From: Cyclobacteriaceae bacterium
GTDB lineage: Bacteria > Bacteroidota > Bacteroidia > Cytophagales > Cyclobacteriaceae
Assembly: GCA_035318625.1 (NCBI GenBank)
Contig: DATHEL010000002.1
Coordinates: 316,752-380,751 of the forward strand
Length of the DNA: 64,000 nt
Reading direction: 5' to 3'
The notes beneath the pieces are model-generated. The model was given only the letters and a program-made list of their open reading frames with translations. It did no database searches and was not told the origin of the DNA. Below, in pieces: positions 1 through 64,000 of the stretch. Position numbers and translations under genes: made by a program. Within the stretch, counting starts at the first letter, position 1. Each line of letters starts with the position of its first letter.

Positions 1-1
1 C

Positions 2-250
2 CTCTGCACGGCCATGCTTTACGATCCGGTTGAGAAGGAGGCCAACAAGCCACAGCCATCCGCTCCGCTGCCCCCCATTCACGGCAGGCAAACACCGGAG
101 GTCAGGCGTAAGCGCCATTTTGCCGATAACCTCCGGTTGTTCGACCGCCTGGTTCGCCTCAAACAGTTCGTCATGCTCAAGAACTGGAAGAAGAAACCTT
201 CGGGCGACAGCCAGGAAAGAGGCATTCTCAGCTTCTTATTCTTTTGGTAA
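2..250 (+). CDS. 3' end of a GNAT-family acyltransferase typically found upstream of argG in Bacteroidota (candidate N-acylglutamate synthase); truncated by the window edge
   Basis: The frame is open from base 2 (LCTAMLYDP...) to TAA at 248-250. I recall the C-T-A-M-L-Y-D-P motif from this family, and the position directly before argG fits. Confidence 0.6.
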   Translation, partial: LCTAMLYDPVEKEANKPQPSAPLPPIHGRQTPEVRRKRHFADNLRLFDRLVRLKQFVMLKNWKKKPSGDSQERGILSFLFFW

Positions 251-257
251 CCAAAGG

Positions 258-354
258 ACGAGGTGAGGATGGGAGGATGGGACGAGGTGAGGAGATGACG
301 AGTCTTCGCGACCGCCATCGTCCTATCTTCACCTCTTCACCTCATCCCATCCTT
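258..354. repeat. Imperfect purine-rich/pyrimidine-rich inverted repeat (hairpin) inside the arg operon
   Basis: The left arm ggacgaggtgaggatgggaggatgggacgaggtgagg is complementary to the right arm cttcacctcttcacctcatcccatcc. Confidence 0.6.
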
Positions 355-375
355 CAGTTCTATTATCTTTAAGCG

Positions 376-1587
376 ATGAAAAAAGTCGTACTAGCTTTTA
401 GCGGGGGACTCGACACCTCCTACTGCGCCATTTACCTGTCGAAAGACCTGGGCTATGAAGTCCATACACTGACGGTGAACACCGGCGGCTTTAATGCCGA
501 AGAGCTCGTCCAGATCGAAAAGCGAGCGTTGAGCCTCGGTGTGAAGTCACACAAGGCCGTAGAAGAGACGGCCAACTATTACGACAAGGTGATCCGCTAC
601 CTGGTGTACGGCAACGTGCTCAAGAACGGCACCTATCCCCTCAGCGTGAGCGCCGAAAGGATGTCGCAGGCTCTTGCTGCCGCCCGTTACGCGATAGAGA
701 TCGGCGCAACGGCCGTCGCCCACGGAAGCACCGGTGCCGGCAACGACCAGGTACGGTTCGACATGGTGATCCAGATATTGGCGCCCGGCCTTGGCATCAT
801 CACTCCTATCCGCGACCTGCGTCTCAGCCGCGAAGCCGAGATCGAGTACCTGAAAGCCAACGGCGTCCAGATGAATTTCGAAAAGGCCAAGTATTCGATC
901 AATAAAGGTATGTGGGGAACGTCGGTCGGCGGCAAAGAGACCCTCAACTCTCTTGGGATGCTCCCCGAGGAAGCATGGCCGACCCAGGTTACTCAACAGG
1001 GCACCGAAGAGGTGAAGCTCGGTTTCAAAAAGGGCGAGTTGGTTTCTGTTAACGGAAGGGAGTATAGCCATCCCTCACTCGCCATCCAAAAGCTGCAGGA
1101 GATCGCGGGGCCGTACGGTATCGGCAGAGACATTCACGTGGGCGACACCATCATCGGCATCAAGGGACGTGTGGGCTTCGAGGCAGCCGCCCCCCTGGTC
1201 ATCATCAAGTCGCATCATGCACTCGAGAAGCACGTGCTCACTAAGTGGCAGCTGACCTGGAAAGACCAGCTGGCCCAGTTCTATGGTAACTGGCTGCACG
1301 AAGGCCAGTACCTCGACCCCATCATGCGCGACATCGAGGCGTTCCTCGCCAACTCGCAAACTCACGTTACAGGCACCGTATCGGTTTCGTTGTATCCTTA
1401 TCGCTTCCAGATCAACGGCATCGAGTCGGCGTACGACCTGATGTCTGCCAAGTTCGGTAAGTATGGAGAGATGAACCTGGGCTGGACAGGTGACGACGTG
1501 AAAGGCTTTACGAAGATCTTTGGGAACCAGGTGGGGATATATCACCAGGTAAAATCAGAAGCGGAGAAGTTAAAAGTTAATAGTTAA
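376..1587 (+). CDS. argG: Argininosuccinate synthase
   Basis: LAFSGGLDTS ATP-binding loop, HGSTGAGNDQVRF, and GRVGFEA motif. Confidence 0.98.
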   Translation: MKKVVLAFSGGLDTSYCAIYLSKDLGYEVHTLTVNTGGFNAEELVQIEKRALSLGVKSHKAVEETANYYDKVIRYLVYGNVLKNGTYPLSVSAERMSQALAAARYAIEIGATAVAHGSTGAGNDQVRFDMVIQILAPGLGIITPIRDLRLSREAEIEYLKANGVQMNFEKAKYSINKGMWGTSVGGKETLNSLGMLPEEAWPTQVTQQGTEEVKLGFKKGELVSVNGREYSHPSLAIQKLQEIAGPYGIGRDIHVGDTIIGIKGRVGFEAAAPLVIIKSHHALEKHVLTKWQLTWKDQLAQFYGNWLHEGQYLDPIMRDIEAFLANSQTHVTGTVSVSLYPYRFQINGIESAYDLMSAKFGKYGEMNLGWTGDDVKGFTKIFGNQVGIYHQVKSEAEKLKVNS

Positions 1588-1613
1588 AAACTAAAAGTTA
1601 AAAGTTAAGAGTT
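1570..1613 (+). repeat. Degenerate heptamer tandem array (TTAAAAG-like, 6 units) overlapping the argG stop codon
   Basis: ttaaaag ttaatag ttaaaaa ctaaaag ttaaaag ttaagag. Confidence 0.85.
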
Positions 1614-2582
1614 GTGATCAGAGCAGGAATTATTGGCGGAGCAGGTTACACCGGCGGGGAGACGATTCGGATTTTACTGAATCATCCCAACGTAGAGCTG
1701 GCATTTGTCCAAAGCAGAAGCCAGTCAGGAAAATACCTGCATGAGACTCACTCCGATCTCGTGGGAGAAACGGAGCTGAAGTTCTCGGCTGAGGTGGACA
1801 ACAATGTCGACGTGATCTTCCTTTGCCTGGGACATGGCGAGAGCAAGAAGCTTTTGGGTGAGAAGTCGTTCCCTTCGTCGGTGAAGCTCATCGATCTGGG
1901 GAATGATTTCCGGTTGGGTGACAAAGCGCCGGGACGGGAGTTTGTCTACGGGCTGCCGGAGCTCCAGCGCGAGAAGATCAAGACAGCATCGAACGTCGCC
2001 AACCCCGGATGTTTCGCGACAACGATACAACTTGGATTGCTTCCCCTTGCGAAAGCCGGCAAGCTGAAGGAAGTGTATGCGACAGGCATTACCGGCTCGA
2101 CCGGCGCTGGGCAAAAGCTCCAGGACACCACCCATTTTACGTGGCGTGCCAATAACATCTCCGCCTACAAGACACTGACTCATCAACACATGGGTGAGAT
2201 CAACCAGACATTGACCGCCCTTCAGCCCGGAGCCATTAATATGGTGAACTTCGTGCCATGGAGAGGCGATTTCACAAGAGGAATATTTGTAAGTTCCGTG
2301 GTGACGGTACCTGATTCATTAAGCGATCTGAATAAGATGTACAAAGAGTTCTATAAAGGACATCCCTTCACCCATGTAGCAGACTCCATGATCGATCTCA
2401 AGCAAGTGGTGAACACGAACAAGTGCCTGGTGTTCCTGGAGAAAGAAGGAGATAAGCTTGTTATCCATACCGCCTTAGACAACCTTTTGAAAGGCGCCAG
2501 CGGACAAGCAGTACAGAACATGAATCTAATATTCGGCTTCAACGAAGACGCCGGACTCCGTTTAAAGTCCACCGTCTTCTAA
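1614..2582 (+). CDS. argC: N-acyl-gamma-glutamyl-phosphate reductase
   Basis: GAGYTGGE Rossmann motif, NPGCFAT catalytic Cys, DNLLKGASGQAVQNMN. GTG start. Confidence 0.97.
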   Translation: MIRAGIIGGAGYTGGETIRILLNHPNVELAFVQSRSQSGKYLHETHSDLVGETELKFSAEVDNNVDVIFLCLGHGESKKLLGEKSFPSSVKLIDLGNDFRLGDKAPGREFVYGLPELQREKIKTASNVANPGCFATTIQLGLLPLAKAGKLKEVYATGITGSTGAGQKLQDTTHFTWRANNISAYKTLTHQHMGEINQTLTALQPGAINMVNFVPWRGDFTRGIFVSSVVTVPDSLSDLNKMYKEFYKGHPFTHVADSMIDLKQVVNTNKCLVFLEKEGDKLVIHTALDNLLKGASGQAVQNMNLIFGFNEDAGLRLKSTVF

Positions 2583-2590
2583 CAAGCCGC

Positions 2591-2670
2591 GATTAACGAG
2601 TAACGATTAACGACTTCGAACAACGAACGAACAACGACTAACGATTAACGAGTAACGAGTAACGAACAAG
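2591..2670 (+). repeat. Degenerate heptamer tandem array (GANTAAC/GAACAAC)
   Basis: gattaac gagtaac gattaac ... gaacaac gactaac gattaac gagtaac gagtaac gaacaag, ending just before the proC ATG. Confidence 0.85.
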
Positions 2671-2673
2671 TAT

Positions 2674-3477
2674 ATGAGTGAACTCAAGATAGCAATCCTC
2701 GGTGGCGGAAATCTCGGTGTCGCCATCGCCCGTGGTGTAGTAAAGTCAAAGCTCACGACCCCGTCGTCCATCACCATTACGCGAAGGCATTTACCCAAGC
2801 TCGAACAAATGAAGTTCGACGGTTACTCGGTCACATCCGACAACCAGGCTGCGGTGAAGTCTGCCACTATCGTGATCCTGGCGGTTCAGCCCAAGCAGCT
2901 GGCCGGCTTGATCCAGGAGATCTCTCCCGTGGTCACCGATAAACATATTCTGGTTTCGACCATCACGGGGATCTCGATCGAAGAAATTGCAGATCACCTC
3001 GGCAAGAAAGTGGCCATTGTACGCGCCATGCCCAACACCGCGGTCGCAATCGGTGCATCGATGACCTGCCTGTGTGCGCGCGACACAACGGACAAGCAGC
3101 TTGCAGACATCCGTAAGTTGTTCGACAGTGTCGGTATCACTTTGGTGATCGAAGAGCGGTTGATGAAAGCAGCGACGGTGCTCGCGGCCAGCGGCATTGC
3201 ATTCTACATGCGGTACATCCGCGCCGCCACACAAGGCGGTATTCAAATGGGATTCGACGCCGAAGCAGCGCAGCTCATCACAGGTCAGACTGCACGCGGC
3301 GCGGCTTCCCTCCTGCTGGACAAGGACACACACCCCGAGATCGAGATCGATAAGGTAACGACACCCGAGGGTTGTACGATCGCCGGGCTAAACGAGATGG
3401 AACACCAGGGCCTGAGCTCCGCGCTTATTAAAGGAATTATTGCATCGTTCGATAAGATTAACACGATCAAGAAATAA
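2674..3477 (+). CDS. proC: Pyrroline-5-carboxylate reductase
   Basis: ILGGGNLG, LAVQP, RAMPNT, and VTTPEGCTIAG motifs. Confidence 0.96.
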   Translation: MSELKIAILGGGNLGVAIARGVVKSKLTTPSSITITRRHLPKLEQMKFDGYSVTSDNQAAVKSATIVILAVQPKQLAGLIQEISPVVTDKHILVSTITGISIEEIADHLGKKVAIVRAMPNTAVAIGASMTCLCARDTTDKQLADIRKLFDSVGITLVIEERLMKAATVLAASGIAFYMRYIRAATQGGIQMGFDAEAAQLITGQTARGAASLLLDKDTHPEIEIDKVTTPEGCTIAGLNEMEHQGLSSALIKGIIASFDKINTIKK

Positions 3478-4610
3478 TGAAACCGTTCGACGTCTATCCC
3501 TTATTCCCTATAGAACCCGTTCGTGCACAAGGCTCGTGGTTGTGGGATGACAAGGGTGTCAAATATTTGGACCTCTATGGAGGGCACGCCGTCATCTCCA
3601 TCGGTCACGGTCATCCCCATTACGTCAAGAAGCTCGAGGACCAGCTCAACAGGATCTCGTTCTATTCGAACAGCGTTCAGAACCCATTACAGGATCGTCT
3701 CGCGGAAAAACTGGGTGAAGTTTCGGGCTATCCCGATTACCAGCTGTTCATGTGTAACTCCGGTGCCGAAGCAAACGAGAATGCCTTGAAGCTTGCATCG
3801 TTTGTTACAGGCCGGAAAAAAGTCGTTGCATTTAAGAAGGCATTCCACGGACGCACTTCCGGGGCCGTTGCCGCCACCGACAATCCGAAGATCGTCTCTC
3901 CTTTCAACGCCGGTCACGATGTCACCTTCATTCCCATGAATGATGTCGCGGCGCTGTCGGTGATCAATAAAGAAATCGCTGCCGTGATCATCGAAGGCAT
4001 CCAGGGCGTGGGTGGTATTCAGCTGCCCTCCGATTCGTTCCTGGTCGCCCTTGCCGCAAAGTGTAAAGAAACCGGTACGCTCCTCGTGCTTGACGAAGTT
4101 CAGTCGGGCTACGGAAGAACCGGGAAGTTCTTCGCACACCAGTTCTCCGGCATCACGCCGGACCTTATTACAGTGGCCAAAGGGATGGGCAATGGGTTCC
4201 CGGTGGGCGGACTACTGGTCCAGCCCGGCATCAAAGGTGTTCATGGAATGCTCGGAACGACGTTCGGTGGAAATCATCTTGCTTGCGCTGCAGCACTCGC
4301 AGTGCTGGAAGTGATCGACAACGAAAAGCTGATGAGGAACGCCCAGGTGATGGGAAATTACTGGATGAACGAATTGAAATCATTCCCTGCTGTGACTGCC
4401 ATTCGCGGCCGCGGGCTCATCATCGGCTTCGATCTGCCGGAAAACTTTGCAAGCCTCAGAAAAGATCTTCTCTTCAAACATCAGATTTTCACCGGTGAGG
4501 CCAAACCCAATACGATCCGCCTTCTGCCTTCGTTGGCATTGAAGCAGGACGAAGCGTCGGCTCTCATCGAAGCTCTTACAATTGAATTTAACCTCGCAGT
4601 CGCTTCATGA
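3477..4610 (+). CDS. argD: Acylornithine aminotransferase (class III PLP enzyme)
   Basis: NSGAEANE, FHGRT, DEVQSGYGRTG, PDLITVAKGMGNG (PLP lysine), GTTFGGN. Confidence 0.96.
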   Translation: MKPFDVYPLFPIEPVRAQGSWLWDDKGVKYLDLYGGHAVISIGHGHPHYVKKLEDQLNRISFYSNSVQNPLQDRLAEKLGEVSGYPDYQLFMCNSGAEANENALKLASFVTGRKKVVAFKKAFHGRTSGAVAATDNPKIVSPFNAGHDVTFIPMNDVAALSVINKEIAAVIIEGIQGVGGIQLPSDSFLVALAAKCKETGTLLVLDEVQSGYGRTGKFFAHQFSGITPDLITVAKGMGNGFPVGGLLVQPGIKGVHGMLGTTFGGNHLACAAALAVLEVIDNEKLMRNAQVMGNYWMNELKSFPAVTAIRGRGLIIGFDLPENFASLRKDLLFKHQIFTGEAKPNTIRLLPSLALKQDEASALIEALTIEFNLAVAS

Positions 4611-5557
4611 AGAACTTCCTGTCTGTCGGCGACGTAAGTGATCTCGATCAGATGATCGAGACGGCGCTCGCCTACAAGTCATCTCCCCTGAAAGACCACG
4701 CCCTGGGTAAAGACAAGACCATGGGCATGCTATTTCTCAATCCAAGCATGCGCACACGGCTCAGCACCCAGATTGCGGCGAAGAATCTCGGTATGGAGTC
4801 CATCGTGTTTAACGTGGGACAAGACGGATGGGCGCTGGAGTTCGAAGACGAAGCCATTATGAGCGGGACAACGGTCGAACACGTGAAAGATGCCGCTCCC
4901 ATTCTCGGGAAGTATTTCGATGTTCTCGGGATACGGACATTCCCTTCGCTGAAAAACAAAGAGGAAGATTACAGTGAGCTGTACATCAAACAATTCATCA
5001 AGTACTCGGGGATTCCCGTCGTGAGCCTGGAGAGCGCTACACTTCATCCGCTTCAGAGTTTGACCGATCTCATTACGATGAGAGAAGTCTATAAGGAAAA
5101 GAGAAAGCCGAAAGTTGTGCTTACCTGGGCGCCGCATGTGAAGGCTCTCCCCCAATGCGTGGCCAACAGTTTTTCACAGTGGGTGAACTACTGGGGCGGT
5201 GCCGACTTTGTGATCACACATCCCGAAGATTACGACCTGAGCACACAGTTCACGAAGGGTGCCACGATCGTGAACGATCAGGACGAGGCCCTGGACGGCG
5301 CTGATTTCGTGTACGTAAAGAACTGGAGCACGTTCGACGACTACGGGAAGATCTATGTGAACGACCCGCGATGGATGCTTACACAGGAAAAGATCAAAAA
5401 AACGAACAATGCCAAAGTAATGCATTGCTTGCCTGTCCGCCGAAATGTGGAACTTAGCGATGAGATCCTGGACAGCCCCAACAGCGTGGTGACGCAGCAA
5501 GCGGGAAACAGGGTGTGGGCCGCACAGGCAGTATTGAGTGAGATATTGAAAGGATGA
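4607..5557 (+). CDS. argF: N-acylornithine carbamoyltransferase (ArgF'), predicted N-succinylornithine-specific
   Basis: SMRTR, HPLQ, WAPH...LPQ and HCLPVRR motifs of the AOTCase/SOTCase family; Val at position 90 (IMSGTTVEH). Confidence 0.93.
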   Translation: MKNFLSVGDVSDLDQMIETALAYKSSPLKDHALGKDKTMGMLFLNPSMRTRLSTQIAAKNLGMESIVFNVGQDGWALEFEDEAIMSGTTVEHVKDAAPILGKYFDVLGIRTFPSLKNKEEDYSELYIKQFIKYSGIPVVSLESATLHPLQSLTDLITMREVYKEKRKPKVVLTWAPHVKALPQCVANSFSQWVNYWGGADFVITHPEDYDLSTQFTKGATIVNDQDEALDGADFVYVKNWSTFDDYGKIYVNDPRWMLTQEKIKKTNNAKVMHCLPVRRNVELSDEILDSPNSVVTQQAGNRVWAAQAVLSEILKG

Positions 5558-6342
5558 ACAGACTATACATCATTAAGATCGGTGGTAATGTGCTGGACGA
5601 CGACAATGCGCTTCAGATCTTCCTGAAGGACTTCGCGTCGATCCAGGCTCCGAAGATCCTTATTCACGGCGGTGGAAAGATCGCTACGAAGATCGGGGAA
5701 CAGCTGGGCATACAATCGCATTACGTGAAGGGCCGCCGGATCACGGATGCTCCGACGCTCGACCTGGTCACGATGATCTACGGCGGGTTGGTCAACAAAC
5801 AGATCGTTGCCAGGCTTCAGCAGTTAGGCAGCAATGCCATGGGCGTTACCGGCGCCGACGGCAATATGATCAAGGCCGTGAAGCGCCCGGTGAAAGACAT
5901 CGATTACGGTTTCGTTGGTGACATCACGCCGGCCAGTGTGAACTCCACGCTGCTGTATTTTCTTCTGAAACAAAACGTCATCCCCGTATTTGCATCGCTC
6001 ACGCACGCCGACGGTGTGATGCTCAACACCAACGCCGACACCATTGCACAAGTGTTGGCCGTTTCCCTCAGCAAGCATTTCGACGTTCGACTCATTTACT
6101 GCTTCGAAAAGAAAGGTGTTCTCAAAGATATTTCCGACGACAACTCGGTTATCCGTCAGCTCGATGAGTCATCGTACCAGCGTTTGTTAAAAAACGGCTC
6201 TTTCGCCGATGGCATCCTGCCCAAGCTGGAGAATGCTTTCTCCGCCATCAACGCCGGTGTCCGTGAAGTGCTCATCGGCGATGCCACCCATCTCACCCGC
6301 AACACCGGCCAGGAGACAGAAGGTACGTTAATCACCAAGTAG
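5554..6342 (+). CDS. argB: N-acylglutamate kinase
   Basis: IIKIGG, IHGGG, GRRITD, NTNADTIA, GILPKL. Confidence 0.96.
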   Translation: MNRLYIIKIGGNVLDDDNALQIFLKDFASIQAPKILIHGGGKIATKIGEQLGIQSHYVKGRRITDAPTLDLVTMIYGGLVNKQIVARLQQLGSNAMGVTGADGNMIKAVKRPVKDIDYGFVGDITPASVNSTLLYFLLKQNVIPVFASLTHADGVMLNTNADTIAQVLAVSLSKHFDVRLIYCFEKKGVLKDISDDNSVIRQLDESSYQRLLKNGSFADGILPKLENAFSAINAGVREVLIGDATHLTRNTGQETEGTLITK

Positions 6343-6344
6343 CG

Positions 6345-7388
6345 ATGCAGGAAGCGATCGAACTCCTGGCTCAGCTCATTTCCATTCCATCTTTCAGCCG
6401 GGAAGAAGACAAGACTGCCGATGCCATCCAGGACTTCTTCAAAAAACACAATATCCCCACTCATCGCCACGGCAACAACGTGTGGGCGAAGAATTTAAAT
6501 TTCAAAGAAGGGCTTCCGACCCTCCTTCTCAACTCACATCACGACACTGTAAAGCCCAACCCCGGGTACACCCGTGATCCATTCAAGCCGACAATCGAGG
6601 ACGGCAAGCTTTATGGCTTGGGCAGCAATGATGCGGGGGGCGCCCTGGTGTCGTTGATAGCAACGTTCGTACGCTTCTTTCCTTCCAAACTCAAGTACAA
6701 CCTTGTCTTCGCTGCCAGCGCAGAGGAAGAGATCTCCGGGACAAACGGCATCGAGAGCATCTGGAGCCAGTTACCGAAGATCGACTGCGCCATCGTCGGC
6801 GAGCCGACCCTCACCGACATTGCCATTGCAGAGAAAGGCCTCATGGTACTCGACTGCATTTCGAAAGGAAAAGCAGGACATGCCGCCCGCGAAGAAGGTG
6901 TGAACGCCATCTACGAAGCCCTTCAGGATATCGAATGGTTCCGGACCCACTCCTTTCCGAAAGTATCCGGCACCCTTGGAACTGTAAAGATGTCGGTCAC
7001 GATGATACAGGCCGGGCAAGCTCACAACCAGGTGCCGCCGGAATGTAAGTTCACCGTCGACGTACGGGTAACCGATGCCTATACCCTCGAAGAAATTCTC
7101 GAGCAAGTGAAGAAGAATGTGAAGTGCAGCGTAGAGCCGAGGTCGCTCCGCCTGAGGCCTTCCGGTATTGCGAAAGACCACCCGCTCGTGGTATCAGCAG
7201 GTAAGCTTGGAAGGAAACAGTATGGCTCACCGACCACCTCCGATCAGGCGTTGATACCCGCACCCTCGATCAAAGTTGGCCCGGGAGACTCGGCTCGTTC
7301 GCATTCTGCGGATGAATTCATTTATCTTAACGAGATTGAAGCCGGGATCGCTACCTATGTTAGCCTGATCGAAGGACTGAATGAATAG
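6345..7388 (+). CDS. argE: M20 family deacylase (ArgE-like; probably acts on N-acyl-citrulline or N-acyl-ornithine)
   Basis: LLNSHHDTV, YGLGSNDAG, AEEE, IVGEPT, and SHSADE metal-binding motifs; located in the arg operon. Confidence 0.88.
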   Translation: MQEAIELLAQLISIPSFSREEDKTADAIQDFFKKHNIPTHRHGNNVWAKNLNFKEGLPTLLLNSHHDTVKPNPGYTRDPFKPTIEDGKLYGLGSNDAGGALVSLIATFVRFFPSKLKYNLVFAASAEEEISGTNGIESIWSQLPKIDCAIVGEPTLTDIAIAEKGLMVLDCISKGKAGHAAREEGVNAIYEALQDIEWFRTHSFPKVSGTLGTVKMSVTMIQAGQAHNQVPPECKFTVDVRVTDAYTLEEILEQVKKNVKCSVEPRSLRLRPSGIAKDHPLVVSAGKLGRKQYGSPTTSDQALIPAPSIKVGPGDSARSHSADEFIYLNEIEAGIATYVSLIEGLNE

Positions 7389-7430
7389 TGATTTGTTTTT
7401 CGCAGCAACAGATGATACTCGACTTGCCTC

Positions 7431-7454
7431 GAACAACGAACAACGAACAACGAT
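7431..7454 (+). repeat. GAACAAC heptamer x3 immediately upstream of argH
   Basis: gaacaac gaacaac gaacaac ga. Confidence 0.8.
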
Positions 7455-7457
7455 TTT

Positions 7458-8789
7458 ATGAAGCTCTGGCAAAAAGATAAAGACTCCCTCGCGGAGGTCA
7501 CCGGTTTTACCACCGGCGCCGACCGCGACATGGACCTGTTCCTCGCTCCCTACGACGTCATCGGGTCGCTGGCGCACATCCGGATGCTCGAATCGATCGG
7601 GCTCCTGAAAAAAGAAGAGCTGACGATCCTCAGCTCCGCGCTCAAAGAGATCCATAAGCAAATACGAAAAGGCGATTTCCGTATCGACGAAGGTGTCGAA
7701 GACATTCACTCTCAAATCGAATTACTGCTGACCACACAACTTGGTGACGTCGGCAAGAAGATACATAGCGGTCGCTCCCGCAACGACCAGGTGCTGGTCG
7801 ACCTGAAGCTCTACCTCCGCCGCGAGATCAAAGAGATCACGGAGCTGGTCAGCCGGCTCTTCGACCTGCTCATCGCGAAAAGCGAAGAACATAAAGACAA
7901 CCTGATGCCCGGCTATACGCATCTCCAGCTCGCGATGCCGTCGTCGTTCGGACTGTGGTTCGGTGCGTATGCGGAGAGCCTGGTGGATGATGTGATCACG
8001 CTGCAGGCTGCGTTCCGCGTCGTGAACAAGAACCCACTCGGTTCTGCGGCAGGCTACGGCTCCTCGTTCCCGCTCGACAGGAAGATGACCACCGAGCTGC
8101 TCGGCTTCGAAGACCTGAACTATAACGTAGTGTACGCACAGATGGGCCGGGGTAAGACCGAAAGGATCGTCGCGTCGGCGCTGGCGAACATTGCCGCCAC
8201 ACTCGGTAAGCTCTCGATGGATGCGTGTCTTTTTCTCAACCAGAATTTCGGCTTCATCAGTTTTCCGGATGAGCTGACAACCGGCTCTAGCATCATGCCT
8301 CATAAAAAGAACCCCGACGTTTTCGAGATCATCCGGGCCAGATGTAACCAGATGATCGCTTTGCCCAACAACATCGCCATGGGAACAACCAATCTCCCCT
8401 CCGGCTATCACCGCGACCTTCAGCTGTTGAAAGAAATACTGTTTCCTTCGATCCGGCAATTGAAACAGTGTATCGAAATGGCGCACCTGATGATCTCCAA
8501 CGTCTCCGTAAAGACCAACATCCTCAGTGACGAAAAATACAAGTTCCTGTTCAGCGTCGAAGAAGTGAATAAGCTCGTGCTTTCGGGCGTGCCCTTCCGG
8601 GATGCCTACAAACGTGTGGGGCTCGACATCGAACAGGGTAAATACAATCCTTCGACCACCGTCGCCCATACCCACGCCGGCAGCATCGGCAATCTCGCGA
8701 ATGGTGAAATCAAAGAAATGATGTCGCGTGCGCTGAAGTCGTTCGGTTTCGAAAAGATCGATAAACAAGAGAAGGCGCTCACCGAATGA
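7458..8789 (+). CDS. argH: Argininosuccinate lyase
   Basis: HSGRSRNDQV, PGYTHLQ, PLGSAAG, and GSSIMPHKKNPD signature. Confidence 0.98.
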   Translation: MKLWQKDKDSLAEVTGFTTGADRDMDLFLAPYDVIGSLAHIRMLESIGLLKKEELTILSSALKEIHKQIRKGDFRIDEGVEDIHSQIELLLTTQLGDVGKKIHSGRSRNDQVLVDLKLYLRREIKEITELVSRLFDLLIAKSEEHKDNLMPGYTHLQLAMPSSFGLWFGAYAESLVDDVITLQAAFRVVNKNPLGSAAGYGSSFPLDRKMTTELLGFEDLNYNVVYAQMGRGKTERIVASALANIAATLGKLSMDACLFLNQNFGFISFPDELTTGSSIMPHKKNPDVFEIIRARCNQMIALPNNIAMGTTNLPSGYHRDLQLLKEILFPSIRQLKQCIEMAHLMISNVSVKTNILSDEKYKFLFSVEEVNKLVLSGVPFRDAYKRVGLDIEQGKYNPSTTVAHTHAGSIGNLANGEIKEMMSRALKSFGFEKIDKQEKALTE

Positions 8790-10018
8790 CCTCCGAAAAG
8801 ATTTTGCTCGTCATTGTCGCGATCTCCGTTGCCGGATACCTGTTCGACCTTGTCCTCGAGATCCTCAATCTCAAAGCCCGGCGGACCGACATACCCGATG
8901 AGATCGCGCTGTTCTACGATCGTGAGAAATACCTGAAGTCGCTCGAATATCATCACGTAAGGACGAAGTTCTCGTTCCTCAGTGGTGGCTTCGGTTTCCT
9001 GTTATCGCTGGGCATGCTGTTGTCCGGGGGCTTCGGCTACGTCGATTCGTTGCTGCGTCCTTACATCCATAACGAGATACTGTTATCACTCGCCTTCTTC
9101 GGAGTTATCCTCCTCGTATCCGATATCCTCTCGCTGCCATTCCAGCTGTGGTCTACTTTCGTGATCGAAGAGCGATTTGGCTTCAACAAAACAACCAAGC
9201 AGACCTTCATCGCCGACAAGATCAAGGGTTACATCATCGGCAGCCTGGTTGGAGGTGCCTTGCTGGCATTGCTCATTGTACTCGTGAACAAGTTCGGTCC
9301 TGGCTTTTGGACCTGGTTCGCGGTGATCGCATCGGTCGTTGTTCTCACCATCAACATGTTCTATACTTCCTGGATATTGCCCTTGTTCAACAAGCTGACG
9401 ATCCTTCCACAGGGAGAGCTGAAGTCGGCAATAGAAAATTTCAGCCGGAAGGTGAGCTTCCCGCTCGACAACGTTTTTGTCATGGATGGTTCGAAACGTT
9501 CCAGCAAGGCGAATGCATTCTTCTCCGGGATCGGAAGAAAGAAAAAGATAGTCCTCTACGATACCCTGATCAATAATCACACAACGGAAGAGCTCGTGGC
9601 TGTACTGGCGCACGAGGTGGGGCATTTCAAGAAGAAACATATCATACTGAGCTTCGTGTTGTCCGTCATCCAGATCTTTTTTCTGCTGTTCGTGCTCTCG
9701 TTGATGATCTTCAATACGGATCTTTCCCTGGCCCTGGGCGGCACGCAGCAGGCAATCCATTTGAACCTGATCGCCTTTGCAATTTTGTTCTCACCTGTTT
9801 CCGGGATCACCGGCCTGCTGATGAGCTTGTTGAGCAGGAAGAACGAATACGAAGCGGACGCCTACGCGAAAGAAACGTACAACGGCGCAGCATTGAGCGC
9901 GGCGTTGAAACGCCTCTCGGTAGATACTTTGAGTAACCTGTACCCTCATCCTGCGTATGTCTTTTTTTACTACTCTCACCCTACGCTTTTACAGAGACTA
10001 ACCGCGTTGAAGGGGTAG
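8786..10018 (+). CDS. M48 family membrane metallopeptidase (Ste24/HtpX-like)
   Basis: Several TM segments, DGSKRSSKANAFF, HEVGH zinc motif, EYEADAY, HPTLLQR. Confidence 0.93.
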   Translation: MTSEKILLVIVAISVAGYLFDLVLEILNLKARRTDIPDEIALFYDREKYLKSLEYHHVRTKFSFLSGGFGFLLSLGMLLSGGFGYVDSLLRPYIHNEILLSLAFFGVILLVSDILSLPFQLWSTFVIEERFGFNKTTKQTFIADKIKGYIIGSLVGGALLALLIVLVNKFGPGFWTWFAVIASVVVLTINMFYTSWILPLFNKLTILPQGELKSAIENFSRKVSFPLDNVFVMDGSKRSSKANAFFSGIGRKKKIVLYDTLINNHTTEELVAVLAHEVGHFKKKHIILSFVLSVIQIFFLLFVLSLMIFNTDLSLALGGTQQAIHLNLIAFAILFSPVSGITGLLMSLLSRKNEYEADAYAKETYNGAALSAALKRLSVDTLSNLYPHPAYVFFYYSHPTLLQRLTALKG

Positions 10019-10031
10019 CTCAACGAAAGGG

Positions 10032-10190
10032 CAGTGCACTGTCCTATGAAAAGTCATCGCGCCTCATGCTATGAAATGCCAACATTACACGAAGAGCGGC
10101 GCGACCCCGTGGAAATCAAAAGTGCGGGAGCATTTCATAGCCACTCTCGTGTGACCATCCATGGGATCCCGGCCATTCCATAGGCAACTC
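10032..10190. ncRNA. Candidate structured RNA or repeat element (nested inverted repeats); family and strand unknown
   Basis: A 12-bp perfect stem gctatgaaatgc (10068-10079)/gcatttcatagc (10130-10141) plus outer stems 10043-10048/10179-10184 and 10053-10061/10148-10155. Confidence 0.25.
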
Positions 10191-10250
10191 AGTATTTTAT
10201 AGCCAGGGCGGGGATGACCACTTCGTAGAAAAATTTATCAAACTGATTGC

Positions 10251-10292
10251 GTAAGTAAATACTTACATATATATTTGTAAGCAGATACTTAC
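10251..10292 (+). promoter_or_regulatory. Twin palindromic operators flanking a Bacteroidota -7 promoter box (likely ArsR autoregulation)
   Basis: GTAAGTaaatACTTAC (10251-10266) and GTAAGcagataCTTAC (10277-10292), with TATATTTG (TAnnTTTG) at 10270-10277. Confidence 0.75.
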
Positions 10293-10309
10293 ATATAAAA
10301 CCAGACAAT

Positions 10310-10648
10310 ATGCAGACCCGAAGAGATGTCTTTCAGGCTATTTCTGATCCTACGCGCAGGGACATCATAAACCTGATCGCCTTTCAGTCGATGAACCTGA
10401 ATTCGATCGCTGAGAACTTCGATGTGAGCCGGCCGGCAATTTCCCAGCACATCAAGATCCTCATCGAATGCGGATTGGTGACCATCAAAAAACAGGGACG
10501 CGAACGATTTGCCGAAGCAACGCTCAAACCGCTCCACGCCATCACCGACTGGATCGAACCATTCCGGAGACATTTGGACGAACGCTATTCGGCGCTGGAT
10601 GAAGTACTGGAAGAGCTAAAAACGAAAAAAAAGAAACGAAGACATTAA
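10310..10648 (+). CDS. ArsR/SmtB family transcriptional regulator
   Basis: VFQAISDPTRRDI, SRPAISQHIKIL, KQGRER winged HTH. Confidence 0.93.
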   Translation: MQTRRDVFQAISDPTRRDIINLIAFQSMNLNSIAENFDVSRPAISQHIKILIECGLVTIKKQGRERFAEATLKPLHAITDWIEPFRRHLDERYSALDEVLEELKTKKKKRRH

Positions 10649-10689
10649 CAACCAATATCCAATTCCAATATCCGATAACCAATAATCTT

Positions 10690-11178
10690 ATGGCACAGAA
10701 AAACAATAAGACACAACTTACTGTCGAACCCGGAAAGCAAGAACTCATCGTTGTCAGGGAATTCGACGCACCACGCGAACTGGTATTCAAAGCTTTTACC
10801 GACAAGAAGCTGGTCGCCAAATGGCTCAGCCCGAAGAAGCTGAAGATAAAGATCCACAAGTTCGAACCGAGGACCGGCGGCTCATGGCACTACTCGCACA
10901 TCGATGAGAATGGAAACGAATATTCATTCCATGGCGTGAATCACGATGTAACAGCTCCGGAACGCATCATTCAGACTTTCGAATTCGACGGCCTTCCGGA
11001 AAAAGGACACGTTACCCTGGAGACCTCACGCTTTGAAGAGCTGCCTGGCAACCGTACCCGCCTGGTCAACCTGACGGTGTTCCAGACTGTCGCCGACCGC
11101 GACGGCATGGTGGCTGCAGGAATGGAAGGTGGGATGAACGAAGCGTATGACCAGCTCGATGCGCTGTTGGCATCTTAA
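10690..11178 (+). CDS. SRPBCC/AHSA1 (START-fold) ligand-binding protein
   Basis: REFDAPRELVFKAFTD...W, GGSWHY, PERIIQTFEF, GMEGG; the usual partner of this type of ArsR. Confidence 0.92.
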   Translation: MAQKNNKTQLTVEPGKQELIVVREFDAPRELVFKAFTDKKLVAKWLSPKKLKIKIHKFEPRTGGSWHYSHIDENGNEYSFHGVNHDVTAPERIIQTFEFDGLPEKGHVTLETSRFEELPGNRTRLVNLTVFQTVADRDGMVAAGMEGGMNEAYDQLDALLAS

Positions 11179-11179
11179 A

Positions 11180-11243
11180 GGTGCGATGTGCGGGGTGCGA
11201 GGTGCGACGAATGGAGTGGGCGAGATCATCGCATCTCGCACAT
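11180..11243. repeat. Heptamer-based hairpin (GGTGCGA units) between converging SRPBCC and tRNA genes
   Basis: atgtgcggggtgcga (11186-11200) pairs with tcgcatctcgcacat (11229-11243) with two G-U pairs. Confidence 0.65.
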
Positions 11244-11251
11244 TAAAAAAG

Positions 11252-11324
11252 AGCGGGAAACGAGGCTCGAACTCGCGACCCTCAGCTTGGGAAGCTGATG
11301 CTCTACCAACTGAGCTACTCCCGC
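11252..11324 (-). tRNA. tRNA-Gly (anticodon CCC), CCA not encoded
   Basis: Reverse complement reads GCGGGAGTAGCTCAGTTGGTAGAGCATCAGC-TTCCCAA-GCTGAGGGTCGCGAGTTCGAGCCTCGTTTCCCGCT, giving a complete cloverleaf. Confidence 0.97.
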
Positions 11325-11336
11325 TTGTTATGAATT

Positions 11337-11344
11337 CAAATGTA
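11337..11344 (-). promoter_or_regulatory. Bacteroidota -7 promoter box for tRNA-Gly
   Basis: TACATTTG on the minus strand, 12 nt upstream of the tRNA 5' end. Confidence 0.6.
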
Positions 11345-11356
11345 TCGATTTTCGGA

Positions 11357-11776
11357 TTATACTCCCGTCTTGGTAACTACGATGATCAAAAAACCTGTCA
11401 GTAAAATTCCAAGCTCCAGTATCGTGGCCCAATATTTTGCAACGAAGGGGACATTCCTCCGAAGCCAGTTTGCTTTCTTGGACTGGTCGCCTGCCATAGC
11501 CTGCCGGTGCTGTTGCTCTTTGCGCTCGGCCGTTCGCTTATCGCTATTTGCTTCTTTTAGATAGTCCGGCCGGAAGACCAGTGCAAATATCCAGGCGCCG
11601 TAAATAATCACTCCGATAAGGATCTTCAGTCCGCCGAAGCACACGGCCGCCATTCCAAGGATGCTCAGGAAACTGGTATTGAATGTCCAGAAAAAGAGGT
11701 AGCCCATTGACGCGAAGGCTAGACCGATGACGATGTGTTCAAAAAAAGGTGTGGCTTTTTGGAGGAAAGAACTCAT
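11357..11776 (-). CDS. Hypothetical small membrane protein (about 139 aa)
   Basis: The ATG at 11776 (MSSFLQK...) gives two or three hydrophobic segments, a charged linker and a C-terminal TM segment. The ORF-track extension to 11872 looks non-coding. Confidence 0.6.
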   Translation of the reverse strand: MSSFLQKATPFFEHIVIGLAFASMGYLFFWTFNTSFLSILGMAAVCFGGLKILIGVIIYGAWIFALVFRPDYLKEANSDKRTAERKEQQHRQAMAGDQSKKANWLRRNVPFVAKYWATILELGILLTGFLIIVVTKTGV

Positions 11777-12048
11777 GCAGGGCTGGGCCGTAGTACGGGC
11801 TTTATTCTTGTTAAAGCCGAATGGTAAACGCGGGCAAATATCTGGTTTAAAAGTGACTTCTCCGAAGGGCACCGAAGCCCCCGGAATCGTTGCGGCTCAC
11901 TTTCGTCTCGTGTTGATACAGATTGTGCAAAATTGGGAGCCCCGGCCTCATCCAGTTAAGAAATCTGCACCCTGATGGCAATATTTTCTATATTTAGTGT
12001 ACCTAAAATCCCCGGCCCGCGACTTGTAATACGCGGCTAAAATTTGCT

Positions 12049-12669
12049 TTGAAGAGAACAGTTGTTGTTTTTTTACTCATTGGCATATTTTCAGCCATTG
12101 CCTGCTTATTCTGGTTCCAGGGTATGCGATACCTTCTGCCTACGCCGGTGCCTGAAAACTACCAGGTGGTTCTTCCCAACGAGGTGATTCGCTACGATAG
12201 CGCCCTGCTACCGCAACAATATCCGCGACCCAAGCTCCTGCATTTTTTTAACCCCGATTGTCCCTGCTCCCGATTCAACATTAAACACTTTCAGTCGCTT
12301 GAAAAACAATATGGCAGCAAAGTGGACTTTTTCGTCGTCGTTGTAAGCAATGAAAAAGTAAGATCGGCAAAAAGGCTGATTGGAACGGATATAAAAATAT
12401 TGGTAGACCAAGGTGAGAAGCTTGCAAAGGCATGCGGGGTGTACTCGACGCCTCAGGCAGCCGTCATCCAAAAAACCAATCAACTCTACTATCGCGGCAA
12501 CTACAACCGGTCGAGGTATTGCACCGATAAGAACAGCAACTACGTACAGATGGCCCTGGATTCGCTGATGGAAATAAAAGGCCCGCCTCAGTTCAGCCAG
12601 CTGGCCACCCAGTCGTATGGATGCGGCATCTCGACTGACAAAGAAGACAGTTTTTTCGGACTGCCATGA
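12049..12669 (+). CDS. Membrane-anchored thioredoxin/AhpC-like fold protein (DUF6436-like)
   Basis: N-terminal TM segment, FFNPDCPCSRF, TPQAAVI (cis-Pro loop), LYYRG, and C-terminal YGC. TTG start. Confidence 0.75.
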   Translation: MKRTVVVFLLIGIFSAIACLFWFQGMRYLLPTPVPENYQVVLPNEVIRYDSALLPQQYPRPKLLHFFNPDCPCSRFNIKHFQSLEKQYGSKVDFFVVVVSNEKVRSAKRLIGTDIKILVDQGEKLAKACGVYSTPQAAVIQKTNQLYYRGNYNRSRYCTDKNSNYVQMALDSLMEIKGPPQFSQLATQSYGCGISTDKEDSFFGLP

Positions 12670-13631
12670 ATCACGAACAGAACGCGACTGATTTCGCCTT
12701 GAGCCGGGAAGAAATAACCCATCTCTATCAGGGCATTCATGCCAGGGCTGACAAGCTTACGGAAGGGGTGCTGTACATTATGTTTGCCTTTGGCATTTGT
12801 ATAGCCTTTTTCTACGATACGTGGCTAATAGCGTTCGGCGTTGGCGGACTTTGTCTGGCAGCCTACTACGTTAGCAAGCATTTCCTTCCCGGGTCGAACC
12901 TGTATCAATACATCCTTAGCGCCGTCTCGGCGATCCTGGCCGCCCAATACATTTATCAAATGCATGGAATGGCTGAAATGCATTTCTGGGTATTTATTAG
13001 CTCTACGATATTGATCATTTATCAAAATTGGAAATTGCAAATACCCCTGATCGTACTCGTCGTCGTTCATCATGGATCATTTGCATACCTGCAGTATATC
13101 GGGTACAAAGAGATCTATTTCACACAACTCAACTACATGGATCTCACGACGTTCTTCTTCCATGGTATTCTGGCTTCGTGCGTGTGTCTTGTCTCCGCCA
13201 TTTGGAGCGCAAACATCCATAACCGGACGATGCACGATGCCCAGAACCTTAAAATGATGACTCAACTGCAGTCAGAGCTGCGACAAAAGAATGAGGAGCT
13301 CAGTGCATCGGAAGAAGAGTTGGTGGCTTCCTCCGAGGAACTCCGCCAGATCAATGACAACCTGAACATGCTGGTCGAAAACCGGACGCAAGTGATCATC
13401 GATCAAAACAAAAAGCTCGTCAATTACGCGTTCACAAGCGCACACAAGGTCCGAAGTCCGCTCGCAAGGATCCTTGGTCTGGTAAACCTGATCAGCCACG
13501 AAATCTCCCTAACAGAAAAGGGAAAGGAGCTCAACAACCATCTTCATATATCTGCCAACGAGCTCGACGATATGCTGCGGGATGCCAGACGCAACCTCGA
13601 CGAGTCGGATATTGACCCCAGTCAGAGGTAA
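12666..13631 (+). CDS. Multi-TM sensor protein with a coiled coil and C-terminal HisKA/H-box but no HATPase domain
   Basis: About 5-6 TM segments with MHF, YQNW, VHH and FFHG; coiled coil NEELSASEEELVASSEELRQINDNL; AHKVRSPLARILGL; stop about 55 aa later with no N/G boxes. Confidence 0.8.
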   Translation: MNHEQNATDFALSREEITHLYQGIHARADKLTEGVLYIMFAFGICIAFFYDTWLIAFGVGGLCLAAYYVSKHFLPGSNLYQYILSAVSAILAAQYIYQMHGMAEMHFWVFISSTILIIYQNWKLQIPLIVLVVVHHGSFAYLQYIGYKEIYFTQLNYMDLTTFFFHGILASCVCLVSAIWSANIHNRTMHDAQNLKMMTQLQSELRQKNEELSASEEELVASSEELRQINDNLNMLVENRTQVIIDQNKKLVNYAFTSAHKVRSPLARILGLVNLISHEISLTEKGKELNNHLHISANELDDMLRDARRNLDESDIDPSQR

Positions 13632-13773
13632 TACCTCAAGTCGTGTTTTCACGACGGCTGAATAAATCCCTTAGCAGCCCTGTAATTCTTAAAACCCGTA
13701 GTTTTTATTACGTCCAGCACCCCGCGAATGCGTTTTTTGAGCGAAATAACGCCGCTATTTCCTAAATTCCTGA

Positions 13774-16700
13774 ATGAAAAATACGCGGCGTTCGCTCAAG
13801 GAGAGGTATACAATTTTCATCGCATCTATAATCTTCATCATCATCGCCATCCAGGCTGTCGTCCAGTACGACCTCGATCAGCAAACGGAAGACGCCAAGC
13901 TGATCAACATCGCCGGCCGGCAAAGGACGCTCAGCCAGCGCATTGCAAAACTGATGATGTACATCGAGAAAGACGTCGACCAAGTGGGCGCTCCGAATCC
14001 CGAACGGCACCAGATCGACACCCTGCGAAAGGCCGTCAACGAATGGAAGAGCGTTCATCATTTCCTCTCCGACCGTGCCGAAGCAGGCCAAGACAGCCCG
14101 ATGGTCGACTCTCTTCTTCAGGTCAGCGGCAAATACATAGAAACCATCGCCGCCGTGTGTGAAGTTGTTTTCGACAAGCCCGACGCCACCAACGTATATG
14201 CCGCGACAAAGGAGATAGCCAGCACGGAGATCTTCTTCCTGCTCACGATGGAACGTACCGTGAATCAATATCAGCGTGAAGCCGAAGACAAGCTGAGTAC
14301 CCTCAAGCGGATCGAGCTGATCCTGTCGGGCGTAGCATTGGTCGTCATCATTCTCGAATTCATTTTCTTTTTCCTTCCGACGCTCAACAAGCTTCGCAAC
14401 AACAACGCGAAGCTGTCGAAGCTGAACAGGAGGCTAGTCACGTCGAATAGTCACCTGGCCGCGTCTGAGGAAGAGATCCGTACACACCTCGAGCAGATCA
14501 GTGAGCTTCAGATCATCGTCGAGGCAAGAGAACGGCAGTTGCGTGAGCTGGTGGAGACTGCTACCGATATGATCTATGAGCTCGACGAAGCGGGAAAGTT
14601 CTCCTATGTCAACCCCGTCCTGGAGAGCGTCACCGGGTACACTCAGAAAGAGCTCCTGACGAAACAATACTGGGACGTGGTTCATCCCGACGAGAGAAAA
14701 CAAGTGGTCGCTTTCTATATCGATCAACGGAACACGCGCAAAGAGACCAGCTCGCTCCGGTTTCGTATCGTCACCAAAGCCGGAAAGCTACTGTGGGTCG
14801 ATCAGAATGTGAGAATGTTCTTCAAGGATAAGTGGGCATATAAAGTAAACGTTGTCGCGCGCGACGTCACCAGGCTCCGCGAAGCAGAGATGCGCGTTGC
14901 CGAAAGCGAGCATCTCTTCAGGACACTTGCCGAAAACGCCCCGGTAGGGATCTTCCAGGCTGACACGACGGGCAAATGTATTTACGTGAACAAACGCTGG
15001 TGCAAGGTCAGCGGCCTCACCGAAGAACAGTCTCTCCAAGACGGATGGATGGCCGCTATGGCACCCGGCGACCGGGAGAAAATGGTCACGGAGTGGACCA
15101 GTGCCGTGGGCAGCAACCGGGAGTTTGAGATGGAGCTGAAGTTTCAAACTCCAAGCGCCACCGAGCCCGAAACCTGGGTAAACGCACGCGCAGTTTCCCT
15201 TGTTGACGATAAAGGCAAAATCACGGGTTTCCTGGGCACCGTGATCGACATTACCGCCCTTAAATCAACCCAGCATAAGCTCGCCGAAAGTGAAAAGTTG
15301 TACCGACTGCTGGCCACCAATTCGAAAGACCTCATTACACTGTATCGCGCCGACGATCATGCGACGCGCGTATTCATCTCCCCTTCCGTGACCGACATAC
15401 TTGGATATTCACCCGAGGAGCTCATCGGAAAATCACCGTTCGACATCATCGTGGATGACGATGCGAAACGGATGCAGTCTGAAACGCACCGCGTAACCCT
15501 CAGTGGACGTCCTGCAGCCGTCGAGTACCGGATACGGAAAAAAGACGGGTCGATCATCTGGTTGGAATCCAACTCCCATCCTTTCTTCGACAACGACGGG
15601 AACATGATCGGCTTCCAGACATCGGCAAGGGACGTCACCTTGCGAAAGGAATTCCAGCACGAGCTGATCCTCGCCAAGGAACGGGCCGAAGATGCCACTA
15701 AAATAAAGAGTCAGTTCCTCAGCATGATGAGTCATGAGATCCGTACCCCGATGAATGCCATCATCGGCCTTTCCAATCTCCTCCTCGACGACGACCCCAG
15801 GCCGGATCAGGTCGACAGTCTCGAGCTGCTCCGGTTCTCCGGGCACAACCTCCTTGCAATCCTCAACGACATTCTCGACTTCTCCAAGATCGAAGCCAAT
15901 AAGATCACCCTCGAACACATTGACTTCGATCTCGAATTGTCGATCGAAAACATTGTGAAGATGATGCTACCGAAAGGCGAAGAGAAAAGCATTTCGATCG
16001 AATACTCTTTCGATCCGCGCCTTCCCAGGGAAGTAAAAGCCGACCCGGTAAGGCTCAGTCAGGTCATGACAAACCTCATCAGCAACGCAGTCAAATTCAC
16101 TGAAAAGGGCGGCGTGACAGTTGAAGTGAGACACGGGGTGCCGAGCCAGCAATTGAATGGCCTCGAATATTTCTTTTACGATTTCAGGATCAAAGACAGC
16201 GGCATCGGTATTCCCGACGACAAGCTCAAGTCCATCTTCGAAAGTTTCTCGCAGGCAGCGAGCGACACCACGCGCAAGTTTGGCGGAACGGGATTGGGCC
16301 TCACCATCACCCGGCGATTGATCAACCTGATGGGAAGCGACATCCAGGTCACCAGTAAGCTCGGGGAAGGATCCGACTTTCATTTCACCCTGAAGCTGGA
16401 AAAAGGAAAGGTGATAAGGCAAACGCCCAAAGAAACCGACAAGGCAAAGAATCTCCTCAAAGACCGGAACATCTTAATCCTGCTGGTGGAAGACAACCGG
16501 GTGAACCAGGTGGTGGCCACCAATTTCTTCCGTCGGTGGGGTGTTCAGTACGATGTGGCGAACAATGGCCGCGAGGCTGTCGAAATGGTCACCAAAAAGA
16601 TGTACGATATGGTGTTCATGGACCTGCAGATGCCTGAGATGGACGGCTACCAGGCTACGCATGCCATCCGGCAGATGAGTGATTCATATTTCAAAAAGCT

Positions 16701-17205
16701 TCCTATTGTGGCGCTCACGGCATCCGCCATGACGAGTATGCGCGACAAGGTGATGGCCTCGGGTATGACCGACTTCATGACCAAGCCGTTCCAGCCCGAA
16801 GAACTCCAGCAGATTATTCATAAATACACAACTCCCGAAAAATCTGCAGACATGGTCAGTTCCATTTCCGACAGCCTCGACATGTACACCGAAGGCAACC
16901 TGGATTTCAAAAAAGAGCTGATCGGTCACCTGATGAAGAACATCGAAGAGCTGCGATCGTCACTGACTATATCGATCAAAGAAAAAAACCCGGTAACATT
17001 CCATTCGGCAGCCCACAAATGCAAGACTACGCTGACCATGCTCGGTGACCACGAGCTGTTGACGGTGGTTGAAGAAGTGAAGCAGGCGCTCGAAGAACAA
17101 CGCAATGGCGCGTTGAGCACGATCCTCGATCAGAAGTTCACGAAGCTTGTGAAAGAAACTATGGATGGTCTGACCGAAGAGCTGGCGAGTATCAAGACAC
17201 GCTAG
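13774..17205 (+). CDS. Hybrid histidine kinase: NarX/PilJ-type periplasmic sensor, 3 PAS, HisKA, HATPase, REC, HPt
   Basis: INIAGRQRTLSQRIAK between two TM segments; three PAS/PAC repeats; SHEIRTPMN; NLISNAVKF; DSGIGI; GGTGLGL; FMDLQMPEMDG; AHKCKTT. Confidence 0.95.
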   Translation: MKNTRRSLKERYTIFIASIIFIIIAIQAVVQYDLDQQTEDAKLINIAGRQRTLSQRIAKLMMYIEKDVDQVGAPNPERHQIDTLRKAVNEWKSVHHFLSDRAEAGQDSPMVDSLLQVSGKYIETIAAVCEVVFDKPDATNVYAATKEIASTEIFFLLTMERTVNQYQREAEDKLSTLKRIELILSGVALVVIILEFIFFFLPTLNKLRNNNAKLSKLNRRLVTSNSHLAASEEEIRTHLEQISELQIIVEARERQLRELVETATDMIYELDEAGKFSYVNPVLESVTGYTQKELLTKQYWDVVHPDERKQVVAFYIDQRNTRKETSSLRFRIVTKAGKLLWVDQNVRMFFKDKWAYKVNVVARDVTRLREAEMRVAESEHLFRTLAENAPVGIFQADTTGKCIYVNKRWCKVSGLTEEQSLQDGWMAAMAPGDREKMVTEWTSAVGSNREFEMELKFQTPSATEPETWVNARAVSLVDDKGKITGFLGTVIDITALKSTQHKLAESEKLYRLLATNSKDLITLYRADDHATRVFISPSVTDILGYSPEELIGKSPFDIIVDDDAKRMQSETHRVTLSGRPAAVEYRIRKKDGSIIWLESNSHPFFDNDGNMIGFQTSARDVTLRKEFQHELILAKERAEDATKIKSQFLSMMSHEIRTPMNAIIGLSNLLLDDDPRPDQVDSLELLRFSGHNLLAILNDILDFSKIEANKITLEHIDFDLELSIENIVKMMLPKGEEKSISIEYSFDPRLPREVKADPVRLSQVMTNLISNAVKFTEKGGVTVEVRHGVPSQQLNGLEYFFYDFRIKDSGIGIPDDKLKSIFESFSQAASDTTRKFGGTGLGLTITRRLINLMGSDIQVTSKLGEGSDFHFTLKLEKGKVIRQTPKETDKAKNLLKDRNILILLVEDNRVNQVVATNFFRRWGVQYDVANNGREAVEMVTKKMYDMVFMDLQMPEMDGYQATHAIRQMSDSYFKKLPIVALTASAMTSMRDKVMASGMTDFMTKPFQPEELQQIIHKYTTPEKSADMVSSISDSLDMYTEGNLDFKKELIGHLMKNIEELRSSLTISIKEKNPVTFHSAAHKCKTTLTMLGDHELLTVVEEVKQALEEQRNGALSTILDQKFTKLVKETMDGLTEELASIKTR

Positions 17206-18530
17206 TGCACTACCAGGGTCTGTATTTGTTCCAGTGATTTCCCTTTGGTTTCGGGCATGATCTTCCAGGCAAACAGCAGTTGGATCACCGACACCCCGGC
17301 AAATACAGCGAAGGCATAGGCGCCACCAAGCTCCGACGATTGCACGACCACCGGGAATATCCATGAAATGATCCATGCCATAACCCAGTGCGTGAAACTG
17401 CCCAGCGTTTGCCCTTTCGACCTAACGCTGTTCGGAAAGATCTCCGAAATAAACACCCAGATCACCGCGCCTTGAGACATGGCGAAGGATGCGATAAACA
17501 TAATGAGGTATATCATCACCGAGTATCCTCCAAAGTCTTTTGTAAAGAATGCCCACGACACCAGAGCGAGCGAGATGATCATACCGAACGAACCGATGAT
17601 CAGAAGTGTCTTGCGGCCTATCTTGTCAATCACGGAGATCGCAAGAATGGTGAAGAGCATATTAGTAACGCCGATGGATACCGCCTGCAACAGAGCTCCG
17701 TCTTTCGCCAGTCCGGTCAATTCGAAGATACGCGGCGCGTAGTACATGACCGCGTTGATCCCCGCCAACTGGTTGAACATGGCAAGGGCCACTGCATAGA
17801 ATATCGGCGACGAATAAGCTTTGGAGAACAACCGATCCTGCTTGCCAGTCTCTGAGCTCAACGACAGTGAAACTTCGTTCATCGCACTTACCGGATCGGG
17901 TTCACCGATCTTTTTGAGAACGCCAAGCGCCTCTTCCTTACGTCCCTGCTTGATAAGCCACCGCGGGCTTTCGGGAACGAGGAAGACAAGTGAAAAATAC
18001 AGCGCCGCTGGAATGGCTTGCACCCCGAGCATCCATCGCCATGCTTCGTCACTGACACCAAACAACAAGTAATTTGAAACAAACGCGATCAATATCCCTG
18101 ACACAACATTGAATTGAAATAGTGCAACCAGCCGTCCTCGCGAAGCTGCCGGCGATATCTCCGAAATGTACATAGGTCCTACCACCGACGATGCACCTAC
18201 ACCAATGCCCCCCAGGAATCGGCAGAGTACAAAGATCTCCCACGTACTCGTGAGGGCCGTGGCCAAAGATGTAACCAGGTACAACAAGCCGATAGCCTGC
18301 AGCATTTTCTTCCGGCCGTACTTTTCGGCAGGCCGGCCCGCAATCAACGAACCGAGTATCGTTCCAAACAAAGCAGACGAAACGGTAAAGCCGTGCCATG
18401 TATCAGACAACGACCATAATTCCTGTATGGATCTTTCGACGCCGGAGATCACGGCGGTGTCGAAGCCGAAGAGAAAGCCGCCGAGCGCAGCGACGATAGA
18501 GTTACGAGTGGCAGTATTGGAGGTGTTCAT
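17202..18530 (-). CDS. MFS sugar porter (XylE/GalP-like)
   Basis: GGFLFGFDTAVISG, YGRK, YISEISP...RG, PESPRWL, NQLAGINAVMYYAP, PETKGKSLEQI. Confidence 0.96.
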   Translation of the reverse strand: MNTSNTATRNSIVAALGGFLFGFDTAVISGVERSIQELWSLSDTWHGFTVSSALFGTILGSLIAGRPAEKYGRKKMLQAIGLLYLVTSLATALTSTWEIFVLCRFLGGIGVGASSVVGPMYISEISPAASRGRLVALFQFNVVSGILIAFVSNYLLFGVSDEAWRWMLGVQAIPAALYFSLVFLVPESPRWLIKQGRKEEALGVLKKIGEPDPVSAMNEVSLSLSSETGKQDRLFSKAYSSPIFYAVALAMFNQLAGINAVMYYAPRIFELTGLAKDGALLQAVSIGVTNMLFTILAISVIDKIGRKTLLIIGSFGMIISLALVSWAFFTKDFGGYSVMIYLIMFIASFAMSQGAVIWVFISEIFPNSVRSKGQTLGSFTHWVMAWIISWIFPVVVQSSELGGAYAFAVFAGVSVIQLLFAWKIMPETKGKSLEQIQTLVVH

Positions 18531-18545
18531 AGGTTCAGTGCAATG

Positions 18546-18947
18546 TTACCTGTCGGATAACCTGTAGACAAACTTCAATCCCGACCATGTGTCATCCACA
18601 GCACATACCTTTACATCCACCAGGCCGTTCTTCAGCCCAAAGTCGCGAATGATGTTCTCGTCCAGGTCGGTCGCTATCTTCGCCGATCTCTTCGGCCACG
18701 AGATCCACATCATGCCGTCTTTCTTCAGTAGTTTCTTATTCGTCAGGAATTGTTTGGAGAAGGATTTAAACTCTTTTACGAAGACATGAATGAAGTCGAG
18801 GTCTTTGCCGCTCTTCAGGAATTTCGTCTCGGCAGGCAATGGACTGACCCAATCGAAGTACTTATCCGGCGAGTCGACCACAATGCATTTGAAGCCGTCT
18901 TTAAGACCGAGCTTCTTTCCGAGAGGCGTTTCAGAATATCCAGCCAT
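18546..18947 (-). CDS. DUF3052-like hypothetical protein
   Basis: MAGYSETPLGKKLG, WISWPK, GLVDVKVCAVD..WSGLKFV. Confidence 0.8.
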   Translation of the reverse strand: MAGYSETPLGKKLGLKDGFKCIVVDSPDKYFDWVSPLPAETKFLKSGKDLDFIHVFVKEFKSFSKQFLTNKKLLKKDGMMWISWPKRSAKIATDLDENIIRDFGLKNGLVDVKVCAVDDTWSGLKFVYRLSDR

Positions 18948-18948
18948 A

Positions 18949-20403
18949 CTACTCGAGCTTGCCGGGAGGCAAATACTTCCTGCTTGCATCGTCGATCACA
19001 AGCACCCAGTCTTTCCCTTCTTTTGGCGGCGTAAAAGTTCGCTGGCCCGACTTTGCATCCGGAGCTGGGATCACCTTACCCGTTTCCGGGCTGTACCAAT
19101 AAACCTTTTTGGTGCTGCCGCTGATCCTCGACACATCGACCGTTACGGGTTCGTTGTTGGGAAGATATATGAATGCATAGGTGTTATTCGCATCCCGCGT
19201 CGCCATCAACAGGTCCTTGTAATCGGTACCGGCCTTCGACAGGATGATCGTCTGGTCGGGTATCCGTACGAAATACGGCCGCGAAAGCATCAGGTCTTTC
19301 AGGTATTTCATCTGCGTAGCCGCTGCTGCCTCCGAAGCCTTTTGCCATGTGATGATAGTATCACCGGTATTGATCGGTTGATAAAGCTCTTTGTTCATAA
19401 ACTGCCAGATGTGATGATGACCGTACGTAACTCCGCATCCGCCGGCAAACACGCTCCGGTAGATCCGTGCTCTGACGTCGTAGGCGCTGAAGTAACCGCG
19501 TTCTGCCCGTGTCCACTTACCGTCCCACGGGTTCACCGGATGGTCTTCGTAAGCAGGTTCCATATCGAGAACGGGTTTCATCGGTTTCAGAGAGAGGTCT
19601 TTCGTTACCAGCGCCCACGCCTCAGCATCCCTCGATCCATGCCCCGACTGAAATGCATTCATATCGAGCCATTCATCTTCATGAATGTTATCCGAAGATG
19701 AGTGTGCTCCGTACGGGTGATAGGTGATGAACGCATCTTTGCCCAATACCTCTTCGATCGCCTTGGCCATGCCCCGCCATACCGGGCGGTCGTCGAACTG
19801 AACATCTTCGTTGTTGAGCTTCGCCGTATACACCGCAGGCCGGTCGCCGCCAAGTATCCAAATGATGCTGTTCTTCTTGTCTTTGTACCGGGTGGCTATC
19901 GTGCGGGCGTAAACTCCGGCGTTCTGCTCATTGAAAACGATCGGACCTTCTCCCCACATGTGAGCTACTTTGTCGCCCCACGTCGGTAGCAATCCAACGT
20001 ACATTCCCTTTTCTATGATCTTATTGATGACGTAATCGACATGATCCCAGTAGTCGTATTCATAGGGGTTCTTGGGATCGCTGCCGGGTGTGGTAGCAAG
20101 CTGGGTGGGGTCTTCATTATTCAGGGGCCAGTCGCCGTAGCGGTTGGCCTGACGAAGCCCATTGAATTCGGCGAGGGCAACGGCCTGGATAACATTGAAG
20201 CCCTGTTTGCGGCGCGTTTCGAGAAACTCATCGGCTTCTTCGCGGGTCATCCGGTGAAAAAGCTCCCAGTCGGTATCGCCCAGCCAGAAGAAGGGCCTCC
20301 CCGATTGATCGGCAAGGAACCGGTGGTTGTCACTGACGCGGATTTGTGCAACACCGGAGAGAAAGGCCAACAGAAGACAGAAAATAAATGTGATTCGCTT
20401 CAT
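18949..20403 (-). CDS. Secreted GH140/apiosidase-like glycoside hydrolase (DUF4038 plus C-terminal beta domain)
   Basis: Signal peptide ending VA|Q; PFFWLGDTDW, GFNVIQAV, WILGGD, QSGH, DMEPAYEDHP, GVTYG. Confidence 0.85.
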   Translation of the reverse strand: MKRITFIFCLLLAFLSGVAQIRVSDNHRFLADQSGRPFFWLGDTDWELFHRMTREEADEFLETRRKQGFNVIQAVALAEFNGLRQANRYGDWPLNNEDPTQLATTPGSDPKNPYEYDYWDHVDYVINKIIEKGMYVGLLPTWGDKVAHMWGEGPIVFNEQNAGVYARTIATRYKDKKNSIIWILGGDRPAVYTAKLNNEDVQFDDRPVWRGMAKAIEEVLGKDAFITYHPYGAHSSSDNIHEDEWLDMNAFQSGHGSRDAEAWALVTKDLSLKPMKPVLDMEPAYEDHPVNPWDGKWTRAERGYFSAYDVRARIYRSVFAGGCGVTYGHHHIWQFMNKELYQPINTGDTIITWQKASEAAAATQMKYLKDLMLSRPYFVRIPDQTIILSKAGTDYKDLLMATRDANNTYAFIYLPNNEPVTVDVSRISGSTKKVYWYSPETGKVIPAPDAKSGQRTFTPPKEGKDWVLVIDDASRKYLPPGKLE

Positions 20404-20420
20404 CAGCACAATATATAAAA

Positions 20421-20447
20421 CAAATGCCACCCGGTGGGTGGCATTTG
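20421..20447 (-). terminator. Intrinsic terminator after the lipoprotein gene
   Basis: Perfect 12-bp stem caaatgccaccc/gggtggcatttg followed on the minus strand by TTTTATAT. Confidence 0.75.
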
Positions 20448-20470
20448 ACGGTTAGATCATCGGATGGATA

Positions 20471-21037
20471 TCAGTTCTTGTTCATTTTATCCATTTCGGC
20501 ATCGAAAGTCTGCTTGAACTTTTCGTAGTCGTAATCGATTTTCAGACGTTCGTCCTTCGAAAGGCGCTCGTTGTATTTCGATATCAGGTCGGCTGCTGAA
20601 AGCTCGATAGCCACGTAGGTCTTGTAGTTACCTTCTTTTGTCTGTACAAGCTTTTCGCATTTTGTTACGATACCCGCCAATGTTTGATCAACAACTTCCC
20701 TGTTAAGGCTTTCGAAACGTTGTTCGAGTTCTTCTTTGTTGTTCATGCTGCGTGAGTTCACGTAGTTATCCGTTACGGTCTTAACCGTAGTATTGATAGC
20801 TTGTGCAAGCTCGTTGCGTGCATTGGTCAGAGCCTTCTTCTTCGAAGTCACCTGGTCCATGCTTTCGCCGATGGAGTTGGCACGGAATGCATCCTTGGTG
20901 GTGAAGTATTCAGAGCCTGAGCAGGGAACGATTACTTCAGTTTCCCCCTGGGGCATCTTTTCCTTGCTCTTACAGCCTTCGATAGCTACGGCTGCAGCAA
21001 TTACCAGGATAAACGAGAGGTTGGTTAACTTTTTCAT
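20471..21037 (-). CDS. LPP20-like lipoprotein
   Basis: MKKL start, hydrophobic core and lipobox AIEGC; A(K/R)..A..NAR.ELA pattern typical of LPP20-type domains. Confidence 0.7.
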   Translation of the reverse strand: MKKLTNLSFILVIAAAVAIEGCKSKEKMPQGETEVIVPCSGSEYFTTKDAFRANSIGESMDQVTSKKKALTNARNELAQAINTTVKTVTDNYVNSRSMNNKEELEQRFESLNREVVDQTLAGIVTKCEKLVQTKEGNYKTYVAIELSAADLISKYNERLSKDERLKIDYDYEKFKQTFDAEMDKMNKN

Positions 21038-21140
21038 ATTCAACAATTGAGATTTGGTGTGCAATTTAACTGAATGCAATTAATAGGCCATGGTTAAAAT
21101 TCTACGATATAGGCTCTGTTGCTGCATTTTTCATGTCTTT

Positions 21141-22520
21141 CTACTGCAATATCGCATTGAGCAATTCAGGTAGCTTCTCTTTCTCCAGTGCGTCTATCGA
21201 CTTGTTATAAGCTTCCTGACTCGACCTTTCATAATCCAGGCTATAACCCTTCACACGGTCGATGGTCGTGGCATAGATCTCTTTGTTGTCTTTGGTGGTC
21301 GCTACCTTAATAATAGCAGTCACATAGGTGATGTAAATGCTTCCGGAGGCAGATCCTTTTTCAGAGTCGGCCTTTATGTCGATGCAAAGCTCCGACAGGT
21401 TCTTGTCTTCAGTAAATTCGAAGCCGGCTGTCGCCAGGTAGTTCTTGATCTTGTTGGTGACTTGCTTGCTTGACTTGTCCATACCCAGGCTTTTCTCCTG
21501 AGCGGTCAGGTAAACCAGGGGGCGCTGAACTTTCATGATAACGTTCGCGGTGGGAACAACCATCTTCTGTGCAACGAGGGTATAGATATCCGAAGCGTTC
21601 TGACCGGCGAAGGCAAGCACGTCGACCTTTACAGCGAGCGATTGTTCAAGGTCGCGGGAGGTGATCTTGGTAAGCAGTATCTTCGCATGGCCCGACGCGT
21701 CCGTTTTGTATTGTGGGAATACGTCGCCGGAGCCTTTCTCAAACATTGCCATGAGCGGAAGATCGGTGATCGTCTTACCTGAGCTTTTATAAGCTGCTTT
21801 AGTAGTGATGGGCTGACCGTTCTGTGTAACACGGCGGTTAAGCTCAAGTGATGTCGGTGAATTGGTCAGTGTAATGTTGTCGAGTGACTGTTGGATGCTG
21901 GCGATGATCTCGTTGGTCAGCAGTATTTCCTTTCCTTCGAATTCGAGACGGATCGGTTCGCCGAGGTATTTTTCGATCGCATGAAAACCCTGGAAGTAAA
22001 ATCCGAGTGACTCGACTGTTGAGCCAGCCCGCTCCGACTGTTTTGCTTTGGTGAAGAAATCCAGGGCACGGGAAACAGCATCGCGTTTCTGCTGTTCCTT
22101 TATTTCGTGATAGCGTTGCTTTGAAAGACGATAGTAGAGCCAGTAGTTTCGGTCGTCTTCCCATGAATCCACCTGCTCGAATTCCTCGAGCTCGTCGGCG
22201 GCGGTGGTCTGAATGATCTGTTCGTATCTCTCTGAAAATTCCTTGTTTACATCGAGCTGGCTCAGCACGCTCGTGGACGAGACGTTGACCTTGATCTCGG
22301 AGATCAGGTCTTCCAGGGCGCTCTTTTTTGCACTCTGGATATAGTTGTTGGTGCCGTCTTTAGGGCTGTGACCGATGCCAACGTAGTAGGAGCTCTCGGA
22401 GGGCTTGGCCGATAGCCAGGCAGGCTTGGCGTTCTGAAGATCGGTTTTTGAAGATGTCGGCACGGACGCGGGACCGCAGGCCACACAAAGGAGCAATAGA
22501 AGGATTGAGAGGGGCTTCAC
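21141..22520 (-). CDS. LPP20 family lipoprotein with C-terminal alpha/beta domain
   Basis: Lipobox CVAC; KPAWL...YYVGIG...AKKSALEDLISEIKVNVSS. GTG start. Confidence 0.75.
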   Translation of the reverse strand: MKPLSILLLLLCVACGPASVPTSSKTDLQNAKPAWLSAKPSESSYYVGIGHSPKDGTNNYIQSAKKSALEDLISEIKVNVSSTSVLSQLDVNKEFSERYEQIIQTTAADELEEFEQVDSWEDDRNYWLYYRLSKQRYHEIKEQQKRDAVSRALDFFTKAKQSERAGSTVESLGFYFQGFHAIEKYLGEPIRLEFEGKEILLTNEIIASIQQSLDNITLTNSPTSLELNRRVTQNGQPITTKAAYKSSGKTITDLPLMAMFEKGSGDVFPQYKTDASGHAKILLTKITSRDLEQSLAVKVDVLAFAGQNASDIYTLVAQKMVVPTANVIMKVQRPLVYLTAQEKSLGMDKSSKQVTNKIKNYLATAGFEFTEDKNLSELCIDIKADSEKGSASGSIYITYVTAIIKVATTKDNKEIYATTIDRVKGYSLDYERSSQEAYNKSIDALEKEKLPELLNAILQ

Positions 22521-22642
22521 AGACTAAATATATCTACAAACCGTTTCAAATATACGCCACTTTCATGCCAAATGCATGGTTTTCCTACATCGGTGGCCGG
22601 CAGCCGTTTTTTTGCTAATTTTAGCCTGAATGTGAAGGGATT

Positions 22643-23149
22643 ATGAAAGGTATAGCATCAATTTTCTTCGTAGCTATTTTGATAAGCTGCCAGGAACCAG
22701 AAGCCGTTTCAGAGTTCACCGGGAATGAGATCACGTATGAGCTGGTGGCGGGCTCGGAGTACAACGTGAACGGAACGATCTCCTTCAAGGAGCGTGTTGA
22801 CGGATTTACGAACGTAATAATTCAGCTTAAAGGAACAGACGGTAAGGCGCAACATCCCGTGCATCTTCACCTGGGAACCATCTCCACACCGAAGGCCGAT
22901 GTAGCAGCATTGCTGTCGCCGGTGAGCGCGGCTACCGGTAAAAGCGAAACATTGCTTGACAAGCTTGCCGACGATACGCCAATCTTGTATCGGGACATTT
23001 CCAATCTCGAAGCATGTATTAAGATCCACCTGGCCGACTCAGGCGCAGGCCGCGATGTGATACTTGCCGGCGGGAACATCGGTGAGTCGTACGTGAAAGC
23101 CTTGTCCGATGGGCGGTCTGCAGGATTCGCGGTCTGCAAGAGCAAGTAA
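22643..23149 (+). CDS. CHRD-like lipoprotein
   Basis: Lipobox LISC; HPVHLHLG, KIHL and GGNIG motifs. Confidence 0.6.
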   Translation: MKGIASIFFVAILISCQEPEAVSEFTGNEITYELVAGSEYNVNGTISFKERVDGFTNVIIQLKGTDGKAQHPVHLHLGTISTPKADVAALLSPVSAATGKSETLLDKLADDTPILYRDISNLEACIKIHLADSGAGRDVILAGGNIGESYVKALSDGRSAGFAVCKSK

Positions 23150-23152
23150 TCA

Positions 23153-24289
23153 CTAGAATCGATACAATACTCCGGCAGTTATCCCTGTCCTGTAAGGGTT
23201 TAACCTGAAAGGCTCAGTCATTTTTTCTTTCGAGATGAATGCGTAGATGAATGTGGGTTCAATGAACCACTTGAAGTGCTCGTTGATCCTGACCTCATTC
23301 CGGTAGAAAAGCTGGTACGCGAGATAACCCGACCGGCTGTTGTTGTATGAGCCCTCTTCCTTCGCGAAGCCCTGGCTGAACAACAGGCCGGCGCCCACCT
23401 TGTGCTTCAGTTTGTCCCCTTTCAATGTTATCAGTAATCCCGAACGCACACCGATGTTTGTCATCGAGTAAGCGAATGTTTTTGTGTGCTGTGATCGGGT
23501 GATCTCAAATGTCCATGGATCTCCGACCCGTTCGACGTCAGCGTCCTTGTCGTAGTAAAAGTAAGTAAGCTGTTGGCGTTGGCGATAAAATGAAACACCT
23601 CCGTAAAACCCAAGAATGTGATTGATGTCGCGCTGGAACCCGCCATCAACTCCTAATCCAAAGCGTGCCATGGACAACGGCGAGCGGTGCGCGAAGCCCT
23701 GTACGATCATCGCGTCGTTGCTGTCGGGAATCATTTTTTGGAATGACAACGAAGGGGTGACTGCCAGGTAGAATTCAAATTTACTTTTTGGTTTTTTATA
23801 AGGGGGCGTGATGGTTGCAATGACGTCTTCAATGATGATATTCCTGGAAGAGTCCGGTTGCTGTTCTTGTTGCTGCTGTTCCGGTTGTTGCTGGACGGCA
23901 GCCGGCGGCGAAGGGGCATCCGTATCGATTCCTGCAATTGTAATTTCAGAAAAACTTTGCTTTGTTGACTGTTTCTTAAATACAGGCGGTATCAAAGCTC
24001 TGTTCTCGTTTTCAATAACTTCCGGCGTTCCCTCGACTGCCGGCCTGGCCTCTTGTTCTACCAACACCTGTTTCTCGACAAACACGACCTGTTTTGTTCC
24101 CAAACCAAAAAAAAGCATCACGGCCATCCCCAATAAGGAAATCCCTTCAACCCAAACCGGCCACATTCTTTCCTTTGCTCCCGGCACAGCGGCGATCCTC
24201 CGCCACACTTCCTTCGAAGGAGCCTCTTCGTAACGACCCAGTCGTTCACGAACGGAGGCGAACATGTCATCCTCGTGCAAGTCTTTCAT
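23153..24289 (-). CDS. Predicted anti-sigma factor fused to an outer-membrane beta-barrel domain
   Basis: N-terminal RERLGRYEEAPSKEVWRRI, one TM segment, Pro/Gln-rich linker, amphipathic beta strands ending GVLYRF; overlaps the ECF gene end. Confidence 0.7.
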   Translation of the reverse strand: MKDLHEDDMFASVRERLGRYEEAPSKEVWRRIAAVPGAKERMWPVWVEGISLLGMAVMLFFGLGTKQVVFVEKQVLVEQEARPAVEGTPEVIENENRALIPPVFKKQSTKQSFSEITIAGIDTDAPSPPAAVQQQPEQQQQEQQPDSSRNIIIEDVIATITPPYKKPKSKFEFYLAVTPSLSFQKMIPDSNDAMIVQGFAHRSPLSMARFGLGVDGGFQRDINHILGFYGGVSFYRQRQQLTYFYYDKDADVERVGDPWTFEITRSQHTKTFAYSMTNIGVRSGLLITLKGDKLKHKVGAGLLFSQGFAKEEGSYNNSRSGYLAYQLFYRNEVRINEHFKWFIEPTFIYAFISKEKMTEPFRLNPYRTGITAGVLYRF

Positions 24290-24827
24290 AGTAGTTTGGG
24301 CGTTCGGTGCCCCTCAATTTTTCTTTCAACAATGATTTTGCATAGTGCAGTTGTGATCTCGATGTGCTCTCGGTGATATCCATGATCGCCGCTATCTCGG
24401 TATGAGAATATCCTTCGACCTCGAACAGGTTGAACACCATCCTGCACTTACCGGGAAGGTTATTGATCAGGTTAACCAGATACTCATCCGACGCCTTATC
24501 GATCGAAACAGCTGCGACGCTTAGTACGGTGGCGTCGCCAGGCTCGTAGAGATGTTTCTCCTTTTTGCTTTTATGATAATGATCGATGGCAGTTCGTACT
24601 GCCACCGATTTCATCCACCCCTCTGTTTTGTCGGCAGAGGCTACCTGGTGGAACTTTGCGAATATCTTAATAAATGTTTCTTGCAGGACATCTTCGGCTT
24701 CTTCACGAGTGTGGGTGTATCTGCGGCATAAGCCCATTAACCGGTTTTTGAAAAGTTCGTACAGCTCCCGTTGAGCTTTCGGCTCACCATTTTTACACCG
24801 TTCGTAAAGGCTTTGTAGCTCTGGCAT
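24267..24827 (-). CDS. ECF sigma-70 family factor
   Basis: AQRELYE, AEDVLQETFIKIF, W...VAVRTAID, LPGKCRMVFNL...EGYSH.EIA..M.I.ESTSRSQL. Confidence 0.95.
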   Translation of the reverse strand: MPELQSLYERCKNGEPKAQRELYELFKNRLMGLCRRYTHTREEAEDVLQETFIKIFAKFHQVASADKTEGWMKSVAVRTAIDHYHKSKKEKHLYEPGDATVLSVAAVSIDKASDEYLVNLINNLPGKCRMVFNLFEVEGYSHTEIAAIMDITESTSRSQLHYAKSLLKEKLRGTERPNYYERLARG

Positions 24828-24833
24828 GCGACG

Positions 24834-25796
24834 TTACTGCCGCTTTATGATCACTCTTGCCGTAGTACAACCACCCGGTCCACATATCTGGTATCGCAGC
24901 GTGTCGTCGCGGGTTTCCGCCCGTAGATGACGGTACCCAATTCTCCTCATGTCGAAATCGACCCACGCATTTCCATGACGTGGCTGCACAGCGACTCTGA
25001 CATCGAGCGTGTCGCATACAGAATCGTTCGCTAATACTGCCATGATGATCGCTGTAGTGTCAGTCTTCAACTTGAAGAACAGGTCGTCGACGGCAACCGG
25101 GCGGCAGCCGGGATGAGCAACGGTGTCCGGTCCGGGGCCAGGTGTAGAAACAGTATCGGTTCCGAATATCCGCACCATGCCGTAACCCGCTGGTATAGAA
25201 GGATCGGCCGTGACGGCTTTGTACAAAAAGTTATCGCGGCCCGTGAATGACGGACCGGGCACATACTTGATCTTGTTGCCGACAACGGAAGCCGTGCCGT
25301 GCTCGGGAGCAACATTCACGGTAACGGTGAGCGAGGCGGAGCATGCGTAGTCATTCACCAGCACATCCACAGAAACCGGACCGGCGACATTCCAGGCCGT
25401 GTCATTGCGGCTATACACGTAGTTACATGGAAGATTGGTGGTGTCGGAAGGGATTATGATCCCGATGGAATCTTCACCAAGCACCTTATTCTCGTCAGAA
25501 AACACCCTGAACCGGAACGAATCGTTGGAAGAGCTTCCCGGGAAAGGAGAATACCGCAATAAGCCTTTGCCCAGGTCATTCAGCTTACCGTTACGTGTCG
25601 AGCCTGTTATTTCCACCCGGATCTTGCCGGGCGAGATGATCCTCGATGCGAGGTCGATATAGCCGTCGCCTCCGGGTAAGAAATAGGCCGGGTCGTTATT
25701 GATGGACAGCATTTGCCCATCCGCGTCCTGTTCCATCGTGTCGCAGCCCGCACCCAATATCAGGGCGAGGCTGATCACCGCGTGTCTCAATTTCAT
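24834..25796 (-). CDS. Lipoprotein with Ig-like (Big_9/cadherin-like) repeats
   Basis: Lipobox GAGC; repeats with ND/DD...VLxND and P.HG.A.V...I.Y.P...F.G.D.F.Y pattern; paired cysteines. Confidence 0.75.
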   Translation of the reverse strand: MKLRHAVISLALILGAGCDTMEQDADGQMLSINNDPAYFLPGGDGYIDLASRIISPGKIRVEITGSTRNGKLNDLGKGLLRYSPFPGSSSNDSFRFRVFSDENKVLGEDSIGIIIPSDTTNLPCNYVYSRNDTAWNVAGPVSVDVLVNDYACSASLTVTVNVAPEHGTASVVGNKIKYVPGPSFTGRDNFLYKAVTADPSIPAGYGMVRIFGTDTVSTPGPGPDTVAHPGCRPVAVDDLFFKLKTDTTAIIMAVLANDSVCDTLDVRVAVQPRHGNAWVDFDMRRIGYRHLRAETRDDTLRYQICGPGGCTTARVIIKRQ

Positions 25797-25852
25797 CGGT
25801 TCAGTGTGTTTGAAGGTAAGACGGCGTCCCGGAATAGAACGCTGGAAGGCAC

Positions 25853-25881
25853 AAAAAAAAGACCGGCATAGACCGGTCTTT
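25853..25881 (-). terminator. Intrinsic terminator after ahcY
   Basis: aaagaccgg-cataga-ccggtcttt stem-loop with a T-tract on the minus strand. Confidence 0.8.
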
Positions 25882-25904
25882 CTTCCTTTAATTCCTGATT
25901 TGTC

Positions 25905-27209
25905 TTAGTAACGATAATAATCGGGTTTGAACGGTCCGCCGACCTCCACGCCGATGTACTTTGCCTGCTCGCCTGAGAGTTCTTCCAGCTCTACACCGAT
26001 CTTCTTGAGGTGGAGGCGGGCTACTTTCTCATCGAGGTGCTTGGGCAGCATGTATACTTTGTTCTCGTATTTGTCCGTGTTGGTCCAGAGCTCTAGCTGA
26101 GCGAGGGTCTGGTTGGTGAACGAGTTCGACATTACGAATGAAGGGTGACCTGTAGCGCAGCCGAGGTTCACAAGACGGCCTTCTGCAAGAAGGATCACCT
26201 GGCGGCCGTTCTTCAGCGTGTAAAGATCCACCTGGGGCTTCACTTCATCTTTTGTAGCGTTCTTGTTCAGCCATGCCACATCGATCTCGTTGTCGAAGTG
26301 ACCGATGTTACAAACGATGGCCTTGTCTTTCATGGACTCGAAGTGACGACCAAGCACGATACCAAAGTTACCGGTAGCGGTTACTATAATGTCAGCTTGC
26401 TTCACGGCGTCATCCATTTTCTTTACGGCAAAACCATCCATAGCGGCCTGAAGGGCGCAGATTGGGTCGATCTCGGTAACGATCACACGCGCACCGGCTC
26501 CACGGAGCGATGCAGCAGAGCCTTTACCAACGTCACCATAACCGGCAACGACGGCAACTTTCCCGGCCATCATAACATCAGTAGCACGGCGAATGGCGTC
26601 CACGAGGGATTCCTTACAGCCATACTTGTTGTCGAATTTCGATTTGGTAACGGAGTCGTTGATGTTGATCGCAGGCAACGGCAGCTTGCCGTTGTTCATG
26701 CGTTCGATAAGGCGATGAACGCCGGTCGTAGTTTCTTCGGAGATACCTTTAACGCCTTTAACGAGCTCAGGGAAGCGATCGAGCACCATGTTGGTGAGGT
26801 CACCGCCGTCGTCGAGGATCATATTAAGTGGTTTACCATCCTTGAACGCGTAGAGCGTTTGTTCGATACACCAGTCAAATTCCTTTTCATTCATACCCTT
26901 CCATGCGAACACGGGAACACCGGCGGCGGCGATTGCGGCTGCTGCGTGATCCTGTGTCGAGAAGATATTGCAAGATGACCATGACACTTCTGCACCGAGC
27001 TCTATCAGAGTTTCGATGAGCACAGCGGTTTGGATGGTCATGTGAAGGCAGCCGGCGATGCGAGCGCCCTTCAAAGGCTTCTGTTTGCCAAATTCCTCAC
27101 GGATTGCCATCAGGCCAGGCATCTCGGCTTCTGCCAGCCTGATCTCCTTACGGCCCCATGTTCCAAGGGCGATATCTTTGACTTTGTACTTCAGCGTATC
27201 GGTTATCAT
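25905..27209 (-). CDS. ahcY: S-adenosylhomocysteine hydrolase
   Basis: [60 protein letters not shown]. Confidence 0.99.
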
Positions 27210-27230
27210 TTTTTAATTTTTTTTGACTGC

Positions 27231-27238
27231 CAAAAGTA
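27231..27238 (-). promoter_or_regulatory. Bacteroidota -7 promoter box for ahcY
   Basis: TACTTTTG on the minus strand, 21 nt upstream of the ATG. Confidence 0.55.
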
Positions 27239-27329
27239 ACATAAAGGCATCTAAATTTCTAAGAAAGGAAACACAACAGAACCTTTTACCGGAATTCAAT
27301 TGTTGCAGAGAACAAATCACCGCCCTTCG

Positions 27330-27980
27330 ATGGATAAAGAGAACAAAACACTTATTAAGATAAAGATTGATGTAGTCTCGGACGTAGTTTGCCCCTGGTG
27401 TTACATCGGTAAACGCAGACTTGAGAAGGCCCTCTCTCAACTTCCCGAAAACTACGAGGCCGAAGTCAACTTCCTGCCTTTCGAATTGAACCCCGATTCC
27501 CCAAAAACCGGCAGAGATCACAAAACCTACCTGGCGGACAAATTCGGAGGAATTGAACGATACGAGCAACTGACGGACCATGTGACCAGCGTAGCTGCGG
27601 AGGAAGGCCTGGCTTTCGATTATTCGAAGCAATCCGTTATCCCGAACACGTTCGACTCACACCGGCTGATACAGTACGCAAAGGATCATGGTAAACAGGC
27701 GGCTGTGAAGGAAGCGTTGATGAGAGCATATTTTACAGAGGGTGTCGATCTTTCGAAGTCTGAAAATCTTCTTGACGTTGCCGAAAAAACCGGACTCGAC
27801 CGGGCACAGACCGCAACTTTCCTCTCATCCGAAGAAGGTGTCCAGGAGGTACGAACCATGGAGGCGATTAACTACCAGAGAGGGATCTCGGGCGTTCCGT
27901 TCTACATCATCAACAATAAGTACGGTGTGTCGGGTGCGCAACCTAGCGAGGTGTTTCTCCAGATACTCACAGGAGGTTGA
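27330..27980 (+). CDS. DsbA/FrnE family thiol oxidoreductase
   Basis: SDVVCPWCYIG, PFELNP, PNTFDSHRL, GVPFYII. Confidence 0.93.
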   Translation: MDKENKTLIKIKIDVVSDVVCPWCYIGKRRLEKALSQLPENYEAEVNFLPFELNPDSPKTGRDHKTYLADKFGGIERYEQLTDHVTSVAAEEGLAFDYSKQSVIPNTFDSHRLIQYAKDHGKQAAVKEALMRAYFTEGVDLSKSENLLDVAEKTGLDRAQTATFLSSEEGVQEVRTMEAINYQRGISGVPFYIINNKYGVSGAQPSEVFLQILTGG

Positions 27981-27986
27981 ATAGAA

Positions 27987-29270
27987 CTAAGGCTTGGTAG
28001 TCTCTGGCTTGGTGGGCTCTGGCTTATTGAGCTCAGCCTCTTTGAGCACGGCAGTCCAAACCTCCTGCTTTCCGTTGTTGATCGCCGACCACACAGGAAT
28101 GACCAGGCCTTTCTGAGCACTGATAGACAGATAGCCGGTCATCAGGCCCGTGTTGGTCAAAGCCGGTGTGAATGGTTGGTCATTGATCTTTTTTTCCTTG
28201 AATTGATTTCCACCATCGACAGACCATGAGAGGTAAACATCGGTCTGGTTATCGGTATAATTCCGGCGATCGTAGTATAAAATGTACACATGACCATTGG
28301 CCGGATCGATCGAAACCTGGGGAAGGAATTGTTCGCGTCCGGGTTCGTCCTGGTTGATCCGTGCGGGAACTGTCCAGTTGTCCCCGCGACTCACGGATCT
28401 TGTCAGCCAGATATCCGCGTCCTCCTCGCCGCTCTTGGTATCCGAATACACCATAAACAATGTGCCTTGTATGCGCGAAGGACTAGTGTCGATAGCGAAT
28501 ACGGGAGTGTTTGCGATGTCGCCGAAGCCGGGCACATTGATATTCCAACCTCCGGGCTGCGCAATGATGGCCAGATCGGAGCTGATCCACATATTACCAT
28601 CGTAAGAACGGTCGTAATACATAAATCCCTGACGCGCCCAAAGGATGAATATCTTTCCATCGTGAGCGATGCAGGCCGCAGAACCTCTGGAGGTAAAATC
28701 TCCATCGAGACAGTTACCGCTGTCCTGATTAACTTGTAAAGGTGCGCTCCACTTCTTCCCGCTGCCCGAAGCGCTCATCATGATATTCGACTTACAGTCG
28801 TCTCCCTCTGCGCCGTATTTATCGGATTCGGTCCATGTGACAATCAGTCCCTCCTTCCGGGGTTGTGCGGCAATGTGGACATTGTATTTTTCTTTACCAG
28901 GAAGGCCCGAGATCACGACCGGCACACTCCACGCTTTCCCATCGTCGCTTGACGAGGAACAAAAGACCTGGGTCAACGAGGGGTTTGAATAAGCGACGAA
29001 GAAATTTCCTTTCGAATCAACAGCAACAGAAGGAGTCCCTTTGCCGACATCCGATATGGTTGGTTGCGAATCCTTCCAGGTCACACCGGCGTCGTTGGAG
29101 TACACCAGCTTCCCGGCCGCCCAGGCGACTATGTTCTTGTTGTTCCTTGGACTTACCGCAACCGCCGCACCTGCCGTGGACGTCGCATCGAGCTCCCCAA
29201 GTTTATTGTTTGTTGTCTGTGCTAAAGCGATCGAACTGACAAAGATCAAAAGCAACGTAATACCTCTCAT
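27987..29270 (-). CDS. Secreted BNR/Asp-box beta-propeller (sialidase-like) protein
   Basis: Signal peptide ending LA|Q; repeated S.D.G..W motifs (SNDAGVTW, SDDGKAW, SYDGNMW, SVSRGDNW, SVDGGNQF). Confidence 0.8.
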   Translation of the reverse strand: MRGITLLLIFVSSIALAQTTNNKLGELDATSTAGAAVAVSPRNNKNIVAWAAGKLVYSNDAGVTWKDSQPTISDVGKGTPSVAVDSKGNFFVAYSNPSLTQVFCSSSSDDGKAWSVPVVISGLPGKEKYNVHIAAQPRKEGLIVTWTESDKYGAEGDDCKSNIMMSASGSGKKWSAPLQVNQDSGNCLDGDFTSRGSAACIAHDGKIFILWARQGFMYYDRSYDGNMWISSDLAIIAQPGGWNINVPGFGDIANTPVFAIDTSPSRIQGTLFMVYSDTKSGEEDADIWLTRSVSRGDNWTVPARINQDEPGREQFLPQVSIDPANGHVYILYYDRRNYTDNQTDVYLSWSVDGGNQFKEKKINDQPFTPALTNTGLMTGYLSISAQKGLVIPVWSAINNGKQEVWTAVLKEAELNKPEPTKPETTKP

Positions 29271-29294
29271 ATTCGGATGTGTGGACCACAAATC

Positions 29295-29963
29295 TTAAAA
29301 GTGTTTGGCATCTTTCAAAATTTTGATCCACTGCTTGTAGCCGGCTTCGTTTAAATGCAGGCCGTCTGTTGAATAAATGGCGTTGAGATTTCCTTCCTTG
29401 TCGGTGAAATCCTTATAAAGGTCGACGTAGGTGTAATTGAAGCGTTTGGAGATCTTCGAAAGCTGAGTGTTGATCACCACAACGCTCTCCATCACATCGT
29501 AGCCTTTCGGGAAATTCTTGAATGATTTATTGACGGGAAGTATACTCTGGACGAAGACGTTGGTGCCCGGCGAGTCCCTGTGTATCTGTGAAATGATCAG
29601 GAACATGTTTTCCAGGATCACATCTTCGGGAATATGCTTGGCCAGGTCGTTGACGCCGATCATTAAGAAGAGCTTCGATGGTTTGAACCGCGTGATCTCA
29701 TCCAGCCGCTGCATGATACCGAATGTGATGTCTCCTCCGATCCCGCGGTTGATCACGCTGGAATCGCCCAACAGCTTCCTGAAATTCCCCATTTCGGTAA
29801 TGCTGTTGCCTAAAAAGAGGATCTTCCCGTTGGTTTGCTTCTGTTTTTTGAAATCAGCAAGTTTTGCTTTGTAGTGATCCGGAAGAATGGGAATAGTATC
29901 CCAATCCTGCCCGCGACAAGTTAATGTCACGATAAAAAACAGCACAAAAGCCTCAAACCTCAT
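29295..29963 (-). CDS. GDSL/SGNH family esterase
   Basis: FLGNSIT, NRGIGGD, IGVND, DGLHL. Confidence 0.92.
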   Translation of the reverse strand: MRFEAFVLFFIVTLTCRGQDWDTIPILPDHYKAKLADFKKQKQTNGKILFLGNSITEMGNFRKLLGDSSVINRGIGGDITFGIMQRLDEITRFKPSKLFLMIGVNDLAKHIPEDVILENMFLIISQIHRDSPGTNVFVQSILPVNKSFKNFPKGYDVMESVVVINTQLSKISKRFNYTYVDLYKDFTDKEGNLNAIYSTDGLHLNEAGYKQWIKILKDAKHF

Positions 29964-31864
29964 TTCTTCAGTGACTCTATTTTTGTATTAAGCTTATCCC
30001 CGCCGATCTCGATCACCGATGAACCATACACCGTAATCGTCGACTTAATGAAATCCTCCTCGTTCGCCTTGTAGATGTTGTCGACATACTTCTGCGGGTT
30101 ACGGTCGATATACGGGAACCATGTGCTTTGCACCTGTATCATCATCCTGTGTCCTTTGCGGAATGTGTGAAGCACATCTTGCAAACGGAAGTTTACATCT
30201 GTGGGCTGGTTGGCGACAAAGGGCTCGGGCTTCTCGAAGCTGTTCCTGAATCGTCCACGCATCACTTCGCTGCGCACCATCTGCTGGTACCCTCCCATCA
30301 CGATGTTCTTCGGGTTGTGTTCATACTTTTCATGATCCTGCGGGTACACGTCGATGAGTTTCACGACAAAGTCGGCATCGGTGCCGGTCATCGCCACTTT
30401 CAGCTTCGCCATGATCTCTCCGGCAACGAGTACATCCTCCGTCAGCGGTTCGGTTTCGAATGTGAGCACGTCGGGGCGCCGGCCGGCGTCACGCTGGTCG
30501 TCGCTCATGAATGAACGGGGTGTGAACACGAGCCCTTCGATCTGTGAGGTATAAGGAACAGGCTTCGCGGGATCGCTGATATAATCGAAGGCTGCTTTTT
30601 CGTCGAGGGGTTTGTTGATCGACAGCCGGCCCTTATCGCCGAAATACAAACGCACGGGCGGAATGTCTTTCGGAGGCCATGCGTTAAAGCTCCTCCAGTC
30701 TTTGGTGCCTGTATCGAACACGAGGGCTTCAGGCAAGGTCATTGCGCCTTCGCCTTTGAGGTAGTGAGCAAAAAACTTCCGTTCAACTTCACGTTGATAG
30801 AAAGTATTGATGCTGTCTCCGAAATAGATGTGATTATGGGTCAGGGCGCCTTCATCGGGCCGTGACCATTGTCCGTGTGCCCAGGGACCCATGACGATCG
30901 TGTTCTTCGCCGCGGGACTCGATCTCTCGATAGACTTATAAATATTCAATGGGCCGTAAAGGTCTTCGGCATCGAACCATCCTCCGACGGTCATCACCGC
31001 GTGCTTGACACCGGTAAGGTGCGGGAGCAGGTTGCGTTTTTGCCAGAACTCATCGTAGTTGGGATGATCGATGATCTCTTTCCAGAAGAAGTTGTCGTGG
31101 TGAAATTCTTCGGTTGCATTTTTTAGAGGGCCCAGTCTCAGGTTGAAATCGTAGCCGTCGGCCACTCTTTGTTCGCGGAACCTGGCGAGCTGTTCGGTAT
31201 ACCATGCCTTATCGGTGGGTTTGTCGTGCTGATACCCGAACACACCGAACGCTGCGAGATAACTTTGTAGGAATACTCCGTTGTGGTGAAAGTCGTCAAA
31301 GAAGAAGTCAGAGATCGGGGCCTGAGGCGACGATGCGACCAATGCCGGGTGGGCGTCGGGTAAACTGGCTGCTGCATAAAATCCGGGATACGAAATACCC
31401 CACTGACCAACCTTGCCATTGTTGTTCTTGACATTCTTCAGAAGCCATTCGATGGTGTCGAACGTATCCGAAGCTTCGTCGACAGCGGTTTTGTTCTTTT
31501 TATCGTTACCGGGAATGTTAGGGGTCATGTTGGTGAACACACCTTCCGACATCCAGCGGCCGCGTACGTCTTGATAGACGAAAATATATCCGTCGTGCAG
31601 TTCGTACTTCGAAGGTCCGAGTGATTTCCTGAATTTACCGGGCCCGTAAGGTTGAACGCTGTAACACGTCCGTTGCATGAGGAACGGGAATTTGCGGGTT
31701 TGGTCTTTGGGGACATAGATCGAGGTGAACAGCTTGACACCATCCCTCATGGGAATGGAGACTTCCATTTTGTCGTAGTTCATGACAACGTAAACGGAGT
31801 CAGGAATGGCTGCATGCCCGGTAAATGCCAACAATACAAAAAACAACAGGGTAAGGAATTTCAT
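29960..31864 (-). CDS. CocE/NonD family serine hydrolase (amino-acid ester hydrolase-like)
   Basis: MRDGVKL, QDVRGR, WGISYPG nucleophile motif, GGWFDAED, GPWAHG. Confidence 0.92.
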   Translation of the reverse strand: MKFLTLLFFVLLAFTGHAAIPDSVYVVMNYDKMEVSIPMRDGVKLFTSIYVPKDQTRKFPFLMQRTCYSVQPYGPGKFRKSLGPSKYELHDGYIFVYQDVRGRWMSEGVFTNMTPNIPGNDKKNKTAVDEASDTFDTIEWLLKNVKNNNGKVGQWGISYPGFYAAASLPDAHPALVASSPQAPISDFFFDDFHHNGVFLQSYLAAFGVFGYQHDKPTDKAWYTEQLARFREQRVADGYDFNLRLGPLKNATEEFHHDNFFWKEIIDHPNYDEFWQKRNLLPHLTGVKHAVMTVGGWFDAEDLYGPLNIYKSIERSSPAAKNTIVMGPWAHGQWSRPDEGALTHNHIYFGDSINTFYQREVERKFFAHYLKGEGAMTLPEALVFDTGTKDWRSFNAWPPKDIPPVRLYFGDKGRLSINKPLDEKAAFDYISDPAKPVPYTSQIEGLVFTPRSFMSDDQRDAGRRPDVLTFETEPLTEDVLVAGEIMAKLKVAMTGTDADFVVKLIDVYPQDHEKYEHNPKNIVMGGYQQMVRSEVMRGRFRNSFEKPEPFVANQPTDVNFRLQDVLHTFRKGHRMMIQVQSTWFPYIDRNPQKYVDNIYKANEEDFIKSTITVYGSSVIEIGGDKLNTKIESLKK

Positions 31865-31921
31865 AGCCTGGTTAGGTTAGGCCGGGAAATTAAGAAGACT
31901 AAGAGGGATTGCCAATAGGAG

Positions 31922-34312
31922 TTATTCGGTCTTCAAGCTCTTCACCGGGCTGCGATTGGCAGCTTCCAGCAAACGATAAGAAACCGTCAACAACGTGACC
32001 ACCAGCGAGCCCACGCCTGCTGCGGCAAAGATCTCCCAGGTGATAGCGGTGCGGTAGACAAAATTCTCGATCCACAGACTAAGCGCATACCATGCGATGG
32101 GAACCGCAATTGCCCACGACACAACGACCAGGATCACAAACTCCGACGACATAAGTTTCCACAAACCGAACACCGAAGCTCCGACAACCTTCCGGATCCC
32201 GATCTCCTTCGTACGACGCTCGGTCATAAACGAAGCCATGCCGAAGAGTCCGAGACAACTGATGATGATCGCGAGCACGGCGAACACCGCCCCGAGCGTT
32301 CCGACACGTTCTTCGTAAGCAAACTTCAGATCGTATTCTGTGTCGGCGAAACTGTACTGGAACGGAACTTCAGGTGCAGCCTTGCGAAAGGTCTTCTCGA
32401 TCTCCGATACAGCCTCAGCTGCAATCGCTACATCAGCAAGACGTATGTGTATTGCTCCGAAATCTTTCTGAAGATAAAACACGGCGGGCATAACGGGATC
32501 GAACGGCGATTTCATCATCAGGTCGCTCACTACCCCGATGATGGCGAAGTCTTTGTCTACATTGTTATGGAACTTACTTTTCCAATGAACGACCTCTCCC
32601 ACTGCCGAGGTCATGCCCATTACTTTAGCGGCAGCTTCATTGATGACGAATGCCGATGAATCGGAAGCCATGCCTTCTTCGAAGTCCCTGCCTGCAACAA
32701 TTTTCCAGCCCACCGTTTTGCCAAACTCGTGATTGATACCCAGTGTTCCGATAGTCGTGTTGGTACCCTCAATCTTTCCTTTCCATTCGAACCCTCCACC
32801 CTGCGACCACGCCGACGTTACGCTTCCGCCTGCATGGGCAACGTGCCTGACAACACCGGTCTGCATCAGCTCATCGCGAATGATATCATATTTCCCGTTG
32901 TAGGCGCGGCTTGCTACCATCATCAAACCTCCGCGCGAATAACCTACCTCGCGGTCTTTGGCAAACACGATCTGTTTGTAAACGACGATAGTCGCAATGA
33001 TCAATGATATCGAAACAGTGAACTGAACGGTGACCAACACGCGCCGTAAGAAAGTCGCCATTCTACCAACCCGGTTCTGGCCCTTAAGCACCGCGGCCGG
33101 TCTGAACGAGGAAAGATAAAACGCGGGGTAGCTTCCCGCGACCACCCCGGTGACCGAGATCAAAATAACAGTCGACGACCAGAAAAGTGGATTAGTCCAG
33201 GGCATGCTCATCGCTTTACCGGCCAATTCATTAAACGCCGGCAGGAAGAGCGCCGCGATCACTAGCGCGCCAGCAAATGAAACAAAGACAACGATAAATG
33301 ATTCACTGAAAAACTGTCCAACCAGTTGAGATCGCAAAGACCCAATCGCTTTACGGATACCCACCTCGCGCATCCTTTTTTCGGACCGTGCCGTGGCAAG
33401 GTTCATAAAGTTGATACACGCCAGCAACAGCACGAAAATGCCGATAGCGCTGATCAGGTACACAAATTGTATCGGCCCGTTGCCCATACCCCCGGCCTTC
33501 CGATCGAACGTCGAGTGCAGGTGCCATTTGTCCATCGGTTGAAGCCATATCTGTGTGTTCTCCTCGACCTCGCTCTTCATGTAATCGAGATGACGGATGA
33601 CATTCATCTCGGCATCTGCAATCAGAGGCGCAACCTGGTCGAAGGTCACGTTGGGTGCGAGCTCCGCGTACACGAAAACAAAATGATCTTCCCAGCCAGC
33701 GTTTGTTATCCCGGGATTTTCAAGCACCAACAGGTCCCAGGGCGCAAAGAATTTTATTTCACTGAAGTCTGAATTGTGAGGCAGGTCGCGATAAACACCC
33801 GTTACTTTCACATCCATTTTGTTGCTGATCCTTACCAGCTTGTCAAGCGCTTTCTCATTACCAAACAACGAGATAGCCATGGATTCCGAAAGGATGAGCG
33901 AATGAGGGTCTTGCAACGCAGACAAGCCACCTTCCGTCATTTCCAACGTCAGCATTTCGGGAAGACCGGCTTCGACAAACTGCCCACGAACCGAAAACTG
34001 GTTGTCTTCCGAAGAGATGATGTAGTCGTTAGCGACGTTCGCCGTAACGATATGCCTGAACGACTGGTGGTATTTTTCCTTTAGCTCCACCGACAGAGGA
34101 TACGGAAGCCATTTCTGTGCGGTCCATTTGTAAACCTGGGCAATACGCCCATGATTCTGATGATAGTTGTTGAATGTCAGTTCATCGTTTACCCAAAGGC
34201 CGATGAGCAGTGCGATCGAAATGCCCAGCGCGAGTCCCCCGGTGTTGATCAATGTGTCTGTCCTGTATCGTAACAGGTGGCGAAAGCCGGTCTTGATGTA
34301 ACTCCGTATCAT
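31922..34312 (-). CDS. MacB/FtsX-type ABC transporter permease (tandem double FtsX)
   Basis: LLACINFMNL...RMREVGIRK.IG and RTKEIGIRKVVGA motifs; two periplasmic cores. Confidence 0.93.
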   Translation of the reverse strand: MIRSYIKTGFRHLLRYRTDTLINTGGLALGISIALLIGLWVNDELTFNNYHQNHGRIAQVYKWTAQKWLPYPLSVELKEKYHQSFRHIVTANVANDYIISSEDNQFSVRGQFVEAGLPEMLTLEMTEGGLSALQDPHSLILSESMAISLFGNEKALDKLVRISNKMDVKVTGVYRDLPHNSDFSEIKFFAPWDLLVLENPGITNAGWEDHFVFVYAELAPNVTFDQVAPLIADAEMNVIRHLDYMKSEVEENTQIWLQPMDKWHLHSTFDRKAGGMGNGPIQFVYLISAIGIFVLLLACINFMNLATARSEKRMREVGIRKAIGSLRSQLVGQFFSESFIVVFVSFAGALVIAALFLPAFNELAGKAMSMPWTNPLFWSSTVILISVTGVVAGSYPAFYLSSFRPAAVLKGQNRVGRMATFLRRVLVTVQFTVSISLIIATIVVYKQIVFAKDREVGYSRGGLMMVASRAYNGKYDIIRDELMQTGVVRHVAHAGGSVTSAWSQGGGFEWKGKIEGTNTTIGTLGINHEFGKTVGWKIVAGRDFEEGMASDSSAFVINEAAAKVMGMTSAVGEVVHWKSKFHNNVDKDFAIIGVVSDLMMKSPFDPVMPAVFYLQKDFGAIHIRLADVAIAAEAVSEIEKTFRKAAPEVPFQYSFADTEYDLKFAYEERVGTLGAVFAVLAIIISCLGLFGMASFMTERRTKEIGIRKVVGASVFGLWKLMSSEFVILVVVSWAIAVPIAWYALSLWIENFVYRTAITWEIFAAAGVGSLVVTLLTVSYRLLEAANRSPVKSLKTE

Positions 34313-34452
34313 GGTAGGCAAGGCATTTAGTGGTTTAGCGGTCCGATAAGATACTTTCTGAAATCAAAAAGGTTGCACGGCGGTCACGTAACGATAACAA
34401 AGGATGGCTTGAATTGTCCTAATCCGGGCGCGAATTGTCTTAAATTTGACTC

Positions 34453-35466
34453 ATGATGCGCCTTACCCTTGTATTTGTCTTTGTTGCGACAGCATTCTTT
34501 TCCGCTGCCCAGAATAAGTCTCCGAAAACTCTTCAGACCATCGCCTTCGGCTCGTGCAGTCATGAAGACGACTCCGTCCAGCTTTGGACCGACATCGTCG
34601 CGCTGAAACCCGACCTGTGGATATGGATGGGAGACAATATTTACGGCGACACGCAAGATATGGCGGTGATGAAGCACAAGTACAACATCCAGAAATCAAA
34701 TCCCGAATACCAGGCACTTGTTAAATCATGTCCGGTCGTCGGAACCTGGGACGATCACGATTACGGGATCAACGATGGTGGAAAGTTTTTCGCGAAGAAA
34801 GACCAAAGCAAGACACTGGCGCTCGATTTCCTGGATGTTCCCAGGAATGCAGCAGTCAGGAAACGCCCCGGCATTTACGACAGCTATGATTTCGGCCCGA
34901 AAGGAAAAAGAGTGAAAGTGATCCTTCTCGACACCCGCTCGTTTCGCGACACGGTCATCATCAGCACTGTCGCCGGTAGACGTTATGATCCCAATCCCGA
35001 TGGCGATGTGCTCGGTGATGCGCAATGGAAATGGCTGGAGAGTGAGTTGAAGAAGTCCAGTGCCGATCTTAACATCATTGTGTCAAGCATTCAATTCCTG
35101 GCGAACGATCATTATTGGGAGAAGTGGGGCAACTTTCCGGCAGCCCGGCAGAGAATGATCGACCTGCTGGTGAAAGCTAAGCCTGGCAATACGTTCTTCA
35201 TCAGCGGCGATCGTCACATCGGCGAAGTGTCGCGACTTACGCTGGATGGTCTTCCTTATGCGCTTTATGATTTCACGTCGAGCGGCCTTACACATACGTG
35301 GGATGGCGCCCGTGAAGAGAAGAATTCGCTTCGCGTCGGACAGCTGATCATTCAAAAGAACTTCGGACTCATCCGGATCAACTGGAATAACAACCTTCCT
35401 AATGTCGAGATGGAAATACGGGGAAAGAATGGAACGGTATGGCAATCGATACCGGTAAGGTTCTAA
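34453..35466 (+). CDS. phoD: PhoD-like alkaline phosphatase
   Basis: AFGSC, WMGDNIYGD, TWDDHDYG, LLDTR, SGDRH. Confidence 0.9.
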   Translation: MMRLTLVFVFVATAFFSAAQNKSPKTLQTIAFGSCSHEDDSVQLWTDIVALKPDLWIWMGDNIYGDTQDMAVMKHKYNIQKSNPEYQALVKSCPVVGTWDDHDYGINDGGKFFAKKDQSKTLALDFLDVPRNAAVRKRPGIYDSYDFGPKGKRVKVILLDTRSFRDTVIISTVAGRRYDPNPDGDVLGDAQWKWLESELKKSSADLNIIVSSIQFLANDHYWEKWGNFPAARQRMIDLLVKAKPGNTFFISGDRHIGEVSRLTLDGLPYALYDFTSSGLTHTWDGAREEKNSLRVGQLIIQKNFGLIRINWNNNLPNVEMEIRGKNGTVWQSIPVRF

Positions 35467-36101
35467 AAACGACTGATCTTTTTAGGCAGGTCTTTCGGTA
35501 CTGCAAAGATCGCATCGTCGAGCTTTTTCACATTTACCTCGGTAGCGGTCATTGTCATCATAAACTGCGGAGTATCCAAAATTGCCTTCAACGGTAACGA
35601 CTTCGTTTTATCGATGACGAAATTCCAATTGCCGAGATTGTGATTTTTGTAAAGGGTGGGATCAACTGCATACTTTGAATTGTAGTAAAACGTGTAAATG
35701 GTCCCGGACTTGGTATGCACAACCACGATGCTGCACTTTACTCCCATCACATCTTCCTGTTCTTTTGAGACATTCCAATCAACAACAGGATCGTTTTGAA
35801 TTGTCACATCGTTCCAATAGAGGGTATCGACATTAGTAAGTTTTGTATACAATCTTTGTTCTGAAGGAGAATACACTTGCAGACTCATAAATGTCCCATT
35901 CATCTCAGTTCTATAATTTTCACCCCTGATATAATATCCCTGCGTGTCGCCCATCATACCGGTGAGTTGCGTCGAAGCAGCATCGCCACCCCGTTTCATT
36001 TTATAGATGCATTTATAAACAATCTTTCCTTCGAAAGGCTGTGCATTGACAGCAGCTACCGCGAGACCGATCGCTAGTAAACAGAATATTGTTCTCTTCA
36101 T
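35463..36101 (-). CDS. Secreted hypothetical protein (DUF4412/GLPGLI-like)
   Basis: Signal peptide ending VNA|Q; FEGKIVY start and E.VMG..C..V pattern; visibly AT-richer than its neighbours. Confidence 0.65.
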   Translation of the reverse strand: MKRTIFCLLAIGLAVAAVNAQPFEGKIVYKCIYKMKRGGDAASTQLTGMMGDTQGYYIRGENYRTEMNGTFMSLQVYSPSEQRLYTKLTNVDTLYWNDVTIQNDPVVDWNVSKEQEDVMGVKCSIVVVHTKSGTIYTFYYNSKYAVDPTLYKNHNLGNWNFVIDKTKSLPLKAILDTPQFMMTMTATEVNVKKLDDAIFAVPKDLPKKISRF

Positions 36102-36163
36102 ACCACCTAATAAAGACAAATTTTCTTTCTAAAAAGAAAATCTATACCCCTCCTATTTCGTAA

Positions 36164-36350
36164 TATTGCATTCGTAATGGTTTCAATCGCATCACAATGC
36201 GAATTGAATTAAAAGGGAATACCGGTTAAAAATCCGGAGCAGTTCCCGCTACTGTAAGCACCGCAAAGCGTTGCCTCCAATCTTCAGTCACTGTCCCGTT
36301 GGGACGGGAAGACCAGGCAACAGGGTGATAAGCCAGGAGACCTGCCAATA
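36164..36350 (+). promoter_or_regulatory. Cobalamin (B12) riboswitch
   Basis: AAAAGGGAA (36211), CCGGT..AAATCCGG, CCCGCTACTGTAA (36245), TCACTG...GGGAAG, and B12 box AAGCCAGGAGACCTGCC (36330-36346); lies upstream of a TonB-dependent receptor. Confidence 0.95.
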
Positions 36351-36420
36351 CAATTAACAGCACGATGCTTTCGGGAGAAAGGCAAAAGGCGACCGATGTC
36401 TTAGATAAAATTTTTGTATT

Positions 36421-38364
36421 CTGAAGTCACTGATTACAGTTGTTATCGGTGTGCTCGGTATCATTTCATCACTTGTCGCTTCGGCGCAAAGCGATGAAGC
36501 CGACTCATTGATCAGGCTCGACGAGGTGGTGATCACACACACCCGGCTGCAGAACTATGCGGCGGGCCACTATCTCTTGCCGGTCGACACACTTACGTCG
36601 CGCCTAGCGTCGATGACGAACGCCGCGGAGCTCCTTCGTAAGTTCGGGTATGGTCATATCCGTTCGTACGGCGTCGGTGGTGTCACCACTCCATCCTTTC
36701 GCGGAACCGGAGCAAGTCATACAGCGGTACTGTGGAACGGCATCAATATCATCAGTCCACTCAACGGGCAATCGGATCTCAGTCTCCTTCCCGTCAATTT
36801 TATCGACGAGGTGCAACTTCAAAGCGGTGGCTCCGCAAGTCTGTATGGGTCGGGCGCGATTGGCGGAACCATACAATTCAATAACAACGCAAGGTTCGGA
36901 CAAGGCCTGAATGTTTCGCTCACCGAAAACATCGGCTCCTTCCGCACATTCTTTCACGGCCTGTCCGCCACATGGAGCGGAAAGAAGTGGATCTCTTCAA
37001 CCAGGCTTTTCCAGACAAGTGCCGGGAACAATTTTACATTCACCAATCGGAACCTCGCACCGGCCCGTGAAGAAAACCGTGAGCACAACGCATTCGATCA
37101 ACACGGCATCCTTCAGCAGAATTATTTTCAGGTCAATAAACGTCAGTTGGTCAGCATCCGCTTCTGGTACCAGGATAATCACGTCGAAATCCCCGAACCG
37201 ACGACGGTAACGCGACCTGGGACCTCCACTCAACGCGACAAGTTTTTCCGGTCGATGATCGGATGGAACTACGACTACAATGGCGGTCACGTGTTCATTC
37301 AGTCTGCTCATGTTCATCATGTGCTGGATTACAGGAACCCATCCATCAATATTATCTCTATCAATACATTCGACAGTTTTATCAACACTTTCGAAAACAC
37401 GTTGTTGATCGCAGAAGGAGTTGAATGGACATCGGGCGCAAACTACACGTTCGAATCGATCACCGGCCAGGAGCTCCGCGGTGATCCAAGCCGCAACCGG
37501 CTGGCACTGTACACTGCCTTCAAACAGGAATCGGGTAAGGTCAAAAACGTTCTGAGCGCGCGACAGGAAGCCGTCAATGGGAAACTGACGCCTTTCGCGC
37601 CATCGTGGGGCATGGATTACAAGGTATCCAACAGACTTTCATTCTTCGGCAGCATTTCGCACAACTACCGCATCCCGACATTCAACGACCTGTACTGGAA
37701 CGACGGTCTTGCGAAAGGAAACCCCGAACTGAAAATGGAGAAGTCGTGGAGCGAGGAACTGGGTTTGAGGATAACTGTGCCAACCACCGCCGTCGTCACC
37801 TTTAGCGGACAACTGGCTGCATTCAGTAACCAGGTGGACAATATGATCTACTGGGGACAATCGACGGGAGTATGGACGCCGGAGAACGTAAGAAAGGCCT
37901 GGACGCGTGGTGTAGAATCGACCGGTACTTTACGAAAGGTGACTGGAAAGCTTTCCAGTGAGCTCACCGGTCGTTACAGCTACACCCTGGCTACGACCGA
38001 AGCGGTGTACGATCCTGACAAGATCGATGAGATCGGAAATCAACTTGTCTTTACACCGAAACATGAATTGGGCACAACGTTGCGACTGACGTGGAGATCG
38101 TACAATCTTTCCTTTACCAATAACTACACCGACCGGCAATACACGGACGACGGCAATACAGGATATCTGACCCTGAAACGCTATAACATTACCAACCTCT
38201 GGCTGTCCCGGGATTTTATACTGAAAAAATTGACCATTTTGTTCATGACCGAATTGAACAATGCGTTCAATAACGAAGTCAGTGCGCGCCCCGGTTATCC
38301 CCTGCCCGGAAGGAATTTCAAGGCCGGCATTACGATAAAATTCAATAAACCAATCCGAATATGA
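36421..38364 (+). CDS. btuB: TonB-dependent cobalamin receptor; start probably CTG 36421 rather than GTG 36451
   Basis: LDEVVIT TonB box, plug motif RG...SHTAVLWNGI, GGSASLYGSGAIGG, YRIPTFNDLYW, NPEL..E; downstream of the riboswitch. Confidence 0.85.
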   Translation: MKSLITVVIGVLGIISSLVASAQSDEADSLIRLDEVVITHTRLQNYAAGHYLLPVDTLTSRLASMTNAAELLRKFGYGHIRSYGVGGVTTPSFRGTGASHTAVLWNGINIISPLNGQSDLSLLPVNFIDEVQLQSGGSASLYGSGAIGGTIQFNNNARFGQGLNVSLTENIGSFRTFFHGLSATWSGKKWISSTRLFQTSAGNNFTFTNRNLAPAREENREHNAFDQHGILQQNYFQVNKRQLVSIRFWYQDNHVEIPEPTTVTRPGTSTQRDKFFRSMIGWNYDYNGGHVFIQSAHVHHVLDYRNPSINIISINTFDSFINTFENTLLIAEGVEWTSGANYTFESITGQELRGDPSRNRLALYTAFKQESGKVKNVLSARQEAVNGKLTPFAPSWGMDYKVSNRLSFFGSISHNYRIPTFNDLYWNDGLAKGNPELKMEKSWSEELGLRITVPTTAVVTFSGQLAAFSNQVDNMIYWGQSTGVWTPENVRKAWTRGVESTGTLRKVTGKLSSELTGRYSYTLATTEAVYDPDKIDEIGNQLVFTPKHELGTTLRLTWRSYNLSFTNNYTDRQYTDDGNTGYLTLKRYNITNLWLSRDFILKKLTILFMTELNNAFNNEVSARPGYPLPGRNFKAGITIKFNKPIRI

Positions 38365-39449
38365 GAACCAATTTTTTAAGACTCATTCCTAAGTTACTTA
38401 TCATTTGGTTGCTGATCGCCGTGCAGGCTTGCAACAACGACCCCGATCCGGTGATTCCCGCCGGCGCCGATGGATACTTCGTGGTGAACGAAGGCGGGTT
38501 TAACAACAGCAACACTTCGATCTCGTTTTACGACCGCGCGACGGACGTGATGACGAATGATGTCTTTGGGGCGAAAAACGGCCGGCCGCTGGGCGACCAG
38601 GCGCAGTCTGTCACCGTGTTCGAGGGTAAGGCATACATCGCGGTCCAAAACTCGGCGAAAGTCGAGGTCATCAGTGCCGATGACTTTTCATCGATCAAAA
38701 CCATCACCGAGAATATCGTAAGCCCGCGTTATTTTCTCGGAATAGATCCGGATAAGGGGTATCTCACTGACTGGGGAGAATTCGGAGCAGTAGGCACTGT
38801 GAAAGTGATCGATCTCAGTGATCTCAGCGTAATTAAGTCGATCCCCACAGGTGACGGGCCCAACAAGATGATCCGTAGCGGCGATAACGTGTACGTTGCG
38901 AACAGTGGTGGATGGGGTAATGACAACACCATCGTTGTGATCAGCACCGTGACCGACGAAGTTATTGCCACGATCACCGTTGGCGACAACCCTAAGAGCC
39001 TTCAATTCGACAAAGATGGAAACCTTTGGGCTGCAAGCATCGGTGCTTTGGTCTACAACGGAGACTTTAGTGTCGACGAAGCCAAAAGTACCAAGTCTTC
39101 CCTGAGTAAGATCGGCATCGACGGCAAAGAAGCGTTGAGATTTACGTTCACCAACCAGACATACCTAAGCGGTGGCGAGCTTGAGATCAACACAGGAGGT
39201 GATAAATTGTTCTATAATTATGACGGAGCCGTTTATTCGATATCCAATACAGCCACCGCGTTGCCGACGACCGCTTTTATCGACAAGAGAGTTTATGGGC
39301 TTGCGGTTGATCCATTCACAGACGATATCATTGCAACGGAAGCATTGAACTTTTCGTCACCGGGCAAGATTTACATTTATAATTCAGCGGGAACGTTGCA
39401 GAAGTCTATAACCGTGGGTATCGCTCCTAACGGTGTGGGATTTAAATGA
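38361..39449 (+). CDS. btuG: BtuG-like surface beta-propeller lipoprotein (YncE/DUF5074-like)
   Basis: Lipobox VQAC followed by acidic NNDPD; VVNEGGF, LGDQAQS, and repeated I.VG..P blades; ATGA-coupled to btuB. Confidence 0.8.
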   Translation: MRTNFLRLIPKLLIIWLLIAVQACNNDPDPVIPAGADGYFVVNEGGFNNSNTSISFYDRATDVMTNDVFGAKNGRPLGDQAQSVTVFEGKAYIAVQNSAKVEVISADDFSSIKTITENIVSPRYFLGIDPDKGYLTDWGEFGAVGTVKVIDLSDLSVIKSIPTGDGPNKMIRSGDNVYVANSGGWGNDNTIVVISTVTDEVIATITVGDNPKSLQFDKDGNLWAASIGALVYNGDFSVDEAKSTKSSLSKIGIDGKEALRFTFTNQTYLSGGELEINTGGDKLFYNYDGAVYSISNTATALPTTAFIDKRVYGLAVDPFTDDIIATEALNFSSPGKIYIYNSAGTLQKSITVGIAPNGVGFK

Positions 39450-39890
39450 TCACTTCTTCTCTATAAGGTCTGCTGCTTCGACAATGAAATTGCCGTGATC
39501 GATATCACCTTCATTGAGTTTTAGCTTGCCTTTGATGCGGATAAACTGGTCGGCTGTGAATTTCTCGCGTTTACCCTTGAAGTAAACTTCGGCGATCGAT
39601 TCGGGGCCGGCGCCTCCGCAGAAGAAACACTGGCTGTAGGGAAACTTTGAGAGAATAATGTATTCGTCGCCTTCCACATCGATGGGAAGGAAATAACCCT
39701 CGAGGCTGATGTCTTTCCCGGCGAGCGCTTTTAGTTCCTCGGGAAAGGCCGGCATCAGAAAATACTCACCCGCCTTCTCGTTATACTTCGCATCGAATTT
39801 TGTCTTCGCGAAAAGCGCCCAACCTTCAGGCTGTGCATAGGATGATGCTGAAGCAAATGCAAACGCTAAAAACAGAAACATTTTTTTCAT
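39450..39890 (-). CDS. DUF3299 family periplasmic OB-fold protein
   Basis: Signal peptide ending YA|Q; I.LEGYFLP and P..QCFFCG motifs. Confidence 0.85.
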   Translation of the reverse strand: MKKMFLFLAFAFASASSYAQPEGWALFAKTKFDAKYNEKAGEYFLMPAFPEELKALAGKDISLEGYFLPIDVEGDEYIILSKFPYSQCFFCGGAGPESIAEVYFKGKREKFTADQFIRIKGKLKLNEGDIDHGNFIVEAADLIEKK

Positions 39891-39907
39891 ACTGTCCGGC
39901 CGTTATC

Positions 39908-39931
39908 CGTGTGATCCGTGCGGATCACACG
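39908..39931. repeat. Near-perfect palindrome/hairpin inside the ABC-DUF3299 operon
   Basis: cgtgtgatcc-gtgc-ggatcacacg, with no U-tract. Confidence 0.7.
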
Positions 39932-39941
39932 TCAAAAATAA

Positions 39942-41123
39942 TCAATTACCTGAAAGGACTTGATGAATATCCGTACGGTACGCCTGCCATGCCGGTATTG
40001 CCGAACAGAAAACACCGAGTACCAGGCTTGCTCCCAGCAAAATAAACTCTTCGGTGTAGAACACGAATGCGGATATCCCCGTTCGTGCCCCTTCTTCAAC
40101 CAGTGTTGTAAATCCCAATATCAGCACGTGCCCCAACAGGATGCCGATCACGCTCCCCGTGAAGGTCAGGGCCACGCCTTCCATCACCACCGTGGTGAAC
40201 AACCGGGGCCGGCCCGCTCCCATCGAGCGCATAATGGCCATGTCGTAGCGACGCTCTTTCAATGAATTGTATAGAGCGATGAAAATACTCAGCGCCGAAA
40301 CGATGATGATGGTCGAAGCGATGCCCAGCAGCACGTCGACTCCGATACCCAGTATCGAAAACAGCCGTGCGGTTTCGAAGGCCGGCGACGCCGCCTGCAT
40401 ACTGGTGTTCGCGTTGATCATCCTTGGAAGCTGCAGCGCCGCGATCGGGTTCCGGTATTTGATGAGCAGCGAGGTGATCTCCCTGGCACTGTCCGATGCT
40501 TCGTGAATATCATGGACCTTCCACACACTGGAAATATTTGTGAACAACAGGTTGTCGGCAACGGCGTACGTGGGCTGAAGGATGCCGGTGACTTTGTACA
40601 GGTTCTCGTCATGATCATGTCCGTCGGACGTAAGGCCATGAGCGCTTGCGAACGTGTCGCCGATCTTCAACTTCAATACTTCCGCAGCAGAAGAACCGGC
40701 AACCACTTCGAGGTCCTCCGACCACCATTGACCTTCTTTTATTTTTGCTCCGAAAAGTCCCGTGTACGAAGTGTCTGTTCCCACGATCCGGAATCCCCGG
40801 TAGCTGTCACCCAACGCCATGGGTATCGCTCTTTTTACCATCCGGTTCTTCGAAAGCATTTCTGCATCGCGAAGCTTGATGTTGCCCGTCGGGAAATCGA
40901 TATGAAACACGCTGCACAACACCAGTTGCAGCGGACTTCCCTTCGCTCCCACCACCAGGTCGATGCCTCTCGAGTTCTTTGACATCTTTTCCTGGAACTG
41001 GTTGTTGAACAATATTAGCGTCGTGATCACGCCAATGCCCATCGACAGCAGGAGGATATTGAGAACCGTATTGAGCGGTTTGGCTTTCAGATAGCTCCAT
41101 ACCAGAACGAACGTGCTCATCAC
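39942..41123 (-). CDS. FtsX-like ABC permease with a His-rich periplasmic loop
   Basis: DLVVGAKGSPLQLVL, AIPMALGDS, AHGLTSDGHDHD, ERRYDMAIMRSMGA. Start is GTG 41123 or ATG 41120. Confidence 0.9.
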   Translation of the reverse strand: MMSTFVLVWSYLKAKPLNTVLNILLLSMGIGVITTLILFNNQFQEKMSKNSRGIDLVVGAKGSPLQLVLCSVFHIDFPTGNIKLRDAEMLSKNRMVKRAIPMALGDSYRGFRIVGTDTSYTGLFGAKIKEGQWWSEDLEVVAGSSAAEVLKLKIGDTFASAHGLTSDGHDHDENLYKVTGILQPTYAVADNLLFTNISSVWKVHDIHEASDSAREITSLLIKYRNPIAALQLPRMINANTSMQAASPAFETARLFSILGIGVDVLLGIASTIIIVSALSIFIALYNSLKERRYDMAIMRSMGAGRPRLFTTVVMEGVALTFTGSVIGILLGHVLILGFTTLVEEGARTGISAFVFYTEEFILLGASLVLGVFCSAIPAWQAYRTDIHQVLSGN

Positions 41124-41746
41124 AGTTGTATTTGTCTTTGGACCTTCGACTTCAAACGCGAATCGTGCGTGGCGATCACAAGGGTCGACTGATTTTCTTT
41201 GGCAACGCTCATCAGCAGATCGATTACGGCATCACAGTTTTTGTCATCGAGCGCCGATGTTGGCTCATCGGCCAGTATCACCTGTGGTTTGTTCATCAGC
41301 GCGCGGGCTATAGCAACCCTTTGTGCCTGACCCTGGCTGAGGGTAGATATCTTTGCAGTCTGTAGTTGTGAAAGATTCAGACCACCGAGCACTTCCGGTA
41401 CTCTCGACGGTTGAAATTTACCTCCGGAGAGGTATGGCGCGATCAACAGGTTTTGTTCTACATTGAGGGCGGTGATGAGGTGATTTCGCTGAAAGATGAA
41501 TCCCAGATGTTGCCCGCGGAAGCGGTCCAACTCGGTTTCTGAAAGCGGACCAAGATCAGTACCGTTGACACGGATCATTCCCGTCGGCGTTCGTAACAGT
41601 CCGCCGAGCAGGTGAAGCAGGGTGGTTTTACCGCATCCCGATTCACCCAGCAAAAGGCAGTGCTCTCCGCGTTCGATGACAAACGCACCGAAATCGATCT
41701 TTTTTCCGCCGGAGTAGGTGTAGGAAAGTCCGCTTACTTCGATCAC
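41120..41746 (-). CDS. ABC transporter ATP-binding protein (LolD-like)
   Basis: GESGCGKTT, LSQGQAQRVAIARA, LADEPT, ATHD. Confidence 0.95.
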   Translation of the reverse strand: MIEVSGLSYTYSGGKKIDFGAFVIERGEHCLLLGESGCGKTTLLHLLGGLLRTPTGMIRVNGTDLGPLSETELDRFRGQHLGFIFQRNHLITALNVEQNLLIAPYLSGGKFQPSRVPEVLGGLNLSQLQTAKISTLSQGQAQRVAIARALMNKPQVILADEPTSALDDKNCDAVIDLLMSVAKENQSTLVIATHDSRLKSKVQRQIQL

Positions 41747-41806
41747 TTTTCGTCAAGATTTTACAATTCGTGACAACTCTCGTCGTTCACAAACGTCAAA
41801 GATAGA

Positions 41807-44305
41807 ATGTTCTTCAACTACCTCCTCCTGGCGCTCCGTAACCTCCGGAAACAACGAAGCTACGCGATTGTTAACATCCTCGGCCTGGCTATCGGGCTTG
41901 CCTCGGCAATCTTCATCTTCCTGTACGTACGCGACGAGCTCACCTTCGACTCCCACCACCCGCACGCAAGCCAAACCTACCGTCTAGGTTACCGGATCGA
42001 CATGCCTAACGGAGATAGCGAAGGTTATCCGGCATCTCCGGCAGGCTGGGACAATTATATCAAAGACACTTATCCAGGTGTCACGCTCATATCGAGTTTC
42101 GAAAACACCGGCATGCCCACCAGCATTCGCTATGTGCCCAAAGAGCGGATCATTCTCACCGAGGAGATCATCTGGGCGGAGTCGAACATCGGTGATCTCA
42201 TTAAAATAGATATCGTTAAGGGCGACCGCACGAACGCTTTAAAAGACATCAACTCGATATTGATATCTGAAACGTCGGCGAAGGATCTTTTCGGCGACGA
42301 AGATCCTCTCAATAAAACACTCACCCTCTCCCACGACTATTCGACCCGCGGCCAGAAGATCGAGATGATGGTAACGGGTGTCTACAAAGATTTCCCTACC
42401 AACACACACATTCGTCCCGGTTACATTGTCAATATCCTCGCACAGAAACCATTTATAGAAAACCTCGAGACGCTTCTTTCGACGGCGATGGGTGACGGCG
42501 ATAATAACTACTGGACACAGTCAATCTTTGTATGCACCGATGAATCCCAGATCCCGGTCATTCAAAAAGATCTTCAGGAGAAGGCAAACAAGATCATCGC
42601 CCGCTTCAACCTCGACCTGAAATTCACACCCTTCATACGTAAGATCACAGACGTTCACTTCGATCAGGATCTCAGTTGGTCGATATCGCATAAACCTGCC
42701 GACAAAAAATATACACTTGTATTCGTTACGATAGCCGTGTTGATATTGATTGTGGCATGTATAAACTATGTCAATCTTTCAACTGCCAGGTCGGCAACGC
42801 GCGCCAAGGAAATCGGCCTTCGAAAAACATTCGGTGGCTTCCGGCTCCAGCTGTTTGCACAATTCATGACGGAGTCGTTCATGCTCGTGCTGATATCAAC
42901 GATACTGGCGTTGTTACTCGTTGCCTTATTTATGCCCCAGTTCAATCAGCTTACAGGAAAGTCTTTTACGGTGGCATATCTTTTCGACCCGACGATGTTG
43001 CTCATCACCGCCGGTGTGATCGCCTTCGTAACGTTACTGGCAGGCAGTTACCCCGCAATCTTTGTCTCAGGATTTCAGCCGGCAAACGTGTTGAAAGGAA
43101 AATTCGAGTTCCGCAAAGGTTCCATCTTCTTCCGCCAGTTTCTCACCACCGTTCAGTTTGTCGTGGCCGTCACGCTGCTGGTCGGGACGGTGATCGTCAT
43201 TCGCCAGATGGATATGATGCGCACAAGCAAGCTCAATGAAGCCGGTAAGCAGATCGTGTCTATTCGCTACGGTGGTTTCACCGGCGATGCAAGTGATCAG
43301 AAATACCTCGCATTCAAGAACCTCGTACTCCAGGATCCTTCGATTGAAGCCGTCACGCTTGCCAATCACCTTCCCCGTCTCGACTTCTTCGGTCCTGTGA
43401 ACATGACCATGCAGTTCCCCGACATCAGTGAAGAAAAGCACGAATGGTTCCAGCTAAATGGTGACTTCGATTTCCCGAAGACATTCAAGATGAACATCAT
43501 CGCCGGGCGCGATTTCGACCCGAAGAACATTGGGGATTCGACTGCAATCCTGTTGAATGAATCTGCAGCAAAATCTTTAAATCTTACTCCTTCGGAGCTT
43601 GTTGGTAAGACCGTGATCCGTCCCGAATTCGTCATGGGCTACAACCGCCCCGACAGTACGAGGCCTCCGGTTACCGGACTCGTCATCGGGGTGATCGAAG
43701 ACTTCCCTTACCGCTCGATGCACAAAAAGATCGATCCGCTCGCCATCTGCCCGAAGCCACATACATTTGATCGTATCATTCACATCAGATTACCAGCGTC
43801 TAAGATTGGAGAAAAGATCGCAGGCCTTGAAACCGCATGGAAACAGGTGTTTCCCGACTTCGGCTTCGACTATTGGTTCGTAGACGAAGAATTCGGACGG
43901 ATGTACGAGAATGAAGTACAGGTTGCAGAGCTCACAGAAAAATTCTCAGCGCTTGCAATCCTCATCACCTGCGTCGGGCTGTACGGGTTAGCTTCATTCC
44001 TTTCTGAACAACGCACCAAGGAAATCGGCATCCGTAAGACGCTTGGGGCCAGCAATCTTCAGGTACTGACGTTGCTGCTGAGTGTCTTTGCGAAGTTGTT
44101 GCTCATTGCGTGTGTGATTGGTGTTCCGTTAGCGTGGTACTTGTCGACCACGTGGCTGGAGAGTTTTGTTTACCAGACGCCACTGGGTGTGCTGGTATTT
44201 GCGGGAGCGGTGGGGATGATCGTGATGATCACGTTACTGACTGTAGGTTACGAGTCGCTGAAAGCTTCGTTGGCCAACCCGGTGAAGGCCCTTAAGCACG
44301 AGTGA
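41807..44305 (+). CDS. MacB/FtsX-type ABC transporter permease (tandem double FtsX)
   Basis: MFFNYLLLALRNL, IVACINYVNL...RAKEIGLRK, RTKEIGIRKTLGA, ANPVKALKHE. Confidence 0.94.
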   Translation: MFFNYLLLALRNLRKQRSYAIVNILGLAIGLASAIFIFLYVRDELTFDSHHPHASQTYRLGYRIDMPNGDSEGYPASPAGWDNYIKDTYPGVTLISSFENTGMPTSIRYVPKERIILTEEIIWAESNIGDLIKIDIVKGDRTNALKDINSILISETSAKDLFGDEDPLNKTLTLSHDYSTRGQKIEMMVTGVYKDFPTNTHIRPGYIVNILAQKPFIENLETLLSTAMGDGDNNYWTQSIFVCTDESQIPVIQKDLQEKANKIIARFNLDLKFTPFIRKITDVHFDQDLSWSISHKPADKKYTLVFVTIAVLILIVACINYVNLSTARSATRAKEIGLRKTFGGFRLQLFAQFMTESFMLVLISTILALLLVALFMPQFNQLTGKSFTVAYLFDPTMLLITAGVIAFVTLLAGSYPAIFVSGFQPANVLKGKFEFRKGSIFFRQFLTTVQFVVAVTLLVGTVIVIRQMDMMRTSKLNEAGKQIVSIRYGGFTGDASDQKYLAFKNLVLQDPSIEAVTLANHLPRLDFFGPVNMTMQFPDISEEKHEWFQLNGDFDFPKTFKMNIIAGRDFDPKNIGDSTAILLNESAAKSLNLTPSELVGKTVIRPEFVMGYNRPDSTRPPVTGLVIGVIEDFPYRSMHKKIDPLAICPKPHTFDRIIHIRLPASKIGEKIAGLETAWKQVFPDFGFDYWFVDEEFGRMYENEVQVAELTEKFSALAILITCVGLYGLASFLSEQRTKEIGIRKTLGASNLQVLTLLLSVFAKLLLIACVIGVPLAWYLSTTWLESFVYQTPLGVLVFAGAVGMIVMITLLTVGYESLKASLANPVKALKHE

Positions 44306-44319
44306 TCTATCGCGCCCTC

Positions 44320-45495
44320 CTACGGGCTCTTCGGAGCATCACTTCTGCGGGTACCCTCATACAACTCGTACTCCAACAACCGGCAATCCAGCTTAGCCGA
44401 ATAAAACTCGATCCTTCTGCTTGCCTTCAACCCGATCTTCTTCGCAAGGTCAAGGTTGCCGGTAAAAATATATCCTGTATACCCTTTGCATTTCTTTTTC
44501 AGGAAATCTCCAATCCGTTCATAAGTCGTTTCCAGCTCCGAAGATTCTCCCATCCTCTCGCCGTACTCCGGGTTCAGAAAAACAATACCCGGCGGCTCTG
44601 GCAATGGCGTCTCTTCAAAATCGCAGATAGTGAATTCGATCAGGTGATCGACACCCGCCACTTTCGCATTTACTTTCGAGATCTCCACCGCGTCCTGGCT
44701 GATATCGGTCGCAATCACCCGTAGCCCTTCCACTTCGACAATATCAGACTTCAGCCGATCCAACAAAATCCCGTAGTCATTTTCATCGTAGCCGACTACA
44801 TGCATGAATGAATAATTGTTTCGGTACAAGCCCGGCTTCCGGCCGGTCGCGATCAACACGGCCTCGATAGCCAGCGTCCCCGATCCACACATGGGATTGA
44901 CAAACGGCGACTTCCGGTCCCACTTGGACGCCAGGACTGTCGACGATGCCAACGCTTCGAGCATCGGCGCCTTACCCGGTATCTTGCGATAACCATGTTT
45001 GGCCAGCGTCTCCCCCGACGTGTCGATGAATATCTCCGCCGTATCCTCCTTCCAATAAACATGGATCACAGTCTTGTCCAGCTCCGACCCGGAGTCCGGC
45101 CGCACGCCTGTCTCCCTCCTGAACCGGTCGACGATTGCGTCCTTGATCTTCACGTTGACGAACAACGGGTTGTTCACCGTGAAATGATCGACGTGGCTAG
45201 TCACGGAAAAATAACCGGTACGGTCGATCACTTCGTCCCATGAATACCTCAGCACCTCCTGGTACAGATCTTCCGGGTTCCTCACCTTGAACTGTCTCAA
45301 TGAGTAAAGAACCTGGCTGGCGCTGCGAAGATGAAGATTGAGCTCGATGCACTGACGAAGCGAGGCCTTCAGCTCGACTCCTGTGGCGAAGACTTTCTCG
45401 GGTATGTGACCCAGGGCTCTCACTTCTCCTTCAAGCACAGGAGCCAGTCGTTTATTACATGTAATGATAACTCTGCTTACTTTTCCGAAATCCAT
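44320..45495 (-). CDS. THUMP-domain RNA methyltransferase (RlmL-like)
   Basis: SGETLAKHGYR, NPMCGSGTLAIEA, and NPEYGERM motifs. Confidence 0.9.
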   Translation of the reverse strand: MDFGKVSRVIITCNKRLAPVLEGEVRALGHIPEKVFATGVELKASLRQCIELNLHLRSASQVLYSLRQFKVRNPEDLYQEVLRYSWDEVIDRTGYFSVTSHVDHFTVNNPLFVNVKIKDAIVDRFRRETGVRPDSGSELDKTVIHVYWKEDTAEIFIDTSGETLAKHGYRKIPGKAPMLEALASSTVLASKWDRKSPFVNPMCGSGTLAIEAVLIATGRKPGLYRNNYSFMHVVGYDENDYGILLDRLKSDIVEVEGLRVIATDISQDAVEISKVNAKVAGVDHLIEFTICDFEETPLPEPPGIVFLNPEYGERMGESSELETTYERIGDFLKKKCKGYTGYIFTGNLDLAKKIGLKASRRIEFYSAKLDCRLLEYELYEGTRRSDAPKSP

Positions 45496-46253
45496 CAGTG
45501 TACGTATTTGATCTCTTTAAGGTCGAAAGATCTCATTCTGTCTCCGATTTCCACCAACAGTCTTCCATTTGTATCGACACCACGCAGGATCCCATCCGTT
45601 TCTTTCTCATCTACAATGAACGAATGTACTTCGTTGACGCGGTAGAGCGACCGGAGATAGTCGTGGTCAAGCTCCTTGAGGCGGTTGTTCTTCAGTTGAA
45701 TATAACGCCATTCAATTGACTGAAGTGTCTCGTCGAATAATTTCGCGAGGTCGATAGGCTTACCCGAGTGAATTGAAACGGAGCTTGCGTGTGGTGATGA
45801 GAATGTCTTTTGATTGACATTCAGCCCGATACCGATCACCGAACGGCCCAGCTGGTTGCCTGTAACCTGGTTTTCGATCAGGATGCCGCAAACTTTTTTA
45901 CAGCTAATCATGATATCGTTGGGCCATTTTACGTGTACACGCTCAGAAGTGTGCCGGCTTACGGTATCATGGACAGCCAGGGCGACGGCCTTATTGAGAT
46001 GGAACTGCTGCGAAGCTTGCAGGAAAACCGGATGCACTACGATCGAAAAAGTGAGGTTCAGACCGCTCCCCGATTCCCATGTATTTCCGCGTTGGCCGCG
46101 GCCCGAGGTTTGATGGTCCGTGATCACTACGGTCCCGTCGGGCGCCTGGCCGGCTTGTGCAAGTTCGACTGCCTGCGTGTTTGTTGAAGGACATTCGGGC
46201 AAAATCACCAGGTTTTTGCCTAAGAAAAGGGTGCCGGAGGGGATTTTATACAA
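45495..46253 (-). CDS. birA: Biotin-protein ligase (no HTH domain)
   Basis: STN, QTSGRGQRGNTW, KWPNDI, KKVCGILIE, GIGLNVNQ. TTG start. Confidence 0.95.
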   Translation of the reverse strand: MYKIPSGTLFLGKNLVILPECPSTNTQAVELAQAGQAPDGTVVITDHQTSGRGQRGNTWESGSGLNLTFSIVVHPVFLQASQQFHLNKAVALAVHDTVSRHTSERVHVKWPNDIMISCKKVCGILIENQVTGNQLGRSVIGIGLNVNQKTFSSPHASSVSIHSGKPIDLAKLFDETLQSIEWRYIQLKNNRLKELDHDYLRSLYRVNEVHSFIVDEKETDGILRGVDTNGRLLVEIGDRMRSFDLKEIKYVH

Positions 46254-46264
46254 GCGTTTTTGGT

Positions 46265-46272
46265 TACCTTTG
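46265..46272 (+). promoter_or_regulatory. Bacteroidota -7 promoter box for rsfS-ftsH
   Basis: TACCTTTG followed by CA. Confidence 0.6.
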
Positions 46273-46284
46273 CAGGTTCTTAAG

Positions 46285-46352
46285 CGTACAGGATACAGAG
46301 TTCAGGGTACAATGTTGGCCCGTGCAGAACCCTGTACCTTGTACACTGTACA
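46285..46352. repeat. Heptamer-based imperfect inverted repeat (GTACAGG units) in the rsfS leader
   Basis: gtacagg atacaga gttcagg gtaca ... gaaccct gtacctt gtacact gtac. Confidence 0.65.
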
Positions 46353-46375
46353 ATTTAAAACCCCAAGATAGTTTA

Positions 46376-46753
46376 ATGGGTAAAAGAAAGAAGGATTCCC
46401 TCGCCGGTTCACAGAAGCTGAGTGGTTTGATCGTGAAGGGAATGCAGGAAAAGAAAGCATACGAGATTGTATTGATGGACCTCCGGAAAGTCAAAAATGC
46501 CGTAGCCGATTTCTTCGTAATTTGTTCCGGTAATTCAGACAAGCAACTTGACGCCATCGCCGACTCGGTCGACGACGAAGTGTTTAAGGGCCTAAAGGAA
46601 AACCCCTGGCACGTCGAGGGAAAGAACAATAAAGAGTGGATGATTCTCGACTATACCAACGTGGTGGTTCACATTTTCCGAAAGGACCGAAGATCGTTTT
46701 ATGCCCTCGAAAAACTCTGGGGGGATGCTGAAATCACTGAAATAGAAGATTAA
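46376..46753 (+). CDS. rsfS: Ribosome silencing factor
   Basis: EKKAYEI...DLR, DFFVICSG, W.ILDY..VVVHIF...R.FY.LEKLW. Confidence 0.95.
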   Translation: MGKRKKDSLAGSQKLSGLIVKGMQEKKAYEIVLMDLRKVKNAVADFFVICSGNSDKQLDAIADSVDDEVFKGLKENPWHVEGKNNKEWMILDYTNVVVHIFRKDRRSFYALEKLWGDAEITEIED

Positions 46754-46784
46754 TTCGAATAATTTTTTAGACAACTAAATAGAA

Positions 46785-48839
46785 ATGGCTGATAAAGAGA
46801 GAGATAGGGGCAGCAAAGTTCCAAGACCCAATTACCAGATGTGGATCATCCTGGGGTTGGTTGCTGTGATTTTAATAATAAGCTGGGTAAACAGATCAAG
46901 CGAGCTGGTCGAGATCCGAAACAGCCGCTTCGAAGATATGGTCAACAACAAGGTTATCAAGAAGCTTGTGTTGGTCAAAAACGAGGAACAGGTTGAGATT
47001 ACCCTCAAGCCCGAGGCCCTGCAGAATGCAGTGTACAAACAGGAGCTCGAGCGTAGCAACAGCCCGTTTGGCGTAAGCCCCAATGGCCCTCACTACAAAA
47101 TGAAGATTCCCTCGATCGATAAGTTCATCGATCAATATGAGGACCTCATCAAGGCGATCCCCCGCGAACAGAAAATAGACCTTCAGACCGAAGAACGAAG
47201 TGACATCACCGGAATGCTCATCAACTGGGGCTTCCTGTTTCTATTGCTGTTCGGATTCTGGATGCTCATGCGACGCATGACAGGCGGCGGCGGACCCGGC
47301 GGACAAATATTCAACATCGGTAAGTCGAAAGCTGCTTTGTTCGATGCAGAGAACAAGGTGAAGGTCACGTTCGAAGACGTTGCCGGCCTGGACGAAGCCA
47401 AGGAAGAAGTAAAAGAAATTGTCGACTTCCTGAAAACACCATCGAAGTTCACCAAGCTCGGCGGTAAAATACCTAAAGGTGCATTGCTGGTTGGACCTCC
47501 GGGAACCGGCAAAACTCTGCTTGCTAAAGCCGTTGCCGGAGAGGCCGCAGTGCCCTTTTTCTCCTTGTCAGGTTCCGATTTCGTTGAGATGTTTGTAGGT
47601 GTGGGCGCTGCCCGTGTACGCGACCTCTTCAAACAGGCTAAAGAAAAAGCTCCGTGTATCGTGTTCATCGACGAGATCGACGCGATCGGCCGTTCGCGCG
47701 GACGGGGTTCACTTCCCGGCGCCAACGACGAACGCGAGAACACGTTGAACTCATTGCTCGTGGAAATGGACGGCTTCGCTACCGACAGCGGCGTCATCAT
47801 CCTCGCGGCAACCAACCGTCCCGACGTGCTCGACTCTGCACTCATGCGCCCGGGCCGTTTCGACCGCCAGATCAGCATCGACAAACCGGATATCGCCGGC
47901 CGTGAACATATCTTCAAAGTACACTTGAAGCCGATCAAGCTTTCGAAAGAAGTGGATGTGAAGAAACTCGCAGCACAAACTCCCGGTTTTGCCGGAGCCG
48001 AGATAGCCAACGTGTGTAACGAAGCAGCTCTCATCGCCGCCCGGAGAGACCGTAAAGAGGTTGAGATGCTCGACTTCCAGGATGCTATCGACCGTGTGAT
48101 CGGTGGACTCGAAAAAAAGAGCAAGATCATCTCGCCTGAAGAGAAAAAGATCGTTGCGTACCACGAAGCAGGTCACGCAGTAGCTGGCTGGTTCCTCGAA
48201 CATGCCGACCCGCTCGTGAAAGTGAGCATCGTGCCACGCGGTATCGCAGCACTTGGATATGCACAGTACTTGCCCAAAGAACAGTTCCTGTATCAGACTG
48301 AACAGCTGATCGACGAAATGTGTATGACCTTCGGTGGCCGTGCCGCAGAAGAGCTCGTATTCGGAAAGATATCCACCGGCGCTCTAAGCGACCTGGAGCG
48401 TATCACCAAGATGGCGTACAGCATAGTAACCGTATATGGAATGAACGCTGCTATCGGCAATATCTCCTTCTACGACAGCAAGCAGTCAGAATATAATTTC
48501 AATAAGCCATACTCGGAAGCCACCGGCGAACGGATCGACGTGGAAGTGAAGAAGATCATCGACAGCGCTTACGACCGCACCAGGGCCCTGCTCGCCGAAC
48601 ATCGCGCGCACCTGGAGATCATCGCTAAAGAGCTGCTTGAAAAAGAGATCCTCTTCCAGTCAGACCTCGAACGACTGATCGGCAAGCGTCCTTTCGCTCA
48701 GCCGACCACCTATCAGAAATTTACCAACGGAACGCCCAAGGAAACACCTAAGGATGAGGTGAAGGACACACCGAAAGAAAAGGAAGAAAATCCACTGCCA
48801 CACCTGAACAACCAGCTTCCGGAGCCGCAAAAAGAGTGA
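46785..48839 (+). CDS. ftsH: ATP-dependent zinc metalloprotease FtsH
   Basis: Two TM segments, [38 protein letters not shown]. Confidence 0.98.
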
Positions 48840-48930
48840 AAAACTAAAAGTGAATAGTGAAAAGTTATCCTGCGACCTTACATTTATACCAGGAAACTTT
48901 TCACCATTAGTTATTAACTTTTCATTCTAC
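48837..48930. repeat. Heptamer array (TGAAAAG-like) with inverted partner, overlapping the ftsH stop codon
   Basis: tgaaaaa ctaaaag tgaatag tgaaaag tt ... aacttttcacc ... aacttttcattc. Confidence 0.7.
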
Positions 48931-48931
48931 T

Positions 48932-49702
48932 GTGATCGATATCAATCTCCCGGAAGGAAAAAAAATATACTTCGCTTCCGATTTCCACCTGGGCGTCCCC
49001 GACCAGGCTACCACTATTGAACGGGAAAAGCTCCTGGTGAAATGGTTTGAGATGGTAAGGCATGATGCTCATTCGATCTACCTCGTGGGCGACATGTTCG
49101 ACTTCTGGTTCGAGTACAAGTACACTATTCCCAAAGGCTTCATTCGGTTCCTCGGAAAACTTGCAGAGCTGCGAGACGCGGGTCTTCCCATCTATTTCTT
49201 CAGCGGCAACCATGACCTGTGGATGTTCGATTACTTTCAAAAGGAACTGGACATCGTGATCTATACCGAACCGCAGGAAATGAAGATCGGCGATCATAAG
49301 ATATTGATCGGTCATGGCGACGGGCTTGGGCCCGGCGATCGCTGGTATAAAGTGCTGAAGAGCGGACTGTTTGCAAACAGTTTTTTTCAATGGCTCTTTG
49401 CACGATTGCATCCCAATCTCGGCATGTACCTTGCACACAAGTGGAGCAAATCAAGCCGTATCGGTAACATGGAGAAAGAGAAGTTCCAAAGCGACGCAAA
49501 TGAATTTCTCTTTGCCTACTGCCAGAAAACCGAAAAGACGGAGCATCACGACTTCTATATATTCGGCCACCGTCATTTGCCTCTTGACCTTAAGGTTTCT
49601 GAAAACAGCCGTTACATTAACCTGGGTGAGTGGGTGAACTTCTCGCCATACGCCGTTTACGACGGCAAGGATATGACCCTAAAGTCTTTCACGGCCTCAT
49701 GA
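48932..49702 (+). CDS. lpxH: UDP-2,3-diacylglucosamine diphosphatase-like metallophosphoesterase
   Basis: ASDFHLG, GDMFDFW, GNHD, HGDG, FGHRH, NLGEW. GTG start. Confidence 0.85.
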   Translation: MIDINLPEGKKIYFASDFHLGVPDQATTIEREKLLVKWFEMVRHDAHSIYLVGDMFDFWFEYKYTIPKGFIRFLGKLAELRDAGLPIYFFSGNHDLWMFDYFQKELDIVIYTEPQEMKIGDHKILIGHGDGLGPGDRWYKVLKSGLFANSFFQWLFARLHPNLGMYLAHKWSKSSRIGNMEKEKFQSDANEFLFAYCQKTEKTEHHDFYIFGHRHLPLDLKVSENSRYINLGEWVNFSPYAVYDGKDMTLKSFTAS

Positions 49703-50478
49703 AACCGATAGCTATACTGATAGCAGTATGCAGCTTTACATTTTGCATCGCACAGAAGAAGATTGCATCGGCCGAAGTGTCTTCGAATATTGTCTTTGCA
49801 TGCGTCGACAGGCCGGGTGATCTGTATGTGGTCCTCGCCGATGGCCAAACCCTGAAGTACGACAAGACCGGCAAACAGATCGGGCGGATAAAGTTCAAAA
49901 CTGTTCCCACGGTCTTCGATCCGAAGGATGGGACGAGAGCATTTGCTTACTTCCGGGATTCACAGACCATCGAATCGATCGCTCCCGATCTTTCATTCTC
50001 CGAGTCGTCACCGTTGCACGCCGAGTTCGCCGTGAGTGCCTGGCTGGTGTGTCCGTCCAAGAATGAATTCTGGATACTCGACTCGGCCGATGTAACCATG
50101 AAGAAAACAAAGGAGCGTGGCGTGGCGATTGCATACGAGTCGGAGTTCTCCAAAGGCGAAAGTGATGTGAGGAAGGTCGTCTATATGAGAGAGTATTTGA
50201 ACTTTCTTTTTGTTCTTGACAGTGACAAAGGGATACATGTATTGAATAACCTGGGCCGTTCGATCAGAAAGATTGACGGAAAAGATATTCCGTACTTCAG
50301 CTTCCTGGGTGAAGAGATCTATTATGCCTCCGGGAACACATTGCAATTAATTGATCTGTACAATACCGAGAAACGGGAGATAACCCTTCCCCACTCAGCC
50401 AATTTCGCCCTCTTGACCGACGACCGCATGATCCTCGTGACCAGTAAGACGATCGATTTTTTTGAATTTGTTCCTTAA
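49699..50478 (+). CDS. Secreted hypothetical protein (beta-propeller-like)
   Basis: ATGA-coupled to lpxH; signal peptide ending CIA|Q; repeated beta-rich blades. Confidence 0.7.
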   Translation: MKPIAILIAVCSFTFCIAQKKIASAEVSSNIVFACVDRPGDLYVVLADGQTLKYDKTGKQIGRIKFKTVPTVFDPKDGTRAFAYFRDSQTIESIAPDLSFSESSPLHAEFAVSAWLVCPSKNEFWILDSADVTMKKTKERGVAIAYESEFSKGESDVRKVVYMREYLNFLFVLDSDKGIHVLNNLGRSIRKIDGKDIPYFSFLGEEIYYASGNTLQLIDLYNTEKREITLPHSANFALLTDDRMILVTSKTIDFFEFVP

Positions 50479-50619
50479 CTGCACGTTCCCCAATGGAAAA
50501 GTGTTCGTTTTTGGACATATTTGCATTTTAGAACACGAAAAAGCCGCTTGCAATCCTGTTTTTCGGCATCGGTAGTATGGCACACTTTTTCGTTTCTCCA
50601 CCCGCTTAACCTCAACTAA

Positions 50620-51987
50620 GTGAACGAACTCGGTAAAATTCTCATGGTCGACGACGACGAAGACGTGCTTCTCGCGGCCAAAATGCTTCTGAAGAAATAC
50701 AACTATCACGTCATCATTGAAAAGAATCCCAACAAGATCCCATTCCTGATGAATAACGACAGTTATGACGTTATTCTGCTCGACATGAATTTTACCAAGG
50801 ATACAACCAGCGGCAAAGAGGGGTTTGAATGGCTAGGCCAGATCCGTGAGCGCGACCCGAACGCGGTTGTTATCATGATCACGGCATTCGGCGACGTTGA
50901 AATGGCAGTCCGTGCGTTGAAAGAAGGCGCAACGGATTTCATCCTCAAGCCGTGGCAAAATGAAAAGCTCATCGCTACGATCTCTACAGCGATCAAATTA
51001 AAGAAGTCATACAACGAAGTCGATAAGCTGCGCAAGGCCAAGCAGATGCTCGAAGAGCAGATCAGCCAACCCTTCCGCGATATCATAGGCAACAGCAACC
51101 CGATCAACGAAGTATTTGCGTTGATCGATAAGGTGGCAAAGACAGAAGCCAACATCCTGATCCTTGGCGAGAACGGTACCGGTAAGGAGCTCATTGCCCG
51201 CGCCATTCACCAGAAGTCGTTGCGTAAAGACAACTCCTTCGTCGCCGTCGATATGGGGGCTATAACGGAAACACTTTTCGAGAGCGAGCTCTTCGGTCAT
51301 AAAAAGGGTGCCTTTACCGATGCCAGGGAGGATCGTCCCGGAAGGTTCGAGCTGGCCAACGGTGGAACACTATTCCTGGATGAGATCGGTAACCTGAGCA
51401 TGAACCTGCAGAGTAAGTTGTTAAGTGCACTGCAGTCGCGAATGGTGACCAGGGTGGGCTCGAACAACGCAGTTGAGGTAGACATCCGGCTGATCTGTGC
51501 CACCAACATGCCTTTGCACCAGATGGTGAAAGAAGGCCGCTTCCGCCAGGACTTGTTATACAGGATCAATACGGTAGAGATCAATATCCCTCCCCTCGCC
51601 GACCGGGTAGATGACATCCCGCTGCTGGCGGGCCACTTCCTGAACTACTATTCCAGGAAATACAGGAAAGAAGTACTTAGTATCTCGAACGACGCAATCA
51701 CCAAGCTTAAAAAATATGCCTGGCCGGGTAATGTGCGCGAGCTCCAGCACGCCATCGAACGCGCCGTGATTATGGCCGACTCACCGACATTACAGGAAAG
51801 CGACTTCCTTTTCAGCCGCAAAGGCAACGATGCGCCCACAGCCGATACGCTGAACCTGGACGAGGTCGAAAAAGCAGCAGTCGCCAAAGCTATTCAACTA
51901 CACAACGGGAACATCTCCAAGGCAGCTGAAGAGCTCGGATTGACGAGGGCATCGTTATATCGCCGAATGGAGAAGTATGGACTTTAA
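50620..51987 (+). CDS. NtrC-family response regulator (REC-AAA+-Fis HTH)
   Basis: ILLDMNF, GENGTGKE, GAFTDA, LFLDE, WPGNVREL, AAEELGLTRASLYRR. GTG start. Confidence 0.95.
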   Translation: MNELGKILMVDDDEDVLLAAKMLLKKYNYHVIIEKNPNKIPFLMNNDSYDVILLDMNFTKDTTSGKEGFEWLGQIRERDPNAVVIMITAFGDVEMAVRALKEGATDFILKPWQNEKLIATISTAIKLKKSYNEVDKLRKAKQMLEEQISQPFRDIIGNSNPINEVFALIDKVAKTEANILILGENGTGKELIARAIHQKSLRKDNSFVAVDMGAITETLFESELFGHKKGAFTDAREDRPGRFELANGGTLFLDEIGNLSMNLQSKLLSALQSRMVTRVGSNNAVEVDIRLICATNMPLHQMVKEGRFRQDLLYRINTVEINIPPLADRVDDIPLLAGHFLNYYSRKYRKEVLSISNDAITKLKKYAWPGNVRELQHAIERAVIMADSPTLQESDFLFSRKGNDAPTADTLNLDEVEKAAVAKAIQLHNGNISKAAEELGLTRASLYRRMEKYGL

Positions 51988-53323
51988 TCTAAAATCCCCG
52001 CTGGTAACCCGAGTGGGGATTTTAGTATTCACCATCTTCGTTTTTTGTTACATCTCGGTACGCTCCGATCCAAGCTGGATCTTACTGCTGGGTGTCGGTG
52101 GCGCGATCTTCTTCCAGGTACGTCAGCTGATCAAGGCCGTGGAGCGATCGAACGAGAACATGACCAGCTTCCTGGATGCGATTCGATTCGACGACCTCTC
52201 CTCGTCATTCAAGACCGACAGCCAGGACCCCACCGTTCAAAGACTTCATCAGGAGCTCAATGAAGCACTGCTTAAACTACGGGTATCGAGGAAAGAAAAA
52301 GACTCCGAATACCAGTTCTTCAAGAACATCGTGCAACATGTCGGTATCGGCATCCTGACTTTCAAACGCGACGGTTCGATTCAGATCATCAACAGTGCGG
52401 CGAAGAGATTGTTGAAGGTCAATCGTGCCGAGACCGTGGAAGATCTACGTGAAGTAGATGACAGCCTCGTAGAGTCGTTCCTGAAACTGAAGACCGGTGG
52501 CCGCGAGCTGATCCGCCTCAAGACCGGCGATGAAATCATTCAACTGTCGATCTTCGCCATCGAGCTTACATTGCGCGGCGACGAGGTCAAGCTGATCTCG
52601 ATGAGCAACATCCAGAGTGAGCTCGAAGAAAAGGAAATGGAAGCGTGGCAGAACCTCGTGCGCGTGCTTACTCATGAGATCATGAATTCCGTTACGCCTA
52701 TCTCTTCACTTGCCGGTATCGTGGAGGAAGAACTGGACCGGAAGATCCGTTACGAGCAGGATATCAAGAATGAGGAGCTCGGCGACATGCACCTTTCTCT
52801 GCAAACCATCAGTCGGCGCAGCGAAGGTCTCATACGCTTCGTGAAAGAATTCAGAAACCTGACCCACATCCCCAAGCCGAGGCTCGCCGAAGTGCTGGTG
52901 AAGCCTTTGCTGGAAGAAATGGCCATGCTTCACAAGAAGGAGCTTGCCGACCACGGTGTGACCATCAGTTGCATTGTGGAACCCGAGAATCTGTTCATAC
53001 TCGCCGACAAAACGATGATCGAACAGGTGCTCATCAACCTGATCAAGAATGCCATTCAGGCGTTCGACGAGCAGCCGGACAAACGACTCGACCTTCTGGC
53101 CCAGAGCAACGAAAAGGGGCGGGCTGTGATCTCCGTAAAAGACAACGGATCGGGTATCGACAATGAGGCGATGGAAAAGATCTTCATACCATTCTTCTCG
53201 ACGAAAAAGACGGGGTCGGGGATTGGGTTGAGTCTTTCGAAACAGATTATGTTGCAACATGAGGGACGGATTACGGTTAAGTCGAAGCTGGGAGAGGGGA
53301 CGGAGTTTATTTTGCGCTTTTAA
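51977..53323 (+). CDS. Sensor histidine kinase (NtrY-like, PAS)
   Basis: Two TM segments, LTHEIMNSVTPI, NLIKNA, DNGSGI, FIPFFSTK..GSGIGL. Confidence 0.95.
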   Translation: MDFNLKSPLVTRVGILVFTIFVFCYISVRSDPSWILLLGVGGAIFFQVRQLIKAVERSNENMTSFLDAIRFDDLSSSFKTDSQDPTVQRLHQELNEALLKLRVSRKEKDSEYQFFKNIVQHVGIGILTFKRDGSIQIINSAAKRLLKVNRAETVEDLREVDDSLVESFLKLKTGGRELIRLKTGDEIIQLSIFAIELTLRGDEVKLISMSNIQSELEEKEMEAWQNLVRVLTHEIMNSVTPISSLAGIVEEELDRKIRYEQDIKNEELGDMHLSLQTISRRSEGLIRFVKEFRNLTHIPKPRLAEVLVKPLLEEMAMLHKKELADHGVTISCIVEPENLFILADKTMIEQVLINLIKNAIQAFDEQPDKRLDLLAQSNEKGRAVISVKDNGSGIDNEAMEKIFIPFFSTKKTGSGIGLSLSKQIMLQHEGRITVKSKLGEGTEFILRF

Positions 53324-53338
53324 AATTGGGCGTAAATC

Positions 53339-53489
53339 GTTCAAGGTTCAAAGTTCAGACTAGCTTGAGTTATGAGTCTCTGCCTACTTTGGAGAATATC
53401 ATGTAGTTTATATCCCTGACTATAAGGCTTATCTCCATGCCCCAACGCTCGTCGAAACTGAGGGCGACTCTGAACTTTGAACCCTGAAC
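53339..53489. repeat. 151-bp element bounded by 21-bp heptamer-based inverted repeats (MITE-like)
   Basis: gttcaaggttcaaagttcaga (53339-53359) versus tctgaactttgaaccctgaac (53469-53489), one mismatch. Confidence 0.6.
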
Positions 53490-53532
53490 AACTTCCCCGT
53501 ATTTTACTAATTTGCGCCCATATTCTCGTACT

Positions 53533-53772
53533 ATGCAAGACGTCCAAAAACGCATCACCTCCATTCTCATCGACAAGCTCGGGATCAACGAATCCGAAAT
53601 CACACCAGACGCCAGTTTTGTTAAGGACCTGGGTATCGATTCACTCGACTACGCGGAACTGGTGATGGAATTTGAACAAACATTCGATATCAAGATACCC
53701 GACGACGATGCGGAGAAAATGCAGACCATCGGACAGGCCGTATCGTACATCGAAAGCAAGATTAAAAGTTAA
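53533..53772 (+). CDS. acpP: Acyl carrier protein (solitary copy)
   Basis: ASF..DLGIDSLD phosphopantetheine motif and EFE..FDI.IPD..AE. Confidence 0.93.
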   Translation: MQDVQKRITSILIDKLGINESEITPDASFVKDLGIDSLDYAELVMEFEQTFDIKIPDDDAEKMQTIGQAVSYIESKIKS

Positions 53773-53798
53773 AAGTTAAAAACTAAAAGTGAAAAGTT
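53762..53798 (+). repeat. Heptamer array (TTAAAAG-like) overlapping the ACP stop codon
   Basis: ttaaaag ttaaaag ttaaaaa ctaaaag tgaaaag. Confidence 0.8.
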
Positions 53799-53838
53799 AC
53801 AGGTTGGCTTTACTACAACCCTAACGTCTAACTTCTAG

Positions 53839-54177
53839 TTAGTTTAATTCAAAATAACTGCAGAACCTCTTCATCTTTACCGCTTCGGGTTCCAGGAACG
53901 GTAACAGCTCGTCCGGTTTGTCAAGCGGGCTGTAGAACCAACCACCTTTCGATTCATTCCACGACACCACGTATTTATCGGAATAGATCAGGAGAACATC
54001 CATGTCGTAGATCTCCTCCCCTTCCTTGTCATTCAACCCCGTGAATTGAAGTAACACGTGATCCTTCTTGTAAAGCTCACCTTTGTTGCAGTCGATACTG
54101 TTGAGACGCATCAGCAATTTTGTCTCCGTGTTCCATGCTTTGAATTTGATCTTCCGTGGTTTGAATTCGATGGCCAT
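53839..54177 (-). CDS. YopX-like protein
   Basis: RKIKFKAW start and LQFTGL.DK.G.EIY..DVL signature. Confidence 0.8.
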   Translation of the reverse strand: MAIEFKPRKIKFKAWNTETKLLMRLNSIDCNKGELYKKDHVLLQFTGLNDKEGEEIYDMDVLLIYSDKYVVSWNESKGGWFYSPLDKPDELLPFLEPEAVKMKRFCSYFELN

Positions 54178-54202
54178 ATGGCTAGATTTCGGTGAGAACT
54201 TT

Positions 54203-55105
54203 ATGAACGAAAGTAAGAAGGTATTCTTCATTATCAACAAATTCTCCGGTACCGGCTACCAGGATTCGATTGAAGGTCGTATCATCGATACGTGCGCCTC
54301 TCTTAATTTCGGATGCACGATCGAGTTTACGCGCGACCGGGGCCATGCCACCGAGCTGGCACAAACGGCGGTAGCTGAAAAGTTCGACATGGCATTCGCG
54401 GTAGGCGGCGACGGAACGGTGAACGAGGTGGCGCAAGGACTGGTCGACAGCCCGGTGACGATGGGCATTCTCCCCAAAGGATCGGGTAACGGACTCGCCA
54501 GGCATCTCGGTGTGCCCATGAAGTTCTCCGGGGCGCTTGGACTTCTCCAATCAAGCCGGGTGATCAACATGGATACCATGTCGGTCAATGGAAAATTATC
54601 AGTGAACGTGTCGGGTATCGGCTTCGACGGACACATAGCGGGACTGTTCGGCAAAAATGGCAAACGTGGGCTCGTTGGTTATACGACGCTCGTGTTGAAA
54701 GAGTTTATGTCGTACCGTGAATTCGAAGCCGATGTTGTACTCGACGGAAAGCATCATCGCACCAGCAGTTTTATAATAGCGCTCGCAAATTCATCGCAGT
54801 TTGGCAACAACGCCGTTGTAGCGCCACTCGCGTCTGTTTGTGATGAGCTCATCGATGTCTGTTTTATCAGGAAGGTGCCATTCAGCCGTGTCGTGGGTTT
54901 CGCTACCAAAATGTTTTCAGGAACACTCGACCGGTCATCGCTGGTTGACATCAGGAAGGGCAAACAGGTATCCATCACGTTCCCCAAAGCAGTCGCCTTT
55001 CATATCGACGGGGAAGCACAGGAGCCCGCATCGCAATTTGATGTTCAAATCACACCCGGTAATCTGAAAATGGTCGTTCCCGAGCGGAACGGGAAGCCCG
55101 TTTGA
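54203..55105 (+). CDS. Diacylglycerol kinase family lipid kinase (YegS/DagK-like)
   Basis: FIIN..SG, VGGDGTVNEV, PKGSGNGLAR, GIGFDG, NSSQFGN, HIDGE. Confidence 0.93.
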   Translation: MNESKKVFFIINKFSGTGYQDSIEGRIIDTCASLNFGCTIEFTRDRGHATELAQTAVAEKFDMAFAVGGDGTVNEVAQGLVDSPVTMGILPKGSGNGLARHLGVPMKFSGALGLLQSSRVINMDTMSVNGKLSVNVSGIGFDGHIAGLFGKNGKRGLVGYTTLVLKEFMSYREFEADVVLDGKHHRTSSFIIALANSSQFGNNAVVAPLASVCDELIDVCFIRKVPFSRVVGFATKMFSGTLDRSSLVDIRKGKQVSITFPKAVAFHIDGEAQEPASQFDVQITPGNLKMVVPERNGKPV

Positions 55106-55219
55106 TGCGTTGTAACTATTAAAGTTTCACTCCAAAAATACCGCAAGGCAGGTTAGTCCGGGCCTGTGTATTTTCCGTTTAAATCGTTTGTTTCGTCTCA
55201 GTACCCAAAACCAAACCAT

Positions 55220-56350
55220 ATGCTAAAGAAGATCTGTACTACACTAATTATTGCAATTATTTGCGGCCAGGCGTTCGGCCAGCTTTCACTCCCCCCCAAC
55301 GGCGACAACCAGAAGTCGTCCGTTACCCAATGGATCGGCCCGGTGGAAGTAAACATCACCTACAACAGTCCCAACGTTCATGCTCCGAATGGAGACGATC
55401 GCACCGGTCACATCTGGGGCGAGCTGGTTCATTACGGACAGATCGACCAGGGCTTCGGCAGCTCAAAGGCTGCACCGTGGCGTGCAGGCTCGAATGAGAA
55501 CACCACGATCACTTTCTCACACCCGGTAAAGATCGAAGGCAAGGACATCCCTGCGGGTACCTACGGTCTCTTCCTCGAAGTCGCTAAAGACGGCCCGTGG
55601 ACATGGATTTTTTCGAAGAACAGCACCAGCTGGGGCAGCTACTTCTATAATCCTGCCGAAGATGCTTTGAAAGTAAGCGCAACGGCTGTCGACGCACCCT
55701 ACACAGAATTTCTCGCTTATGGTTTCGATGATCGCCTCGCCAATACGGCAACGGCTTACCTCCAATGGGAGAAGAAGAAGGTTCCCTTCAAGATCGAAGT
55801 TCCCAATGTTAACGAGATCTATGTGAACATGATGCGCAACCAACTGCGTTCATCCACCGGCTTCGACGTACGTAACTACGCACAAGCCGCCCGCTTCTGT
55901 GCACAAAACAAGATCAACCTCGAAGAAGCGCTCGCGTGGACCGATGCGTCGATGAATCCGAACAACGGTGGCAGCGAAGACTTCAACGGACTCGCTACAA
56001 AAGCAAGTGTGTTGATGGCCATGGGCAAAGGCCCAGAGGCGGGAGCTATCATGGACAAAGCCATCAAGATGCCTTCGGCCCGCATGACGGACATTCACCA
56101 GTATGGAAGGACACTGATCGGCTTTGGTGAGAATCAAAAAGCGCTTGAAGTATTCCAATACAATGCAAAGACACATCCCGAAGAGAAGTTCACGACGTCC
56201 GTAGGACTCGCCCGTGGTTACACTGCTGTTGGTAACAAGAAAGAAGCGATCAAGAACTGGGAAGTTGCTTTGAAGAACGTTCCCGCCGGACAAGAGGCCA
56301 ACAAGCCCGTTTGGGAGAATGAGCTTAAGAAGCTGAAAGAAGCGAAGTAA
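55220..56350 (+). CDS. Secreted DUF2911 domain protein with C-terminal TPR-like helices
   Basis: Signal peptide ending FG|Q; Y.SP.V...R...IWG.LV.YG, WRAGSNENT, IPAGTYGLF. Confidence 0.85.
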   Translation: MLKKICTTLIIAIICGQAFGQLSLPPNGDNQKSSVTQWIGPVEVNITYNSPNVHAPNGDDRTGHIWGELVHYGQIDQGFGSSKAAPWRAGSNENTTITFSHPVKIEGKDIPAGTYGLFLEVAKDGPWTWIFSKNSTSWGSYFYNPAEDALKVSATAVDAPYTEFLAYGFDDRLANTATAYLQWEKKKVPFKIEVPNVNEIYVNMMRNQLRSSTGFDVRNYAQAARFCAQNKINLEEALAWTDASMNPNNGGSEDFNGLATKASVLMAMGKGPEAGAIMDKAIKMPSARMTDIHQYGRTLIGFGENQKALEVFQYNAKTHPEEKFTTSVGLARGYTAVGNKKEAIKNWEVALKNVPAGQEANKPVWENELKKLKEAK

Positions 56351-56360
56351 GAGCTGACAC

Positions 56361-58334
56361 TCAGTTTGACGAAAATGAAGCCTGCCTTATGGTGGGCTTT
56401 ATTGTTTGCCCCGCAGACGGCAAGGTAAAGGCGATGATGGTTCCCGAGCCGGGCTCACTCTTTACATCGAGTGTGCCATTGTTCTTCTCGATAAACTCCT
56501 TACACAACAGCAGTCCCAGGCCAAGTCCCTTTTCGTTGTTGGTTCCCTTCTCAGACCACAGGATCTGTTTGACAAAAAGTTTGGACAGGTCGTTGTCGGC
56601 TATCCCGACGCCGGTGTCTTTCACAAATATCCTGACGGAATCCTCGAACACCGTTGCTCCGATCGTTACCCGGCCGCCGGTGAACGTGAACTTAAGCGCA
56701 TTGCTCACCAGGTTGCGGATCACGAGTCGCACCTGGTCTTTGTCGGCCCAGACATTTCCTTCTGCCGGTACGTCATTCATCAGGGTTACGCCCTTTACCC
56801 TGGCGATCTCTTCGTAGAGCTCAACCACTTCACCGGCCAGCGCCTGCATGTCGACTTTCAGCGGCGAGGTGTTGATACCATTGAGCTGCGACACAGACCA
56901 GTGGAGGATATTGTCCAGGTTGTTGTACACCACGTCGATCTTGTTCCGGAGGTCTTTGCTGTAGTGTTCGAATTCCTTTTGGGTCATACGGTTGGTACCG
57001 ATCAGCTCCAGCAAACCTCTAAGGCTGTGCAAGGGACTTCTGAAATCGTGCCCGATGATGGAGAACAGCTTATCCTTGGTGCTATTGAGCAGTTCGAGCT
57101 CGTTGCTTTTCTCCTCGATCTCGAGGTTCTTATTGGCGAGCTCTTCTTTTTGTTGTTCTAATTCGCGGTTGGTCCGTTTCACTTTTTGAAAGCTATAGAG
57201 CATTACTGTTACCAGCAATAAGACACAGCTTGCGCCGACAATCGTAGCGTACAACTGTGCGCGCTGGCTGAGTATCTCTTTTTGTTTCAGGTCGGTGTCT
57301 TTCGTGAGCAGCTCGATCTGTGCCTGTTTCATGTTCAGGTCGAATTCATTCTGCAACAGTGCGATCTGCTTGCTGTTCTGCGTGGTGTAAATGGAATCAT
57401 GCAATGAAGTGTACATGTTCAGGTAATTGTAAGCCTTATCCTCCTGGCCCTGGTTGTGAAATATATCGGAAAGGACTTTATAGGTTCGTTCGAGCTCCTC
57501 ATAGTATCCCATTTTCCGTGCATCGTCGGCGTTGCGCAGAAGTACATTGATCGCTTCATCATTGCGGCCGAGTGTAACGTAGAGTTTGGCGATGCGGTGG
57601 TAGGTAGCTGCCTTCATCGAGTTGTTCCGGCTGGCTTCCGAGAGCGCGATCCCACGCTCGTACATTTTCAGAGCCTGGTTGAACTCGTTGCGTTTCACCA
57701 TTACGTCGCCGCGGGTACGAAGCGCAAATGCTACGAGGTAATTATCCTTTATTTTTTCGCTGTATCTCACAGCCTCGCTGCTGTAGTGATCGGCAGAATC
57801 CAGGCTGAGAGTAGACGTAAAATAGCAATAAGCCAAATTGTTCAGTGAACGTCCGATAACCTTGCCGTCATTCGATGCGTAGGCAAGGACCAGGGCCTGT
57901 TTGAATTCACCGATGGCTTTATTGTACTGCTTTTGTTCGAATGACACTGCCGCGATGTTGTTCATACTCCGCGCCATCTCGGTCTTGTAACCGATCTGCT
58001 CGCTGATCTTCATCGCCTCAATCGAATAATGAAGTGTATTGACGAAGTCCGTCCTGCGATAACACACCCAGCCCAGATTACCGAGTGCTTCGGCTTTGCC
58101 CTTGAGGTAATTGATCTTCTCGGCTATTTCGAGAGCATCCTCGGCGTATCTGCCCGCGGCTTCATGATCGGACTCCCGGATGGACATAGCCATCCTGTTC
58201 AGCAGGTTTACCTGGGTGGTATCCTCCACCGGGGCAATCATAACCTCCGAAAAATGAGGGTGGGCAAAAGCAGTTCCCAGTGTAAGAAGGAATGCTGTTA
58301 CCATCGGTAAAAGGGCGGTCCGGTGAAACGGCAT
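56361..58334 (-). CDS. TPR-repeat sensor histidine kinase
   Basis: Signal peptide, multiple TPRs, one TM segment, SIIGHDFRSPL, RNLVSNALKF, DTGVGI, GLGLGL. Confidence 0.93.
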   Translation of the reverse strand: MPFHRTALLPMVTAFLLTLGTAFAHPHFSEVMIAPVEDTTQVNLLNRMAMSIRESDHEAAGRYAEDALEIAEKINYLKGKAEALGNLGWVCYRRTDFVNTLHYSIEAMKISEQIGYKTEMARSMNNIAAVSFEQKQYNKAIGEFKQALVLAYASNDGKVIGRSLNNLAYCYFTSTLSLDSADHYSSEAVRYSEKIKDNYLVAFALRTRGDVMVKRNEFNQALKMYERGIALSEASRNNSMKAATYHRIAKLYVTLGRNDEAINVLLRNADDARKMGYYEELERTYKVLSDIFHNQGQEDKAYNYLNMYTSLHDSIYTTQNSKQIALLQNEFDLNMKQAQIELLTKDTDLKQKEILSQRAQLYATIVGASCVLLLVTVMLYSFQKVKRTNRELEQQKEELANKNLEIEEKSNELELLNSTKDKLFSIIGHDFRSPLHSLRGLLELIGTNRMTQKEFEHYSKDLRNKIDVVYNNLDNILHWSVSQLNGINTSPLKVDMQALAGEVVELYEEIARVKGVTLMNDVPAEGNVWADKDQVRLVIRNLVSNALKFTFTGGRVTIGATVFEDSVRIFVKDTGVGIADNDLSKLFVKQILWSEKGTNNEKGLGLGLLLCKEFIEKNNGTLDVKSEPGSGTIIAFTLPSAGQTIKPTIRQASFSSN

Positions 58335-58520
58335 GATCCGAAAAAAATCTATCCAGTCTATTGAGCATTAAAATTATCCATGACCGATGCAATGAATTCG
58401 GCTTTTTTAGAGGAAACCTTACTCAACAGAGAAAGCAACAGTGAAGGGCTAAAACAGGCCGATTACGCGGCAGGATAACGGATTTTGACGATGACAGGTA
58501 GTTTACGTGACGTAGCTTTT

Positions 58521-58877
58521 CTACCGAACCCGGGCTTTGTAACCCTCTTTTTGAAGTATCTCCGCAACCTTGGCGCGAACGTCGCCTTGTATGACGATCT
58601 CGCCATCCTTAGCAGAACCTCCTGTGCCACAGCGTGTTTTGAGCAATTTCGCAAGGGTTTCCAGGTCGGCGACCGTGCCGACGAATCCGGTGATCAGGGT
58701 GACGGTTTTGCCAGCCCGGCCGCTTTTATCGAGCTCCACCCGCAACTGTTGCTGTTGCGGTGGCAGCGTGCTCTGTTCGTCACCCGGCTGGTATTGATAT
58801 TCAAACTTATTATCGGTGGAATAAACCACTCCATCCCTCTTCTTCCAGTCGTTGTTCTTCTTTTCAACCGATTTCAT
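58521..58877 (-). CDS. Translation initiation factor SUI1 family protein (YciH-like)
   Basis: [26 protein letters not shown]. Confidence 0.93.
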
Positions 58878-59647
58878 AATGTGGACGAATAAAGTAATGC
58901 GATGTTAAGTATCATCAACAGAAAAACCACAATTCCGAGATTAACGTGAAACTCAACCCCCTTCTTCACAACGATACCGATTACACAACTCAAAAATAAC
59001 AATATTGGTGCGAAGCTGAAGTTGCGGTAAATGCTGCCCAGATTGTTTACAATATATGTTCCATCGTAGTTCTCGATCCGTATCATGGCCCGTAGAAAAC
59101 TTGAATAATACACATGGACCTTACTTCCCAGCGGAAAGTGTTTCATCTCGGCTGCGCTCACATCGAAGCCGTGACCTGCACTTGTAACAAGTAATTTTTG
59201 CGGCTGATGAAACGTGATCAATGGCAGCTTGGACATGTCCGTGAGCACGGCACTTTCTATGTGATTGGCCGGCATCAGGTAGTCTACAACCAGCACACTA
59301 CACCACAGGCATCCGAAATAAAACAATAGGCGGGAATAGCGAAGCAAGCTGAGCTGCAACATCGCCCGCTCCGACGGACGTCTCGGGTACGGGGCGGTAT
59401 TCTGCTGCTGCCTGGTGTTCTGGTATTCGTAGAAAGCGGGATTCGCTAGCTTTTGATCGTAGTCGAGACGGTTTGCGGCGTCACCCAACACTTCGTAAGC
59501 TTCGTTGATCTCTTTGAAGATCGCCTCTGCCTCGTAAGCTGGATTTTTGTCCGGATGATATTGATTAGCAAGTTTCCTGAAGGCCTTCTTTATCTCGGCA
59601 TCTGTGGCCTTACGGCCGACCTTCATGATCTCGTAATAATCCTTCAC
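58874..59647 (-). CDS. Membrane-associated J-domain (DnaJ-like) protein
   Basis: [19 protein letters not shown], plus C-terminal TM segments. GTG start. Confidence 0.88.
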
Positions 59648-59673
59648 ACTGAAGTGTATTTTTTTCCTTAGCC

Positions 59674-60444
59674 TTAGCCTTCGCCTCCGCCCACCTCAAC
59701 CTTGTACGAGCTCATCATTGCTGACAAATACTCGCGGTTCATGCGGGCGATGTTCGACACCTTGATGCCCTTGGGACATTCCGCTTCGCAGGCATACGTG
59801 TTGGTACACGAACCAAACCCTTCGGCGTCCATCTGTGCCACCATACGCTCGGCCCTCTCCTTCCGTTCGGTCTGACCCTGGGGAAGTAAAGCCAGCTGCG
59901 AGATCTTCGCGCTCACGAACAAACTCGCGGATGAGTTCTTACAGGCCGCCACACAAGCGCCACACCCAATGCACGTTGCAGCGTCGAAAGCCTCGTCCGC
60001 AACTTTCTTCGGGACCGGGATCTCGTTCGCGTCGGGTACCCCGCCCGTGTTCACTGAAACGTAACCGCCCGCCTGTTGGATGCGGTCAAATGCAGTACGA
60101 TCGACAATTAGGTCTTTAATCACTGGAAACGCCTTTGCGCGCCATGGTTCAATCGTGATGGATTGGCCATCCTTGAAAGAACGCATGTGAAGCTGGCAGG
60201 TCGTGGTCTGCAACGGTCCGTGGGGACGGCCATTGATATAAAGGCTGCACATACCGCAGATGCCCTCACGACAATCGTGATCGAACGCTACGGGCTCTTC
60301 ACCCTTCACAATGAGGTCGTGATTCAGAACATCGAGCATTTCGAGGAAAGACATGTCAGAAGAGACATGATCCAACTGATACTTTTTGAATGCTCCTTTC
60401 GACTTCGAATCTTTTTGGCGCCAGACTTTAACAAATATTTTCAT
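59674..60444 (-). CDS. sdhB: Succinate dehydrogenase/fumarate reductase iron-sulfur subunit
   Basis: [28 protein letters not shown]. Confidence 0.97.
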
Positions 60445-60446
60445 AC

Positions 60447-62372
60447 TTATTTATAACTACGTTGAGTCAACTTAACATTTTCGAACTTCAAATCTTCCTT
60501 ATGCAGCTCTTCTTGTTTGTTCTCCCCTGTGTACTGCCACGCTGCCGCGAACGCAAACTCGTTGTCTTTGCGAAGCGCTTCGCCGTCGGGTGTCTGTGAC
60601 TCTTCGCGGAAGTGGCCCCCGCACGACTCGCTGCGCATCAGTGCATCGTCGACCATCAGCTCGCCAAGCTCCATGAAGTCGGCGACACGCATGGCCTTCT
60701 CCAATTCCTGGTTCAACTCCGATGCTCCTCCGAGGATATTTACATTCGTCCAAAACTCGTTTCGGAGCTCCTGTATCTTTTTCTTCGCCGTGACGAGTCC
60801 TTTTTCGTTGCGCGACATGCCGCAGTATTCCCACATCGTAAGTCCAAGCTCACGGTGCAGCTGGTCGACGGTCTTCTTGCCCTTTATCGACAGCAGTTTG
60901 CTGATGCGGCTATTGACGTTCTCGATCGCTTCTTTGAACTCGGGTCTGTCGGTGCTCATCTTTTCGTTCGGCATAGCAGCCAGGTAATCTCCGACTGTAT
61001 ACGGGATCACGAAGTAACCATCGGCGAGACCTTGCATGAGCGCGCTGGCCCCGAGCCGGTTGGCGCCGTGGTCGGAGAAATTACACTCTCCCAGTGCGTA
61101 AAGACCTGGTATGGTCGTCATCAGGTTGTAGTCAACCCAAAGGCCGCCCATGGTGTAGTGCACGGCGGGATAGATCATCATCGGCATGGCGTAAGGATCG
61201 TCGCCGGTGATCTGCTTATACATGTCGAACAGGTTACCGTATTTGGCCTCGACAGTCTTCTGGCCATCGCGTTTGATGACATCGGCAAAGTCGAGGAACA
61301 CGGCGAGGCCGGTCTTGCCCACACCGCGGCCTTCGTCGCACATGTACTTAGCGTTACGGGAAGCCACATCGCGGGGAACCAGGTTACCGAATGAGGGGTA
61401 TTTCCTTTCGAGGAAGTAGTCGCGTTCCGATTCCGGAAGGTTCACCGCTTCTTTTGCCGTTAGGCCGGGCCTGGCTGTCTTCGGTACCCAAACACGTCCG
61501 TCGTTACGGAGCGACTCCGACATCAGCGTGAGCTTCGACTGGTGCTCGCCGGACACGGGAATACATGTGGGATGTATCTGCGTGAAGCTCGGGTTGCCAA
61601 ACAAGGCGCCCCTTTTATGGGCGCGCCAGGGTGCTGTTACGTTCGAACCTTTTGCGTTGGTGGACAGGAAGAACACGTTGCCGTATCCCCCGGTACACAA
61701 CAATACTGCGTGACCGCTGTGTGACTCGATCTTACCGGTGATGAGATCACGGGTGATGATCCCGCGCGCCTTGCCGTCGACCATGACGAGGTCGAGCATT
61801 TCGGTACGGTTGTACATCTTCACTTTGCCGTTAGCGATCTGACGATTGAGAGCGCTGTACGCGCCGAGCAGTAGTTGCTGACCGGTTTGTCCTCGCGCAT
61901 AGAACGTACGTGAGACCTGCGAGCCACCGAATGAACGGTTCGCAAGCAACCCACCATATTCGCGGGCGAAGGGAACGCCTTGCGCGACGCACTGGTCGAT
62001 GATGTTCACGCTGACTTCGGCGAGTCTGTAAACATTGCCTTCTCGCGCACGGTAGTCGCCGCCTTTAATTGTATCGTAAAAAAGGCGAAAAACACTGTCG
62101 CCGTCGTTCTGATAATTCTTTGCTGCGTTGATGCCACCCTGTGCTGCAATACTGTGCGCACGACGCGGGCTGTCCTGGAAGCAGAATGCTTTTACGTTGT
62201 AACCCAACTCTGCGAGAGACGCGGCGGCGGATGCGCCGGCCAGGCCGGTACCCACGACGATGACCTCGTATTTTCTTTTGTTTGCCGGGTTGACCAGCTT
62301 AAGATTGAATTTGTGTTTGGTCCATTTCTCGGCGAGAGGTCCTTCCGGGATTTTCGATTCAAGCTTTATCAT
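60447..62372 (-). CDS. sdhA: Succinate dehydrogenase/fumarate reductase flavoprotein subunit
   Basis: [39 protein letters not shown]. Confidence 0.98.
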
Positions 62373-62387
62373 ACTCGTGCAGTGGTA

Positions 62388-63068
62388 TTAAAGGTGGAAG
62401 TACATGGCGATGGGTATCCAAGCGAAGAGTGCAGGCACAACTACCGCGAATGCCTTTCCAACAAAATTTATAAGTGGTGTATACTTCTGATGCCGTAGCC
62501 CCAGTGTTTGAAAGGCGCTCGCGAAACCGTGCCACAGGTGGAAAGCCAACGCGCCCATACAGACAACATAGAGTGCCACATACCAACCCTTTTGGAACCA
62601 GTAAGCGACCTGGAAATACAAGTCTGCGTATTCCCCCTCATCGTACGCCCGCATGTTCAGACTTCCGAATTTCGACTCACCCCAGAAATCTTTCAGATGT
62701 ATCACAAGAAATATCAGGACGAGTGTACCGAGGATACCCATGTTTCTCGATGACCAGATCGACGACTTTCCGGTGGATACCGCATAACCTTCGGGGCCAC
62801 GTGCACGGCGGTTACGAACCGTAAGAATCAGAGAAACGACGACGTGAAGGATGATGAACGTGAAGTTGCCCTTGGCGATGAGTTGGATCAGGGCGTTGTG
62901 CCCCATGAACTCCGCGTACCTGTTGAACGCTTCGCCGTTGTCTGCTTTCAGCAGCTGCAGGTTGCCAATCAGGTGAACGACAAGGAATAAGATGAGAAAG
63001 ATTCCTGTTAGACTCATCAGGAGTTTTCTTCCCAACGTGCTGGCGAAGAGATCAATTATCCACTTCAT
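62388..63068 (-). CDS. sdhC: Succinate dehydrogenase cytochrome b subunit
   Basis: TM helices with heme-ligand histidines (VVHL, ILHV, VIHL, FHLWHG); upstream of sdhAB. Confidence 0.95.
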   Translation of the reverse strand: MKWIIDLFASTLGRKLLMSLTGIFLILFLVVHLIGNLQLLKADNGEAFNRYAEFMGHNALIQLIAKGNFTFIILHVVVSLILTVRNRRARGPEGYAVSTGKSSIWSSRNMGILGTLVLIFLVIHLKDFWGESKFGSLNMRAYDEGEYADLYFQVAYWFQKGWYVALYVVCMGALAFHLWHGFASAFQTLGLRHQKYTPLINFVGKAFAVVVPALFAWIPIAMYFHL

Positions 63069-63194
63069 AGTAAGTTAAGGGCGGTTGGATCGAGGTAAAA
63101 ATACATCGCAAACCGTTGTGACCAAAATGGAATCTCACTTTCACGGTGTGCATTATTACAGCCGCGCCGACTATCATAACAACTAAAATGCTCT

Positions 63195-63302
63195 CTAAAA
63201 AATTTCAAATAACATGATGATCACAGTAATAGTGAGCACCATCGCAAATAAGTACCATTCTTTCCGGAAATAATTCAAAACAGAATTGATGATCTTTTTC
63301 AT
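63195..63302 (-). CDS. Small membrane protein, 35 aa (absent from the ORF track)
   Basis: ATG at 63302 to TAG at 63195 reads MKKIINSVLNYFRKEWYLFAMVLTITVIIMLFEIF: a basic amphipathic N-terminus plus one TM segment. Confidence 0.6.
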   Translation of the reverse strand: MKKIINSVLNYFRKEWYLFAMVLTITVIIMLFEIF

Positions 63303-63453
63303 AGTTGTAGACCCTCGTCAAGGATCAAACACGGCACCCATTCTCATAAATATCTGACGGACACATCATTGTATTTTGGAACCCGAGCTTTTCACTTCCG
63401 TCACCGAGAGATAATTCCCATATTGGGAAAGAACTATTTGCTGTATTTGCATG

Positions 63454-63461
63454 TATTTTTG
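63454..63461 (+). promoter_or_regulatory. Possible -7 promoter box for the exonuclease/dnaE gene
   Basis: TATTTTTG, 20 nt upstream of the ATG at 63482. Confidence 0.45.
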
Positions 63462-63481
63462 TCGGTAACAACCACTTTTAG

Positions 63482-64000
63482 ATGTACTTGATCTTCGATA
63501 CGGAAACCACCGGGGTTCCGCACAATAAGACTGCGCCTATCACAGACCTGGACAACTGGCCACGGCTCGTTCAGCTTGCCTGGCAGTTGCACGACACGAA
63601 GGGCAAACTCGTCTCCCACCACAGCTACATTATCAGACCGGACGGCTTCGACATTCCATTCAAGGCCGAACAGATACATGGCGTCTCCACCCGGAGAGCA
63701 ATGGAAGAAGGGTTCGAATTGAAATCCGTGTTCATCCATTTTCTGAAAGACCTTGAAAAGACAAAACAACTGGTCGGGCACAACATCGAGTTCGACATCA
63801 ACATCATTGGCGCCGAGTTCATCCGCCAGGCAATCAATACCGAAGACTTCCTGAAACTGGCCAAGGTCGACACCGGTCTTGCCTCGATCGACTTCTGCCA
63901 GCTGCAGGGTGGATTGGGAGGCAGGCTTAAGATGCCACGACTGACGGAGCTTCACCAAAAACTATTCGGCAGTCCGTTCCAGGATGCCCACGATGCAGCA
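63482..64000 (+). CDS. DEDDh 3'-5' exonuclease domain, probably the N-terminus of a Bacteroidota DNA polymerase III alpha; truncated by the window edge
   Basis: MYLIFDTETTG (ExoI), VGHNIEFD (ExoII), AHDA (ExoIII); the frame is open to the end of the window. Confidence 0.85.
   Translation, partial: MYLIFDTETTGVPHNKTAPITDLDNWPRLVQLAWQLHDTKGKLVSHHSYIIRPDGFDIPFKAEQIHGVSTRRAMEEGFELKSVFIHFLKDLEKTKQLVGHNIEFDINIIGAEFIRQAINTEDFLKLAKVDTGLASIDFCQLQGGLGGRLKMPRLTELHQKLFGSPFQDAHDAA

Follow-up and report, generated by a model that had tools for sequence, protein, structure and literature searches.

The locus considered here raises the question of what a membrane-bound, kinase-like sensor might do when its output is a HisKA-type DHp hairpin alone, and what is contributed by the thioredoxin-fold protein whose gene overlaps with its own. 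Of all parts of bacterial signal transduction, the input domains and the signals they perceive are understood least, and a DHp-only protein offers a natural case for understanding the role of a histidine phosphotransfer domain without an ATPase. The two genes, hereafter A and B, lie in the window, i.e., the whole 64,000-nucleotide stretch of Cyclobacteriaceae DNA that was analyzed (Table 1). The open reading frames, the ATGA overlap, the CPC motif, the further cysteines, the histidine codons and the AHKVRSP box listed in a preliminary description were all found in place. Its statement that B stops without a kinase ATPase domain also held, as no HATPase_c domain was recovered in B with the Pfam and NCBIfam models; its count of five to six TM segments was right in identifying a membrane sensor and is refined by the AF2 model to six. 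With 3,209 homologues of A and 1,133 of B, both genes are evidently real.

Table 1. Features of the A–B locus and the downstream hybrid kinase (window positions)
Feature	Position	Strand	Basis or remark
Gene A, DUF6436 thioredoxin-fold protein, 206 aa	12049..12669	+	TTG start
Gene A layout: predicted N-terminal signal-anchor helix, then periplasmic domain	12049..12669	+	AF2, Pfam
A membrane anchor (about aa 5-24) with conserved FW and Y-x-LPTPxP motif just outside the membrane	12061..12153	+	conservation
A C71-P72-C73 motif within HFFNPDCPCSRFN	12259..12267	+	C71, C73 100% conserved
A Cys158 (RGNYNxSRYC)	12520..12522	+	98-100% conserved
A Cys192 (YGC)	12622..12624	+	98-100% conserved
ATGA overlap, A stop/B start	12666-12669	+	sequence
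Gene B (321 aa): six-TM sensor, then signalling helix, then DHp-only output	12666..13631	+	AF2, homologues
B six-helix membrane sensor domain, no named family	12765..13217	+	AF2 pLDDT mostly >90
B turn M99-H100-G-M-A-E104-M105-H106-F107, TM3/TM4, periplasmic face	12960..12986	+	conservation; His codons 12963-12965 (MHG), 12981-12983 (MHF)
B H135-H136 in TM5 (VHH)	13068..13073	+	H136 invariant in both branches
B H166, periplasmic end of TM6 (FFHG)	13161..13163	+	invariant
B cytoplasmic coiled coil/signalling helix (EEL repeats, NRT as ERT-like motif)	13218..13415	+	continuous with TM6
B HisKA-type DHp hairpin without CA domain	13416..13607	+	profile and Foldseek
B His260, putative phospho-acceptor (A-H-K-V-R-S-P-L-A-R-I)	13443..13445	+	44/44 orthologues
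Downstream hybrid kinase: PilJ-like sensor, 3 PAS, HisKA, HATPase, REC, Hpt-like C-terminus; candidate partner only	13774..17205	+	Pfam

The product of gene A matches the Pfam model PF20029 (DUF6436) with an E-value of 8.3e-15 (55.1 bits against a gathering cut-off of 27.3 bits), and the same model is present in all of 120 proteins among the homologue matches listed. Its TTG start fits homologues of 198-205 aa that share its N-terminal anchor; the stored call for this gene in the source genome (P0271) starts at Met26, gives 181 aa and would lose the anchor. In the anchor region F21, W22, P31 and P35 are invariant, conservation of Y28, L30, T32 and P33 reaches 90% or more, and the MKR N-terminus, read with the positive-inside rule, suggests an N-in orientation. 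The AF2 model (pLDDT 88.7) displays a helix spanning residues 2-29 followed by the thioredoxin fold, for which Foldseek retrieves 2ywo, 2cvb, 3u5r and 2ywi as the top matches and ResA after these, with a probability of 1.0 for 2ywo, 3u5r, ResA, DipZ-C and StoA.

The A protein shares its fold with the TlpA/ResA/DsbE and PRX-like proteins (2cvb, 2ywi and 3u5r), and also has their cis-Pro loop (TPQ) as well as their C-terminal GC, which at Cys192 is also seen in the aligned 2ywi and 2cvb sequences. It departs from them in that the canonical CxxC active site is absent: an Asn takes the place of the first Cys, a new Cys two residues past the second generates the CPC motif, and there is an additional invariant Cys158. 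In the profile alignment with the CNHC site of 2cvb, N68 stands opposite the first Cys and C71 opposite the second. C71 and C73 are each fully conserved in 72 Bacteroidota sequences and 51 from other phyla, and the N-x-x-C-P-C site (N-P-D-C-P-C in the window) is invariant across these 123 sequences. Further cysteines of A are C129 (ACG), C158 (RYC) and C192 (YGC).

In the B protein, AF2 places the TM helices at about residues 34-50, 53-73, 79-98, 105-119, 122-144 and 160-184. The turn between TM3 and TM4 bears an invariant H100, G101, E104 and F107, together with M99, M105 and H106 conserved at 90% or more; of the two histidines in TM5, H135 is a His in Bacteroidota and mostly a Gln elsewhere. 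Over residues 34-184 no Pfam-A or NCBIfam model matched B, and a Foldseek search of the whole model against the PDB gave no significant match for the membrane part, the best E-value of 0.6 reflecting coiled-coil noise only, in a model whose long helix may mask partial matches. Likewise, our literature searches yielded nothing relevant on DUF6436 or on any pairing of a thioredoxin-like partner with a His-rich TM sensor. The MHYT domain (PF03707), reportedly described by Galperin in 2001, likewise comprises six TM helices with Met-His motifs close to their outer side; it has been proposed to bind a metal and is fused to varied outputs. B resembles it in having a six-TM input region, Met-His motifs near the outer face and relatives with varied signalling outputs; unlike in MHYT, its motifs are not arrayed in three two-helix repeats, the His positions lack a two-helix periodicity, and PF03707 gave no match at E-values up to 1 to the B protein or to 11 TM-only sequences.

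An A-like gene is found immediately upstream of the B-type gene, on the same strand, in 76 of 80 Bacteroidota loci and in 57 of 80 loci from other phyla; it is hence directly 5′ of the six-TM domain in 133 of 160 loci, whatever the output domain. These loci come from Bacteroidota, Acidobacteriota, Planctomycetota, Armatimonadota, Verrucomicrobiota, Myxococcota, Abditibacteriota and Leptospiraceae. The six-TM domain itself forms 918 clusters at 50% identity and is N-terminal in all 150 of those listed, and among 85 representatives there are HATPase (31), PAS (24), GAF (23), SpoIIE (9), REC (7) and MCP (5) outputs. Its relatives include full kinases, some of them hybrid kinases with receiver domains, and many Cytophagales members that end in GAF domains without a catalytic output. 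The domain is a swappable input module, which in at least eight phyla is found joined to kinase, GAF, PAS, PP2C and MCP outputs; with A it constitutes a compact, strongly conserved two-gene input unit of many soil and water phyla that feeds kinases, PP2C phosphatases, GAF proteins and chemoreceptors. Among cultured bacteria, Chryseolinea serpens DSM 24574, Mucilaginibacter, Larkinella and Dyadobacter have both genes. The neighborhood survey proposed in the preliminary description thereby bears out the co-conservation of the two genes, and the pairing with chemoreceptor outputs that it had put forward is recovered in the five MCPsignal representatives. The conservation on which its reading depended also holds: the CPC motif of A and the histidines in the membrane domain of B are the most conserved positions, and invariant residues concentrate in the Cys of A and the His and Glu of B. 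Decay of the MH..EMH motif of B (H to Q/Y, M to Q) is seen chiefly in a Gemmatimonadota clade without A; as exceptions, four Bacteroidota loci have an intact B motif but no adjacent A. An apparent A–B fusion in a Terriglobia MAG (L166) was set aside as a probable indel artefact, in that the contig is also frameshifted in the kinase part and the fusion breaks the topology.

Downstream of the membrane domain, the AF2 model shows a single helix spanning residues 160-279, with TM6 running unbroken into the DHp. In this B follows the HisKA sensor kinases, in which membrane helices lead through a signalling helix to a two-helix DHp with an A-H-x-x-R-x-P-L H-box; both the hairpin and the H-box His of the HisKA domain are present. 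The B family profile matches the DHp sequences of PDB kinases (7z8n, E-value 7e-10; ERS1, 2e-6; RetS, 6dk7, 2e-4) and Foldseek aligns B with the ERS1 DHp (4mtx; probability 0.99, TMt 0.85), with the Pfam HisKA model scoring the single sequence at an E-value of 0.021 (15.3 bits, below the cut-off of 26.9). R240 and T241 do not vary among 44 orthologues that share 60-82% identity with B, and helix 1 of the DHp is conserved to the same degree as the TM domain (0.86 vs 0.85). B is unlike the HisKA sensor kinases in that the CA/HATPase domain is absent, the protein ending 61 residues past His260, and in that H+1 is a Lys (42 of 44 orthologues) in place of Glu or Asp; H+4 is a Ser (41 of 44). In HisKA proteins, kinase activity, i.e., autophosphorylation, requires an acidic H+1 residue, and phosphatase activity a Thr or Asn at H+4 (PMC3510030). 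Because it has neither an ATPase domain nor the acidic H+1 residue, B cannot phosphorylate itself. At the same time, the strict conservation of the His260 box points to a continued role in phosphoryl handling or in the binding of a receiver domain; taken together, the lack of self-phosphorylation and the retention of this box imply that B most likely acts in trans.

We therefore consider it reasonably probable that A and B make up a two-protein envelope redox or metal sensor with a DHp-only output that serves another protein in trans, be it by accepting phosphoryl groups, as a phosphatase or by sequestration. In the mechanism we propose, A would be held by its single N-terminal helix with the thioredoxin-fold domain exposed in the periplasm, and B would form a dimeric six-helix membrane domain. 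His100, Glu104, His106, His136 and His166, along with Met99 and Met105, would lie in the outer leaflet or the periplasmic turn beside A, as judged from the modeled helix positions only. This cluster could bind a metal or another redox-active cofactor, or might read the thiol/disulfide state of A. A change at the cluster would then pass through TM6 and the unbroken cytoplasmic signalling helix to the output domain, which in the Cytophagales clade is the DHp hairpin on its own. Through it B may accept or transfer phosphoryl groups in a signal-gated manner, act as a phosphatase, or sequester a response regulator or hybrid-kinase receiver encoded elsewhere. The Ser at H+4, in place of Thr or Asn, may count against a phosphatase role. 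The sequences establish the domain architecture and its conservation, the linkage of A to B and the modular nature of the input domain; from these we infer a cofactor, a signal and a partner in trans.

The same features admit a bolder reading, which we offer tentatively and regard as possible but rather doubtful: DUF6436 and the six-helix His/Glu/Met domain could represent an undescribed, membrane-embedded class of metallo- or redox-cofactor sensors with a new fold, in which A would act as a dedicated loader or redox relay and a small redox-active molecule or gas would be detected, in eight phyla or more, at the outer face of the membrane. For the metal, the Met-His pairs and the CxC partner make copper the most attractive guess. 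On this reading, the DHp-only form of the Cytophagales would be a kinase-less two-component transmitter that gates, rather than generates, phosphoryl flow. The few invariant residues involved (four Cys in A; four His and one Glu in B) provide testable predictions for a metal or redox center.

The preliminary description had favored the adjacent hybrid kinase, a proposal that fared poorly: the kinase follows B only on the contigs of two close relatives (P0003 and P0025), is absent in a relative at 73% identity (P0013), and the 15 matches to B within the source genome do not include its DHp. The kinase is also absent at 23 genus-level (Chryseolinea-level) loci, where no downstream neighbor is conserved, the genes that follow are heterogeneous and kinases account for only 4 of 35 ORFs. 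With synteny restricted to close relatives, the hybrid kinase is unsupported as a conserved partner. We also considered that the kinase might be split, its CA part being encoded by another gene; the source genome has only two small HATPase ORFs, both of which look by eye like RsbW-type anti-sigma kinases, and consequently there is no candidate for such a part.

A different way of acting in trans would be for B to serve as an inhibitory or modulatory heterodimer partner, its DHp pairing with that of a full-length kinase and blocking or tuning its autophosphorylation by the A–B signal. RetS inhibits GacS via DHp–DHp contacts, and the match of the B profile to the RetS DHp is in keeping with such a role. 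So is the box, of the same type as in B, of those PAS kinases whose full-length DHp is closest to that of B in the genome. The partner could be one of the Bacteroidota PAS kinases, with their similar SHNLRAP box, or the neighboring hybrid kinase, which shares the strand of B, is separated from it by no terminator-like site and stays beside it in two close relatives. Against this stand the missing match to the neighboring kinase's DHp, the loss of the adjacency in other relatives, and the invariant His260 with its near-invariant HKVRSPLARI box, for which a pure blocker would have no need; on balance we judge the heterodimer unlikely, if a genuine contender. The retention of this box also weighs against the notion that the C-terminal hairpin is only a dimerization or docking scaffold, devoid of phosphoryl chemistry and signalling through protein–protein contacts as in the GAF-only members. 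There is something to commend it: H+1 and H+4 of B are off the catalytic consensus (PMC3510030), the many GAF-ended Cytophagales members manage without a catalytic output, and some other short-tailed members from another genus (L013 and L017), followed by a gene for an Aer-like PAS protein, have a Tyr or Leu in place of the histidine, implying that a phosphoryl-independent role exists in the family. Yet, with His260 and its box kept in all 44 orthologues and helix 1 conserved like the sensor domain, a mere scaffold appears quite improbable for B itself.

Alternatively, A might be a thiol-disulfide oxidoreductase of the usual envelope kind that helps, for instance, to mature cytochromes or copper proteins, as do ResA and TlpA, and is an operon-mate of B without a part in sensing. 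Its TlpA/ResA/DsbE-like fold and the Bacillus res operon, which also joins a ResA-type gene to a kinase, would accord with this; however, A accompanies the six-TM domain across eight or more phyla whichever output the domain is joined to, does not keep the CxxC, has a single clear copy in the genome, at the present locus, and its loss coincides with the decay of the periplasmic motif of B, leaving this option with very little probability. The suggestion that B is merely a truncated kinase gene, be it a pseudogene or an assembly or frameshift artefact, has nothing to recommend it but the missing HATPase domain and can be dismissed with near certainty. The 1,133 homologues are of the same length class (306-358 aa) and likewise lack a HATPase, the kinase-less forms constitute one Cytophagales clade with strong support (100/96), the tail is strongly conserved, and B ends in a clean stop followed by 142 nt of non-coding DNA. 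Truncation, the check by which the preliminary description would have fallen, was rejected on the homologue lengths, the tail conservation and the clade support.

Parallels to the proposed two-protein sensor exist on both its output and input sides. PhyT, Spo0B and ChpT are dimers with a DHp-type carrier histidine; none of them autophosphorylates, and they shuttle phosphoryl groups between receiver domains. All three retain a degenerate CA-like domain, unlike B, and we know of no multi-helix sensor domain or thioredoxin-like partner in any of them. PhyT, a membrane-bound, kinase-like histidine phosphotransferase that is also a regulator-sequestering factor, is a precedent for the type of putative trans action that we envisage for B (PMC5898713). 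In the RetS–GacS pair (6dk7), a kinase-like protein controls a kinase via the DHp, to which the profile match of B is weak; RetS differs from B in keeping its CA and receiver domains.

On the input side, PrrC/SenC is a Sco-type thioredoxin-fold copper protein, membrane-anchored and periplasmic, that occurs beside the six-TM redox-responsive kinase PrrB/RegB. The A–B pair is similar in that an anchored periplasmic thioredoxin-fold protein is encoded beside a multi-TM sensor, and differs in that the Sco site is a CxxxC plus His rather than the CPC of A. The membrane domains of RegB and B appear unrelated as far as family matches show, none being found. Cox11, with a CFCF motif and an Ig-like fold, delivers copper to the buried His3 CuB site. 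It too is a single-anchor periplasmic CxC protein acting beside a His cluster in a membrane protein, an analogy of logic only; the fold is a thioredoxin fold in A, as opposed to the Ig-like one of Cox11.

Lastly, the Myxococcia furnish some minor observations. Collection scans, genome searches across the class and an inspected locus brought up no Myxococcus member. In one large genome of this class, the A-like match inspected is a CPF-type PRX-like protein encoded next to a DsbD-like gene, with no six-TM sensor following. The weak Myxococcia matches belong to a remote 'GGRIETHFHIF' membrane family; at the one locus where both sides were read (L230), no thioredoxin gene lies upstream of the gene for it. 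At E-values of 1e-12 or less, only five out of the 368 genomes of the class have the six-TM domain, and the open frames that encode it span 183-716 aa; the reported length of Myxococcus xanthus RedC is 470 aa (PMC2755868).

The overlapping genes A and B encode a probable sensor that combines an accessory protein in the periplasm with an output of the two-component type; its transmitter is unusual in being without a kinase. A is a DUF6436 thioredoxin-fold protein, and B comprises a six-transmembrane (6-TM) sensor domain, a signaling helix and a DHp-only output. The preliminary description had proposed that the pair forms a sensing module acting in trans, most plausibly on the hybrid kinase encoded downstream; the paired module, the kinase-less DHp and the conserved motifs are upheld, but the link to the neighboring kinase is not. 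Its coordinates for the ORFs, the ATGA, the CPC site, the membrane histidines and the H-box histidine all agree with the ORF list and the sequence, and the very many homologs of A (3,209 at E <= 1e-3) and B (1,133 at the same threshold) establish both as real genes. The A-B module is found widely, is clearly delimited and lends itself to experiment.

Features of the A-B module (window positions) and of two further DHp-only proteins in the same genome (G000)
Feature	Position	Strand	Source
Gene A, 206 aa, TTG start	12049-12669	+	ORF list and sequence
CPC codons of A	12259-12267	+	sequence
Gene B, 321 aa; ATGA 12666-12669 common to A and B	12666-13631	+	ORF list and sequence
Membrane His of B	12963 (MHG), 12981 (MHF), 13068-13073 (VHH), 13161 (FFHG)	+	sequence
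H-box His of B (AHKVRSP)	13443-13445	+	sequence
881-aa propeller/Y_Y_Y-type sensor, DHp-only tail	G000 C1:1202770-1205412	+	
586-aa TPR protein, DHp-only tail	G000 C10:185385-187142	-	

The sole clear DUF6436 gene in the genome, A scores 55 bits against the Pfam model (cut-off 27.3 bits), with weaker matches to Redoxin, Thioredoxin_2 and AhpC; apart from one list entry, we found nothing on DUF6436 in the literature. The stored gene call (P0271) begins at Met26 and yields 181 aa with the membrane anchor missing (window 12049-12124 affected); the TTG start is favored because the homologs are 198-205 aa long with a conserved N-terminal helix. AlphaFold2 (pLDDT 88.7) predicts this helix at residues 2-29 and, after it, a thioredoxin fold, which the MKR N-terminus and single helix would, by the positive-inside rule, place in the periplasm. 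The top Foldseek matches are PRX-like/thioredoxin-like structural-genomics proteins (2ywo/2cvb, 3u5r, 2ywi), followed lower down by ResA, StoA, DipZ-C and FetE. In a profile alignment the CNHC site of 2cvb aligns with N68-P-D-C71 of A; hence, the first Cys of the CxxC has been replaced and the second retained, with an added Cys73 making the CPC. A is accordingly a DUF6436 member with a thioredoxin fold that lacks the CxxC signature. Across 72 Bacteroidota and 51 other-phyla sequences, C71, P72, C73, S74, R75, F76 and N77 are invariant or nearly so, as are the cis-Pro loop TPQ and the motifs RGNYN..RYC (C158) and YGC (C192); H65 is 92-99% conserved, and conservation of C129 is restricted to Bacteroidota.

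In the AlphaFold2 model of B (pLDDT 86.3) a cytoplasmic amphipathic helix precedes the six TM helices, with loop charges consistent with an N-in, C-in topology. TM6 continues as an unbroken helix from residue 160 to 279, rigidly joining the modeled membrane domain to the output that follows, and a return helix spans 284-314. Searches of Pfam and NCBIfam with the membrane domain gave no match even at E up to 1, Foldseek gave no significant structural match, and a family-model test did not recognize the domain as MHYT; this input domain is undescribed and lies outside every curated family. T52, H100, G101, E104, H106, F107, H136 and H166 show little or no variation family-wide, and the expectation that the membrane histidines and the CPC motif would be conserved is borne out (C71/C73, H100, H106, H136, H166). 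Judging from the helix limits, the M99-H100-G-x-x-E104-M105-H106 turn and H166 would lie toward the periplasmic face and H135/H136 somewhat deeper, with conserved residues of the membrane domain predicted to face A.

That A and B are a co-conserved pair is confirmed by an A-like gene directly upstream on the same strand at 76 of 80 Bacteroidota loci and 57 of 80 from other phyla (Acidobacteriota, Planctomycetota, Armatimonadota, Abditibacteriota, Verrucomicrobiota, Gemmatimonadota, Myxococcota and Leptospiraceae). At some of the remaining loci the contig ends too early; most others belong to one Gemmatimonadota clade without an upstream DUF6436 gene (L110, L116, L117, L119-L121, L138, L145, L167). 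There the periplasmic motif reads Q-x-[HQY]-G-Q-x-E-Q-H-F, with EMHF changed to EQHF and H100 to Q or Y in several members, whereas loci with A keep H100 in 133/133 cases and M105 in 127/133. The losses are phylogenetically clustered and represent few independent events, yet the pattern suggests that A and the periplasmic turn of B are functionally linked. One open frame spans A and the 6-TM domain in a Terriglobia MAG (L166:2257-3603); as its kinase part is frameshifted, this apparent fusion is probably due to an assembly indel.

The membrane domain of B is an input module that can be joined to different outputs. When residues 1-195 were searched exhaustively with phmmer, 918 clusters at 50% identity were recovered; the domain is N-terminal in all 150 clusters listed, in proteins of 127-1,297 aa. 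Among 85 representatives the outputs include HATPase_c (31), HisKA (29), PAS (about 24), GAF (23), SpoIIE (PP2C; 9), receiver (7), MCP signaling (5) and HisKA_3 (2) domains; the MCP cases bear out the chemoreceptor outputs suggested for such a pair in the preliminary description. Architectures at single loci comprise TM+PAS+kinase, TM+HisKA_3 kinase, TM+GAF+GAF, TM+PP2C and hybrid kinases. Of 368 Myxococcia genomes, only 5 have the domain at E <= 1e-12, and the open frames that carry it are 183-716 aa long; the reported length of RedC from the Myxococcus Red operon is 470 aa (PMC2755868). Kinase and MCP outputs at four Myxococcia loci (L230, L231, L233, L234) are joined to a distantly similar membrane domain (LIHLTGGRIETHFHIF ... 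YRDWKVLL ... DH) that may be a sister family; at L230, the sole locus with both flanks read, the upstream side has no thioredoxin-like gene.

At the other end of B, a family profile of the C-terminal hairpin matches kinase DHp domains in the PDB (7z8n, E 7e-10; ERS1, 2e-6; RetS, 2e-4), and Foldseek pairs B with the ERS1 DHp at a probability of 0.99. B stops 61 residues past the H-box His, and neither Pfam nor NCBIfam detects a HATPase; its homologs being equally short, the earlier reading of an H-box protein without a kinase ATPase is sustained. B has a HisKA-type DHp and is not a histidine kinase by definition. The best 120 of the 1,133 homologs are all 306-358 aa long and all from Cytophagales (Chryseolinea, Ohtaekwangia, Cyclobacteriaceae, Marivirga). 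When 161 membrane domains were placed in a maximum-likelihood tree, a 24-row clade (support 100/96) contained 23 DHp-only sequences, including the window's B, and the remaining row, L034, missorted by the classification rule, likewise has a HisKA match only; PP2C outputs occur in the sister group, and one other DHp-only sequence stands isolated within the Mucilaginibacter hybrid kinases. All 44 orthologs have His260, within an almost invariant H-K-V-R-S-P-L-A-R-I box, and DHp helix 1 is conserved at 0.86 versus 0.85 for the membrane domain. H+1 is Lys and H+4 is Ser; HisKA kinase activity requires an acidic H+1 and phosphatase activity Thr/Asn at H+4 (PMC3510030). Loss of the CA domain was thus accompanied by loss of a kinase-specific residue with the His retained, and this DHp, with no ATPase domain and Lys at H+1, cannot autophosphorylate. 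The two further DHp-only proteins of the genome have an intact H-box and no HATPase, and in both a TM helix, an EEL coiled coil and an ERT motif are arranged in the same way; with comparable tails in other Bacteroidota (L015, L016, L018), this output type recurs in the phylum.

In this module a Cys protein predicted to face outward is genetically tied to B, whose membrane domain has a putative His/Glu/Met cluster that may bind a metal or some other cofactor. Met-His pairs with a CxC partner are reminiscent of copper sites and of the Cox11-to-CuB logic; heme is a possible alternative cofactor. Sensing could instead lie in an A-B contact governed by the thiol state of the CPC, possibly as a pure thiol switch. 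The output would act in trans, most plausibly as a phospho-acceptor, a phosphatase or by sequestration. Inhibition through heterodimers comes next, and RetS exerts control through DHp contacts. A phosphoryl-independent scaffold role ranks third; it does occur in other lineages, which have lost the His: in another Bacteroidota genus, short-tailed B relatives of 281-284 aa (L013, L017), each preceded by a DUF6436 gene, have Tyr or Leu for the H-box His. A 200-aa Aer-PAS-like protein is encoded directly downstream in L013 and after a 114-aa ORF in L017. For the favored action in trans, a precedent is PhyT (PMC5898713), a kinase-like membrane protein that serves as a histidine phosphotransferase and also sequesters its regulator.

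Encoded on the strand of B, the 1,143-aa hybrid kinase (13774-17205) starts 142 nt downstream of it, and no terminator-like site separates the two genes. Its domains are a PilJ-like sensor, PAS (three copies), HisKA, HATPase and a receiver, and its end is Hpt-like (Pfam). The PilJ-type periplasmic sensor (PF13675, E 4.5e-8; window 13774-14400, between two hydrophobic segments) gives it an independent input of its own. In two relatives (80% and 71% identity) A-B is followed both by the kinase and by the sugar-transporter gene that flanks it here, which looks like general local synteny; a third (73%) has methionine synthase in the kinase's place. Across 23 loci at the genus level, the genes that come next bear no relation to one another, and kinases make up only 4 of 35 ORFs, mostly on the opposite strand. 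The hybrid kinase's DHp is absent from the 15 own-genome matches to B. Its proposed partnership is thus not conserved, and it stays a weakly linked candidate.

Upstream of A lie a 171-aa membrane protein ORF (11357-11872, - strand), a tRNA-Gly (CCC; 11251-11324, - strand) and, beyond it, genes for an ArsR-family regulator and an AHSA1/SRPBCC protein (10310-11178, + strand), a pair also found upstream of A-B in one relative.
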